Shown: positions 1 to 43,912 of the stretch, in pieces
Position numbering within the stretch: position 1 is the stretch's first letter
Layout of the letters: every line of letters begins with the position of its first letter
DNA from: Opitutia bacterium
GTDB lineage: Bacteria; Verrucomicrobiota; Verrucomicrobiia; Opitutales; T3Sed10-336
NCBI GenBank assembly: GCA_050506795.1
Contig: JBJHCF010000044.1
Span: 1-43,912 of the forward strand
Reading direction: 5' to 3'
DNA: 43,912 nucleotides
Program-made: the position numbers and the translations under genes
Notes under the pieces: model-generated
What the model was told of the DNA's origin: nothing
Seen by the model: the letters and a program-made list of their open reading frames with translations, nothing else
The model's database searches: none

Positions 1-8
1 CGGCGGGC

Positions 9-719
9 TTGAACGTTCCAAATCAACATGACGCACCACATTCCCACCATTCACCCAAGTCACCTTCGACCGTGGGCTTCCGTCGCAAGCCGGCGGCGTT
101 TACCCTCATCGAGTTGCTGACCGTGATCGCCATCATCGGGATCCTCGCGGCGATCCTGATTCCCACGGTCGCGAAGGTCAGGCAATCAGCCAACAACAGC
201 CGCACCAAGGCATTGTTCAGCCAGGTGATCACGGCAATCGAAACCTACCGTCAGACCTACGGTTACTACCCGACCTTCGAGTACGGTAATCAGAATCAGA
301 ACAGTTTCCTCCTCGGTCAAAATGAGCAGATTGACCACGTGTTTTTCACCACGCTCACCGGGCGGAATCTCGACGGTTCCCGAATTGACGACTCCAATCA
401 TCCCAACCCCCGGGGAATCGAATTCTACAGTTTTTCCGAGTCCGACCTGGAGCGCCGGGGGGCCGGTCAGGCGCCCCGCTTGGTCGATGCTTTCGGGAAT
501 CGCGAGATCGTGATTATAGTGGATCGCAATCAGAGGGGCCTCATTCGGCCGCAGGACGTGGCTGATTGGCACCCGGTTTCGTCGGTGAACAACCCCGACG
601 TCGCGGCAGCGCCGCAGATTCCGACCGAAGGCATCCGCGCCGGCGTTATGATGTATTCGGCGGGAGCCGGGGGCAACACCCCCGATATCGCCCGCGACAA
701 TCTTGTTACCTCGTGGTAG
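9..719 (+). CDS. Prepilin-type N-terminal cleavage/methylation domain protein (pseudopilin-like)
   Basis: RKPAA|FTLIELLTVIAIIGILAAILIP class III signal peptide with Glu5; DAFGN motif near the C-terminus as in GspG-like pseudopilins; start codon uncertain (TTG at the window edge). Confidence 0.85.
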   Translation: MNVPNQHDAPHSHHSPKSPSTVGFRRKPAAFTLIELLTVIAIIGILAAILIPTVAKVRQSANNSRTKALFSQVITAIETYRQTYGYYPTFEYGNQNQNSFLLGQNEQIDHVFFTTLTGRNLDGSRIDDSNHPNPRGIEFYSFSESDLERRGAGQAPRLVDAFGNREIVIIVDRNQRGLIRPQDVADWHPVSSVNNPDVAAAPQIPTEGIRAGVMMYSAGAGGNTPDIARDNLVTSW

Positions 720-836
720 AGCCGGACAACCGTCGGCACCGGCCGTGTCGGCTGATGGTGCGGGCGGCAGTTCCGCGAGTTCCGCGGTGTCTATCGAAAC
801 GCTTGATTCCGGGGAGTTAACCCAAAATCGAAAAAA

Positions 837-2528
837 ATGGTACAGAGTAATTCTTTCTTAAAAGAAGCCGGCAAACGGCCCTTGCGGCGGTTCCGGAGCA
901 GTTTTCATGCGTCGTGGTCACGGGCGGCGGTGCTCCCGGTGCTCGCGCTCGTTCTTGTTGTGTTCTCCCAGGGCAGGGCCGGCGCGGATCCCGCCGCTCC
1001 GGATGAGGCGTTTCAGATCGGCGGGGGTGGTGAAGATGGCAACGTTTACTCTATCGATTATCGCCACGATTCAGACCCGGAAACGGCGCGAATCCTATTG
1101 GGAGGCTCGTTTTTGCGGTTCGGCAATGAGTCGAGACGTTTTCTCGCGGTTCTGGATGGAACCGGAGCTTTGGTCCCGTCCGAAGAATTTTCACCCGCCT
1201 CCATTCAGGGGCCGCCCTTCCCGCCAAGCCAGGTGGAGGTGGCGAAATGGGACAGTCAAGGGCGTATCGTTATCGGCGGCCAGTTTAATGAAGTCGGCGG
1301 TCAATCCCGCGGATCGGTTGCCCGGTTAAACGCCAATGGCAGCCTCGACACCTCATTCAATCCCCCGGCTGCCAATGGGCGGGTCCGGGATCTGGTCATT
1401 CTGGATGACGACAGCGTGATCATTGTCGGTGATTTCACCCAGGTCGGAGGGGAGACGGTGGGTCGCATCGCGCGCCTGAACGCCAATGGTTCGAGGGATA
1501 CCAGTTTCGGCGGCTCGGGCGGGTTCAACGGAGCCGTGCATACGGTGACGCTGACCGGCGATGGCGATTTGGTGGTCGGCGGCGACTTCACCAGCTACCG
1601 TTCAAGCTCCGCCGGCCGACTGGTTCGCATCGACAGCGCCAGTGGTGATCGAGTCGACGGGTTTTCGGTCGGTAATGGATTTGCCGGTGGTCCGGTGCGA
1701 ACCGTTCACGTTACCGCCGCCGGCGACATCCTGGCCGGTGGTGAGTTTAGTTTCTTCGACGGGAATCCGGCGAACCGTCTGGTTAGGCTGGGCGCCAACG
1801 GGGCGCGTTTGTCGCTCAGCATCGGCACCGGTTTCAACAATCCGGTTCTCGGAGTATCGTCCGATGCCGAAAACAGAATCCTCGTGGTTGGCGCGTTCAC
1901 ACAGGTGAACAATGAACCGCGATCCCGGGTGGTTCGGCTGTTGGAAAACGGTTCCCTGGACCCGACGTTTGATCCGGCGGATGGTACCGACAGCCAGATT
2001 GGAGAGGTGTGGGTACAGGAGGATGGTAAGATTTTGATAGGCGGCAATTTCCGCTTTTATCGGGGCCAGAACCATCGGCGATTGGCACGGCTTATGGGCG
2101 GCGGAGAGGTTGCCGAGCCGGGGGATGGTTTTGATGCCTGGCGACAGGAGGTATTCGCCGGCGGTGACGCGTCCAATGATGCCGTCAGCGGTCCGCAGGC
2201 CGATCCCGATGGCGACGGCGTAGCGAATCTTTTGGAGTATGCCTTTGATGGCGATCCACTGACCGCTTACAGTGCCCGGTTGCCGGAGCAAGGGGTGGCG
2301 CAGGAGGGAGGCGATGCGTTTCTGGAGATCACCTTTCATCGCATCAACGCCGACGATTTGGTTTACCGGGTGCAGGCGACGAGCAATTTGAACGACGCGG
2401 AGTCCTGGACCGAGATTTGGGTCAGCACCAACCATCCGTTCTCGGGGGAGACCATCACCGTACGCGACACGACGCCGATCCAGACCGGCGCATCCCGGTT
2501 CCTGCGAGTGCAGGTCGTTTTGGAGTGA
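837..2528 (+). CDS. Secreted delta-60 repeat (DUF5122-type beta-propeller) protein with verrucomicrobial C-terminal domain
   Basis: Hydrophobic signal-like segment; repeated IVIGGxF...ARLNANGSLDTSF units; C-terminal DPDGDGVANLLEYAF and FLRVQV. Confidence 0.85.
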   Translation: MVQSNSFLKEAGKRPLRRFRSSFHASWSRAAVLPVLALVLVVFSQGRAGADPAAPDEAFQIGGGGEDGNVYSIDYRHDSDPETARILLGGSFLRFGNESRRFLAVLDGTGALVPSEEFSPASIQGPPFPPSQVEVAKWDSQGRIVIGGQFNEVGGQSRGSVARLNANGSLDTSFNPPAANGRVRDLVILDDDSVIIVGDFTQVGGETVGRIARLNANGSRDTSFGGSGGFNGAVHTVTLTGDGDLVVGGDFTSYRSSSAGRLVRIDSASGDRVDGFSVGNGFAGGPVRTVHVTAAGDILAGGEFSFFDGNPANRLVRLGANGARLSLSIGTGFNNPVLGVSSDAENRILVVGAFTQVNNEPRSRVVRLLENGSLDPTFDPADGTDSQIGEVWVQEDGKILIGGNFRFYRGQNHRRLARLMGGGEVAEPGDGFDAWRQEVFAGGDASNDAVSGPQADPDGDGVANLLEYAFDGDPLTAYSARLPEQGVAQEGGDAFLEITFHRINADDLVYRVQATSNLNDAESWTEIWVSTNHPFSGETITVRDTTPIQTGASRFLRVQVVLE

Positions 2529-2543
2529 GTGCCTGCTCGTCGC

Positions 2544-3578
2544 TCAGCGACGAGTGACGAAATAAAGCCTTTCGAACGGCAGAAGGTTGCGGGATGCCAA
2601 CGTCGACAGGAGCGCCTGGCACTTTCCATTGGTGAGGACCGCCTGCAGGAAAACTGCCGCCGCGCGGCGGCGGCGAAAGCGTTTGTCCATATCGCGATTG
2701 GTCCATCCGCCGGCCTCGCTCCAGGTCAATTCACCGCGGCTGTAGGAAAGGACGTGAGGAAGGGCGGTTTCCGCGCTTTCCAGGGCCAGCGACATGCCGT
2801 TGCCGGTAAAAGGAGGAATCATACCGGCGGCGTCGCCCAGCAGGATGCGCCCCCGGGGAGACCGTTTCCGGGCTGAAAAGGAGAATCCCGAAGCCGCCGA
2901 GAAACTGGCTTCGCAGGGTTCCCCGGCTTCCAGTGCCTCCGACAACTCACCCATTCCACTGGCCCGGAGATAGGCGATAATCAGTGCCATTCCCCGTCCT
3001 TTGATTCCCGCCCGGCGATGAAACAGGCAACAAAGGTTGTGTCGATTTTCCTCGATGCGGCTGATTCCGGCGTAGGCCCGGTCGCCGAGGTGCATTTGCA
3101 GATCGTCCGGCAAAGCGGGCAGGTTCCGGATATGGATTTTAAGTCCGAGCCATTGGGACTCGTCGCTTCGCTTGCCGAAGGAGTGGATTACGCCCTCCGC
3201 AACCGACCCGATTTCGCGTTCGCCGGCGCGTTCTCCGGTGCGAAGGGTGCCCCCGGAACGTTCAAACAGGTCAGCCAGACGAAAATCCAGGCGCAACCGG
3301 GACAGGCCCCAAGCGGGCTCAGGGAGTTCACGGCGGATAATCAAACGGTTGCGCCGGTACCATCCGGTGGAGCAATTGATCACACAGTCGCGCAGACTTT
3401 CACTGATGCCGAGGGTTGCCAGGGTTTTGGTCGTGACCCCGGAGAGGAATTCCCCGCACACGCGATGACGAGGATAGCGTCCCGCCTCACGGATAGTCAC
3501 CGGAACCTCGAATTTCCGCAGAGCGATTCCCAGGGAGAGACCGGCCAGGCCGCCGCCGATGATTGTGATAGGTTTCAT
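2544..3578 (-). CDS. NAD(P)/FAD-dependent oxidoreductase
   Basis: IIGGGLAG dinucleotide-binding motif, RHRVCGEFLS, GDAAGMIPPFTGNGMSLA. Confidence 0.85.
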   Translation of the reverse strand: MKPITIIGGGLAGLSLGIALRKFEVPVTIREAGRYPRHRVCGEFLSGVTTKTLATLGISESLRDCVINCSTGWYRRNRLIIRRELPEPAWGLSRLRLDFRLADLFERSGGTLRTGERAGEREIGSVAEGVIHSFGKRSDESQWLGLKIHIRNLPALPDDLQMHLGDRAYAGISRIEENRHNLCCLFHRRAGIKGRGMALIIAYLRASGMGELSEALEAGEPCEASFSAASGFSFSARKRSPRGRILLGDAAGMIPPFTGNGMSLALESAETALPHVLSYSRGELTWSEAGGWTNRDMDKRFRRRRAAAVFLQAVLTNGKCQALLSTLASRNLLPFERLYFVTRR

Positions 3579-3811
3579 GCTTACTTCGGTCGGTCATCAT
3601 GTGACGTCACCGCCACGAATTCCACAAAAACCTGCCGGAATTTTGCTTCAGATTCACGAGCGAACCCCGGCCGTTCCCGCCGCCACCTACCCGACTACCG
3701 GCGTCCCCCACCTTTTCACAGGCAACGCCACCGACCGCCGCGTGCACTCCGATCTCTCCATGATTGGGATTAGGAGTCAGGGTTTGTGGCAGGGGCGATC
3801 CGTATAAACAC

Positions 3812-3888
<77 letters not shown>

Positions 3889-4036
3889 AAGTGCTTTAAG
3901 GGTGAAGTTTGGCGGCAAGACGGATTCCGAGGCAAGAGAAAAACCCTTGGCGGTGAGGATTTTTGCCGGGTGCGGGAGGATCCGGCCGGGCGAGCTCTTG
4001 CCTTCGGAGGAATATGCGGGCATAGGGGGACTGATC

Positions 4037-4600
4037 ATGCGAATTACCGGTGGAAAGGCGAGGGGGGTGCCTATTGTCGCGCCCAGGGGATCGGGAGTGC
4101 GTCCGGCGACCGACCGGATGCGCGAGGCGGTCTTTTCCAGCCTGGGGCCGGTGCTGTCGGGGAGGTGTTTTGTGGATCTGTTCGCCGGCACGGGGGCCTA
4201 CGGGTTGGAGGCGTTGAGCCGCGGCGCGGCCAGTGGAGTGTTCGTGGAGCGTGACCGGACGGCGGTGGCCTGTTTGCGGCGCAATCTGGCAGCGCTTGGG
4301 AAAAGTATGGGAGCCGACGCCCCTAGCGGCACGGTTGTGGCGCGGGACGTCTTTTCCTGGTCTCCCGATCCAAACCGGGCGGTGGATTTTGTTTTTGCCG
4401 ATCCGCCTTACTCGCTGTTTCCGGCGGTGATTCCCCGTCTGGCTCGGCTGTGGGATGAGTGTTGTCTGCCGGAAAAAGCACCGCTCTGTATCCTTGAGGC
4501 TCCCGGGGAGCTGGAAATCGATCTGCCGGGTTGGCATTGTGTCAAATCGATCGGCAAGGGAAAGGGAAACCCGGTGTGCGGTTTTTGGGAGCGGAGGTGA
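4037..4600 (+). CDS. rsmD: 16S rRNA m2G966 methyltransferase, RsmD family
   Basis: MRITGGKARG start, RPATDRMREAVFS, DLFAGTGAYGLEALSRGA, DPPY; ATG at 4037 preferred over the ORF-track start 3902. Confidence 0.92.
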   Translation: MRITGGKARGVPIVAPRGSGVRPATDRMREAVFSSLGPVLSGRCFVDLFAGTGAYGLEALSRGAASGVFVERDRTAVACLRRNLAALGKSMGADAPSGTVVARDVFSWSPDPNRAVDFVFADPPYSLFPAVIPRLARLWDECCLPEKAPLCILEAPGELEIDLPGWHCVKSIGKGKGNPVCGFWERR

Positions 4601-4604
4601 TTCC

Positions 4605-4644
4605 TGGTTTCTGGTTCTTGGTTCTTAGTTCTTGGTTCTTGGTT
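4605..4644 (+). repeat. Heptamer tandem repeat (TGGTTCT)n, about 5.7 copies
   Basis: TGGTTTC TGGTTCT TGGTTCT TAGTTCT TGGTTCT TGGTT in the gap between convergent rsmD and nadC. Confidence 0.9.
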
Positions 4645-4650
4645 GGCGGT

Positions 4651-5571
4651 TTATGGCGTCCAGTCCAGGGCGATGTCTTTCCAACGGCTTTGGTGGGTTA
4701 ATGCGCCGCAGGAGATGAAGGTCAGGCCCAGGCGGCCCAGTTCCGGAAGGCTTTCCAGGGTGACCCCGCCGCTGGCCTCGGTGGCGCACTGGTCGCCGAT
4801 AAGGGTCAGGGCCTGACGGAGGTGGTCGAGGGAAAAGTTGTCCAGGAGGATCACGTCCGGTTTCGCCGGCAGCAGCGGCGGAATCTGTTGCAGGGAGTCC
4901 ACTTCCACTTCGATAGGCAAACCGGGATTGTCCCGGGCGATTTCGGCCACAAAGCGCGCCAGCTGTTCGCCGGTGACCGCCCGGCCCGCCGCCAGGTGGT
5001 TGTCCTTGATCATGACGCGGTCGAATAATCCGATCCGGTGATTCCAGCCTCCCCCGCGGGCGACCGCGTATTTTTCCAGGACCCGGAAGCCCGGTGTCGT
5101 TTTGCGGGTGTCGAGGAGCCGGGTGGATGAACCTTCGAGGGCCGCGACGAAAGAGGCGGTGTGGGTGGCGATTCCCGAAAGGTGCTGCAGGAAGTTCAGC
5201 ATGACCCGTTCCGCGGTCAACAGATCGGCGCGTTGCCCTCGCAATTCGGCCAGGGTCGTGCCCGCCGTCACGGAATCGCCGTCGGAGACTCGCGGTGCCA
5301 CCTGCGCCTCGCTGCCGTAGGCGGAGAGAATCAGCGGCAGCAGCGGCAACCCGCAAGCGATCAGGTTTTCGCGCGCCACGATTCGAGCCACCCCTTCGCC
5401 GGCGTTCCTCAGCCCGCGGCTGCTGGGATCCCCCGTGACCGCGGGCGGATGGCCAAGACCGGCGCCGGTCAGATCCTCGTCCCGGGCTCGGGCGATCAAA
5501 TCGGTCAAAAACGCCTCATCCAGGTCCTCCCAGCCAATGCGCCGGGCCAAACGTTCATGTGTTGCCATCAT
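4651..5571 (-). CDS. nadC: Nicotinate-nucleotide diphosphorylase (quinolinate phosphoribosyltransferase)
   Basis: AERVMLNFLQHLSGIAT, LDTRKTTPG, HRIGLFDRVMIKDNH, EVEVDS, ILLDN, EASGGV; start set at ATG 5571 to avoid overlap with the LacI gene. Confidence 0.95.
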   Translation of the reverse strand: MMATHERLARRIGWEDLDEAFLTDLIARARDEDLTGAGLGHPPAVTGDPSSRGLRNAGEGVARIVARENLIACGLPLLPLILSAYGSEAQVAPRVSDGDSVTAGTTLAELRGQRADLLTAERVMLNFLQHLSGIATHTASFVAALEGSSTRLLDTRKTTPGFRVLEKYAVARGGGWNHRIGLFDRVMIKDNHLAAGRAVTGEQLARFVAEIARDNPGLPIEVEVDSLQQIPPLLPAKPDVILLDNFSLDHLRQALTLIGDQCATEASGGVTLESLPELGRLGLTFISCGALTHQSRWKDIALDWTP

Positions 5572-5617
5572 AGTACCCAAAAATCGAATACGAAAAGCCG
5601 ATGATCGGACGTCCCCT

Positions 5618-6697
5618 TCATCCGGAGGCGCCGGCCAGATTTTTCTTCCCGGTTTCCCTTGCCTGGTTTTCGGCTGGAAGCTCGCGCAAGGTTTCGCCGT
5701 CGGACCAGGCGGCGATAATGGTGGTGTTGCTGGGCACTTCGGGTGGGCCGTACTCATTGCGATGCAGTTGCGCGATCAGGAGCTCCATTCCGCGGGCTCC
5801 GATCAGGCGCGGACGAAGGTCGAGACCGGCACAGGCGCGACCGTGCACGGTGATATTGAGACTGCAGAAACCGTGGGATTGCGGAATCCTGGCGCCCGCG
5901 TTTTCCATCCAGCCGATTACTCGAGGATCATGGCAGAGAACCACGTCGGGGGCGCATTGCTTGAACCAGGGAAGGAACACATCTTCCTCCAGTTGTTTTT
6001 CGATCAGCGGAGGCACTTCCACCTGGCGGTTGCGGCGTTGCTGGTGGGCGAGGTAGGAAGCTTCCCAGCGGAACAGCAAACGCTGGTCGTGATCCCGACG
6101 CAGCACCAGACCGGGCCGGCGGTAGCCCAGTTCGTGCAGTTTGTCGAGGACCAGGAGCATGGAGCGGTAGTGGTTGGAGCAAATGGTATGCAGGCGGGGC
6201 GCCTCGATGATGTAGTCCGAATAGATGCCCGCGTAGTGTGACCAGTCGAGCTCGGTAAGATCAGGGGCGGTATGGGTCGGGAGGAGAAATATGCCGCGGA
6301 TGGCGCGCGACTTGAGAATGGTGTCGAGACGGTTGAGGGAGAGCTTCTTCTCCTTAACTGAAAACAATTCCGTTTTGAATCCGAGTTCCTCCGCCCGCTC
6401 GGAGGCCCCGCGTACCAGTTCGCGATGGAATCGATTGGAACCTTCTGAGCGCTCCCGGGTTCCGTCGAGGTCCAAAATCGCCAGCACGCCGCGAAAGGTT
6501 CCGGCGCGGGAGCGGCGCATTTCCGACATCAGGGCGCCGGCCAGGGGATTGTGCCGGTACCCCGCCTTTTTTGCCGCCTCCACCACCCGTTTTCGGGTTT
6601 CCGGATGAACTCGCGGACAGTTGCGCAGCGCTTCGGAAACCGTTGTGTGGGATAACCCCAGTGAACGCGCCAACTCTCGAAGTGAGGGACTCTTCAT
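5618..6697 (-). CDS. LacI-family transcriptional regulator
   Basis: N-terminal HTH SLRELARSLGLSHTTVSEALR...AGYRHNP; C-terminal sugar-binding-like domain. Confidence 0.9.
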   Translation of the reverse strand: MKSPSLRELARSLGLSHTTVSEALRNCPRVHPETRKRVVEAAKKAGYRHNPLAGALMSEMRRSRAGTFRGVLAILDLDGTRERSEGSNRFHRELVRGASERAEELGFKTELFSVKEKKLSLNRLDTILKSRAIRGIFLLPTHTAPDLTELDWSHYAGIYSDYIIEAPRLHTICSNHYRSMLLVLDKLHELGYRRPGLVLRRDHDQRLLFRWEASYLAHQQRRNRQVEVPPLIEKQLEEDVFLPWFKQCAPDVVLCHDPRVIGWMENAGARIPQSHGFCSLNITVHGRACAGLDLRPRLIGARGMELLIAQLHRNEYGPPEVPSNTTIIAAWSDGETLRELPAENQARETGKKNLAGASG

Positions 6698-6760
6698 GGC
6701 TCTTACTGTAAGAGGCAGGGGCGCGACTGCAAGATTTAGCGAATGACCAATCGCCAGGCA

Positions 6761-7657
6761 TTATTCTGCGGTCTTTGGTTTGAAGTCCGGGGTCCCCGAG
6801 CGGGCGATAATGCGGCTGACCTGGTCTTTTTTGACGGTCGTTTCGGTGCCCGAGACGTAAGTTCGCCAGACGTTGGGGTAGACGTTGTAATGCCGATGGA
6901 ACACGCGGCAAAGATCGCTGGCACTGTTGAAGCCGGATTGGCGAGCGATGGTTTCGATGGTGTCCGAGGTCGAAGCCAGCATTTCCATGGCGCGTTCCAG
7001 TCGGAGGTGGGTGAGCACGGTGTGCGGGCTTTTTCCATACACCTGCTGGAACTGCCGTCGCAGGTGAGCCGGTGATACGTGGACCGCCTCGGCCAGCGCG
7101 TCGAGGGTCGGTCGGTTTTCCAGGCGCGCCAGGTACCACTGGATGGCGCGTTCGACCCGTTCGACGGCGACGGTTTCCAGAGGTAGATTCGAGTCAAACC
7201 TTCGATCCCGCAAGAGGATAAGAGACAGATCCAGGAGGGCGCGCTGGAAGTGGAGCAGGGACGCGGGATTGGGCGCCCGGTAATGAGGGTCGAGCGTTTT
7301 TGCCAATTGCCGCATCTGACCGATCTCTTCCGGTCTCAGTTCAACCTGGAGGTAACCTCCTGAAGGACAGAGTTTTTCGATTAATTCCGGGACCGAGGAA
7401 AAGTGGAACACCACGCGTTCCATATCAATCGAGGAAACCCACCCGTGAGCGGTATTGGGGGAAAAAAGCCACAATGTCGATTCCCCTGGAGGGACGGTTT
7501 TTCCGGAGGGGAGAGTGGGGCGCAACCAGCCGGTCAGATTGGCGTAAAACTCCCAGTTATAACGGGTTGAAACCAATAACGGAGACCGTGCGAAATTCTT
7601 CGGGCCATAGGCAAGGTAGCGTAGCATCAGAGGAATCGGATTAAGCCATTGATACAC
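6761..7657 (-). CDS. AraC-family transcriptional regulator
   Basis: N-terminal cupin-like region; C-terminal LDALAEAVHVSPAHLRRQF...IARQSGFNSASDLCRVF. Confidence 0.92.
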   Translation of the reverse strand: MYQWLNPIPLMLRYLAYGPKNFARSPLLVSTRYNWEFYANLTGWLRPTLPSGKTVPPGESTLWLFSPNTAHGWVSSIDMERVVFHFSSVPELIEKLCPSGGYLQVELRPEEIGQMRQLAKTLDPHYRAPNPASLLHFQRALLDLSLILLRDRRFDSNLPLETVAVERVERAIQWYLARLENRPTLDALAEAVHVSPAHLRRQFQQVYGKSPHTVLTHLRLERAMEMLASTSDTIETIARQSGFNSASDLCRVFHRHYNVYPNVWRTYVSGTETTVKKDQVSRIIARSGTPDFKPKTAE

Positions 7658-7804
7658 TGGTGAGCGATTTTGTCAATTCATGGATTGCGGCTGTTCCTTG
7701 GCAAATCGGCGGGGTTATTACATATTATTCTTAATACAATTAGTGCGGAATGCATTTCATCGAAGATTCCGAACTCGATAAACCCTTAACGATGGAGAAT
7801 TGCC

Positions 7805-8575
7805 ATGATTGAAGTGGAAAGCAAAGCGTACCATGAGGAGTTCAGCGGGCGACGCGGTTTTACCCTGATCGAACTCCTGACGGTAATCGCAATAATCGGA
7901 ATTCTGGCTTCGATCCTGATTCCCGTGGTCGGGCGGGTGAGGGATTCGGCCCGGAGTGCTCAGTGTATGAGTAATGTCAGGCAGTGGGGGATGGCGGTAA
8001 TTCTATACGCCGAGGAAAACGATGGCCATTACGCGGTTCGCAAGAATTGGGTGGATAGCGGGGAAGGCGTCAGCTCCTGGGCGGCCATTCAGTCGGAGTA
8101 TCAGATTTACCTCCAGCAAGGCGAAGCGACCCGAGATTTTCGCCGCTGCCCCGCGGATAGCGCCGCCGAACGCGGCGAGGTTTGTTACGCCATGAATTGG
8201 CCGAACGTGCACGGCAACCGGCCGCCCCGTGACCGCATTCCCTTGAGCGCGGCGCGCGAGCCCAGTGCGTTGCTGCTCGTGGTGGACGCGGCGCCGCCCA
8301 GCAAGGCCAATGTTGATGAGAGCACCTTCTCCCTCGATGGAACGATTGCCGCCAACCGGGCGGCGCGGGGGGCGGGCGCGCCCCAGGTGTTCGCACTGGC
8401 CGGAGGCGAGTTTCTGGATCGTCGCCACTACGGACAAATGAACGCGGTGTTCGGCGACGGGCATGCCCGGACCGTTCATTGGCATTCGCGCACCGGCGAC
8501 GGCAATGACGGTGATTCCTTCGAGGATCAGTGGACCCGATGGACTTCGATCTTTCCCTACAGCACCAACCGATAA
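7805..8575 (+). CDS. Prepilin-type methylation domain protein with C-terminal H-X9-DG motif
   Basis: RRG|FTLIELLTVIAIIGILASILIP, SAQCMSNVRQ, H-YGQMNAVFG-DGHA; GGAG Shine-Dalgarno upstream. Confidence 0.92.
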   Translation: MIEVESKAYHEEFSGRRGFTLIELLTVIAIIGILASILIPVVGRVRDSARSAQCMSNVRQWGMAVILYAEENDGHYAVRKNWVDSGEGVSSWAAIQSEYQIYLQQGEATRDFRRCPADSAAERGEVCYAMNWPNVHGNRPPRDRIPLSAAREPSALLLVVDAAPPSKANVDESTFSLDGTIAANRAARGAGAPQVFALAGGEFLDRRHYGQMNAVFGDGHARTVHWHSRTGDGNDGDSFEDQWTRWTSIFPYSTNR

Positions 8576-8582
8576 TGTTTTC

Positions 8583-8618
8583 AAATCCGGCGGATCCGGT
8601 CCTGGCTCCGCCGGATTT
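8583..8618 (+). terminator. Intergenic hairpin (terminator or mRNA-processing stem)
   Basis: AAATCCGGCGGA ... TCCGCCGGATTT 12-bp inverted repeat just after the pilin stop. Confidence 0.6.
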
Positions 8619-8721
8619 GTGTTCATTTATAATTTCCGACTCTCCTTAACGATCCTGTTGCAAACCTAGAACTTCGAAGCTGTGTCGCGGTTTTGCGGTG
8701 CGGTTCGAAGCAAAACCTATT

Positions 8722-11223
8722 ATGAATAAAAAACCCATGCTGAAAAAAACTCCCTGCGGACGGTCAACTCTGGCGAATCTGGCCTGGTTGACGGTTCTGG
8801 CGGGCGGCCTGATCGCCGCTCCGTCGCTGATGGCTCAACAAGTCACGTTCAAAGCAAACAACACCGATTCCCTCAACCAGGCTTCCTCCTGGGTGGATGG
8901 AATGATCCCCGACAATCGTACCATTGCCGTCTGGGATAACCGGGTGGCTGCCGGGCACAGTGTTTCCCTGGGCGGCACCGTCGAATGGCAGGGAGTACGC
9001 ATCGAGAATCCCGGCGGTCCGATTTCCATCGGCGGCGGCACTCTCGGTCTGCGCGGGGGCGGCATTGATCTGAGCGAAGCGACTCAGAACCTCACCATCG
9101 GCGCCGTGCTTAACCTGACGGCTCCAAATGTTTTCCATGCCGGTCCGGGAAGGACATTGAGCCTTACCGCCTCCCAGCTGGAACGATCTCCTACCGGCGG
9201 TATTCAGTTCTTTGAGGACGACGGGGGCACGATATCGTTGGGTGGCGCATTTACCAACGACTTCATTTGGACCGCATCGTTTGGTCCGATTTATGCGACT
9301 TACAATGGATTGGATTATGCTTTCGACGACGGGGGAACTCTCACTTCCGGCTTTGAAATGTTCCCGGAGGACTACACGCCGAATCCGGGTCAAGACCCCG
9401 AGAATCCCGATGCCCCACCGCACATTCCCACCGGCGGGGATGAGTGGATCTTCCTGGTGGACTTTGTGGATGATTCCACGTTCGGCGTAAGCTCGGGGGG
9501 AGGCAATACGGGCATCCTCAACAGCCGTTTCAATCAGCCGAATACGAACTTCGATGAATGGCAGGCCACTACTTTCGCCACCGGCCGCACGCTTTCCATC
9601 AACTCGATTCTGGTGACTGAGAACGTCGGCGAACAGAATGTGCGTTTTGGCGGACCGGGTTGGGTTCGTATTTCCAACTCTGGTGGCAGCGGAATGCTTA
9701 ATCTGTTCCAGAACAACACCCAGGGCGATCTCATCCTGAGCCCGGGGGCCAGCCTGACCCAGCAGGGCGGCGGGCGCGGCCTGGTAAAACACGGACCGGG
9801 GCGGGTGATCGTGGATGCGGTTGCCGATTATACCGGGGTGACTCATATTGGTGAAGGCACCCTTCGATTCACCGGGCCGATGGCTTCGCAGAATCTGGTG
9901 GAGGTATTTCCCGGCGGGAATTTGGAACTCTGGGGAGCCAGCATGAACGTCAGCACCATCACGCTTCACGACGGCGCCTTGCTCAACGGCTTTGGCGATG
10001 TCCAGGGTACGCGGCAGGCGCAGGTAGGTGAGGACGAGGAAGGCAATCCCATAATGGGGTCGGTCCCCATGCAGATCGTCAATTATGGCGATATCGTTCT
10101 CGACGGCGGCGCGGCGCGGCTGATGCTGGACGGAGACCTGATCAATCACGGGACCGTGACGGTAAGCGATGGCGCATACTTTGCGATCAACGGGGCATTC
10201 GAAAACTACGGCACCTTCGATTACGAGAGCGGATTCGCCACGTTGCCGGAGGAGTTCGTCAACGAAGGCACCATCATTGAGGGACAAGAGGGCCCTCCGG
10301 GACTGCCGGAAGGTTTCCGGATCAATGTCCGCGACTTCACCATTTCCGACGGCCAGGCCACGTTGGTGACCGATTCCCATCCGGGGCTCAATTATGCGCT
10401 TCAGCGTACGGAGACCCTGCGCTTTCCCACCACGGAGCACTACACGGTGACTTCGAGTGCGGATTCGACGCTGGGGAACGACGGGCAGCGCGGTCCGGAC
10501 ACGAATCACGGAGGCAACGCCAACCTTTTCATTCGTAACTACGTCGATGTTCGGGAGCAGGTAGCCATCATGCGGTTCGACCTTTCGGAAGCGCCGGACG
10601 AACTAATGCTGGAGGAAGCGGTTCTCCGTCTGTTCTTCACCGGTCACAATCGGACCCGCACTTTCGAAGTTTGGGGCCTGACCGATGAATCGTTGGACGA
10701 TTGGGATGAAATGGAGGTCACCTACAATAACTTCGGCGGTTTTGTGCCGGATCAGCCGCTCGGCATAAAGGTAGTCGATACCTCGGCCATGCAGTTGCTC
10801 GGTTACGTGCTTGGTCAGGATATCACCCAGGGGGCGCAGCTCTTCTCCACTGAAAATATGGTATCGTCCATCGATCCCGAAGTGGAGGCGGAACCGGCGG
10901 ATCTGAGTGGCTTCCTGGCGGCGGATACCAACGGGCTGGTGACGTTTGTGGTCTTCATGACCGGCACCGACAGCAACGCCACCTATTCCGTGGCCAGCCG
11001 GCAGCATCCCGACCTGGGCACTTTCCACCCGCTGACCGGCAACCTGATCTTCCCGCCAACGCTGGAAATCCCCACTGAGGAATCCTTCCTCGACTGGCAG
11101 ACTTCCGATCCCTGGGTACAGGTGGGCTCGGGTCAGCCGACGTTCGGTGACGACATGACCTTCACGGCTCCGGTGGACCTCAGTCAGCCGCAAGGTTTCT
11201 TCCGAGTGATCATGGAGGATTGA
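8722..11223 (+). CDS. Large secreted protein: autotransporter-associated beta-strand repeat, DNRLRE/CBM96-like domain, C-terminal FFRV domain
   Basis: Signal peptide ending APSLMA; LVKHGPGRVIV...YTGVTHIGEGTL repeat; ADSTL...DTNHG...AIMRFDLS...TYN...PTLEI; ends QGFFRVIMED; start ATG 8722 (track uses GTG 8698). Confidence 0.75.
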   Translation: MNKKPMLKKTPCGRSTLANLAWLTVLAGGLIAAPSLMAQQVTFKANNTDSLNQASSWVDGMIPDNRTIAVWDNRVAAGHSVSLGGTVEWQGVRIENPGGPISIGGGTLGLRGGGIDLSEATQNLTIGAVLNLTAPNVFHAGPGRTLSLTASQLERSPTGGIQFFEDDGGTISLGGAFTNDFIWTASFGPIYATYNGLDYAFDDGGTLTSGFEMFPEDYTPNPGQDPENPDAPPHIPTGGDEWIFLVDFVDDSTFGVSSGGGNTGILNSRFNQPNTNFDEWQATTFATGRTLSINSILVTENVGEQNVRFGGPGWVRISNSGGSGMLNLFQNNTQGDLILSPGASLTQQGGGRGLVKHGPGRVIVDAVADYTGVTHIGEGTLRFTGPMASQNLVEVFPGGNLELWGASMNVSTITLHDGALLNGFGDVQGTRQAQVGEDEEGNPIMGSVPMQIVNYGDIVLDGGAARLMLDGDLINHGTVTVSDGAYFAINGAFENYGTFDYESGFATLPEEFVNEGTIIEGQEGPPGLPEGFRINVRDFTISDGQATLVTDSHPGLNYALQRTETLRFPTTEHYTVTSSADSTLGNDGQRGPDTNHGGNANLFIRNYVDVREQVAIMRFDLSEAPDELMLEEAVLRLFFTGHNRTRTFEVWGLTDESLDDWDEMEVTYNNFGGFVPDQPLGIKVVDTSAMQLLGYVLGQDITQGAQLFSTENMVSSIDPEVEAEPADLSGFLAADTNGLVTFVVFMTGTDSNATYSVASRQHPDLGTFHPLTGNLIFPPTLEIPTEESFLDWQTSDPWVQVGSGQPTFGDDMTFTAPVDLSQPQGFFRVIMED

Positions 11224-11269
11224 GTTCGATACCGGCGCGGTATCGTAATGATATTTTCGATACCGCAGC

Positions 11270-11307
11270 ACAGCCGCGAGGGTTTTGCCTTCGCGGCTGT
11301 TTCGTTT
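11270..11307. terminator. Intrinsic terminator between convergent genes
   Basis: ACAGCCGCGAGGG-TTTTG-CCTTCGCGGCTGT stem-loop followed by TTCGTTT. Confidence 0.65.
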
Positions 11308-12745
11308 ACTCTTCGGTCGGGTTGTCCCCGGCCACGGGTATGACGAGACGAAAAAGGGATCCGGTGGGTCCGGTTTCCACGAGTTCGAGATCCGCTCCCA
11401 AGTGCAGGGCCAGATGGTGGCTGATGGCGAGGCCCAGCCCGGTTCCTTGTGAAAAGCCGCCGGCCCCGGGTTGGAAAAGGTTTTCCCGAACGGGGGCGGC
11501 GATTCCGGAACCTTGATCGCGAACCTCGAACGCAAGAGCGCCGGGTTGTCGGCTGATTTTAAGCAATACCGGCTTTCCGGCAGGATTGGCTTTATGAGCG
11601 TTCTCCAGGAGGTTTACCAGAATGAGAGTGATCAAGTTCGCTTCGCGACTGGACAGCAAAATGGCGTCCTCGGAGCTGTCGGAAAGGTCGTAGGCGACCC
11701 GCACGGCGTCAAAGTCGTGAACCATGCGGGAACGCACCAGTCCGACAAGTTCCTCCAGGCTGACTTCGAACGCCGCTCCCTCCCGTTCTTCTCGGAGGAT
11801 ATTCGTGACACTTTCGATCAGGTTGCGCATTCGTTCGGTTGTTTCCCGGGCGGCTTGCCAGTCGTCCGCATGCGATTCTGCGGACTGGGCACCGGAGGCT
11901 CGAACGAAGTCGTTTAATCCGGCCAGCGGGCTCTTCAGTCCATGAACAAGGTGGGCGGAAACCGCACCAACGGCGGAACTTTTCGCGGCCAACGCCAACT
12001 CCTGATTTGCTTTCAGCAGGCTTTGCGTCCGCTTTTGAAGCAATCGGTTGGCGCGGTTCAAGCGATGAAAGGCTATTCCCGAAGCGATGAGGAATATGAG
12101 ACTGCCGGTGGTGAAAGCGACCCCTGCCTGAAAAAAAAGACTGCGATCCAGGGCCTTGAACTCCTCGGCGATGTGACGGCCGTCCACGGTGTAATAGGCG
12201 ATTGAATCAAGTCGATTGCTTCCAGGCTGATGAATGGGGATAGCCACGTGAAGGAGGGGAGTGGTGACCGGTACGTCGGTGTCCGAAAAAAGCAGAAAGA
12301 TTTCGCCGAGGTCCCCTTCCGATTCGAAAGAACTGGCGGGCGTCAGGTTTGACATTTGTGCCAAAAGCTTTGGCGGCAGTGGCGCCGGTTCGACTTCCAG
12401 GGGCACCGAATCGAGAAAGTTTCCCTGTGCGTCGTACACTCTCACCGCGAGGACGCCTTGCATCCGCGACATCTGGAGCACCGTTGTGAAAATGTCGACA
12501 AAGCGCAACGACTCCGACTGGCCATCGTCGTCGAGCAGCATTTGGGCGACGGCGGTGAAGATCTCCCCGTCCCGGCTCACGATGCGTTCCCGAACATCCT
12601 TGCGGAGGGAAAGCGTGATCGTCAGTACGACCAATCCGAATACCGTCAGGGTAAGAACGATCAGGAGACCCCATGGCCATCGGCTTGCGCGGGTGGAACT
12701 GTCGCCGGTGCCCGGTGTTTTTGAACTGGGGGGATGCTCCTTCAT
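11306..12745 (-). CDS. Membrane sensor histidine kinase (2 TM, HisKA + HATPase)
   Basis: Two hydrophobic helices; H-box AHLVHGLKSPL; N-box NLLENA; DQGSGI and GTGLGL G-boxes. Confidence 0.92.
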   Translation of the reverse strand: MKEHPPSSKTPGTGDSSTRASRWPWGLLIVLTLTVFGLVVLTITLSLRKDVRERIVSRDGEIFTAVAQMLLDDDGQSESLRFVDIFTTVLQMSRMQGVLAVRVYDAQGNFLDSVPLEVEPAPLPPKLLAQMSNLTPASSFESEGDLGEIFLLFSDTDVPVTTPLLHVAIPIHQPGSNRLDSIAYYTVDGRHIAEEFKALDRSLFFQAGVAFTTGSLIFLIASGIAFHRLNRANRLLQKRTQSLLKANQELALAAKSSAVGAVSAHLVHGLKSPLAGLNDFVRASGAQSAESHADDWQAARETTERMRNLIESVTNILREEREGAAFEVSLEELVGLVRSRMVHDFDAVRVAYDLSDSSEDAILLSSREANLITLILVNLLENAHKANPAGKPVLLKISRQPGALAFEVRDQGSGIAAPVRENLFQPGAGGFSQGTGLGLAISHHLALHLGADLELVETGPTGSLFRLVIPVAGDNPTEE

Positions 12746-12788
12746 GATGCGGATGTTTCCCAATGCGGAACGGACGGGTTTTCTGGAA

Positions 12789-13994
12789 TCAGAAGGTGAG
12801 TTCGATTCCAGTCATTACGGTATTCACGTAATAACCGGCATCCCGTTCATTGCTGTCGATCCGTTCATGGTTGCCGGAGGCAAAAACGTCGAATCGGGAG
12901 TTCACAGAATAGACCCCCTTGAACCCGAAATCAACTGCGTTTCGTTTCAGGTTGGGGCCGGAATTGTTTGCTCCGGCGGTTCGTTCACGGTAGTTATACC
13001 GGGAGGCGCGGGCGAATAATTCGCCCCTCCAGGCAGCTTTCTGGTAGCTGATTCTCTGAGTAACGAGCGGGCGAATGAAATCAAAGTAGCCGCCGCCGTT
13101 GTCGTGATTTGCCTCGATACCGATGGAAGTTTTGCTCCGCCACCGTTGCTCCGGATCCCAGGAACGGCTCACCGAAGCTTCGGCCTTCGGAATCACGAAC
13201 TCCAGCCGGCGGCCCGGTATCGGTTCGCCGTTCGCCTCCAGGGCTTCCCGGCCGGCGTAGCGGCGGTGAATCAGGGTGAGGTCCAGTTCAAGATCGGTGC
13301 TTAGGTCGTGGTCATGCTTCCAGGTCAGACCGGCGCCAAGTTCACGGTGGTTATCGAGAGGGCTTCGGAAGAAACTGTAACGGCCGATACCCCGACCGTG
13401 CACCGTCGATGACTCAGTGGCCTGAAAAACGAGACCCGGCTGGAAACCGATCCGTCCCCCGCGTACCCGCAGCGCGTCGAATTGTACCTCTCGGGTGGAA
13501 ATGTCGGTGACCTGATCGAACAGCATGAGATCGAGGGGGAGAATGACGTTCCAATCCGGAGCGGCTTCCAATGTGATTCTGGCGTTCAGGGCGGCCGTCC
13601 TTTCGTCGGAGGCGCTCCCGCCGAGAAACGTTCGGTTTGTGGCAAAAAGAAACAGACTGGTTTCTCGTTCATTCGGATGGGGGGCGCTCCAAAAGAAGAA
13701 ATCCGCACCCGTGTGCAGGAAGGCGTGTCCGTCGCGATTCACACTGCTCAGAAGCACATTGTCGCGGTACCCCAACCCGGCTTCCACCGACAGAAGATAC
13801 ATGCGGCCGGCCCCTGCCGGGTCGTCGTTGAGCCAACCTTCCAGTTCTCGCTCCAAAGCTTCGAACTCCGCCTGCCATTCATCCCACGTTTGATCTTCGA
13901 ACTCGTCGACCGGTTCGGACTGCAGTCGGGAGATCGCAAAGAGAAGAATCAGAAATTGAACGAGAAAAAATCGGCAAGGATGCTCAATGTGCAT
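12789..13994 (-). CDS. Outer-membrane beta-barrel protein
   Basis: Signal peptide, GLGYRDNV start of barrel, alternating beta strands, terminal IELTF (C-terminal Phe). Confidence 0.75.
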   Translation of the reverse strand: MHIEHPCRFFLVQFLILLFAISRLQSEPVDEFEDQTWDEWQAEFEALERELEGWLNDDPAGAGRMYLLSVEAGLGYRDNVLLSSVNRDGHAFLHTGADFFFWSAPHPNERETSLFLFATNRTFLGGSASDERTAALNARITLEAAPDWNVILPLDLMLFDQVTDISTREVQFDALRVRGGRIGFQPGLVFQATESSTVHGRGIGRYSFFRSPLDNHRELGAGLTWKHDHDLSTDLELDLTLIHRRYAGREALEANGEPIPGRRLEFVIPKAEASVSRSWDPEQRWRSKTSIGIEANHDNGGGYFDFIRPLVTQRISYQKAAWRGELFARASRYNYRERTAGANNSGPNLKRNAVDFGFKGVYSVNSRFDVFASGNHERIDSNERDAGYYVNTVMTGIELTF

Positions 13995-14021
13995 GTAAGT
14001 GAGGAGATCTGAGAGTTCAGT

Positions 14022-15530
14022 TTATGGGGAAAGAGTCTGCTTCAGGATTATACTTAGACGGAGGAATTTTCCCGGCGCTTCCGAAGCCGGCATCGTGACC
14101 GTTCCGTACGCCACCGCTGCGGGGTCTTCTTCGATCTGATAGGCGGTTTGTTCCCAGGACACAAGGTTCTCGGACACCTGCGGCACAAACTCCAGATCAC
14201 GCTTCCGCCGGTCGATCGGAAACCGGTATTCGACGGTTCCGTCGGCGCGGTGGAAAAGCTCCGGGTAGGTTTTCGCCGGTTCCCCTGTGATTGGAAGCTC
14301 GAACGCGTAGCGAACCAGGCTGGGTATTCCGTCGCCGAGCGCATCCTCGGAGGGAGATGTCGTTTCCGGGTTCAACCCTTGGAGCTCCAACCACCGGCGA
14401 AAATCCACTGGTTCGCTTCCGCTTCGCCGGGGGTCGGCGCGAAACTGGGGCCAATTGCTTTGCGCCGGGGAAGCGGAGCCGGAATAAGCGTAGAGATTTC
14501 CGTCGAATGAGGAAAAGAAGAAATTACCCTCAGGAGTAAGCAATGGAGCGGCATCGACCCAGTCGCCTGTTTCAACCTTCCAAAGCAGGCTGCCGGAGGA
14601 ATCCACCGAGTGGAGAAATCCGTCTCCCGATCCGATAAGCACCGTGCCATCTTCCGCCACGGCCGGCGATGAGAAAATACCGTCGCCGGTTTGATAGGTC
14701 CATGCTTCGGTTCCGTCCGGTCCCACGGCATACAATCTTCCGTCGCCGGAACCGAAATAAACCGTTCCATCGTTTCCGATGGCAGGGGAGGAGTCGACCA
14801 GGCCGCCGGTTTCGAACGACCACAATAGTCTCGCTTCGGCGGAGAGCGCCGGGTTTGTGTCCAGCGCCAGCAGGTGGTTGCCGGCGCCGAAGTAAACCCT
14901 CCCGGACCCGTCGAGGGCGGGTGACGATACGATTATTTCTCCGGTGTAATACTCCCACTCCCGCAACCCCTGGTCGTTGACGGCGTAGAAAAACCCGTCC
15001 CAGGAACCGAAATACACCGTCCCATCGGTGCCGATGGCCGGAGACGAATCGATCCAGTCGCCGGCGGGAAATACCCAGCGCAGATTCCCCGCCGGATCGA
15101 CGGAATAAAGGAAACTGTCGGCCGATCCGAAATAGATGTTTCCGTTCGGGCCGACGGCCGGTGACGAATAAATGAAATTATCGGTTTCGAACCACCAAAG
15201 GAGATGCCCTTCCGGAGATAGAGCGTAGAGGAAAAAGTCCCAGGAGCCGACGTAGATTGTCCCATCGGCGGAGATCGCGGGCGAGGATTGTATCCAGTCG
15301 TCTGTGGCGAAAGACCAAATCTCGGCGCCCTCATTGGGAGACAGGGCGTAAATCCGGAAATCCTCGGATCCGGCGTAAACGACGCCGTTCCACCCCGCGG
15401 CGGGGGAGGCGGAAAAGGGCGCTTCCCCATTAAAGGCCCATTTTGGGGATTCCGCCAATGCCAACAAGTCGGAGTTGACCGGCGAAAACAGTAAGAAAGA
15501 TGCGATCAAAGCTGAAAGTATTCGATACAT
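14022..15530 (-). CDS. Secreted PQQ-like (BamB-type) beta-propeller repeat protein with verrucomicrobial C-terminal domain
   Basis: About 8 repeats of SSPAIxxDGTVYFGSxDGxLYA...W; WPQFR closure; GDGIPSLVRYAF and FLRLSI at the C-terminus. Confidence 0.88.
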   Translation of the reverse strand: MYRILSALIASFLLFSPVNSDLLALAESPKWAFNGEAPFSASPAAGWNGVVYAGSEDFRIYALSPNEGAEIWSFATDDWIQSSPAISADGTIYVGSWDFFLYALSPEGHLLWWFETDNFIYSSPAVGPNGNIYFGSADSFLYSVDPAGNLRWVFPAGDWIDSSPAIGTDGTVYFGSWDGFFYAVNDQGLREWEYYTGEIIVSSPALDGSGRVYFGAGNHLLALDTNPALSAEARLLWSFETGGLVDSSPAIGNDGTVYFGSGDGRLYAVGPDGTEAWTYQTGDGIFSSPAVAEDGTVLIGSGDGFLHSVDSSGSLLWKVETGDWVDAAPLLTPEGNFFFSSFDGNLYAYSGSASPAQSNWPQFRADPRRSGSEPVDFRRWLELQGLNPETTSPSEDALGDGIPSLVRYAFELPITGEPAKTYPELFHRADGTVEYRFPIDRRKRDLEFVPQVSENLVSWEQTAYQIEEDPAAVAYGTVTMPASEAPGKFLRLSIILKQTLSP

Positions 15531-15607
15531 TTTTCTACCTATGCGGCCATTACCATGCTCAGATCCCAGTAGAAGGGAAGTCCCGGGTCGCGCCTTTCAG
15601 GACGACG

Positions 15608-15636
15608 AAAGCGCAGACGTCAATTGACGTCTGCGC
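15608..15636 (-). terminator. Perfect 26-bp palindrome, probable terminator/processing hairpin after the helical-protein gene
   Basis: GCGCAGACGTCAATTGACGTCTGCGC (15611-15636) followed by TTT on the minus strand. Confidence 0.65.
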
Positions 15637-15705
15637 CTCACATCGTACGGCCGATCCTGCGGTAGGAGAACTTTGGATGGCGTACTTATCGTTCGGTTTT
15701 TTCAA

Positions 15706-16290
15706 TCACTCCCCGGGGTTCCGGCGACGCTCCTCCCGAAGCTCGCGCGCGGCATCACGGATCTGTTGACGCTGCTCCCTGAGTTGATCGACGGCGGCCC
15801 GACGCTCCTCCGGGTCGAGGCCGCCGATTTCCTCCAGTAATTCATTGCGCCTGGCGTGGAACTCCTCGTTCAAGCTTTGAATTTCATCGACGAATGCCGG
15901 GCGCTCAGGCGACGGACGTTCCGGGGTTTCCGGAGGTGTGCCTTCGGGTTGACCCGTTTCTTCCGGCCTTTCCACCACTTCGGGACGCTCCGGATGATTC
16001 TGCTGCATGTAATCGCGGATCCGTTTTCCGAGCTCACGTTGTTCGGCGATTCGTTCTTCCTGCGATTCGATCAGGTCCCGCATCGCGCTGCGACGAGCTT
16101 CTTCATCCAATTCGCGAAGCTCGGCGGCTTTGTCCCGGCGCTCCTGCACCAGCTCGGCCTGGTTGGCGCGGAATTCTTCCACCAGATTTCGGATTTCATC
16201 CGGCGCTACCGGCCTTTCCTCCGCCATCAGTGAAATGCCTGCGGCAAGACTCCCGGCGAGAGTAAGAGTGATTATCTTTTTCAGTTTCAT
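15706..16290 (-). CDS. Secreted/periplasmic highly charged alpha-helical protein with two internal repeats
   Basis: Sec signal MKLKKIITLTLAGSLAAGISLMA; two E/R-rich helical units joined by a Pro/Glu linker; GGAGG RBS. Confidence 0.8.
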   Translation of the reverse strand: MKLKKIITLTLAGSLAAGISLMAEERPVAPDEIRNLVEEFRANQAELVQERRDKAAELRELDEEARRSAMRDLIESQEERIAEQRELGKRIRDYMQQNHPERPEVVERPEETGQPEGTPPETPERPSPERPAFVDEIQSLNEEFHARRNELLEEIGGLDPEERRAAVDQLREQRQQIRDAARELREERRRNPGE

Positions 16291-16381
16291 CTGTTCCTCC
16301 TGTTATTTGTGTTACTGTTTTCGAGAATGCGAATTAAGTTGTTTGTTGGCAGGTCAGCCACCGCCCGGGCAATGTTGAATA

Positions 16382-16398
16382 AGCAGCCGCCGTGCCAG
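16382..16398 (-). promoter_or_regulatory. Sigma54 (-24/-12) promoter
   Basis: Minus strand CTGGCACGGCGGCTGCT: TGGCACG-N4-cTGCT with exact GG-N10-GC spacing, about 90 bp upstream of ATG 16290. Confidence 0.85.
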
Positions 16399-16466
16399 GT
16401 GGGAAGTGAATGATTTAAGTGTCTTTCTGTTAGGTACATGAGGTGAATTATCTATCCCGGAGCGCC

Positions 16467-16533
16467 CGGCGGAAATTCCCGGAAATGGGGGAATACCCCC
16501 AATGGTTCCTCCGCCTCTGGGGACTTTTCCCCG
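16467..16533. promoter_or_regulatory. Putative enhancer (UAS) inverted repeats for a sigma54 activator
   Basis: TGGGGG-AATA-CCCCCA (16486-16501), GGGGA-CTTT-TCCCC (16519-16532) and a weaker GGCGGAAATTCCCG, about 70-135 bp upstream of the -24 element. Confidence 0.55.
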
Positions 16534-16872
16534 ATGCCGGCCTTTCGCGTTCCGTATCGATTAAAAGGAGCGGTTGAGGGATCGGGATTTCCTGCAGGCG
16601 GATTTTTTTACCTAAGGTTTACCTTGTATCCGAATTTCAAGTATGCTACTGGATTAGAGTGTTGTTTGTTTGGTGGGGCGGTCATTGTTCATGGCTTAGT
16701 CGTGCGGAGGCTTGTCTGCCACGAATTGGATACACTCGAGCGTTTTGTTGGTGAAAGATCGGTTCGATGGGTCATTCCGACGGGTTGTTCGAGTGGGTAC
16801 ATTGATCGCGGATGACGGGGACTCCGATTGTTTTAACCGCGTTATTGTCGCCCGGCGACAGAAGGTAATAAA

Positions 16873-17775
16873 ATGAACAGGATTGCAGTAAGATCACTCA
16901 CCATTTCCACCCTTGCCGCAGCGGTTTTCCTCGCGGGCTTGACGCCGACCGCGGAGGGAATCGTGGTTCGCCACGACGTGGACGACCAGGAGTACATCGA
17001 CTTCGGCGCCCAGTTTCCCAGTGTGGGAATGTTTTCCAACAACGGAAACATTCGCGGCAGCGGGGTGTTGATCTCCAGTGACGGAACGGGGCAGTCGCGC
17101 TGGGTGTTGACCGCGGCGCACCTTTCCACGCCCAATGAATTTACCATCGGCGACTCGCTTTATACGGTGAGCGAATTCATTCGGCATCCGGACTGGGATG
17201 CCAACGGCGGCCCCCTGGCGACCGGAGTGGAGAACGATATCGCGCTGGCCCGTTTGGACGCCGCGGTCAGCGGGGTCACTCCTTCGTCCTGGCATACCAA
17301 TGACAGCGATATTTTGACCGGCCTTGAGGTTGTATCCGTTGGCTTTGGACGTTCCGGTACGGGTTTGACCGGGGGGAGTGGCGCGTTCGGCACCAAACGG
17401 GCGGCTGAGAATACTATCAGCACGCTCGGCGCGCCAAGTCCGCTTACGCCGCCGGCTACGGCCTTTGAGTACGTATTTCACTCCCCGGACAATCCGCTCG
17501 CCCGGGCACTGGAGGGAATCGGCGCGCTCTTTGACAGTGGCGGACCGGTGTTCGCGGATTTCGGAGACGGGTTCGTGGTGGTGGGAATCCATTCCTACGT
17601 GCGCAACAATGACGGAAGCCAACACCTGGGAACGTACGGCGACGATATGGGCTCGACCCGGGTTCCGCTTTTCGATGACTGGATTACGGCGACCGTTCCC
17701 GAGCCGAACGTTGTTGGTCTTGGGGCCGGACTGGCGGTCCTGCTGACCGTGGTCTATTGGCGCCGGCGGCGTTGA
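16873..17775 (+). CDS. PEP-CTERM-sorted trypsin-like serine protease
   Basis: Signal peptide; WVLTAAH, NDIALARL, DSGGP catalytic triad motifs; C-terminal VPEP + TM helix + WRRRR. Confidence 0.92.
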   Translation: MNRIAVRSLTISTLAAAVFLAGLTPTAEGIVVRHDVDDQEYIDFGAQFPSVGMFSNNGNIRGSGVLISSDGTGQSRWVLTAAHLSTPNEFTIGDSLYTVSEFIRHPDWDANGGPLATGVENDIALARLDAAVSGVTPSSWHTNDSDILTGLEVVSVGFGRSGTGLTGGSGAFGTKRAAENTISTLGAPSPLTPPATAFEYVFHSPDNPLARALEGIGALFDSGGPVFADFGDGFVVVGIHSYVRNNDGSQHLGTYGDDMGSTRVPLFDDWITATVPEPNVVGLGAGLAVLLTVVYWRRRR

Positions 17776-17782
17776 ACGGGAT

Positions 17783-19180
17783 TTAAGGTTTTTTTCCTTC
17801 CAGGCGATAACGTATGTAATCGCGTGATACTCCCAATAAACGGGCGGCGGCGGAGACGTTGCCGTCCGTTTGTTGCAGAGCTTTGCGGATGAACCGGTTG
17901 ATGGCATCTTCGAGGGAAAACCCGGATTCGGGAAAGACGAATCTGGGGTTCAACCACTCTTTCGGATCCGGCGCGGTGGATCCGGAGGCGGGGGGAGATC
18001 CCGGCAACATCTGATCGAGTTTTAACTGGTCTCCCCCTTCGAAGATGAATGCGCGCTCCAGGACATGCGCCAGTTCCCGGACGTTGCCGGGCCAGGCGTG
18101 GGTCCGCAAACGTTTGACGGCGTCGGCATGCAATCGTGGCGTGCGGGTGCCGTACCGTTGCGCCAGGCGTTCCAGAAGGCAGGAGGCCAGGTCCGGAAGG
18201 TCGTCCAGGCGCTCACGCAGCGGCGGCATGGTCAAACGACAGAGATCGAGGCGGTGATAGAGGTCTTCGCGAAACTCCCCGGCGGAGACCTTTTCCCGCA
18301 GGTCGCAGTTGGTCGCGGCGATCAGGCGCACGTCCACTTCGATGGTGCGGTTGCCGCCCAGGCGACGAATGGTCCGGTCCTCGATAGCGGTGAGGACTTT
18401 GGCCTGCAGGGCGGGGGAGAGACTGGGTATCTCATCGAGAAACAATGTGCCGTCGCGGGCGGCTTCAAAAAGACCGATCCGCTCCTGGCGGGCATCGGTA
18501 AATGCGCCGCGTTCATGACCGAAGAGTTCCGATTCCGCAAGCGTCTCCGACAAGGTGGAGCAGTTGATTTCCACCAACGGCCCTTCGGCACGGGGGCCAT
18601 GGTAGTGCAACCAGCGGGCCAGGGAGGTTTTGCCGGTACCGGTTTCGCCCTCGATCAACACCGGAGGAAGATTGCGGGCCAGCCGGCGATCGGCGGCCAC
18701 GATCTTTTCGAGCTGGTCCTTAATCTCTTGCAGCGACGGTCCAAAAAAGAAGGCGGCCCCCTCCCGGGCGACCCGTTCGCGATTAAAGGACTCGATGCGT
18801 TTGGTCCGCTTCGAACCGCGGGCTCGATGCAGGATGATCGGGAGTTCATCCAGATCAAACGGTTTGGCCAGGTAGTCGGCGGCTCCCAGCCGCATAGCCT
18901 CAATGGCCGAGGCGATTCCCTCTTCAGCGGTCATCACCACAACGGCGGTATTGGCGGAGAATAGGCCCTCGCGCAAAAGATCCATCCCGGACCCGTCCGG
19001 AAGATTGAGGTCCAGAAGAACGGCATCAAAAGGCATTTCCCGCAGGAGATTTCGGGCTTCGGACAGCGACTTCGCCTGCGCGACATCCGCGTTAGCCTTC
19101 TCCAGAAAACCTTTCAAGCGCCTTGAGAAAAGCGGATCGTCTTCGAGGACGAGAATCGCGATGTTTTCGAGTGAACCCAT
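17783..19180 (-). CDS. Sigma54-dependent response regulator (NtrC family: REC-AAA+-Fis HTH)
   Basis: LEDD/LLDLNLP receiver; GETGTGKT; ESELFGHERGAFTDA; LFLDEI; WPGNVREL; GNVSAAARLLGVSR. Confidence 0.95.
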   Translation of the reverse strand: MGSLENIAILVLEDDPLFSRRLKGFLEKANADVAQAKSLSEARNLLREMPFDAVLLDLNLPDGSGMDLLREGLFSANTAVVVMTAEEGIASAIEAMRLGAADYLAKPFDLDELPIILHRARGSKRTKRIESFNRERVAREGAAFFFGPSLQEIKDQLEKIVAADRRLARNLPPVLIEGETGTGKTSLARWLHYHGPRAEGPLVEINCSTLSETLAESELFGHERGAFTDARQERIGLFEAARDGTLFLDEIPSLSPALQAKVLTAIEDRTIRRLGGNRTIEVDVRLIAATNCDLREKVSAGEFREDLYHRLDLCRLTMPPLRERLDDLPDLASCLLERLAQRYGTRTPRLHADAVKRLRTHAWPGNVRELAHVLERAFIFEGGDQLKLDQMLPGSPPASGSTAPDPKEWLNPRFVFPESGFSLEDAINRFIRKALQQTDGNVSAAARLLGVSRDYIRYRLEGKKP

Positions 19181-19248
19181 GGAATCGGGTTTATTCCGTC
19201 AGCGGGTCGATGGGCCCGCAAGGTGAAAATGCCCCCGCGCTTCTCGGG

Positions 19249-19707
19249 TCACAGCGTCCCGAAAAGTTCGGTCAGTTTGCGTTGGCGGTAGGCGAAAATC
19301 TCCCGCAATTTGGGCAGGACGAGCCAGGGGGAAAGCAGGTCACCGAGGAAACCGCCCGGGACTTTGAAGTGCACCAGGTCCTCCATGGCGGTTCCTCCGT
19401 CGATCGGGCGCAACCGGTGCTGATGATGCCAGAACGCGTAGGGACCGAAACGTTGCTCATCGACGAAATAATCGGGTTCGCTCAGATGGGTGATTTCGGT
19501 GACCCAGGTGATCGGGACTCCGGCGATGGGCCGCACCTTGTAGGCAATGATCATGCCGGCATACATCTGGGGCGGGAGCGATTCGGTGATAATATCGAAT
19601 CCCATGTAGGGAGGGGTAATCGTTTTCAGATTGCGGGGGTCCGAAAGGAACGACCAGGCTTCGTCGATGCCGATGGGCAGATTCTGGATGGTTTCGAATT
19701 GGCGCAT
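19249..19707 (-). CDS. SRPBCC family protein
   Basis: AWSFLSDPRNLKTITPP, WVTEITH, FVDEQRFGPYAFWHHQH, IFAYR. Confidence 0.88.
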   Translation of the reverse strand: MRQFETIQNLPIGIDEAWSFLSDPRNLKTITPPYMGFDIITESLPPQMYAGMIIAYKVRPIAGVPITWVTEITHLSEPDYFVDEQRFGPYAFWHHQHRLRPIDGGTAMEDLVHFKVPGGFLGDLLSPWLVLPKLREIFAYRQRKLTELFGTL

Positions 19708-19796
19708 GTTTTGTTAAGGTGTTGCGGCTGGATGTCCCCCGGGTTATGGAAGGAGTACGCGGGTTGGTGGACCCTGCCGGCAGGTTGGAAAGGTTT

Positions 19797-20804
19797 TCAT
19801 TCCGCTGCCGGCGGCCGGGTGGATGAGCTCTCCAGCCCGAGCAGGCGATCCGCGGCAGCCAATCCGGAAAGCGCGGCGCCTTCAATCCGCCCCCCGCCAA
19901 AGGCATCGCCGGCCATGATCAGGTTCTTTTCCTTCAGGCAATAGTGGTTCTCCGGAAACGTCGCGCGAGGCCTGGCGTAGCCCCACCGGTGAGCCTGGAC
20001 GGTCGTTGGAGCCGCTTCCAGGTACGGCTTGGCCGCGGCCAGCAGGGCTTCAATTTTTTCCTCGTCGGGGGAGCCGAAGTAATCTTCGGCGAAGCCAGGA
20101 CCGCTGTGGAGGGTAACGGCGGGCGAGGTGGAGATTCCTTTTTGCTGATTGTCAACCAGCAACGCCAGCGGCTCCGGATTCTCCGGGCGGTGGATGCCCG
20201 GTGACGGCAGACCGCTTGGGCCGGAGAGCGTGGCCATCACGGCGATGCATTTGTCGTAGGTAATGGCTCGCAGCGCTTCGAGGTGCGCCGGTGGAATCAG
20301 GTTGTCGCCGGCGAGGAGGAGAAGGGATTGCGGAAGAGGCGGGGTAAGCAGCAGCCAGGCGGCGGAAAAGGAGTCTCCACCCTCGCCGGTCGCCGTCCAT
20401 TGTTCCCCGGCGAAGGAAATGCGCTCGATCTTTTGCCCGCGAACGACGTCGAGTTCCCGGGCCAGGAGCTTCGGGACGGCCGTCATGGCGGGGTCTCCGA
20501 CGTACCTTGGGCTGGCTTCCCCGTGGTTGGATTTTTCTTCCGGCACGTACCACAGGCGGGCGTGACCGCTTTGCAGCCAGCTCTGCAGTTCGTTCCGCAG
20601 GCGGGGATCGCGGATGGTGAAAAACTGAGCGCCGTGGTCAATGCGGACGTCGTCGATGCGCCGGTTGGCCATGCGACCGCCCAAACCGCGCCCTTTATCC
20701 ACCAGGGTGACCTTCCATCCCTCTTGCTGGAGACGCCGGCCGGCCATGAGCCCGGTTATGCCGGCGCCCACTATCAGAACACTATTCGGATTCGCTGCGG
20801 TCAT
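19797..20804 (-). CDS. Renalase-like NAD(P)/FAD-dependent oxidoreductase
   Basis: IVGAGITG, DKGRGLGGRMA, DHGAQFFT, HRWGYARP, GDAFGGGRIEGAALSG. Confidence 0.88.
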   Translation of the reverse strand: MTAANPNSVLIVGAGITGLMAGRRLQQEGWKVTLVDKGRGLGGRMANRRIDDVRIDHGAQFFTIRDPRLRNELQSWLQSGHARLWYVPEEKSNHGEASPRYVGDPAMTAVPKLLARELDVVRGQKIERISFAGEQWTATGEGGDSFSAAWLLLTPPLPQSLLLLAGDNLIPPAHLEALRAITYDKCIAVMATLSGPSGLPSPGIHRPENPEPLALLVDNQQKGISTSPAVTLHSGPGFAEDYFGSPDEEKIEALLAAAKPYLEAAPTTVQAHRWGYARPRATFPENHYCLKEKNLIMAGDAFGGGRIEGAALSGLAAADRLLGLESSSTRPPAAE

Positions 20805-20860
20805 TGGGAATTGAAGCTAACCGCTTAACGGGCGAAGGCAACAGGTTGGGCATAATCGCT

Positions 20861-22723
20861 TCAAGCCTCCGCCATACGGCGGAATGACGGATTGCCTGCC
20901 AGCAGTTCGTCAAAGGACCCGGTGTCGATGATTCGTCCGTTGTCCATAAAAACGATGATATCGGCGCGGCGAATGGTCGTGAGACGGTGGGCGATCATCA
21001 GGATGGTCTTGCGGCCCGACAGCGATTCCACCGCTTCCACAATGGCGCGTTCGGTTTCCGAGTCCAATGCGCTGGTGGCCTCGTCAAGCACGATCACCTC
21101 AGGGTCGTGATACAGGGCGCGGGCGATTCCCATACGCTGACGTTGACCCCCGCTCAGCCGAATGCCTCGTTGGCCGACCTCGGTTTCGTAACCCGAAGGC
21201 AATTCCTTCTCGATGAAGTCGTGCAGGTTTGCCAGACGCGCGGCCATTTGTACGCGTTCGTCCGAGATCTGTTTGACCGGTATCCCGAAGGCGATGTTGC
21301 GCCGCACGCTGTCGTCGGTCAGGTAAATCTGCTGCGGGACGTACCCGCAGTTGCGCTGCCAATCGGCCTGGTTCTCCTCGGTGATCAGGACTCCGTCGAC
21401 CAGCATGCGGCCGGTTTTTGGGTAAAGCAGGCCCAAAAGAATATCGGCCAGGGTGGTTTTTCCCGCGCCGGAGCGTCCGCAGAGCCCGATTCGGGTCAGG
21501 GCGGGAATCCGCAGGGAGATTCCGTGCAAGGCGGATTTTTCGCTGTTGGGGTAGGCGTAGGAGAGGTCCTGGATTTCGATAGCGTTTCGCAGGGAGAGGC
21601 GAGGATAATCTTTCTCGCGCGGGTCGCCGCTGGGTATTCCCGGGAGTGCTTTCCGGGGGTTTTGCAACAGGCGCGCGCATTCGTCGTGAACGGTATCGAC
21701 GCTCTTGGTCAGGTACCGCAGCCGGCTGAAACTGCCGTATAAGCCCTGGATTGCCGGAATCAAGCGGTAACCGGCCACGGCGAACAGGCCGAGCACGGGC
21801 AGGGCGCCGGCCACGCCATCGTGTTGCCGGATCAGCAACAAGGCGACGCCCACCATGCCGGCGAAAGCGAACGTCTCGACCAGGTATTTGGGCAGTGCCG
21901 AGTAAAGCGCCGCCCGCTCCTGAAATCGAAAGAATCGGTGGGAGGGTTTCTCGAAGGCGGAAATGAAATTTTCCTCACGGCGCAGGACTTTGAGCTCCTT
22001 GATGGTATCGAAGGCCTCGCTTACCGTTTTGAAGCGAAGGCGGTCCGATTCCGAGCGTTTTTCGGCCGCCCGCATCAGACGAGGCCGCAAGTAAACGTAG
22101 ATTGCGGTGTAGGTCGCACCAAAGAAAACGCCGGCTCCGAGCGCCACCCAGGGATTTACCACAATCAGGAGAACACTGAGGCCGGTAATGACCAGAACCT
22201 GAGTGATCAGCCCCACCGAGGTGCCCAGGAAGCCGTGACTCACCCTTCCCACTTCGGAAAATATATTGCGCAGAAATTCCGAGGTATTTCGGTTCAGATA
22301 GAAAGTGTAGGGGCGGCGAAGGTAACTTTTCATTAGTAGGGTGGAGAGGTAGGTGTCCAGTTTGGCGCTAAAACGAGCGCCCAGGATACTGTGAATAACC
22401 CCCAGAAGATTCGCCAGCACCACCGCCGCGATAACGACGCCTCCCAGGATCACCAACAGCATGGCGTCATCAATCGGACCGGTGATGGAGGTCAGAATAG
22501 CGAAGATTCGGCTTTCCTGCATACCCGCAGGGTCGGAGATGGCCTGCAGAAAAGGCAGGATCGAACCGACCATGGCGAGTTGGGCCAGGGCGTTGATGTT
22601 CATCAACACAAAAAGGCCCCCGACACCCCATCGATAGGGCCGGGGGAGCAGTGACCAACATTTTTTGACGGCTTCCAGCATGGCGCTCGGACCAGCATTG
22701 GCGGGTAAATCAGGCAGCGTCAA
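20861..22723 (-). CDS. ABC exporter, fused permease/ATPase (PglK/HepA-like, no C39 peptidase domain)
   Basis: Six TM segments; GRSGAGKTT; VPQ Q-loop; LSGGQRQR; DEATSALD; IAHRL; start TTG 22723 or ATG 22681. Confidence 0.93.
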   Translation of the reverse strand: MTLPDLPANAGPSAMLEAVKKCWSLLPRPYRWGVGGLFVLMNINALAQLAMVGSILPFLQAISDPAGMQESRIFAILTSITGPIDDAMLLVILGGVVIAAVVLANLLGVIHSILGARFSAKLDTYLSTLLMKSYLRRPYTFYLNRNTSEFLRNIFSEVGRVSHGFLGTSVGLITQVLVITGLSVLLIVVNPWVALGAGVFFGATYTAIYVYLRPRLMRAAEKRSESDRLRFKTVSEAFDTIKELKVLRREENFISAFEKPSHRFFRFQERAALYSALPKYLVETFAFAGMVGVALLLIRQHDGVAGALPVLGLFAVAGYRLIPAIQGLYGSFSRLRYLTKSVDTVHDECARLLQNPRKALPGIPSGDPREKDYPRLSLRNAIEIQDLSYAYPNSEKSALHGISLRIPALTRIGLCGRSGAGKTTLADILLGLLYPKTGRMLVDGVLITEENQADWQRNCGYVPQQIYLTDDSVRRNIAFGIPVKQISDERVQMAARLANLHDFIEKELPSGYETEVGQRGIRLSGGQRQRMGIARALYHDPEVIVLDEATSALDSETERAIVEAVESLSGRKTILMIAHRLTTIRRADIIVFMDNGRIIDTGSFDELLAGNPSFRRMAEA

Positions 22724-22975
22724 GCAGGCCGCATGGTGAGCCGGTCAAAACGAACCTCCCCAAAAATATTCCCGGATCAGGGTCTTTTTGTTTGCGAGCT
22801 TTGACCCGCATTTCTTAGCGCGGAATCTCAAATTCGGAATTTTCGATCTGAAATGTTTTTTTGATGCGGTCTTCAGAGGCCAAATGGAAAAGCTGTGCTG
22901 CCCGGAATGGCTTGGGGCAGCAATCCTTGACAGAAATGTCGCAACCGGAGTAGGAAGTTGGCTCTCGAATTCTCG

Positions 22976-23287
22976 ATGAAATCCACCGAAACATTTTCCG
23001 ACGACTGCGTCGTTGTGGCCGTAAACGATCAACTGACTTGTGACCTGGCCGGGGAGGCGGCGGTATTACACCTGCCTGACGGGGTGTATTATGGTCTGAA
23101 CGAAACCGGGGCGTTTCTGTGGGAACGCTTGCGCAGTCCGGTGCGGGTGGCCGACCTGCGCGCCGCTTTACTGGCGGAGTTCGAGGTGACGGAGACGGTG
23201 GCCGATCGCGACCTGAACGCGCTCTTGAACGAGCTTACGAAGGCCGGATTGATTGAGGTGCGCCGGGCAAACTCGGCTGAATCATAG
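22976..23287 (+). CDS. PqqD-family RiPP recognition element (lasso B1-like RRE)
   Basis: GEAAVLHLPDGVYYGLNETGAFLWERL...LLAEFEV...DLNALLNELTKAGLI; about 103 aa. Confidence 0.92.
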   Translation: MKSTETFSDDCVVVAVNDQLTCDLAGEAAVLHLPDGVYYGLNETGAFLWERLRSPVRVADLRAALLAEFEVTETVADRDLNALLNELTKAGLIEVRRANSAES

Positions 23288-23439
23288 GGGTTTCCCTTAT
23301 GTTCGGTGTGGGTTTTTTCGGTGTTCTTACGAGGGAAGCCCTGATTGTTATGTTGGCTTAGGCATGCTAAGCTGTGGTCATAGTTTTAATCAACGAGTCT
23401 CTGTTTGAATACAGTTTTCGTTACGGAGGAAAAAAACCA

Positions 23440-23613
23440 ATGAAAGAAGGAACCATGGAAAAAGTAACCACACCTCGGCCTTATGTCGCTCCGAAGCTTT
23501 CAAGCTACGGAAGTGTTTCGGACCTGACAATGGGTCGCAGCGAGGCATACAACCTGCCTCAATACACGGGCCGGAATGGCGCCTACGACGATCCGAGATA
23601 CAACGTTTCCTAA
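23440..23613 (+). CDS. Lasso-type RiPP precursor peptide (57 aa)
   Basis: GGAGGA RBS at 23425-30; leader YVAPKL (YxxPxL) and G-x5-T with Thr at -2 before Gly; core GRSEAYNLPQYTGRNGAYDDPRYNVS; lies between RRE and kinase. Confidence 0.88.
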   Translation: MKEGTMEKVTTPRPYVAPKLSSYGSVSDLTMGRSEAYNLPQYTGRNGAYDDPRYNVS

Positions 23614-23702
23614 ATCGGACCGTTGAGGACCGTTGATTCAAGGCTCCAGCGTTCAATATAGGAACAGAGCCACTCATCGGAAACCCATTCTACCTAGTCT
23701 AC

Positions 23703-23743
23703 AAAGCAACCCGGCGTCCATTGGATGCCGGGTTGCTTTTTTT
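23703..23743 (+). terminator. Rho-independent terminator after the precursor gene
   Basis: AAAGCAACCCGGCGTCC-ATT-GGATGCCGGGTTGCTTT followed by a T tract. Confidence 0.88.
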
Positions 23744-23882
23744 GTATCCACGGCGCTTGGGGGCCGGGGTTAAGTGGGTTCCCATCGTCTTGACAGTTTC
23801 AAAGAGGCTGGCATAACACGATTTGTCGCGGCACGTGGGTGGACAGCGACGAACTCAACGTGTGTGTAATCATAGGATCGAG

Positions 23883-24794
23883 ATGCCCAGGTACAGATTT
23901 GCCGGAATTCCGGTTAACTCCGAACTCGAACTTCCCTTGCCGGTCGATCGGGCTTCCGATGCCGATGACGGAATTTCCATTGAATTGGGACCGCCGATCA
24001 GCGAACGGGAACTTCAGGAGAGGAGGGGGTGGAATTGGGAGTCTGCCGATTCCGCCCACTTTGGTTATTCCGGGCTCGGGCAGGCCTGGGTACGTGATGG
24101 GCGCCAGGTTCTCCTCCGACCGATGAGCGGTTTGCAGGCGGAAGCCGAATGGCGCGGTCTGTTGATTCCCTGTTTTGCGGCTCTGTTTCATCAGAGGGGA
24201 GTCCTTTCGCTCCATGCAAGCGCGGTTTGCGGTCAGCGCGGGGCCGTGGGGGTGGTGGGCCATCGGGGCGCCGGGAAATCGACTCTGACGGCACAATTGG
24301 TTAGCGGCGGCATGCAATTTCTTTCCGACGACCTCCTGATTACCAGTTGGGTGGCCGAACCGGGGTACGTCGTCGCCCATCCCGGATTTTCGATCATCAA
24401 GCTTTGGGAGGACGCCCTCGAAGCTGCCGGAAAGGGATTTTCCCGAATCGGCCGCTTATACCCCGACGCCTCCAAGGACGGGTTTTCTCCCGATGAGGCG
24501 AAATTCGCGCGCGAGCCGGTTCCGCTCCGTTTTCTGGTGGTCCTGACGGAAGGGGACGAGGTAAAAATAGAGACCCTTTCCAGGGCGGACGCCGTGGCTG
24601 AGCTCCTGATCCACACCTACGGCGTGGCCGTTTTCGAACACCGGCCGCTGCCGATCCACTTCCGGCAATGCGGGGAACTGGCTGCGCGTGTTCCGGTGAT
24701 GCGCCTGGTCCGGCCGAAGAACTTCGACTGCGTGGAAGAGGTTCGCGCCACAATCGAGAAGGCGTTCGCCGATACCGTAGCCGGCGACCAATAG
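23883..24794 (+). CDS. HPr kinase-like kinase (lasso peptide kinase PadeK/ThcoK-like)
   Basis: LSLHASAV, Walker A GHRGAGKST, LSDD (His-Lys-Asp-Asp set), IKLWED; ATG 23883 preferred. Confidence 0.85.
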   Translation: MPRYRFAGIPVNSELELPLPVDRASDADDGISIELGPPISERELQERRGWNWESADSAHFGYSGLGQAWVRDGRQVLLRPMSGLQAEAEWRGLLIPCFAALFHQRGVLSLHASAVCGQRGAVGVVGHRGAGKSTLTAQLVSGGMQFLSDDLLITSWVAEPGYVVAHPGFSIIKLWEDALEAAGKGFSRIGRLYPDASKDGFSPDEAKFAREPVPLRFLVVLTEGDEVKIETLSRADAVAELLIHTYGVAVFEHRPLPIHFRQCGELAARVPVMRLVRPKNFDCVEEVRATIEKAFADTVAGDQ

Positions 24795-24950
24795 AAGCAC
24801 GCGGATTAAGTTTTCCGGGGCTTATGTGGTGGATTCCCTTAGCGTAAGTCCAGGGTGAAACCCTCATTTCTATAGTGAAACCCTTATTCTCAATGAGGTT
24901 AAGGGAGGGTATTCTGATGTCTCGTTCAATTTTAAAAGGGAGAGTTTAAT

Positions 24951-26798
24951 ATGTGTGGAATTGTAGGATATGTGGGCAGGGCGCAAGCGGGTCCGATTCT
25001 TCTCGACGGATTAAAACGTCTGGAATACCGGGGCTATGATTCGGCCGGATTGACGGTGCATCAGAAGAATCGTTTGGCGTGTGTCAAAGCGACCGGTCCG
25101 GTGACCAACCTGGTCAAGGAAACGGGTCGGCGGGATGTTGGCGGCTCGGTTGGCATCAGCCACACCCGCTGGGCGACCCATGGAGGGGTGACCACCGCGA
25201 ATACCCACCCGCACCTGAGCAGAGACGGCACACTGGCTTTGGTGCATAACGGCGTCATCGAGAATTTCGAGAGCATCAAGAGGTTTTTGCTTGGCAAAGA
25301 CTTCACCTTTTCCTCGGAGACCGATTCCGAGGTCCTGGTGAATCTCATCAGTTATCACTACGAAAAGGAAAGGTGCGAGCCGGAGAAGCGTTTCTTCGAG
25401 AGCGTCCGGAAGGCCCTTCTGCACGTGGAAGGAACGTATGGAATCGCGGTCATGTGTGTCCATAATCCGAAAGAGATCATCGGAGCCCGCTTGGGATCCC
25501 CGCTAATTTTGGGGGTTGGCGACGGGGAGTTTCTGCTGGCCAGCGACGTTTCCGCAGTGGTTTCCCGGACCCATAAGGTGGTGTATCTCAAGGATAACGA
25601 GGTGGTGTCTCTCTCCTCCGAAGGGTTTTCGATTTCCACGATCAACCGGGAGGAAGTGGATCCCATCGTCAACGAGGTCGACTGGGCGATCGAGGATTCC
25701 GAACTCGGTATTCACCAGCACTACATGGAAAAGGAGATTTTCGAACAGCCGCGTTCCTTGGAGAACTCGATGCGCGGCCGTTTCACCGACGACGACAGTT
25801 CGGCGAATTTCGGCGGTTTGAATCTTTCGCCCCAGGAATGGCGCGGAGTGGACCGCATTCTCTTCTGCGGCTGCGGAACCGCCTGGCACGCCTGCCTGGT
25901 GGCGGAGTATCTGATTGAAAGGTTTGCCCGTGTTCCGGTGGAGGTGGAGTACGCTTCAGAGTTTCGCTACCGGAACGCGCCGTTGGACAAGAACACCCTG
26001 TTTTTCGCCATCAGTCAGTCCGGAGAAACCATCGATACGCTGGCGGCCATGCGGGAGGCCAAACGCAAAGGTTACCGAACCCTGGCGATCACCAACGTCG
26101 TGGGTTCCACCATCGCGCGTGAAGCGGATGGCGGGATCTACCAGCACGTCGGCCCCGAGATCGGGGTGGCATCCACCAAGGCGTTCACTTCCCAAATCCT
26201 TTTGGCCGCCATGGTGGCGCTTTACCTGGGCCGTCTGAGAGACGTCAGCTACACGGACGGTCGCACGATCGCCAGGGCCCTCCGGCAACTCCCCGAACTG
26301 GCCGAGCGGGTCCTGGAACAGAGCGATGCGATCCGTGAGATCGCGCGTCGTTACGTCGATTACGAGGATATGCTTTTCCTGGGGCGTCAGGCCATGTTCC
26401 CGATTGCCCTGGAGGGAGCGCTGAAGCTAAAGGAGATTTCCTACATCCACGCCGAGGGGTATCCGGCGGCGGAAATGAAACATGGTCCGATCGCCCTGAT
26501 CAGCGAAAAATGTCCCAGTGTGTTTCTTTCGCCGCAATGCGAGACCTTTCACAAGGTCGTTTCCAACATGCAGGAAATCAAGGCGCGCAAAGGCAAGGTG
26601 ATCGCTGTGGCTTCCGACAGTTGCGAGTTTCCGGACGGCCTGGTGGACGACCTGATTCGAGTGCCCGATGCGCATGAAGCCCTTCAGCCGATTCTCTTCA
26701 CTTTGCCGGTTCAGTTGCTCAGCTACTACATTGCCGTCGAGCGCGGCTGCAATGTCGACAAACCGCGAAACCTGGCCAAGTCGGTGACAGTGGAATAA
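24951..26798 (+). CDS. glmS: Glutamine--fructose-6-phosphate transaminase
   Basis: MCGIVG, RLEYRGYDSAG, HTRWATHG, SQSGET, VASTKAFTSQ, EGALKLKEISY, DKPRNLAKSVTVE. Confidence 0.98.
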   Translation: MCGIVGYVGRAQAGPILLDGLKRLEYRGYDSAGLTVHQKNRLACVKATGPVTNLVKETGRRDVGGSVGISHTRWATHGGVTTANTHPHLSRDGTLALVHNGVIENFESIKRFLLGKDFTFSSETDSEVLVNLISYHYEKERCEPEKRFFESVRKALLHVEGTYGIAVMCVHNPKEIIGARLGSPLILGVGDGEFLLASDVSAVVSRTHKVVYLKDNEVVSLSSEGFSISTINREEVDPIVNEVDWAIEDSELGIHQHYMEKEIFEQPRSLENSMRGRFTDDDSSANFGGLNLSPQEWRGVDRILFCGCGTAWHACLVAEYLIERFARVPVEVEYASEFRYRNAPLDKNTLFFAISQSGETIDTLAAMREAKRKGYRTLAITNVVGSTIAREADGGIYQHVGPEIGVASTKAFTSQILLAAMVALYLGRLRDVSYTDGRTIARALRQLPELAERVLEQSDAIREIARRYVDYEDMLFLGRQAMFPIALEGALKLKEISYIHAEGYPAAEMKHGPIALISEKCPSVFLSPQCETFHKVVSNMQEIKARKGKVIAVASDSCEFPDGLVDDLIRVPDAHEALQPILFTLPVQLLSYYIAVERGCNVDKPRNLAKSVTVE

Positions 26799-26967
26799 GC
26801 CGAATGCCGGTGGATCCGAACGATTTTACAGGTTGACTTCGCCTTCCGGGATTCGTTCAATCCGGGGTTTTTCATGGCATGGAAGCGTATCCGGCGGGAG
26901 CTTGCCGGAAGGCTTTCTCCAGGCATCAGATGGATGACTGCCGTGCCCTGTCGAAAACCATTCGCCT

Positions 26968-28116
26968 ATGAACGTTCTTAAATCGACCCTGCTGGCTGCG
27001 GCCCTGTGCCTGACCGCGTTTCAATCCAGTCCCAATCGCGCTTTGGCGGCTTTCGATCTTCCCCATGGAGGCTTATTCATCAACGCCTACGGAGAGGCGG
27101 CCTACACCAGCAATCTTTTTCTGACTTCCCGGGAGGAGTCGGATGTGGTGTTAACGGTTCTTCCATCGCTCGAATACCTGATGGCCGAGGGATTGGTTCA
27201 TTTCGAGGCGCACGCCGGCGTGGAATTTCTTCGCTTTATCGACTGGAGTGATCTGGATACGGAAAACCTCAAGTCGAGTTTCCTTCTGTCGTTTCCGCAC
27301 GAAGATCGAGGGAGGATGTTCTTTTTCCAGGTAAACGGCGGCTACAATGAAATCACCTCCGCAACCGCGGTTGACGGAGCTCTCGTGCAGGAGGACGAAA
27401 TTTCCGTGGGCGCTGATCTGGAGTATTTTTTCTCCGATCGGACGTCGGCCCGGTTCGGAGCTTCCCACCGGGATCGAGATGCGCGTACCGCGGGCTTCGC
27501 CTCGCGGAGCGTGACCATGCTGCGCCTCGGGCCGGCACATGAGTTCTCCGAACGCCTGACCCTTTCCGGTGCCGTTCGCTATCGCAAGACCGATGTTTCG
27601 GGAGTCAGACCGGCTCTGGATTCCGAGGATTATTCGCTCATCGTGGGCGCGGAAGGTCGCCTCTTGGCCTTGCTGGTCGGCGAGGTGGCGATCGGTCTGC
27701 AGCGGCGGACTTTCGACGGCGATTTCGACGACCAGACCGAACCTTATGCGTTTGCCGGGCTCACCTGGGAGATGGATGAGATGACCGAAATCAATCTTTC
27801 GCTGACAAGCGACATGCAGACTTCGGCTTCGAATCTTTCCGGCCAGACGATCCTGGTGTCCCTGGAAGGTGTTCGCCGCATCGGGGAGCAGTTGCGGCTT
27901 AATCTGGGCGCCGGCTACGAGGATTCCTCTTATGTACAAGCCAGTGGGAACGAGCGTAACGACGATGAATGGTCCGTGTTTGGAGGGGCTCGTTACAGTC
28001 TGAACCGGCATGTTTCCCTCAACTGGGACGTCTCTTTCGCCCAGCGAAATTCAGATTTCTCGGCATCCAATTACGACGTCGTGCGCACCGGAGTTTCGGT
28101 GGACGCGCGGTTTTGA
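26968..28116 (+). CDS. Exopolysaccharide-locus outer-membrane beta-barrel protein
   Basis: Signal peptide, YTSNLF barrel start, terminal DARF; directly upstream of Wza/Wzc. Confidence 0.8.
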   Translation: MNVLKSTLLAAALCLTAFQSSPNRALAAFDLPHGGLFINAYGEAAYTSNLFLTSREESDVVLTVLPSLEYLMAEGLVHFEAHAGVEFLRFIDWSDLDTENLKSSFLLSFPHEDRGRMFFFQVNGGYNEITSATAVDGALVQEDEISVGADLEYFFSDRTSARFGASHRDRDARTAGFASRSVTMLRLGPAHEFSERLTLSGAVRYRKTDVSGVRPALDSEDYSLIVGAEGRLLALLVGEVAIGLQRRTFDGDFDDQTEPYAFAGLTWEMDEMTEINLSLTSDMQTSASNLSGQTILVSLEGVRRIGEQLRLNLGAGYEDSSYVQASGNERNDDEWSVFGGARYSLNRHVSLNWDVSFAQRNSDFSASNYDVVRTGVSVDARF

Positions 28117-28120
28117 ACTG

Positions 28121-28801
28121 ATGTCCCGGGCGATTATGAATGGATTTCTCGGAGTTTTGGCCCGGATGTCCTTGACTGCGTTGATCTGCTGCGGAGTGTT
28201 TATTCCGGCTTTGGCGGGACAGGAAACCGGGGATCTTCGTTCGGATCCGACGACCATGGAATCCGAAACCGCCTCGACGCCGTACCTTCTCAGTCCTTTT
28301 GACACCGTTAGAATCTCGGTCTACGGGCAACCGGACCTGGATACTCGGCAACGGATTACGGATGCGGGAGTGGTTTCGCTTCCCCTGTTGGGAAATGTCA
28401 GGGTCGGTGGGTTGGCGGTGCGCGAGGCTCAGGAGAGGATCCGGATCGCGTTTATCGAAGAGGAACTCCTCCGCAACCCGGTGATTTCTTTGGCGATCGA
28501 GGAATTTTCACCCAAACAGATCACCGTTCTCGGACAGGTCACCCGACCGGGCGCGATAACGCTTCCCAGCGGCTCCAACGATATCGCCATTGAATCCGCG
28601 ATCGCTATGGCCGGAGGCTTTACCGGGACCGCGCGTCGAAGTCGGGTCCGGGTCACCCGTTTCGATGATGAAGCCGGGCGTGAAAGAGTTTTTCAGGTCG
28701 ACCTGGATGAAATTCTGGCCGATAGCGACGGAGATTTTACCACCGGCGGGTTCCGGGTGTTTCCCGACGACATCGTGTTTGTGCCCCAGCGATTGTTTTA
28801 G
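28121..28801 (+). CDS. wza: Polysaccharide export protein (Wza/Poly_export + SLBB)
   Basis: YLLSPFDTVRISVYGQPDL, GVVSLPLLG, VLGQVTRPG, AIAMAGGFT, DDIVFVPQRLF. Confidence 0.88.
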   Translation: MSRAIMNGFLGVLARMSLTALICCGVFIPALAGQETGDLRSDPTTMESETASTPYLLSPFDTVRISVYGQPDLDTRQRITDAGVVSLPLLGNVRVGGLAVREAQERIRIAFIEEELLRNPVISLAIEEFSPKQITVLGQVTRPGAITLPSGSNDIAIESAIAMAGGFTGTARRSRVRVTRFDDEAGRERVFQVDLDEILADSDGDFTTGGFRVFPDDIVFVPQRLF

Positions 28802-28915
28802 GCGATACGCTTGGGCCGATTTCGGCTGATCCGGAGGTTTTTCTACTTTGATTTCCGGTTTGCGATCCTTCCGGCTTGCCTCCCATCGCGGGAAACTCTC
28901 CCATTCATTTTGTTC

Positions 28916-31135
28916 ATGTTCGAGCCATCGCATAACCAAGCTTCAGATCCGCTGCACGAAAACGGCGGCGAGTTTCTTCGGCTGGGCGACATTGTACTGA
29001 TTCTAAGACGTCGGGGCTGGATCGGGCTATTGGCGGGTCTTCTGGTTGGAGGGGGGGCGATGCTGGGAATCATGCAACAGACGCCCCGGTACGAAGCGTC
29101 GTCAAGTCTGGTTGTGGAGCTCAATCCGGATCGAGTGGTGAATGTGGAGGAGGTGGTCGACATCGGTGTGGAAGGCGGGCTTCTGGCCGCTGCCATGAAT
29201 ACCCACCTGGAACGCCTGCGCAGCCGCCGAATGGCGGAAACGGTGCTGGAGCAATTGAGCCCGGCCCAAAGGGAACAGGTTCGCCGGCCGTTTCTGAGAG
29301 CCAATCAGCATTCCGACGAGCAGGTTGTCCTATCTCCCGGGATGATTCGCGATATCATCGAAATCCGCTGGTTACGCAACTCCCAGGTTCTGCAAATCAG
29401 CGCCCGTCATCCCGATCCGGAAGTAACGCGCCTTTTATCGAACCTCTACGCCCAGAATTATATCGGGTTTCAATCCTCGCTTCGCGACAGTTCGACCGCG
29501 TCGGCGGTTGCTTTCTTGGAAGGCGAGGTCGCCGATATTCATCGGCGACTGGAGGCCGGGGAGCGGGAATTGGCGGAGTATCGGCGGCTTCACAATCTCG
29601 TGGCGCTTGAAGACAATCGGAATATTATCACAGACGAAATGCGCCAGATAAACGCGGCGCTTACCGAACAGCGAGTCAAGGCGATCGAACTTCGTACCCT
29701 CCTGCAGCAGATCGATGAGGCCGGGGACGATCTGGACCGATTGCTGGAGATTTCTACCGTCGCCCGCCCAACGATTATACAGGAACAGGTTTCGCAGCTC
29801 CGGGAGGTGGAGAACGAGCGCGACGAATTGTCCGAAACTTTCCTTCGTCGCCATCCCAGGATGGTGGCCAATGCCTCGCGGCAGGCTTCGGTTGAATCGA
29901 CATTGCGGCGGTCCATCGAGCGCAGAATCGCTGAAATCCGCGGAGACTATGCCGCGGTTCAAACCAGTATCGCCGGCTTGGAGACGGAATTGAGGGAGGC
30001 CGAGGCGCGGTCGCTGGAACTGGATCGATTGGCCATTGACCTGAATACGCTTCGCCGCGGGGTCGAGGCCGAGCGGCGCACCTACGAACAGTTGGCGGCG
30101 CGGCTCAATGAGACCATGGTGACAAGTCAGATCGATATCACCAACCTGCGTATCCTGGATCTGGCGGATACGCCCAGGGAACCGTTTTCTCCGAGTTTGC
30201 TTTTGGCCGGATTGCTGGGAACCGCGCTTTTTGGCATCGTTCTGGTCGGTCTGCCTGTGGGGATCGAGCTGATGGATAAGCGACTGCAGACCTACGCCGG
30301 AATCGAGAACTACATCGGCAAATCGGTGCTGGGCGATGTCAGGTTCCTCCCCGGGAAGTCGAGCAGTCAGATTATGACCGGGGTGATGGCGGAGGAAGAA
30401 GCTCTTCTGGAGTCATTTCGTGCGATTTACAGCAGTCTGCTCCTGCACCGGCTTCCGGAAGCCCCATTGACCCTGATCGTGACCTCCTCGATTCCGGAGG
30501 AGGGTAAAACCTCCATCGCCGGAAACCTGGCTCAAATTTTCGGACGCCACGGAAGGAAAACTTTGCTTATCGACGCTGATCTTCGGCGGCCGTCGCTACA
30601 CCGGGGATTCAACCTCACCAATGACCAGGGCGGCCTCGTTCCCTGGATTCAGAGCGAGGAAGGTTTGCCGCCAGTGGGCGTGACCGTGGAAAACTTTGCC
30701 CCGCTTGCCGTGGCGCAACTGGGGTCGAATACCTGGCTGCTTCGTTCCGGGGGATCGACCAAGTCGCCCACCGAGATTTTCGCCAATACCAAGTTCGATC
30801 AGATTATTTCGAGGATCAAGACGGAGTTTGAGGTCGTGATCCTGGATACTCCGCCGGTGGGGGTGTTTCCCGACGCCACCTTGATTGGAGACTACTGCGA
30901 TGGCACGGTGTTTGTCGCCCGCCAGCGAAAGGTCACCAAGGCCCGGGCTCGCAATTCGGTTCTGCGTATGGACCGGACCGCGGCGCCGGTTCTCGGCGTG
31001 GTTTTCAACGCTGTCCGCGGTCATTCGGCCACCAGTGGTGACGGTTATGGATACGGTGAATCCTACCATTACGGCTACGGGAAAGACGTGGAGAAATACC
31101 GAAAGCAATACGCGCAGTCGGAATCAAGGGATTGA
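28916..31135 (+). CDS. wzc: Polysaccharide co-polymerase / tyrosine autokinase (Wzc/GumC)
   Basis: Two TMs flanking a coiled coil; TSSIPEEGKT, IDADLRRP, ILDTPP; Tyr-rich tail GYGYGESYHYGYG. Confidence 0.93.
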   Translation: MFEPSHNQASDPLHENGGEFLRLGDIVLILRRRGWIGLLAGLLVGGGAMLGIMQQTPRYEASSSLVVELNPDRVVNVEEVVDIGVEGGLLAAAMNTHLERLRSRRMAETVLEQLSPAQREQVRRPFLRANQHSDEQVVLSPGMIRDIIEIRWLRNSQVLQISARHPDPEVTRLLSNLYAQNYIGFQSSLRDSSTASAVAFLEGEVADIHRRLEAGERELAEYRRLHNLVALEDNRNIITDEMRQINAALTEQRVKAIELRTLLQQIDEAGDDLDRLLEISTVARPTIIQEQVSQLREVENERDELSETFLRRHPRMVANASRQASVESTLRRSIERRIAEIRGDYAAVQTSIAGLETELREAEARSLELDRLAIDLNTLRRGVEAERRTYEQLAARLNETMVTSQIDITNLRILDLADTPREPFSPSLLLAGLLGTALFGIVLVGLPVGIELMDKRLQTYAGIENYIGKSVLGDVRFLPGKSSSQIMTGVMAEEEALLESFRAIYSSLLLHRLPEAPLTLIVTSSIPEEGKTSIAGNLAQIFGRHGRKTLLIDADLRRPSLHRGFNLTNDQGGLVPWIQSEEGLPPVGVTVENFAPLAVAQLGSNTWLLRSGGSTKSPTEIFANTKFDQIISRIKTEFEVVILDTPPVGVFPDATLIGDYCDGTVFVARQRKVTKARARNSVLRMDRTAAPVLGVVFNAVRGHSATSGDGYGYGESYHYGYGKDVEKYRKQYAQSESRD

Positions 31136-32566
31136 CGCCGCTTTTTTGGATGCCGAGGTGCTTCGACCGGGTTTCATCGAGCTCAATCGACGGTGGGAAA
31201 GCGCGGCAACCGCCAGCAGAGTGAAAGTCGTGGTGACCGCCGGATTCCCAAATGGGAAATCGATCAATGCCATCAGGAGGACTCCGCCCATTCCGGCGGC
31301 AATCCAGATTTCGAGTTGCCTCCAGGATTGTCTTCGGGTCCCAATCAGGATCAGTACCGGACTCAACAGAAGCAGGATTGCGCCGACGATCCCGTGTTCG
31401 GCCAGAAGCTGGAGGTAATCATTGTGGACGAATTCGAAAAACAGCGGCTTCCCGTCTCGACGGATCAGGGATTCATCGGCGTACAATGGATAGATATAGG
31501 GATAGGATCCGGCGCCCCATCCCCACAAAGGGCGCGCCTCAATTACGGATAGGGCGGATCGGTAGGATGCCAGACGGGCGTCAGCGTCGATTTCGCCGTC
31601 CATAAACCGAGAAATCTGGCGTTCGCTGCGTTGGTAGAGTCGCTCCGCTTGCGGGCGAGCGATCCACAGAAGCGAACCGATGGCGACGAGAAACGTCAGT
31701 ATCATCAGACCCGCATGCCACGGTCGCGACGAGCCGCCAGGAATCTGCCGGATGGCACCGAATACAGCCAGCGAGAGCACACCGGCGGCCGCCAGAGCGG
31801 AAGCCCTTGCCTGTGCCAGTAGAATCGACAGGAGCATGGGAGGAATCAGCAGGAAACAGACAAGGGTAAAGTCGGGAAAGCAAAGGCGTTCCCGTGCCCT
31901 GCGCCAGGCATCCAGGGCCAGCCCCATGCTCATTCCCGTCCAAAGGACAACGAGCGCGCCCCAGTGATTCTTGTAGTAGATGGTGCCGAAGAAGGATTGA
32001 CTGTGTGATTCGATAAACCAGAGCATTCGGTCACTGCCCGTTGCATTGACCACGATTCCCAAGACGGTGAGTATGGTCCCGTTGATCAGGATGATGGTCA
32101 ACAACAGGCGCACCGCTCTCCTGGTTCGCAAGGTTAGCCAGGCGGAAGCCAGAAACAGCGTTAAGGCGCCGTAAAATGCCAGGTAAAGGCGGCTGCGGAT
32201 CGGATTGATGGTGGTGGGTTGGTTGGCGGAGTGGGGAAGGGCCATGATTTCCGCCAGCAAGGTGTTGTCGAGCGGCACATAGGCCGGGTTGTAGGTGCCG
32301 CGCCACCCGAGAACGATGGCGATTACCCAGGGAGCGAGCAGGAGCCAGGCTATCAGGGGTTCCTTCCAGGAGACCGGAAGGGCGTTCAGGCAGGGATGTC
32401 TCCTTTCCCAGTACAGTCGGAACAGGAAAAAGAGATGCAGGGCGATACCCGCCCAAAGCAGGGCCTGGGTGGCGAGTTGCAGCGCCCACTCCCGCCGGCC
32501 TCCCACACACCAGGTAACCAGGATCAGGGGAAGACTGAGAACAATGGCGACGGGATAGGTGTGCAT
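31124..32566 (-). CDS. O-antigen ligase / O-oligosaccharyltransferase-like membrane protein (Wzy_C)
   Basis: Many TM helices; FFGTIYYKNH, ARAS, PLWGWGAGSY, VHNDYLQLLAEHGIVG, IDFPF. Confidence 0.88.
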   Translation of the reverse strand: MHTYPVAIVLSLPLILVTWCVGGRREWALQLATQALLWAGIALHLFFLFRLYWERRHPCLNALPVSWKEPLIAWLLLAPWVIAIVLGWRGTYNPAYVPLDNTLLAEIMALPHSANQPTTINPIRSRLYLAFYGALTLFLASAWLTLRTRRAVRLLLTIILINGTILTVLGIVVNATGSDRMLWFIESHSQSFFGTIYYKNHWGALVVLWTGMSMGLALDAWRRARERLCFPDFTLVCFLLIPPMLLSILLAQARASALAAAGVLSLAVFGAIRQIPGGSSRPWHAGLMILTFLVAIGSLLWIARPQAERLYQRSERQISRFMDGEIDADARLASYRSALSVIEARPLWGWGAGSYPYIYPLYADESLIRRDGKPLFFEFVHNDYLQLLAEHGIVGAILLLLSPVLILIGTRRQSWRQLEIWIAAGMGGVLLMALIDFPFGNPAVTTTFTLLAVAALSHRRLSSMKPGRSTSASKKAASIP

Positions 32567-32626
32567 GTATCACCTCGACCTCTGTTGCCTGGCCGGGGCT
32601 CGCAAGTGAGACTTGCGGCGATCAAC

Positions 32627-33181
32627 TCAGGATGGGCTGGCGCCGCCTGAGACCACTCCGCCACCTCCTCCGCCGGTGGCGCCCCGTGCAGACGATCCAC
32701 CGCCTACCGGCGACGAGCGTAATGGGGCTTGGGTGGCGCGGGGCGCGGTTTCGACCGTTTCTTCGGTGGAAATCATCGGTCTCCCGGCCTCCGCACGACT
32801 GCGGGCCAGTTGCTGGCCGGCCTCAAAGGCGTTGCTGATTGGGCCGACTGGCTCAGTGGAAGCGACTACGAACTCTTCGAATCCGGTCATGAGGATCGGC
32901 AAATGTTCTCTCGGCCCTTCCTGAAGGCAGGTCTCCAGGGCCAGCCCGAAAGCGGTGGCGATTTGGATATCGGAAAGGCCGGCATTTCGGCCGAAATCAA
33001 CCACGGTCTGCACCGCTTCGTTCGATTCAGACATCACAAAGTAGGCGGCCAGGCCGTCCACGCTGGTTGTCCCGCCGTTGGCCGGAGTTTGCGCCTGTGT
33101 CGAGACGACGGCGGATAATCCGAGCAGAACGGCTATCAGAAAGGCTTTTGGCATAACGCTGGTATTGAACGGTTGAGACAT
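32627..33181 (-). CDS. Secreted hypothetical protein with Gly/Ser-rich tail ending ASPS
   Basis: Signal peptide (AFLIAVLLGLSAVVSTQA), helical body, tail GGGSSARGATGGGGGGVVSGGASPS; start 33181 or 33154. Confidence 0.7.
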   Translation of the reverse strand: MSQPFNTSVMPKAFLIAVLLGLSAVVSTQAQTPANGGTTSVDGLAAYFVMSESNEAVQTVVDFGRNAGLSDIQIATAFGLALETCLQEGPREHLPILMTGFEEFVVASTEPVGPISNAFEAGQQLARSRAEAGRPMISTEETVETAPRATQAPLRSSPVGGGSSARGATGGGGGGVVSGGASPS

Positions 33182-33207
33182 GGCGATGTCAATCGCCAAC
33201 ATTAGAC

Positions 33208-33630
33208 CTATTCCGCCAGCAATTCCTGGACCTTGGACTTGAGCGTTTCGGCTCTTACCGGTTTGGGCAGAAAATGGGTATTCCGACTGAGTTTCTCCTC
33301 CAGGATGACGATGTCCTCGGTGTAACCGGAAAGGAGCAGGATCTTGGTGCCGGGGAACGCATCGCGGAAGCGTGAAGCGAGTTCGAGTCCCCCCACATCG
33401 GGCATCACCAGGTCGGACACCAGCAGATCGATCCGGCCGGCGTCGTCTCCTTGGGCGTGGTCGATGGCTTCCTGGCCGTTGGTCGTTTCGATCACATCAT
33501 AACCCGCTTTGTTCAGAATCTCGGAGAAGAGCTTCAAGGCGGCGGGCTCGTCTTCTACCAAGAGGATAGTCTTCTTAGTCTCGTTTTTCTCTGACTTGGA
33601 ATCCGATTTGGTGGAAGGGCGGGAATTCAT
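33208..33630 (-). CDS. Single-domain response regulator (REC)
   Basis: ILLVEDE, LLVSDLVMP, LLSGY, FLPKP. Confidence 0.9.
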   Translation of the reverse strand: MNSRPSTKSDSKSEKNETKKTILLVEDEPAALKLFSEILNKAGYDVIETTNGQEAIDHAQGDDAGRIDLLVSDLVMPDVGGLELASRFRDAFPGTKILLLSGYTEDIVILEEKLSRNTHFLPKPVRAETLKSKVQELLAE

Positions 33631-33725
33631 AACTCGAAAAGTAAGATTCCTGTGGAAGACGGCAAGTTCATTCCGTTGGAATGGTTTCGGAGAGGAGGCG
33701 CCGGACGATTCGCGTTTGATTGGAG

Positions 33726-34412
33726 TCAAGCGGAGGCGTTGTTATGAAAAACTCCCTCCCGCTGTACCCAGTGAACGGCGAACTGAATCAACTCCGTGGA
33801 GTGCTTGAGGTTGAGTTTTTCTTTTATCCTGAACCGGTGGGCTTCCACCGTTTTCAGACGGATATTCATTATCGCCGCGATCTCCCGGTTGTTTTTGCCG
33901 TTTCCGATCAACTGGATTACCTGTAACTCCCGATTGGTAAGTTTGCGAATCGGGTTTCTGATTGGCGGGGTCGGGCTGCTGCTGTCCAGTTGCGAGAAAA
34001 GCAGGCTCTGCAGGCGGCTGCTCACATAGAATTCCCCGCCAAGTACCTTGCGTATCGCTTTGAGGATCTGACCGGGATCCTCGGTTTTCATAAGATACCC
34101 TCTGGCTCCCGATTGCAACGCCCGCTCCGCGTAAAAAGACTCGTCATGCATGGAGAACACCAGAACCGGAGTGCCGGTGAAACGCTGCTGCAGTTGCTTC
34201 AAGGCTTCGAAACCATCGGAGCTTTTTAAGTGGATATCCAGGATAAAGAGGTCGGGCGGCCCCGCGCGGAGGCTGTCGGGCAGTGCATCGGTGGATTCCG
34301 CGCTGCCTGAGACAACGAGGTCCCCCGCTTTTTCTATAAGGGCGGTTAACCCCGCCACTAAAACGGGATGGTCATCGATAATAAAGATTTGGGCTGGGTG
34401 AGATTTCTTCAC
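33726..34412 (-). CDS. NarL/LuxR-family response regulator
   Basis: IIDDHP, ILDIHL, LTNRELQVIQLIGNG...KTVEAHRFRIKEKL. Confidence 0.93.
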   Translation of the reverse strand: MKKSHPAQIFIIDDHPVLVAGLTALIEKAGDLVVSGSAESTDALPDSLRAGPPDLFILDIHLKSSDGFEALKQLQQRFTGTPVLVFSMHDESFYAERALQSGARGYLMKTEDPGQILKAIRKVLGGEFYVSSRLQSLLFSQLDSSSPTPPIRNPIRKLTNRELQVIQLIGNGKNNREIAAIMNIRLKTVEAHRFRIKEKLNLKHSTELIQFAVHWVQREGVFHNNASA

Positions 34413-34509
34413 AGCGGTGTTTTAGATCGTGAAGGATACAATAAAATCGGTGGCGGACGCAATAAGGTCTGACCCTACGATAATCTTACTTTTAAACCCC
34501 TGCTGCGTA

Positions 34510-34597
34510 TAAGGGAAAACCGTATCCGGAGTATGGAAAACCGGATAGATTGACGGAGGTGAACCCAGAGAAAGACCCTGAATTGCCGGAAATCCCC
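34510..34597. promoter_or_regulatory. Phased direct repeats upstream of a NarL gene (putative regulator boxes)
   Basis: GGAAAACCG at 34514 and 34535 (21-bp spacing), related GGTGAACCC at 34558 and GGAAATCCC at 34588. Confidence 0.5.
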
Positions 34598-34668
34598 GCA
34601 ATTCACTTGCCAAAGGAGCGTCGCCTCGAGCGGGCGCCGCCCCGATTTCTTCCCTGAACGCGGCCTGA

Positions 34669-35334
34669 TTAACGATTTACCGCGTTCTCCTGTTCCACCC
34701 ACTGAACGCAAAACTGAACCAGCTCGGTCGCGTTTTTCAGGTCCAGCTTTTCTTTGAGGTGTGCGCGGTGGGATTCGATTGTCTTGATGCTCACGTTGAG
34801 GGTTTTAGCGATCTCCCGGGTGGTGCGTCCGCGTCCGATCAATTGCACCACCTCCAGTTCCCGATCGCTCAATCGATCAATTGGAGAGGTTTCCGTGGGG
34901 GAGTAACCCCGGACGATCTGCTGCAGCATTTGGCTGCCAACCCGCTCGCTGACGTAGATCTCGCCTTTGAGTATTTTGCGGATGGCCTGCATGACGCGTT
35001 CGGCGGCTTCCTGCTTCATGACATACGCCTTGGCGCCGGCCCGAAGCACGCGCTGAGCATAAATATTCTCGTCGTGCATCGACAGAACCAGAATCGGCAG
35101 GTCGGGGTAAAGCACCTTCACGTTCTTGATTAACTCAATTCCGCTGCTTCCGCGAAGCGACATGTCCGCGATCACCAGATCAGGGGAGGTCTTGTCAATG
35201 CCGGTGAGGGCGCCAGGGGCGTCTTCCGCTTCGCCGCAGACGGTAAGGTCATCCTCCCCGTTAACCAGATCCGTCAGGCCGCGCCGCATGAGGGCGTGGT
35301 CGTCTACGATGAATATCTTGGTTTTCCGTTTCAA
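34669..35334 (-). CDS. NarL/LuxR-family response regulator
   Basis: IVDDHA, IADMSL, LSDRELEVVQLIGRG...KTIESHRAHLKEKL; TTG start with AGGAG RBS. Confidence 0.93.
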   Translation of the reverse strand: MKRKTKIFIVDDHALMRRGLTDLVNGEDDLTVCGEAEDAPGALTGIDKTSPDLVIADMSLRGSSGIELIKNVKVLYPDLPILVLSMHDENIYAQRVLRAGAKAYVMKQEAAERVMQAIRKILKGEIYVSERVGSQMLQQIVRGYSPTETSPIDRLSDRELEVVQLIGRGRTTREIAKTLNVSIKTIESHRAHLKEKLDLKNATELVQFCVQWVEQENAVNR

Positions 35335-35372
35335 TGGATTTCGCTCCTTGCTGCTGGAATGATCACCCGGTT

Positions 35373-36434
35373 TCAGGGATTGGAAAAAGTGCAGGCTACG
35401 ATGGCGCCGCCTCGCGGGCCGTTACTTAGGTCCAAAGTGCCGCCGAATTGACGGCATCGGTGCTTCATGAGCCGGATTCCCAATCCGTCGCTCGTTGCTG
35501 GGCGATCGGGAAAGCCCCGGCCGTTATCCTCGATGCTGATGCGGCAGAGAAATGCGTTTTCGCGGGCAAGGGTCAGGGTCAACTGCGTTGCGCCTCCGTG
35601 GCGAATGGCGTTGCGAATGGCTTCCTGACACAACCGAAAGAGATGTTTGCGGGTCTCCGATGACGTTACCTCGATGGAATTATCAATATGGCGGTGACAG
35701 GCCACACCCTGATTTGTTTCGATCTCACGCAGAAGTTTTTCGAGGCACGAGATCAGGTCCGAGTCATCCAATTGCAGTGGTGACAAATTGTGCGACATCA
35801 CTCGCACGCGGGAAAGAGCTTCGTTGATCTGATGGGTGATTTCGGCGGCGGATTCGGCGGACTCAGGCGAAATGTGGGCCAGCTGTTTCTCAAGAATCTT
35901 CGACATGCAGGCGATTCCAGCGAGATTCTGACAGAAATCGTCGTGGAGATCCTGACCGATGCGTTCCCGCTCGAAATTGCTGATGCGTACGATTTCCTCG
36001 CTCAGCAACTGCTCGCGACTGACGTCCATAAAAAGGCCGCAAATGACGGTGTCGCCCGATTCGGTGCGAACATGACTGATTTCGTCGATCCACACCTGGG
36101 AACCGTCGGCCGCGCGTATCCGGTAACGGTGTTGGTGGAATCCAGGTTCCAGGAACCTTCCGCGATGTTGGGCCAGGAACCCACTGTGGTCCTCATGACA
36201 CACCAAATCCTCCCAAAAACCGGCCGTTTTCCAGTCCTCTTGAGAGTAACCGAGCCAGGATTCGATCTCCGGCTGGATGGACACCATGTGTCTTCTGTCG
36301 CTGCTGGATCGCCACGAAACCACTCGCGTATTACGCGCGAAAAATTCACCCAGGGCCCGCCAGGCTTCATCTTCGACCGGGGAGGACAGATCAGGGACGG
36401 AGAGTTGAAGTCCGCTGTAAGAGCCCATTTTCAT
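35373..36434 (-). CDS. Cytoplasmic PAS-domain histidine kinase (HisKA_3 type)
   Basis: PAS-like N-terminus (YRIRAADGSQVWI), ERERIGQDLHDDFCQNL, QEAIRNAIRHG, EDNGRGF, GLGIRLM. Confidence 0.92.
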   Translation of the reverse strand: MKMGSYSGLQLSVPDLSSPVEDEAWRALGEFFARNTRVVSWRSSSDRRHMVSIQPEIESWLGYSQEDWKTAGFWEDLVCHEDHSGFLAQHRGRFLEPGFHQHRYRIRAADGSQVWIDEISHVRTESGDTVICGLFMDVSREQLLSEEIVRISNFERERIGQDLHDDFCQNLAGIACMSKILEKQLAHISPESAESAAEITHQINEALSRVRVMSHNLSPLQLDDSDLISCLEKLLREIETNQGVACHRHIDNSIEVTSSETRKHLFRLCQEAIRNAIRHGGATQLTLTLARENAFLCRISIEDNGRGFPDRPATSDGLGIRLMKHRCRQFGGTLDLSNGPRGGAIVACTFSNP

Positions 36435-36882
36435 TTAGATCGTATTTGGGAGATCACTTGTCACCTGTGGTAGCATCAGAGATTAACCAACCGGTTTCAA
36501 GTTGTTCTTTGAGAGTTTCACCCAAGCCTGAATCAGGAAGATAGGCTCAGTTCACCTCCTAGAAACACTTCCTTTTAAACTAGGGGAATTGATTATGCCA
36601 GACTATTTTTCTCATTCAAGGTGGATGATGACGTTGGAGGAGTGATTTTAAGGAATCTTTAAATCCGCGGCTTTACCCGGACAAATTTGACGTGAGATCG
36701 GACCGTTCGGGTCTCGCCGCTTAAATCAACCTCGCTCGGATGACTAAACAAACTTGGTTGTGAACGGGCAGGATCAGGGAGACGTCAGGTGATTATCACC
36801 AAGATGCGCGCTATTTCTCTGTCAAATTTGTGAAATTTGCAGATTGAACTCACCACCACGCCGATCACACCTCTTCCGCAAA

Positions 36883-36927
36883 GGAGCCGGCGATGGGACT
36901 CGAACCCGCAACCTACTGATTACAAAT
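36883..36927 (-). other. att site: 3' half of tRNA-Thr(TGT)
   Basis: Minus strand ATTTGTAATCAGTAGGTTGCGGGTTCGAGTCCCATCGCCGGCTCC (anticodon loop to 3' end); no D-arm or 5' acceptor strand; 94 bp from the integrase start. Confidence 0.88.
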
Positions 36928-36989
36928 TTGTGTCTGTACGGTTTTACCGTGTTGTGTTAAATTGCGCTTAATCACCTAAAAACGGTTGT

Positions 36990-37078
36990 TATCAAGGTAT
37001 TAACGAAAGCGAGGCAACGACATGACACAACACGACAAAACACCGCTAAACTCAAAAAGTGGCCAAGAAGTGGCCAAG
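36990..37078 (+). promoter_or_regulatory. att arm: IHF consensus site and tandem integrase arm-type repeats
   Basis: TATCAAGGTATTA (36990-37002) matches WATCAANNNNTTR; AAGTGGCCAAG x2 in tandem (37057-37078). Confidence 0.65.
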
Positions 37079-38374
37079 CGGAGCAACCTACAGACTCGCA
37101 AACGGGCGGCATCGAAGTATTCCGCCGAGTACTGGCGGGACCGGATCGTCCGCCCGACATACTCCAAGGACGGGAAAAAGGGGCAGGTGCAGCAGTGGCA
37201 CGCCAGAATCCAGGCGGCCGGCCGTCGCCAGTGGGTGGGGCTGAACACGAACAACCGGGAGGAAGCCGCCCGCACCGCCGCCCGACTCTATGGGGAGATC
37301 ACGGCGAAGGGATGGGACGCGGCGATTGCCGCATTCAACCCCGACAAGGTGAAAAAAGCTGAGGTCGAGACCGTGGGGGAATTCCTCCGGGCGGTCGAGG
37401 AATCGGCCGACACGCTTTCACCCCGGACCCTGTACGGCTACACCAGTTCATTCCGTTGGCTGGTGGCCGCCGTCTTCGGCATCGAGGGGGACAAATCCCG
37501 ATTTGATTACCGGAAGGGCGGAAACGACCGCTGGCGGGCGAAGATCGACGGGAAAAAGCTGTCGGACCTGACCCCGCAGAAAATCGAGCATGCCCTGTCG
37601 AAATTCATCACGAAGGCGGGGGCGTCGCCCGTTGACCAGAATAAGGCGAAGCGATCCGCCGCCAGTGTCGCCCGTCAGGCGAGGGCGCTGTTCTCCCGGA
37701 AGATGCTCCGCCGGTTGCCCTTCGATCACGTGCCGAACCCGTTCCAGGGCGTCGAGATCGAGGGCGCGAAAGTCCGCAAGTACGTAGGGACCATGAACGC
37801 GGAAAAGCTGTTTGCCGATGCCAGGGGCGAACTGGACGGCGAAGCGTACAAGGCGTTTCTGCTCGCCCTGGGGACCGGACTGAGGCGCAAGGAAATCGAC
37901 AACCTGCAATGGCAGCAGATCGACGCGGAGAAGAGTGTGATCCGCATTCGGACGACCGAGGATTTCGGGGCCAAGACCGAGGACAGCGAGGACCAGGTTT
38001 TCGTCGACCCCGGCCTAGTGTCCGAACTGATGAGGTTTCGGGAAAGCGCAACGGGGCTTTTCGTCCTGGAAGGCGGGGAATCCCGGCCTAACGCGAAATA
38101 CGCATATTACCGGGCAAACGATGCGTTCAAGAGGTTTATCACGTGGCTTCGGGTCAAGGGCGTCATGGACAATAAGCCGATTCACACCTTGCGGAAGGAA
38201 TTCGGGTCCATGATCGCCGCGACCTCCGACATTCACACCGCCAGCCGCCAGCTTAGGCATTCCAACATTCAGACCGCCGCCAGCTACTACCTGGACCACC
38301 GGCGAAAGGTTTCGCCCCCGATTGGGGACTGGATGGGAAAATCCGAGGAAGCGAACACGGAGGCCGGGTCATGA
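37022..38374 (+). CDS. int: Tyrosine recombinase / phage integrase
   Basis: TGLRRKEI (Arg), GAKT (Lys), HTLR (HxxR), LRHSNIQTAASYY (His, Tyr). Confidence 0.93.
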   Translation: MTQHDKTPLNSKSGQEVAKRSNLQTRKRAASKYSAEYWRDRIVRPTYSKDGKKGQVQQWHARIQAAGRRQWVGLNTNNREEAARTAARLYGEITAKGWDAAIAAFNPDKVKKAEVETVGEFLRAVEESADTLSPRTLYGYTSSFRWLVAAVFGIEGDKSRFDYRKGGNDRWRAKIDGKKLSDLTPQKIEHALSKFITKAGASPVDQNKAKRSAASVARQARALFSRKMLRRLPFDHVPNPFQGVEIEGAKVRKYVGTMNAEKLFADARGELDGEAYKAFLLALGTGLRRKEIDNLQWQQIDAEKSVIRIRTTEDFGAKTEDSEDQVFVDPGLVSELMRFRESATGLFVLEGGESRPNAKYAYYRANDAFKRFITWLRVKGVMDNKPIHTLRKEFGSMIAATSDIHTASRQLRHSNIQTAASYYLDHRRKVSPPIGDWMGKSEEANTEAGS

Positions 38375-38982
38375 GCCAGAAATTCAAGAAAACCTTTGGC
38401 CTGACGGTCCTTCACCGGGCGTTCAGCTTTCAGGTTATGGCGATTCACGGAGAACGTGGCGAGATCGCCAAGGGGACGGGCGAGCTTGACGTTCACGTGG
38501 TGCCACTGCCGGAGGTTCCCGCGATCAAGGGCCTGGAACAATACGAGAGAGGGCCGGAGACCGCCCCGAGGGCTGAGACGAAGGCAGCTCGGGAGAGGGC
38601 CGTTTTCGGGCATTTCTTCAAGGACTCATGGAAAGCCTACCGGGCCGGCGACCGCGACACCGCCGAACGTGAATTCAAGATCGAATGGGCGGCGGTTATG
38701 GGCGGGGAGATCCCTTGGCCGGGCCTTGACCTGGATGAACTGCTAAGACGCCGTAGGGCGGCACTCAAGCGCCGTCACGATGCCTTCCGCCGTAGGTACG
38801 TGTTGACGGCTTTATGGGATGGGGTCATCAGTCACATGGACCCGGCCGAGCGCACGGAATTCATGCGGCCGCATTCAGGGCAGATCGACGAACTCGCCCG
38901 GGCCATTCACCGGGACATCGAAGACCTTGCTTTACCCCGTACCCCGGGACGGTTTTCGCTCACACTCCGCAAGTGTAAGTAA
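38371..38982 (+). CDS. Hypothetical protein of the element
   Basis: 203-aa ORF, ATGA overlap with the int stop; no recognised motif. Confidence 0.6.
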   Translation: MSQKFKKTFGLTVLHRAFSFQVMAIHGERGEIAKGTGELDVHVVPLPEVPAIKGLEQYERGPETAPRAETKAARERAVFGHFFKDSWKAYRAGDRDTAEREFKIEWAAVMGGEIPWPGLDLDELLRRRRAALKRRHDAFRRRYVLTALWDGVISHMDPAERTEFMRPHSGQIDELARAIHRDIEDLALPRTPGRFSLTLRKCK

Positions 38983-38984
38983 AC

Positions 38985-39025
38985 CGCCGATACGGTAAAA
39001 ATTCGTGTACACGAAAACGCCGATA
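38985..39025. promoter_or_regulatory. Putative operator upstream of the xis-primase-helicase operon
   Basis: Perfect palindrome TTCGTGTACACGAA (39002-39015) flanked by CGCCGATA direct repeats (38985, 39018). Confidence 0.55.
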
Positions 39026-39059
39026 GACGGGGCGACGGTTGCGCATTTGGTTCAATTCC

Positions 39060-39263
39060 ATGAGCGCAACCACCGAAACACCTTCTTTCACGCGACCGCT
39101 GACGGTCGAGGAACTGGCGGAGATCCTTCAATACAACCGCGAGTCTGTTAGGCGGGCGATCCGCCAGGGCAGAATCAAGACAATCCTGATCGGGCGATCC
39201 CATCGAATCCCGGCCGATGAGGTGGCGAGAATTCTCAACGACGGTCTTCCTTCGACCCGATGA
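39060..39263 (+). CDS. Excisionase-like HTH_17 DNA-binding protein
   Basis: LTVEELAEILQYNRESVRRAIRQGRIKTILIGRSHRIP. Confidence 0.88.
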   Translation: MSATTETPSFTRPLTVEELAEILQYNRESVRRAIRQGRIKTILIGRSHRIPADEVARILNDGLPSTR

Positions 39264-40285
39264 GCGCCCCGCCCCAAAAGGTACGGCCCGCCTCTGGTGG
39301 AAGCGAGCCGCGAAAAGAAACCAGTCAAGGGCGAACCATGACACCGACGCGGGGCGAAGTCAAGTTAGACGTGGCCCGCCTTGAGAACGTCCGCGACCGT
39401 GGCAACAAGATTGAGTCCGCTTGCCCAGCTTGTCGGGAAGAGGGCCGCGACCGTACCGGCAATCACCTCGTCATATATCAGGATGGCCGATTCGGTTGTG
39501 TCGCCAACCCGGAAGATCACGAACACCGAAAACGGATCTGGCAGCTTGCAGGCGGGGCCGGAACGAATCCGGGTGACTACTTACCCGCCGTACCGCTTCC
39601 GAAACCTCCTGAGCCTTTACAGGCGCATTCATGGCCGGATCTGGAGCCCGGGACCGATAAGGATCTGCGGCGGCTGTCGAACCTTCGGGGAATAGGCGTC
39701 GAAGGTCTACGGCTTGCCCGGGACAGGGGGATTCTTCATTTCTTCGATCACGCCATGAACGGGCGGTCCTGGGCTGTCTCTGATTCCTCGCGACACGTCC
39801 GGCAGGATCGGCGAATCGAGGGGCAACCGTTCATCCTCGCAGACAGCACACCAGCGAAATCCCGAACGATGGGCAAGCCATGCTGGCCGGTGGGCGCATC
39901 GGAGATCGAGGGATTCGAGAACGTCCTTTTCTGCGAAGGCGGACCCGACCTGCTCGCGGCCCATCACCTCATTTATTGCGATGACAGGCAGAAGGACACC
40001 GCCGCCGTTGCAATGCTGGGCGCCGGGCAGCCGATTCACCAAGACGCAATCGAGCGATTCCGGGGCACGCGTGTCCGGTTTTTCATGCACACCGACCGGG
40101 GCGGGCGCAAAGGCGTCCGGCAGTGGTGGAAGGCGGTTCAATCCGTCGCGTCGAAAGTGGATGCATACGATTTTCAGGGCCTCAAAAAACTGACCGGCGA
40201 ACCTGTAAACGACCTAAACGACTTCCTGCACGTTGACGTAGATCAGTGGGAAGAAATCGAACACGTAAGGGATCCACTTCCATGA
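39260..40285 (+). CDS. DNA primase (Zn-binding N-terminus + TOPRIM domain)
   Basis: CPAC...H...C zinc motif; VLFCEGGPDLLA, HTDRGG, NDLND. Confidence 0.8.
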   Translation: MSAPPQKVRPASGGSEPRKETSQGRTMTPTRGEVKLDVARLENVRDRGNKIESACPACREEGRDRTGNHLVIYQDGRFGCVANPEDHEHRKRIWQLAGGAGTNPGDYLPAVPLPKPPEPLQAHSWPDLEPGTDKDLRRLSNLRGIGVEGLRLARDRGILHFFDHAMNGRSWAVSDSSRHVRQDRRIEGQPFILADSTPAKSRTMGKPCWPVGASEIEGFENVLFCEGGPDLLAAHHLIYCDDRQKDTAAVAMLGAGQPIHQDAIERFRGTRVRFFMHTDRGGRKGVRQWWKAVQSVASKVDAYDFQGLKKLTGEPVNDLNDFLHVDVDQWEEIEHVRDPLP

Positions 40286-41313
40286 GCGGAATCGTTGAAG
40301 ACATTAAAGAGATCCGGGAGGACCAGGAGCAGGGCAGCAATTCCCGATTCCCGCCGATTGTGGCCTGGGACAACTTTCACGCCGAAGATTTGCCGGAACC
40401 TCCGGTCTTGATCGAGGGCGTTCTCCACCAGGGCAACAAGCTCGCCATCGGGGGCGGAAGCAAGTCCTTCAAAACTTGGACCTTGATCGACCTCGCGTTC
40501 TCCGTGGCGACCGGGACGCCGTGGCTTGGATGGAATACCGTCGCAGGCAAGGTGCTTTACCTCAACCTGGAGTTGCAGGCATTTTCCTTTCGCCGCAGAT
40601 GCGATGCAGTCCGGGGGGCGAAGGAGATCAAGGATTCCGTTCCCAACCTTCACCTATGGAATCTAAGGGGGCATGCTGCGGATATTGCAGGGCTGGTGCC
40701 CGTGTTTCTCGATCAGATGAAGGGCCAGGGGTTTGCACTGGTGATTATCGACCCGGTTTACAAGGTGCTGGGCAAGCGCAACGAATCAGCGCCGGGAGAT
40801 ATTGCCGATCTGCTCAACCACGTTGAAAAACTGGCGGTCCAGTCCGGGGCGGCGGTCGCATTCGGGGCGCACTTCAGCAAGGGAAACCAGGCGAGCAAAG
40901 ACGCTATGGACCGGATCAGTGGGGCCGGGACGTTTGCCCGCGATCCCGACGCCATTCTGACGATGACCAAACACGAGGAGGAGGCCTGTTTCACCATCGA
41001 AGCGACCCTCAGAGATTTCCCGCCGGCAGACAGTTTTGTGGTGGGATGGGATTTTCCACTGATGCGTCGTCGTGGGGAGCTGAATCCTGAAAAACTGAAG
41101 AAACCTAAGAATGGTCGTGAACGGGCGTTCGAGGTGCAAGACGCGGTGAATATCCTTCGCCACCAGGCAATGACCACCAGCGAATGGCAACGGGCCTGCA
41201 ACGATGAACTGGGTATGTCGAAAAGCGTATTCTATGACACATACAAACCGGAAGCGGTCCGTCGCGGAATGGTGCAACAAGTCACTGGGAAATGGATTCC
41301 ACAAGCGAAATAG
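40282..41313 (+). CDS. RepA/AAA_25-type replicative helicase
   Basis: Walker A GGSKSFKT, VLYLNLE, Walker B LVIIDP, HFSKG, ISGAG; ATGA overlap with the primase. Confidence 0.88.
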   Translation: MSGIVEDIKEIREDQEQGSNSRFPPIVAWDNFHAEDLPEPPVLIEGVLHQGNKLAIGGGSKSFKTWTLIDLAFSVATGTPWLGWNTVAGKVLYLNLELQAFSFRRRCDAVRGAKEIKDSVPNLHLWNLRGHAADIAGLVPVFLDQMKGQGFALVIIDPVYKVLGKRNESAPGDIADLLNHVEKLAVQSGAAVAFGAHFSKGNQASKDAMDRISGAGTFARDPDAILTMTKHEEEACFTIEATLRDFPPADSFVVGWDFPLMRRRGELNPEKLKKPKNGRERAFEVQDAVNILRHQAMTTSEWQRACNDELGMSKSVFYDTYKPEAVRRGMVQQVTGKWIPQAK

Positions 41314-41443
41314 TCCGGAAAGTCCGGGAAGTCCGGAAAACGGTTTTCGGACCTTCCGGACTGGGTTCGGTTTGGTCCGGTCCGGAATATAAAGATTCCG
41401 GACCAACCGGACCAACCGCACCGAAACCCTATTGGTCCGGAAA
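41312..41443. repeat. Iteron-like repeat cluster, putative replication origin
   Basis: AGTCCGG(A/G)A x3 in tandem (41312-41338), inverted TTCCGGACT (41354-62), GGTCCGGAAT-ATAAAG-ATTCCGGACC palindrome (41379-41404), further CCGGACCAA copies. Confidence 0.75.
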
Positions 41444-41458
41444 TGAAAGGGTAACGAC

Positions 41459-41671
41459 ATGACAGCACGACACCATAACGGCATGACCCATTCCGCATTT
41501 GAAAGAAAATGCGCCCGGTTGGAAAGCTTCGGGCAAAGACTGGAAGCCAAGCGAGCGGTTCGGTTCGCCAAACTCTGCGAGCGTTCCAAGGAGCTTGTCG
41601 CGTGGGGAATCGACCAAGGCCTTTTGCAGTATCCAACCAACCAGGACAACAACACAACGAAAGGGAACTGA
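41459..41671 (+). CDS. Small hypothetical protein
   Basis: 70-aa ORF with AAGGG upstream; its stop overlaps the next ATG. Confidence 0.5.
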   Translation: MTARHHNGMTHSAFERKCARLESFGQRLEAKRAVRFAKLCERSKELVAWGIDQGLLQYPTNQDNNTTKGN

Positions 41672-41985
41672 TGAGGAAGAACGATAGACTCGAACAAGCC
41701 GCGAACGTCATGGCCGATGCCGACAAAGCTGGCGTTAAAATCGCACTGGACCGCAACGGCGAAATCCTGTTCACCGGGGATGCGTCGCTCCGGGAGCAAT
41801 TCAAGCGCCGTATCGAGAACCGGGAGCGGGAGATTGCGACTCTGATTTTGCGTGGCGCTGTCATCTGTAGGACGAAACAGGGGCTCCTGGATATCGTCGA
41901 CGTGGGAGCGATGTTTTACGACGCCAAGGCGATCACCGATGGCGACGAAGGCAAGCGCAACACGCCACCGGGAGCGGCATCATGA
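41671..41985 (+). CDS. Hypothetical protein (104 aa)
   Basis: MRKNDRLEQ... with AAGGGA RBS and TGATG overlap; AGVKIALDRNGEILF loosely resembles TubC_N-like small domains. Confidence 0.55.
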   Translation: MRKNDRLEQAANVMADADKAGVKIALDRNGEILFTGDASLREQFKRRIENREREIATLILRGAVICRTKQGLLDIVDVGAMFYDAKAITDGDEGKRNTPPGAAS

Positions 41986-42122
41986 CCCCCCCGGGGCTTA
42001 TTGCTCCAAGCTACCTTGCGGACCTTCGATTTTAAGAGGTTCACCCCACCTGCGGGAGCAAACTGCATTCCTATCCTTTTCCGAAAATGGGCAAACAGAT
42101 ACAAACCGTATACGATAGAAAA

Positions 42123-42578
42123 ATGAGCACAAACAGAACGATAACAGTGACCGCGACCGACTTGACCCGGTGCGGATTCTCCCGGGACAGGGTGCGCGAC
42201 GCACTTCTGACCGTTCCTCCCGTCAGCACTCAGGGGCGGGTCAAATACTTCGACTTACAGCAGGCAATCGCCGCCGTCATCAACACCGGCGAATCGCCGA
42301 AGGACCGCGAGGCCCGGTTGAAAGCCGACATCATGGAGGAAAAGCTCCGTCGCATGAAAGGCGAGTCAATCGACCGTGAAACAACCATATGCGTCTGGGG
42401 CGACAAGATGGTCAGGATGCGATACGTCATTCAGGGGTGTGAATCGCTTTCCAAAAAGGACCAGGTGCGACTGGCAAACGCCATCCGGCTGGAGTGTAAC
42501 CGGATTCCCGACGAAATCGAGTCAGCCCAATTTCCAGAAGCCAACCCAGAAAATGAGGAGGATCATAACGATGAGTAA
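42123..42578 (+). CDS. Terminase small subunit-like protein (lambda Nu1 / DUF1441-like)
   Basis: N-terminal wHTH-like region (YFDLQQAIAA) then REARLKADIMEEKLRRMKGESIDRE coiled coil typical of Nu1-like TerS; start 42123 or 42087. Confidence 0.65.
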   Translation: MSTNRTITVTATDLTRCGFSRDRVRDALLTVPPVSTQGRVKYFDLQQAIAAVINTGESPKDREARLKADIMEEKLRRMKGESIDRETTICVWGDKMVRMRYVIQGCESLSKKDQVRLANAIRLECNRIPDEIESAQFPEANPENEEDHNDE

Positions 42579-42753
42579 GACCACCATGACGAAACAGCAG
42601 CAACTTGACGTTTGGCGAACCTGCACCTGCGAGGATATCGCGTTGCCGGAGCTGGAAAAAGAATGTAAGGAGATACCGAATACGGATCTTGACAATCCGC
42701 AACACGTATCCGATGTTTCAGGACATCGACACCGCCGTCGACCCGCCACATGA
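42571..42753 (+). CDS. Small hypothetical protein (60 aa)
   Basis: GAGGAGG RBS, overlaps both flanking genes. Confidence 0.5.
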   Translation: MSKTTMTKQQQLDVWRTCTCEDIALPELEKECKEIPNTDLDNPQHVSDVSGHRHRRRPAT

Positions 42754-43912
42754 AGCACAAACCTAAACACCGCCGATTCGATGTTCAGATCACGCGCTCC
42801 GACCAGGACACGCGAGAAATCGAACTCTCTTTTAGCTCCGAGTATCCTTTCGACCGTGGCGGGGACATCGGCCTTGAGGTGCTCTCCCATGACGAAGGGG
42901 CGGTCGATCTGACCCGGCTGAATAGTGGGGCTGTCGTTTTATGGGACCACAACCGCGACAAAGTTTTGGGCAGCGTCACGAAAGCCTGGGTCGACTCAAA
43001 GGACCGCCGAGGAAGGGCAAAGATTCGTTTCGGAACATCGAAGTTTGCACGTCAGATTTTCGAGGACGTCCGGGCCGGTATCATTCAGCTTGCCAGCGTG
43101 GGGTACGAGATTCTTGACGCCGTGAAAACCCGAACCGGCATCCTGGCCACAAAATGGGCCCCCCACGAAATTTCCATCGTTCCGATTCCCGTCGATCCGA
43201 CAGTGGGCATCGGACGATCCAAACCGCCATCACACAAATCACATAGGAATACTACAATGAATGACACGTTAGAACTCAAACGATTGGAGTCCATCCAAGA
43301 CGCACTTACGCTTATCAACAAGCGCAAGCTCCATATCCCGGACGACGCACTTACCCGGGCAAAATCCGAATCCTGGGACGGGAATCAACTCGCTAAATAC
43401 GTCTTGGGCAATCAACCCGATCACGGCGGAGGCCAAGACCTGAGAGCACTCGAAGAAATCCAGACCTCCAGCAAACGTGGTTTCTCGCTTTGCCGAGCAC
43501 TGGCCGGTGCCATGTCCCGCGATGGGGTCCGGGGCTTCGAGCGCGAAGTAATTGACGAATTCCAGAAACGGTCTGGCTCCCGATCCAACGACGGCGGCCT
43601 GGTGATTCCTTATAGCGCATTGAACACCCGATCCATGCTGGCCGGTGACTTTGCGGCGGGCGGAAGTTTCGTGCCGACTGAAAAGGGCAACTTGATCGAA
43701 AAGCTCGATCCCGTTCCCGTTCTCGAACGCGCTGGCGCAACCGTCATCCGTGGCCTGGGCGCACCCGTATCTTTCCCGAAACACGAAACCGGCGCGACGG
43801 TTCACTGGTTGGCTGAAGGTGCCGAGGTGCCGGAGTCGACACCCGGAACCGGCGACGTCATGGGCACTCCGCATCGGGTCTCCGCTTACACGGAGATTTC
43901 ACGGCAACTGGT
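42750..43912 (+). CDS. HK97-type prohead protease-major capsid protein fusion (3' truncated by window; absent from ORF track)
   Basis: Open frame from ATG 42750 to the window end: SFSSEYP, LWDHN, ASVGY, PHEISIVPIPVDP (protease His/Ser/Glu), then GGSFVP, FPK, WLAEG, AYTEISRQL (HK97-fold capsid). Confidence 0.88.
   Translation, partial: MKHKPKHRRFDVQITRSDQDTREIELSFSSEYPFDRGGDIGLEVLSHDEGAVDLTRLNSGAVVLWDHNRDKVLGSVTKAWVDSKDRRGRAKIRFGTSKFARQIFEDVRAGIIQLASVGYEILDAVKTRTGILATKWAPHEISIVPIPVDPTVGIGRSKPPSHKSHRNTTMNDTLELKRLESIQDALTLINKRKLHIPDDALTRAKSESWDGNQLAKYVLGNQPDHGGGQDLRALEEIQTSSKRGFSLCRALAGAMSRDGVRGFEREVIDEFQKRSGSRSNDGGLVIPYSALNTRSMLAGDFAAGGSFVPTEKGNLIEKLDPVPVLERAGATVIRGLGAPVSFPKHETGATVHWLAEGAEVPESTPGTGDVMGTPHRVSAYTEISRQL

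Follow-up and report, generated by a model that had tools for sequence, protein, structure and literature searches.

A cyclase-free locus in an Opitutales bacterium probably encodes a linear phosphopeptide with a lasso-type leader

The short precursor A1 of this Opitutia bacterium probably gives rise to a linear peptide that is phosphorylated at its C-terminal Ser under RRE guidance, freed from its leader by a shared B2 peptidase and then exported. The window is the whole of contig C44 (43,912 nucleotides), and statements about absent neighbours refer to these 44 kb. The peptide system is dispersed over three places in the genome, namely the window, contig C4 and contig C12.

The central genes of the window are those listed in the earlier note, and ORF, Pfam and NCBIfam calls recovered all of them: exporter, RRE, precursor, hairpin, HPr-kinase-like gene and the glmS-barrel-wza-wzc row. 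A 620-aa MsbA-like ABC exporter (20861..22723, reverse strand; Pfam ABC_membrane and ABC_tran) is transcribed divergently from the RRE gene, and Pfam detected no C39 peptidase domain in it. The intergenic region (22724..22975) presumably holds the promoters of both genes, judging from their arrangement, and gave no convincing sigma-70 match. The discrete, leader-binding RRE (22976..23287, forward strand; ~103 aa, longest ORF start at 22958) belongs to the lasso B1/PqqD family (PF05402 PqqD, 65.5 bits), and its top NCBIfam match was lasso_PqqD_Bac (54.8 bits, under the cut-off of 80). It is followed on the forward strand by the 57-aa precursor A1 (23440..23613), which starts with ATG and has GGAGG 8 nt upstream, and by a terminator-like hairpin with a 17-bp stem, a 3-nt loop and a T-run (23703..23746, forward strand) between A1 and the kinase. 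The hairpin itself (23703-23739) has a minimum free energy of -32.8 kcal/mol (z = -7.02 against 200 shuffles, none of which is equally stable) and occurs only in the window genome, the precursor-kinase gap of the relatives being 7-50 bp. The 303-aa HPr-kinase-like peptide kinase K1 (23883..24794, forward strand) is read from the ATG common to its orthologues, which favour 23883 over the longest ORF start at 23823. Beyond it lie glmS, a BBP2_2 barrel, Wza and Wzc (24951..31135, forward strand; Pfam), neighbours outside the system. No Rfam family matched within 22600-25000 at E <= 0.1, and Pfam showed neither an NTP-transferase nor a glycosyl-transferase domain in the locus. As the earlier note had also stated, the 44 kb contain no cyclase and no B2: a tblastn search of the entire window, with B2, C1 and C2 as queries, returned zero matches, no B2 remnant remains, and the genome-wide family matches are all on other contigs.

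A1 combines a lasso-type leader with a core that lacks the acidic ring residue. The leader reads YVAPKLSSYGSVSDLT, and the precursor scored 21.6 bits on NF033521 lasso_leader_L3 (cut-off 19), the leader feature of lasso clusters. The motifs YxxPxL and G-x5-T, a Thr at the predicted -2 position and a C-terminal Ser are present, and the predicted cleavage site divides A1 into a leader of residues 1-31 (23440-23532, forward strand) and a core of residues 32-57 (23533-23610, forward strand). Y15, P18, L20, G24, V26, L29 and T30 are invariant in all nine A1 and A2 precursors, A2 being the precursor type encoded on C12. The residue preceding the invariant leader Gly is Tyr or His in 5/5 A1 and Trp in 4/4 A2 sequences, and this position could sort A1 and A2 among kinases, RREs and cyclases. 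Lasso rings are described as depending on an acidic side chain, Asp or Glu, that lies 7-9 residues from the N-terminus (PMC8498205). With the core numbered from two residues past the invariant LT, none of the five A1 sequences (window A1 and four orthologues) has Asp or Glu at positions 7-9, and three (G003, G007 and G010) have no acidic residue in the core at all; these counts come from only five distinct sequences in one family of 12 species-level genomes, which are kin and so not independent. Positions 7-10 of the window core are N, L, P and Q, and the core opens with Gly, the typical lasso position 1. Ser is last in two and penultimate in three of the A1 sequences, and A1 and K1 are adjacent in all five loci that have a precursor. 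A genome-wide regular-expression search gave no further precursor with this type of leader beyond A1 and A2, and the kinase-alignment scan of metagenomes (18 loci, three close ones repeating G009/G010) gave no new A1 sequence. Five contigs from a single RNA library (run X2) span 23397-23661, the precursor only, and their variants inside the A1 coding sequence are three synonymous and one non-synonymous. They are a weak hint of A1 expression in that library, coming from one study in which DNA carry-over is possible. The soda-lake metagenomes (DNA runs X3 and X4) yielded short pieces only, at 90-99% likeness.

The peptidase and the cyclases are encoded elsewhere in the same genome. A genome-wide family search found one lone B2 peptidase, on C4 (NF033537, 95.8 bits, cut-off 33), in which the invariant residues Cys83 and His117 are both kept. 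The congener G001 has a 92% identical B2 beside the same histidine kinase; because the neighbour is the same, the placement of the lone B2 is stable rather than an artefact of assembly. Each of G000, G003, G007, G009 and G010 has a single B2. A complex predicted for the window RRE and this B2 from 5-row alignments scored 0.02 (mark 0.32), which gives no verdict for or against an interaction. The C12 locus contains two tandem lasso-cyclase-like genes, ~40% identical to each other (top match NF033535, 315 and 319 bits, cut-off 525), the precursor A2, whose leader has the same architecture as that of A1, and, in addition, a fused RRE and another kinase, K2. The N-terminal part of the fused RRE protein was not identified by sequence in Pfam, NCBIfam or PDB. 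With Asp9 retained in 4/4 A2 precursors, C12 looks like a lasso cluster. The window genome, unlike G003, G007 and G010, thus has two cyclases.

Relatives of the window genome keep the module where their assemblies contain no lasso cyclase. In G003, G007 and G010, the locus is complete, with the exporter (52-58% identical to that of the window) divergent next to an RRE-B2-A1-kinase row in which B2 lies between RRE and A1. No lasso cyclase was found in these three assemblies or in G011 (completeness 87, 97 and 82%, and 82% for G011); all four are metagenome-assembled, and a cyclase could lie on an unassembled piece in any single one. Each has one Asn-synthase-like gene, which scored 157-182 bits on the lasso-cyclase model (G009 cyclases: 311 and 261 bits), and this sole gene is the housekeeping AsnB orthologue (66-87% identity). 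G009 is the only other A1-bearing genome with cyclases, and its A1 is likewise without Asp or Glu at 7-9. Its RRE and exporter orthologues (the latter 66% identical) are inside a single lasso operon with B2, both cyclases and the second precursor; their counterparts could thus mainly serve A2 in the window genome. The window RRE is 50-67% identical to its orthologues. G006 keeps both cyclases, and A1 and K1 were not found there. In G011, the locus is degraded: the RRE is truncated, and no B2 or precursor was found. The type-1 kinase has a patchy distribution, being present in 6 of the 12 genomes of the family.

K1 has an HprK/P-type fold with a P-loop according to its structural model and is a predicted peptide kinase. 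Its family matches are weak and under every curated cut-off (HprK_rel_A 33 bits, cut-off 200); its homologues contain PF07475 Hpr_kinase_C, and the P-loop GAGKST and a DD motif are invariant. The AF2 model (pLDDT 91.1) matched the HprK/P structures 3tqf, 1kkm and 1kkl in Foldseek (TM on target 0.57-0.61) and also PEPCK. A kinase profile run against PDB sequences gave P-loop matches and weak PEPCK only, and the fold assignment came from the structure search. The closest kinase relatives beyond Opitutales belong to Sphingomonadaceae lasso clusters (31-35% identity), and 25 of the 35 homologues outside Opitutales have an Asn-synthase-like gene in the fetched flank. With Ser last or penultimate in 5/5 A1 sequences, it is reasonable that K1 would act on the terminal Ser of A1.

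From gene content, synteny, motif conservation, cyclase absence in relatives and the kinase fold, we infer the biochemical steps and the common use of parts. The RRE would bind the A1 leader at its YxxPxL motif, and K1, aided by the RRE, would phosphorylate a Ser of linear A1, most likely the last or penultimate one, with Ser3 of the window core as the alternative. The single B2 cysteine peptidase encoded on C4 would cleave one residue beyond the invariant Leu-Thr, and the MsbA-like ABC transporter would export the product. No ring would be formed, and the product would therefore be a linear phosphopeptide. RRE, B2 and exporter are probably common to A1 and the C12 lasso pathway with its two cyclases, A2, fused RRE and K2. 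More tentatively, and with rather more doubt than belief, we propose that one set of B2, RRE and pump serves two precursor families with one leader, A2 becoming a lasso and A1 staying linear and phosphorylated, and that lineages losing the cyclases keep the linear branch.

A1 is unlikely to be an ordinary lasso precursor that a C12 cyclase closes in trans into a phosphorylated lasso like paeninodin. The two tandem cyclase paralogues could correspond to two precursors with one leader architecture, the Gly at the start of the window core suits a lasso, RRE, B2 and exporter share an operon with both cyclases in G009, and most kinase homologues outside Opitutales have an Asn-synthase-like neighbour. 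However, neither the window A1 nor the G009 A1 has Asp or Glu at core 7-9, three orthologous cores are devoid of acidic residues, the module is retained where assemblies contain no cyclase, and G006 keeps both cyclases although A1 and K1 were not found in it. Trans cyclisation by an unorthodox route is possible, with a core that starts with Gly and two cyclases in the genome. The split cluster proposed in the earlier note, with B2 and C elsewhere, is real for the genome but probably does not extend to the A1 core, and the cognate B2/C pair for an ordinary lasso peptide, which the note would have taken as refutation, applies to A2 only. Its other proposal, a non-lasso linear phosphopeptide, fits A1 better, given the missing Asp/Glu and the cyclase-free genomes that keep the module.

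It is improbable that the window locus is a decaying remnant, non-functional since B2 was lost from the RRE-precursor gap, where G003, G007 and G010 still have it. Real decay is seen in G011, and the kinase is found in only half of the family genomes. Against this, all four ORFs of the window locus are undisrupted and retain their key motifs, a good Shine-Dalgarno sequence precedes the precursor, an intact B2 lies on C4 in a position conserved in the congener, and RNA-library contigs with mostly synonymous variants cover the precursor. We give similarly little credence to a phosphopeptide that acts as primer, carrier or signal for EPS export, a role that would be compatible with the linear phosphopeptide. 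A gap of 157 bp separates the kinase gene from the downstream, co-oriented row glmS-barrel-Wza-Wzc, the best NCBIfam matches of the exporter are the polysaccharide and lipid flippase types HepA, PglK and MsbA (each under its cut-off), and Bacilli clusters for linear polyphosphorylated peptides (LPPs) and for paeninodin are described as often lying in capsule loci (PMC13381572). However, a weak terminator-like site separates the kinase from glmS, the locus encodes neither a glycosyl- nor a nucleotidyl-transferase, and glmS, Wza and Wzc adjoin none of the four related loci, whose neighbours are transketolase, TrmD, PFK, M3 peptidase and GAPDH/PGK/TIM. The tie to cell-surface glycan biology suggested in the earlier note is thus not conserved.

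The linear phosphopeptide reading of A1 has its closest parallel in the LPPs, whose first description dates from May 2026 and confines them to Bacillota. LPPs are linear peptides that a kinase modifies and an MsbA-like pump exports, and lppA-K-B-S-D-N encodes them in Paenibacillus alginolyticus (Popov et al., Nat Commun 2026, PMC13381572). Both systems have an HprK-like kinase and an MsbA-like exporter in a cyclase-free module, and a kinase-bearing lasso cluster in the same genome; polysaccharide genes adjoin the locus as well, in the window genome alone. In contrast to the archaeal-type (SpI-like) signal peptidase of LPP, the window system would use a lasso B2 (Transglut_core3), and TIGR02228, the archaeal-type signal peptidase family, had no match in this 97.8% complete genome, whereas control genomes matched. 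LPP has an NTP transferase that is missing at the window locus, and its leader consensus YxxPxVLxHQxIxFETxxS differs from the lasso-type A1 leader with G-x5-T and Thr at -2. By profile bit scores, the RRE (profile of five orthologues) is nearer to PbaB1 (9x90, 61.7 bits), TbiB1 (40.6) and TfuB1 (33.7) than to LppB (9x8z, 25.4). The window system also belongs to Verrucomicrobiota, and its parts are dispersed and apparently common with a lasso pathway. HPr-kinase homologues are reported to phosphorylate linear lasso precursors at the C-terminal Ser (paeninodin, Sphingobium SyanK; Zhu et al. 2016 via PMC8498205), and in Bradymonas Bsf the kinase is reported to modify Ser3 with B1 assisting (Duan et al. 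2023, PMC10368454). The window system shares with phosphorylated lasso peptides the HPr-kinase homologue, split B1/B2 and ABC exporter, but its A1 core has no ring Asp/Glu, orthologous modules occur without any cyclase, and it has no nucleotidyl- or sulfo-transferase. Like canonical class II lasso clusters (A, B1, B2, C, D), the system has lasso-type leader motifs, B1, B2 and D, whereas the window locus is without C and B2 and the core departs from the ring rule. Open-access full text yielded no paper that treats lasso-type clusters in Opitutales or Verrucomicrobiota, and no cyclase-less HprK system apart from that in PMC13381572, whose by-taxon cluster lists could include cases beyond Bacillota.

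For genome mining, the locus is a warning, as cluster-based tools would report the window as an incomplete lasso cluster and C12 as a lasso cluster without a peptidase. It raises the questions of how one leader is sorted between two pathways, what purpose two tandem cyclases serve, and what role a C-terminal phospho-Ser has on a short, very basic peptide. Our results suggest that a leader-guided kinase without a ring arose separately in Verrucomicrobiota, together with a lasso B2. One bacterial family offers both the combined state, lasso and linear with common parts, and the reduced state, linear only. If one set of parts does serve both precursor families, the family would be a snapshot of linear phosphopeptide RiPPs arising from lasso pathways, independent of the Bacillota LPPs, and its product type would be new: polycationic peptides with Asn-Gly-Lys/Arg repeats and a phospho-Ser at the C-terminal end.

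The gene inventory of the window locus proposed in the earlier note (exporter, RRE, precursor, kinase and glmS-barrel-Wza-Wzc) was confirmed by ORF listing and family scans. An MsbA-like ABC exporter is encoded on the minus strand at 20861-22723, and the RRE, a leader-binding protein of the PqqD family, on the plus strand from 22958 or 22976 to 23287. The precursor A1 (MKEGTMEKVTTPRPYVAPKLSSYGSVSDLTMGRSEAYNLPQYTGRNGAYDDPRYNVS) has its best start at ATG 23440, with GGAGG 8 nt upstream, and on the NCBIfam lasso-leader model this small ORF scores 21.6 bits, above the cut-off of 19. A strong hairpin with a 17-bp stem and a T-run is located at 23703-23739 (-32.8 kcal/mol, z = -7.0). The HPr-kinase-like ORF, K1, ends at 24794 and most likely starts at 23883, the start site common to all orthologues. 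K1 itself reached no curated family cut-off in the family scans; PF07475 is present in its homologues, and its structure model (pLDDT 91.1) matches HprK/P and PEPCK structures. Downstream of K1 lie glmS, a BBP2_2 barrel, Wza and Wzc. The longest ORF of the barrel (26968-28116) runs 107 nt into that of Wza (28010-28801); because the Wza domain begins only at residue 88, the true start of Wza is probably further downstream. In a freshwater metatranscriptome (run X2), five contigs from one study matched the 2.1-kb stretch, all within the precursor gene (23397-23661), with three synonymous variants and one non-synonymous variant (P52S) in the A1 coding sequence, which is a weak hint that A1 is expressed.

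The genome of 4.94 Mb (82 contigs, 97.8% complete; the window is all of contig C44) holds the remaining lasso functions on other contigs. The whole-genome family search for Asn-synthase and Transglut_core3 genes suggested in the earlier note found one leader peptidase (B2) on contig C4 and two lasso-cyclase-like genes on contig C12, so the proposed split cluster holds at the level of the genome. Judged from the distances to contig ends, the C12 locus and the C4 B2 are at least about 46 kb and about 95 kb, respectively, from the window locus. The C4 B2 scores 84 bits on PF13471 and 95.8 bits on NF033537 (cut-off 33), and it retains the Cys and His residues shared by all B2 orthologues. It is a lone gene, with a P-type ATPase on one side and a histidine kinase on the other. 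Gene order indicates that this lone placement is stable, because the B2 of the congeneric genome G001 (92% identical) adjoins the same histidine kinase (85% identity). In another congeneric genome, G002 (92% complete), which has no kinase match, a B2 gene on contig C281 (fetched locus L100) shares 65% identity with the C4 B2. Three Asn-synthase-like genes were found genome-wide: C15 carries the housekeeping AsnB (TIGR01536, 405 bits), and the tandem pair on C12 best matches the lasso-cyclase model NF033535 at 315 and 319 bits, not reaching the cut-off of 525 and exceeding the pair's own AsnB scores.

The partner locus on C12 spans about 61327-70971 (L006:9328-18971). Its tandem cyclase-like genes are about 40% identical and overlap by 4 nt when the MSGICG Met is taken as the start of the second; tandem cyclases are also kept in the related genomes G006 and G009. 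Downstream lie a second precursor, A2 (MKSENLKSKTYTAPLLKKWGTVSDLTLTGGTNPGDDGKGGSVGHSKGQ; lasso-leader model, 19.2 bits), a 400-aa protein carrying a PqqD domain at its C-terminus (fused RRE; L006:13572-14774), a fused MFS/spermidine-synthase-like membrane protein of 1013 aa that was seen in this genus only, and K2, another HprK-like kinase with 27% identity to K1. The partner locus lacks a B2, a discrete RRE and an exporter. A genome-wide motif search returned A1 and A2 as the only precursors with this leader.

The fused RRE protein has orthologues in G001, G006 and G009, and its first ~300 residues have no match in Pfam, NCBIfam or PDB sequences. In a low-confidence model (pLDDT 60.6, four-row alignment), the C-terminus resembles lasso B1 (TfuB1, TM 0.84 on target), and the middle weakly resembles type-I phosphoribosyltransferases (XGPRT, TM about 0.56). 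A phosphoribosyltransferase-like domain fused to an RRE, if true, would represent a RiPP tailoring enzyme not described before; our literature search found no such fusion. The third RRE-bearing gene of the genome, unrelated to the other two, lies on the minus strand of contig C8 (about 32829-35180; L080:4830-7181) and encodes a 783-aa protein combining a tubulin-tyrosine-ligase-family ATP-grasp (186.6 bits) with a PqqD/RRE domain (32.4 bits).

The RRE-B2-A1-kinase module, together with its exporter, is found in assemblies that lack a lasso cyclase. The nearest public relatives of the window kinase locus are Opitutia/Opitutales metagenome-assembled genomes, and the window-type kinase is present in six of the 12 species-level genomes of the family in our collection, the window's own included (43-56% identity). 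In G003, G007 and G010, a divergent exporter precedes RRE-B2-A1-kinase, an order in which B2 separates the RRE from the precursor. At the corresponding place G009 has only A1-kinase, and a single operon of that genome contains the RRE and the exporter (71% and 66% identical, respectively, to those of the window) along with B2, cyclases 1 and 2, the fused RRE, kinase 2 and A2. Exactly one B2 is present in each of these four genomes and in the window's genome. The G011 locus looks degraded; its RRE is truncated, neither B2 nor a precursor was found, and the kinase frame is intact by ORF call, the flagged 'TGA' lying at the end of the match. Directly after that kinase comes a 926-aa protein in which a sugar-phosphate nucleotidyltransferase is fused to a GHMP (galactokinase-like) kinase (L020:6433-9213), the only nucleotidyltransferase near the locus among the relatives.

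The lasso-cyclase model search of G003, G007, G009, G010 and G011 identified two cyclases in G009 only (311 and 261 bits). G003, G007, G010 and G011 (87, 97, 82 and 82% complete) each gave a single match of 157-182 bits, a protein sharing 66-87% identity with the housekeeping AsnB of the window's genome; these assemblies thus hold no lasso cyclase. Among kinase homologues outside Opitutales (24-35% identity), an Asn-synthase-like gene lies in the fetched flank of 25 of 35 loci, several of the other ten being very short contigs; none of the five public Opitutales kinase loci has one within that flank. Another cyclase-less arrangement occurs in a Bacteroidetes MAG (L041:3988-10453), where a TMEM260-like glycosyltransferase, a polysaccharide deacetylase, an HprK-like kinase, a sulfotransferase, a PqqD protein and B2 are encoded, with no Asn-synthase-like match anywhere in the 16.8 kb fetched.

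A1 is predicted not to be a lasso substrate. In a lasso peptide, an Asp/Glu side chain closes a macrolactam ring of 7-9 residues (PMC8498205). All nine A1 and A2 sequences, including the A1 orthologues of G009 (MKNTKQQSLRPYTPPKLSSYGNVSKLTLELRYKMAGNGNNGSVS), G007 (MNTSPYMNRRSREYSAPELVHHGAVSALTHKGKNGKRNGRSNGKKNGKKNGISF), G003 (MTAMNTSSITSTKASRSYSSPRLSNYGSVSSLTLSNGNGKGKGKKKGKGKKNGLSF) and G010 (MNISNVTTKHSSGSYIAPKLSSYGTVSSLTLTARGNGNGRGNGRGKGNGRGKGNNNISF), share the leader residues Y, P, L, G, V, L and T without exception. The cores are hypervariable. The prediction is made because, with core numbering that assumes a cut one residue after the invariant Thr, none of the five A1 cores has Asp/Glu at positions 7-9, whereas Asp is at position 9 in all four A2 cores. 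Three of the five A1 cores are without any Asp/Glu. The sole Ser common to all A1 cores is the last residue in two and next to last, before Phe, in three. Additionally, the residue before the invariant Gly of G-x5-T is Tyr or His in A1 leaders (5/5) and Trp in A2 leaders (4/4). This residue could discriminate between the two pathways, similar to the Y/W switch in the YxxP motif that separates the RREs of linear polyphosphorylated peptides (LPPs) from those of paeninodin (PMC13381572).

The earlier note had alternatively read the locus as a linear phosphopeptide system repurposed for cell-surface glycan biology; the first half of that reading gains support for A1, and the glycan link is unsupported. 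None of four related loci adjoins glmS, the barrel, Wza or Wzc, and their neighbours are unrelated housekeeping genes. LPP clusters are often found within capsule loci, and genomes that carry them also have lasso clusters of the paeninodin type (PMC13381572). As both LPP and paeninodin clusters of Bacilli tend to sit in capsule loci, the EPS adjacency in the window's genome may matter.

The closest published system to the window module is the LPP family, whose products are linear with polyphosphate on Ser3 and which is stated to be restricted to Bacillota (PMC13381572). Unlike LPPs, the window system would use B2 as leader peptidase (no archaeal-type signal peptidase was found in the genome), lacks the NTP transferase and carries a leader of the lasso type. 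The window RRE also resembles the lasso B1 PbaB1 (61.7 bits) more closely than LppB (25.4 bits). Kinases of phosphorylated lasso peptides modify the precursor while it is linear, either at the C-terminal Ser (PMC8498205) or at Ser3 with the help of B1 (PMC10368454). We lean, with moderate confidence, towards a linear-phosphopeptide mechanism for A1. From the differences to LPPs and these kinase precedents, we read the window module as a putative independent, B2-dependent counterpart of LPPs, which would share parts with a true lasso pathway.

Follow-up and report, generated by a model that had tools for sequence, protein, structure and literature searches.

A repeated core in a lasso-type precursor of an Opitutia bacterium and a candidate family of linear, cyclase-independent phosphopeptides

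The precursor gene A1 of an Opitutia bacterium (assembly GCA_050506795.1, contig JBJHCF010000044.1; the window is the whole stretch of 43,912 nucleotides that was analysed) probably encodes a linear peptide from which a B2 peptidase would remove the leader and which would receive phosphate close to the C-terminus, a reading to which we assign a probability of about 0.6. The tandem repeat in its core, to which the first-pass annotation had drawn attention, is real at the level of this allele and is not a conserved design; it is likely a lineage-specific duplication within a fast-changing spacer, and on its own it most likely reflects unremarkable turnover of the sequence. Of more use is the family to which A1 belongs, a putative B2-dependent, cyclase-independent phosphopeptide system with cores that conserve almost only a terminal Ser. 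This points to the phospho-Ser, not a ring, as the handle through which lasso-type clusters linked to polysaccharide function; the role of these clusters is called unknown in PMC13381572.

The A1 leader (Table 1) passes the NCBIfam model lasso_leader_L3 (NF033521; 22.3 bits, cut-off 19) and combines the [Y/W]xxPxL motif with Thr(-2), as expected of a lasso leader. Starting the core directly after T-x places Asp or Glu at core positions 7–9 in 86 of 106 lasso-leader matches, which validates the cleavage register; the set comprised 111 non-self matches, five of which fell outside the leader pattern or length limit (106 retained, 108 with P0141 and P0142), and P0034 and P0072 were left out as long repetitive proteins. 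The only acidic residues of the A1 core are E4, D19, and D20, and positions 7–9 read N7-L8-P9, in agreement with the first-pass annotation, which had found no acceptor at 7–9, Glu only at 4, and Asp at 7 and 8 when counting starts at Gly13 of the second unit. Since the register is sound and positions 7–9 hold no Asp or Glu, no standard ring is possible from Gly1. A structural model of the RRE together with residues 28–57 of the precursor (score 0.02, mark 0.34) carries no weight in either direction. RNA-library contigs (run X2) span 23397–23661, including the A1 gene, which is a weak hint only; no contig of that run lies on the RRE or the kinase gene, and such contigs cannot show absence or expression level. 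The contigs of DNA runs X3 and X4 leave the core uncovered.

Table 1. Features of the A1 locus, in window coordinates
Feature	Positions	Strand	Remarks
MsbA/PglK/HepA-type ABC exporter	20861..22723	-	divergent from RRE
Stand-alone RRE (PqqD / lasso B1 type)	22958..23287	+	PF05402 65.5 bits; NF033536 54.8 bits, below cut-off 80
Precursor peptide gene A1	23440..23613	+	57 aa: lasso-type leader 31 aa + core 26 aa
RRE-binding motif YxxPxL of leader	23482..23499	+	Y15, P18, L20 invariant in 6/6 family precursors
Thr at -2, sets predicted B2 cleavage before Gly at 23533	23527..23529	+	T30 invariant in 6/6
Repeat unit 1	23533..23568	+	no Asp/Glu at 7–9; Ser3; holds [Y/W]xxPxY stretch
Repeat unit 2	23569..23604	+	Asp-Asp at core 19–20; half that varies among relatives
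C-terminal Val-Ser, Ser being the predicted phosphorylation site	23605..23610	+	S57 sole invariant core column, alignment A3
17-pair hairpin + T run, terminator-like, between precursor and kinase	23703..23739	+	
HprK-like peptide kinase K1	23886..24794	+	intact His-Lys-Asp-Asp; ORF open from TTG at 23823
glmS followed by genes for polysaccharide export (outer-membrane, Wza-like, and Wzc-like)	24951..31135	+	context

A1-type precursors were collected from 12 family genomes and from protein sets, and 11 distinct ones were counted (A1, P0002, those of genomes G001, G002, G003, and G006, P0031, P0032, P0035, P0046, and P0100), duplicates from three metagenome loci and two further close loci being counted once. 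A K1 kinase was seen beside five of the 11, and the rest were assigned by sequence, with P0002 and P0031 linked to K1 kinases only through contigs of equal length and four more precursors standing without context. Of the 17 loci that a metagenome scan yielded, three have a K1-type kinase, and their precursors are the same as counted ones. Asp or Glu at positions 7–9 occurs in none of the 11 cores, as against 86 of 106 among all lasso-leader matches, and five cores (G001, G002, G003, P0032, and P0035) hold no acidic residue at all; both counts argue for a linear product and support the option of a different chemistry, without a macrolactam, that the first-pass annotation had raised. A linear phosphopeptide is further suggested by the core endings, which are (V/I/L)-S, -SF, or -SG in 11/11, although the search profile was built from A1-type peptides, which favours a V-S ending and limits this count. 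The Ser is penultimate in five members and the sole core Ser in four (G002, P0031, P0032, and P0046). By Fisher test, V/I/L-Ser endings were compared between acceptor-less (7/22) and acceptor-bearing (3/86) cores, a contrast inflated by collection and kinship. Several family cores are built from short Gly/Asn/Lys/Arg repeats, so internal repetition appears to be a family habit. A1 and P0002 share Asp-Asp-Pro and Ser3 and have aromatic/acidic cores, unlike the Gly/Lys-rich rest, which counts against the preferred reading. Precursor alignment against a phylum-wide sample of 401 genomes returned the host genome (G000) alone, which does not imply absence, and at E 1e-15 the kinase was present in 11 of 401 order-level genomes, six of them with the K1 type.

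The core at 23533–23610 translates to GRSEAYNLPQYT GRNGAYDDPRYN VS, followed by TAA, and its two 12-residue units are identical at six of 12 positions (G1, R2, A5, Y6, P9, and Y11). The tandem repeat claimed in the first-pass annotation is borne out statistically (p = 1.5e-4 in 200,000 core shuffles, counting at least six identities at any period of 6–13), and a comparable repeat occurred in 49 of 40,000 random 26-mers drawn from long ORFs of the host genome. The DNA of the units agrees at 20 of 36 bases (16/24 at codon positions 1–2 and 4/12 at position 3); the codon differences previously listed (GGT/GGC, CGC/CGG, GCA/GCC, and CCT/CCG) are present, and both shared Tyr pairs are coded TAC/TAC. 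Four out of four fourfold-degenerate shared codons differ while the residues stay the same, a hint that this allele is under some constraint at the protein level, which counts against the preferred reading. The earlier impression of protein-level conservation stands within this allele and falls across homologues.

P0002, the closest homologue and the only close one found, is 77% identical to A1 over its full length and has an almost unchanged leader. Its core has 0/12 matches at period 12 (best 2/11, shuffle p = 0.84), so on this one count a homologue lacking the repeat, named at first pass as grounds for calling A1 a degenerate variant, does exist; a degenerate lasso variant is nevertheless not what A1 represents, since the acceptor at 7–9 is absent from 11/11 family cores. 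Residues 1–11 of the P0002 core resemble unit 1, with Gln replacing Glu4, no acceptor at 7–9, and the ending VSG, and the second half keeps Asp-Asp-Pro in the register x-R-x-x-x-x-D-D-P from Ala12. In an RNA-library contig from a close strain, Pro21, one of the shared repeat residues, is changed to Ser; the two other coding differences are silent, one of them lying in the last codon, which still encodes Ser. In a second, divergent RNA-library contig, every one of the 10 gap letters (net +6) falls within codons 20–25. The RNA-library contig differences fall at 23590–23607 and thus in the second unit, which together with the P0002 comparison marks unit 2 as the variable part. Absence of the repeat from P0002 and retention of the last Ser in the Pro21→Ser variant both argue for the linear reading. 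A second allele carrying the 12-residue repeat in full did not turn up in the protein searches.

The gene neighbourhood of A1 combines a stand-alone RRE, a kinase of the HprK-like type, and an MsbA-like exporter with no cyclase of its own, the combination that characterizes the linear polyphosphorylated peptides (LPPs) discussed below. No B2 peptidase or lasso cyclase was found within the window, and a scan of window proteins that covered every cluster gene (42 of the 128 ORFs with at least 100 aa, plus the precursor) gave no match to an SpI-like (SipW-type) peptidase. The host genome has one B2 peptidase gene, on contig C4 (G000:C4:81118-81552; L010:5119-5553), and its product passes NF033537 (95.8 bits, cut-off 33), keeps the Cys and His motifs, and is 42–51% identical to the in-cluster B2 of relatives, where B2 fills the leader-peptidase place; this resemblance is one of the arguments for the linear reading. 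Both B1 (RRE) and B2 of a lasso pathway are thus available, the RRE adjoining A1, B2 lying on C4, and the two being adjacent in G001–G003. The C4 gene stands solitary; its neighbours, judged by eye, are probably a heavy-metal ATPase and a sensor protein. Neither precursor of this genome lies on its contig, whereas in relatives B2 directly follows the RRE. Hairpin-T-run sites numbered four against 3.4 expected in shuffles, so only the length and place of the site between precursor and kinase are notable. At 22760–22900, between exporter and RRE, unrelated contigs pile up in all four runs, and this element is probably a dispersed repeat of the lineage.

The kinase K1 matches HprK_rel_A with an E-value of 3e-8, below the cut-off of the model, and its residues H110, K131, D148, and D149 are invariant in five of five K1 kinases. 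His-Lys-Asp-Asp is the catalytic set named in PMC9266682, according to which PadeK acts on the linear precursor. In a tree of 40 kinases, the five that stand beside acceptor-less precursors fall into one clade (14 rows, support 100/100), separate from eight cyclase-adjacent kinases; this separation, together with the intact catalytic set, favours the linear reading. The tree indicates one lineage and not repeated co-evolution, because kin share labels, and the kinases nearest to K1 come from records labelled Opitutia/Opitutales.

Genomes G001, G002, and G003 hold exporter, RRE, B2, A1, and K1 in one block, and searches of them with PF00733 and the G000 cyclase returned only an AsnB-type orthologue and two weak matches to unrelated enzymes; completeness is 97% for G003, 87% for G001, and 82% for G002, and a cyclase could be absent from the G001 and G002 assemblies. 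An exporter homologue adjoins the RRE in these three genomes and the RRE-B2 pair in G006. Cyclase-type genes occur in four of the 12 family genomes (G000, G006, G008, and G009), in each case immediately next to another precursor, A2, which has Asp9, from which it follows that the cyclases travel with A2 and not with A1. The complete blocks of G001–G003 with no detectable cyclase and the pairing of every cyclase with A2 are further grounds for regarding A1 as linear. On contig C12 of the host genome, two cyclase-type genes (315 and 319 bits, below the NF033535 cut-off of 525) are followed by A2 (Asp8-Asp9), a protein with a fused RRE, and another kinase; no macrolactam cyclase cognate to A1 was found. 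A single B2 and a single stand-alone RRE appear to be shared, in G000 and G006, between the linear A1 and a true Asp9 lasso precursor, an arrangement in which the sharing of pathways could be tested compactly beyond Bacillota.

In the proposed pathway, the RRE would bind the YxxPxL leader of A1, and the still linear precursor would be phosphorylated by K1 on its terminal Ser, in the manner of PadeK, ThcoK, and PsmK (PMC9266682; PMC6993621); for A1, both the modification and its site are predicted by analogy with PadeK and PsmK. The C4 B2, encoded outside the A1 locus and acting in trans, would cut after Thr-Met and before Gly1, and the ABC transporter would presumably move the product out. Sugar decoration by a PF14907 nucleotidyltransferase homologue is possible. 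LPP clusters include an NTP transferase gene; here the homologue is absent from the window and encoded on contig C36, with 41% identity to a G006 protein, and in G006 the orthologue lies inside the RiPP cluster. The C36 gene (G000:C36:44883-47598) adjoins a probable nucleotide-sugar dehydrogenase, read by eye, and lies far from both precursors. A 36-base duplication in a loosely constrained mid-core spacer would have left the repeat. More speculatively, the phospho-Ser might be an attachment point linked to surface polysaccharide.

Three described systems come close to the A1 family. LPPs, encoded by lppA-K-B-S-D-N of Paenibacillus alginolyticus (Popov et al., 2026; PMC13381572), share with it a lasso-like YxxP leader, a stand-alone RRE, a kinase of the HprK-like type, an MsbA-like exporter, the lack of an own cyclase, proximity to polysaccharide genes, a true lasso pathway in the same genome, and a well-kept leader before a variable core. 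In LPPs, however, the leader peptidase is an SpI-like signal peptidase and not B2, the leader follows YxxPxVLxHQxIxFETxxS, which the A1 leader, of the canonical lasso L3 pattern with Thr(-2), does not match, and phosphorylation is on Ser3, whereas the conserved Ser of the A1 family is terminal or penultimate; LPPs are described as restricted to Bacillota, unlike the Opitutia/Opitutales labels of the kinases nearest to K1 (PMC13381572). The paeninodin/pseudomycoidin type (PadeK, ThcoK, PsmK, and PsmN) has in common with the A1 family B1, B2, an HprK-like kinase with His-Lys-Asp-Asp, a C-terminal Ser, an ABC exporter, and a PF14907-type nucleotidyltransferase homologue, and differs from it in Asp/Glu at 7–9 and an in-cluster cyclase (PMC9266682; PMC6993621). 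The penultimate Ser of five A1-family members is unlike paeninodin and counts against the preferred reading. The Bsf lasso peptide of Bradymonas, the kinase of which is assisted by B1, shares with A1 a Gram-negative host and the Ser3 of this allele, but it is described as the product of a lasso cluster in which Ile stands at -2 and Ser3 is phosphorylated, whereas A1 has Thr(-2), no acceptor, and a Ser3 that is not family-conserved (PMC10368454). By peptidase and leader consensus A1 falls outside the LPPs, and by acceptor and cognate cyclase outside the lasso peptides; the most fitting description of its family is a pathway of the paeninodin type from which ring closure is missing. A literature search confined to main texts returned no description of a B2-dependent, cyclase-less kinase RiPP in this lineage, which the supplementary tables of the LPP paper could nevertheless list, and none of tandem-core lasso precursors.

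Among other explanations, the locus may be a partly decayed relic in which the peptide is made, and perhaps phosphorylated, with the leader kept while the core drifts freely; the loss of B2 from the A1 locus, the very variable core, and the state of the locus in G007 (a kinase with an internal stop, a short RRE, and neither precursor nor B2 found in a genome 82% complete) would fit such decay. We consider this unlikely, given that RRE, kinase, exporter, and C4 B2 all have uninterrupted frames and retain their catalytic motifs, that the leader is almost unchanged in P0002, and, weakly, that RNA-library contigs span the precursor gene. In the decaying G007 copy (L054:5209-6368, G007:C157), the RRE is shortened and reads on into a kinase gene that a TGA interrupts. 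Alternatively, K1 could act in the same linear pathway on core Ser3, the residue modified by LppK and BsfK (PMC13381572; PMC10368454), instead of the terminal Ser; Ser3 is found in A1 and P0002 and is missing from the other nine family cores, as against a terminal or penultimate Ser in 11/11, which makes modification there quite improbable.

With a second cut before Gly13, as the shifted cleavage site suggested at first pass would require, a 14-residue unit would be released, in which a C12 cyclase could join Gly13 to Asp19 or Asp20 to form a small phosphorylated lasso. Asp indeed stands at 7 and 8 from Gly13, and two cyclase-type genes exist in the genome; PsmC needs neither leader nor leader peptidase (PMC6993621), and unit 1 has a [Y/W]xxPxY stretch in both alleles and in 0/108 other cores, which fits the RRE consensus quoted in PMC13381572. 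Part of the register idea survives in P0002, where Asp-Asp-Pro falls at 7-8-9 from the residue preceding its second Arg and x-R-x-x-x-x-D-D-P is kept in register from Ala12, although the repeat does not. The second start is nevertheless preceded at -2 by Tyr in A1 and by Gln in P0002 and not by Thr, the [Y/W]xxP lies seven residues before Gly13 and not 17 as in the true leader, and [Y/W]xxPxY arises in 7.5% and 3.6% of shuffles. The cyclases, moreover, have their own Asp9 precursor in 4/4 genomes, five family cores hold no acidic residue, and the divergent RNA-library contig places all its gap letters in codons 20–25, so that this route to a lasso has little probability. Equally slight are the chances of its extension, in which unit 1 is a second, internal leader that hands unit 2 to a cyclase encoded on another contig to give the 14-residue phosphorylated lasso; if true, a linear-peptide lineage would have regained a ring through internal duplication and the cyclase of a neighbouring pathway. 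A two-cassette precursor yielding two related 12-residue products, also proposed at first pass, draws on a repeat that is statistically real in this allele, yet P0002 does not keep it, no processing site, spacer, or second leader lies between the units, and unit 1 has neither acceptor nor terminal Ser; it is highly improbable. Similarly remote is a non-standard ring on the full core, closed by a C12 cyclase from Gly1, a usual lasso N-terminus, to Glu4 or to Asp19/Asp20, since cyclases do exist in trans but Glu4 is Gln in P0002, known rings use positions 7–9 (PMC6993621), and relatives with no detectable cyclase keep the system.

P0120 and P0126, which came from the same lasso-leader search, consist of two to four cassettes, each with its own lasso-type leader, a short Asp/Glu core, and a stretch, S-D-x-R-L-K, that corresponds to the beginning of Peptidase_S74, and they are candidates for real multi-cassette lasso-like precursors; their leader is repeated with each unit, unlike in A1.

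The module around A2 is an observation in its own right. It occurs in four of the 12 family genomes (L008:3328-12971 on G000:C12, L049, L074/L088, and L076/L085) and comprises a tandem pair of lasso-cyclase-type genes, a precursor (Thr1, Asp9), and a protein of 400 aa that has an RRE at its C-terminus. The N-terminal 330 residues of the latter have no Pfam match and, by eye, may be phosphoribosyltransferase-like. In G000, both a membrane protein of 1013 aa, which contains a spermidine-synthase domain, and the second kinase follow, and this module may be the more novel system of that genome. Downstream lies a polysaccharide cluster (L009:614-15513, G000:C12) with genes for a nucleotidyltransferase, an epimerase, a DegT aminotransferase, a C-C bond lyase, a TPP enzyme, an ATP-grasp protein, a lyase, and a flippase-type protein. 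A third lasso-like motif on the same contig (C12:94502-94714) was attributed to chance, having no in-frame start upstream and lying antisense to a longer ORF. In the window itself, a tyrosine recombinase-like gene at 37022–38374 is followed by unassigned ORFs up to the contig end, and this segment is possibly a mobile element.
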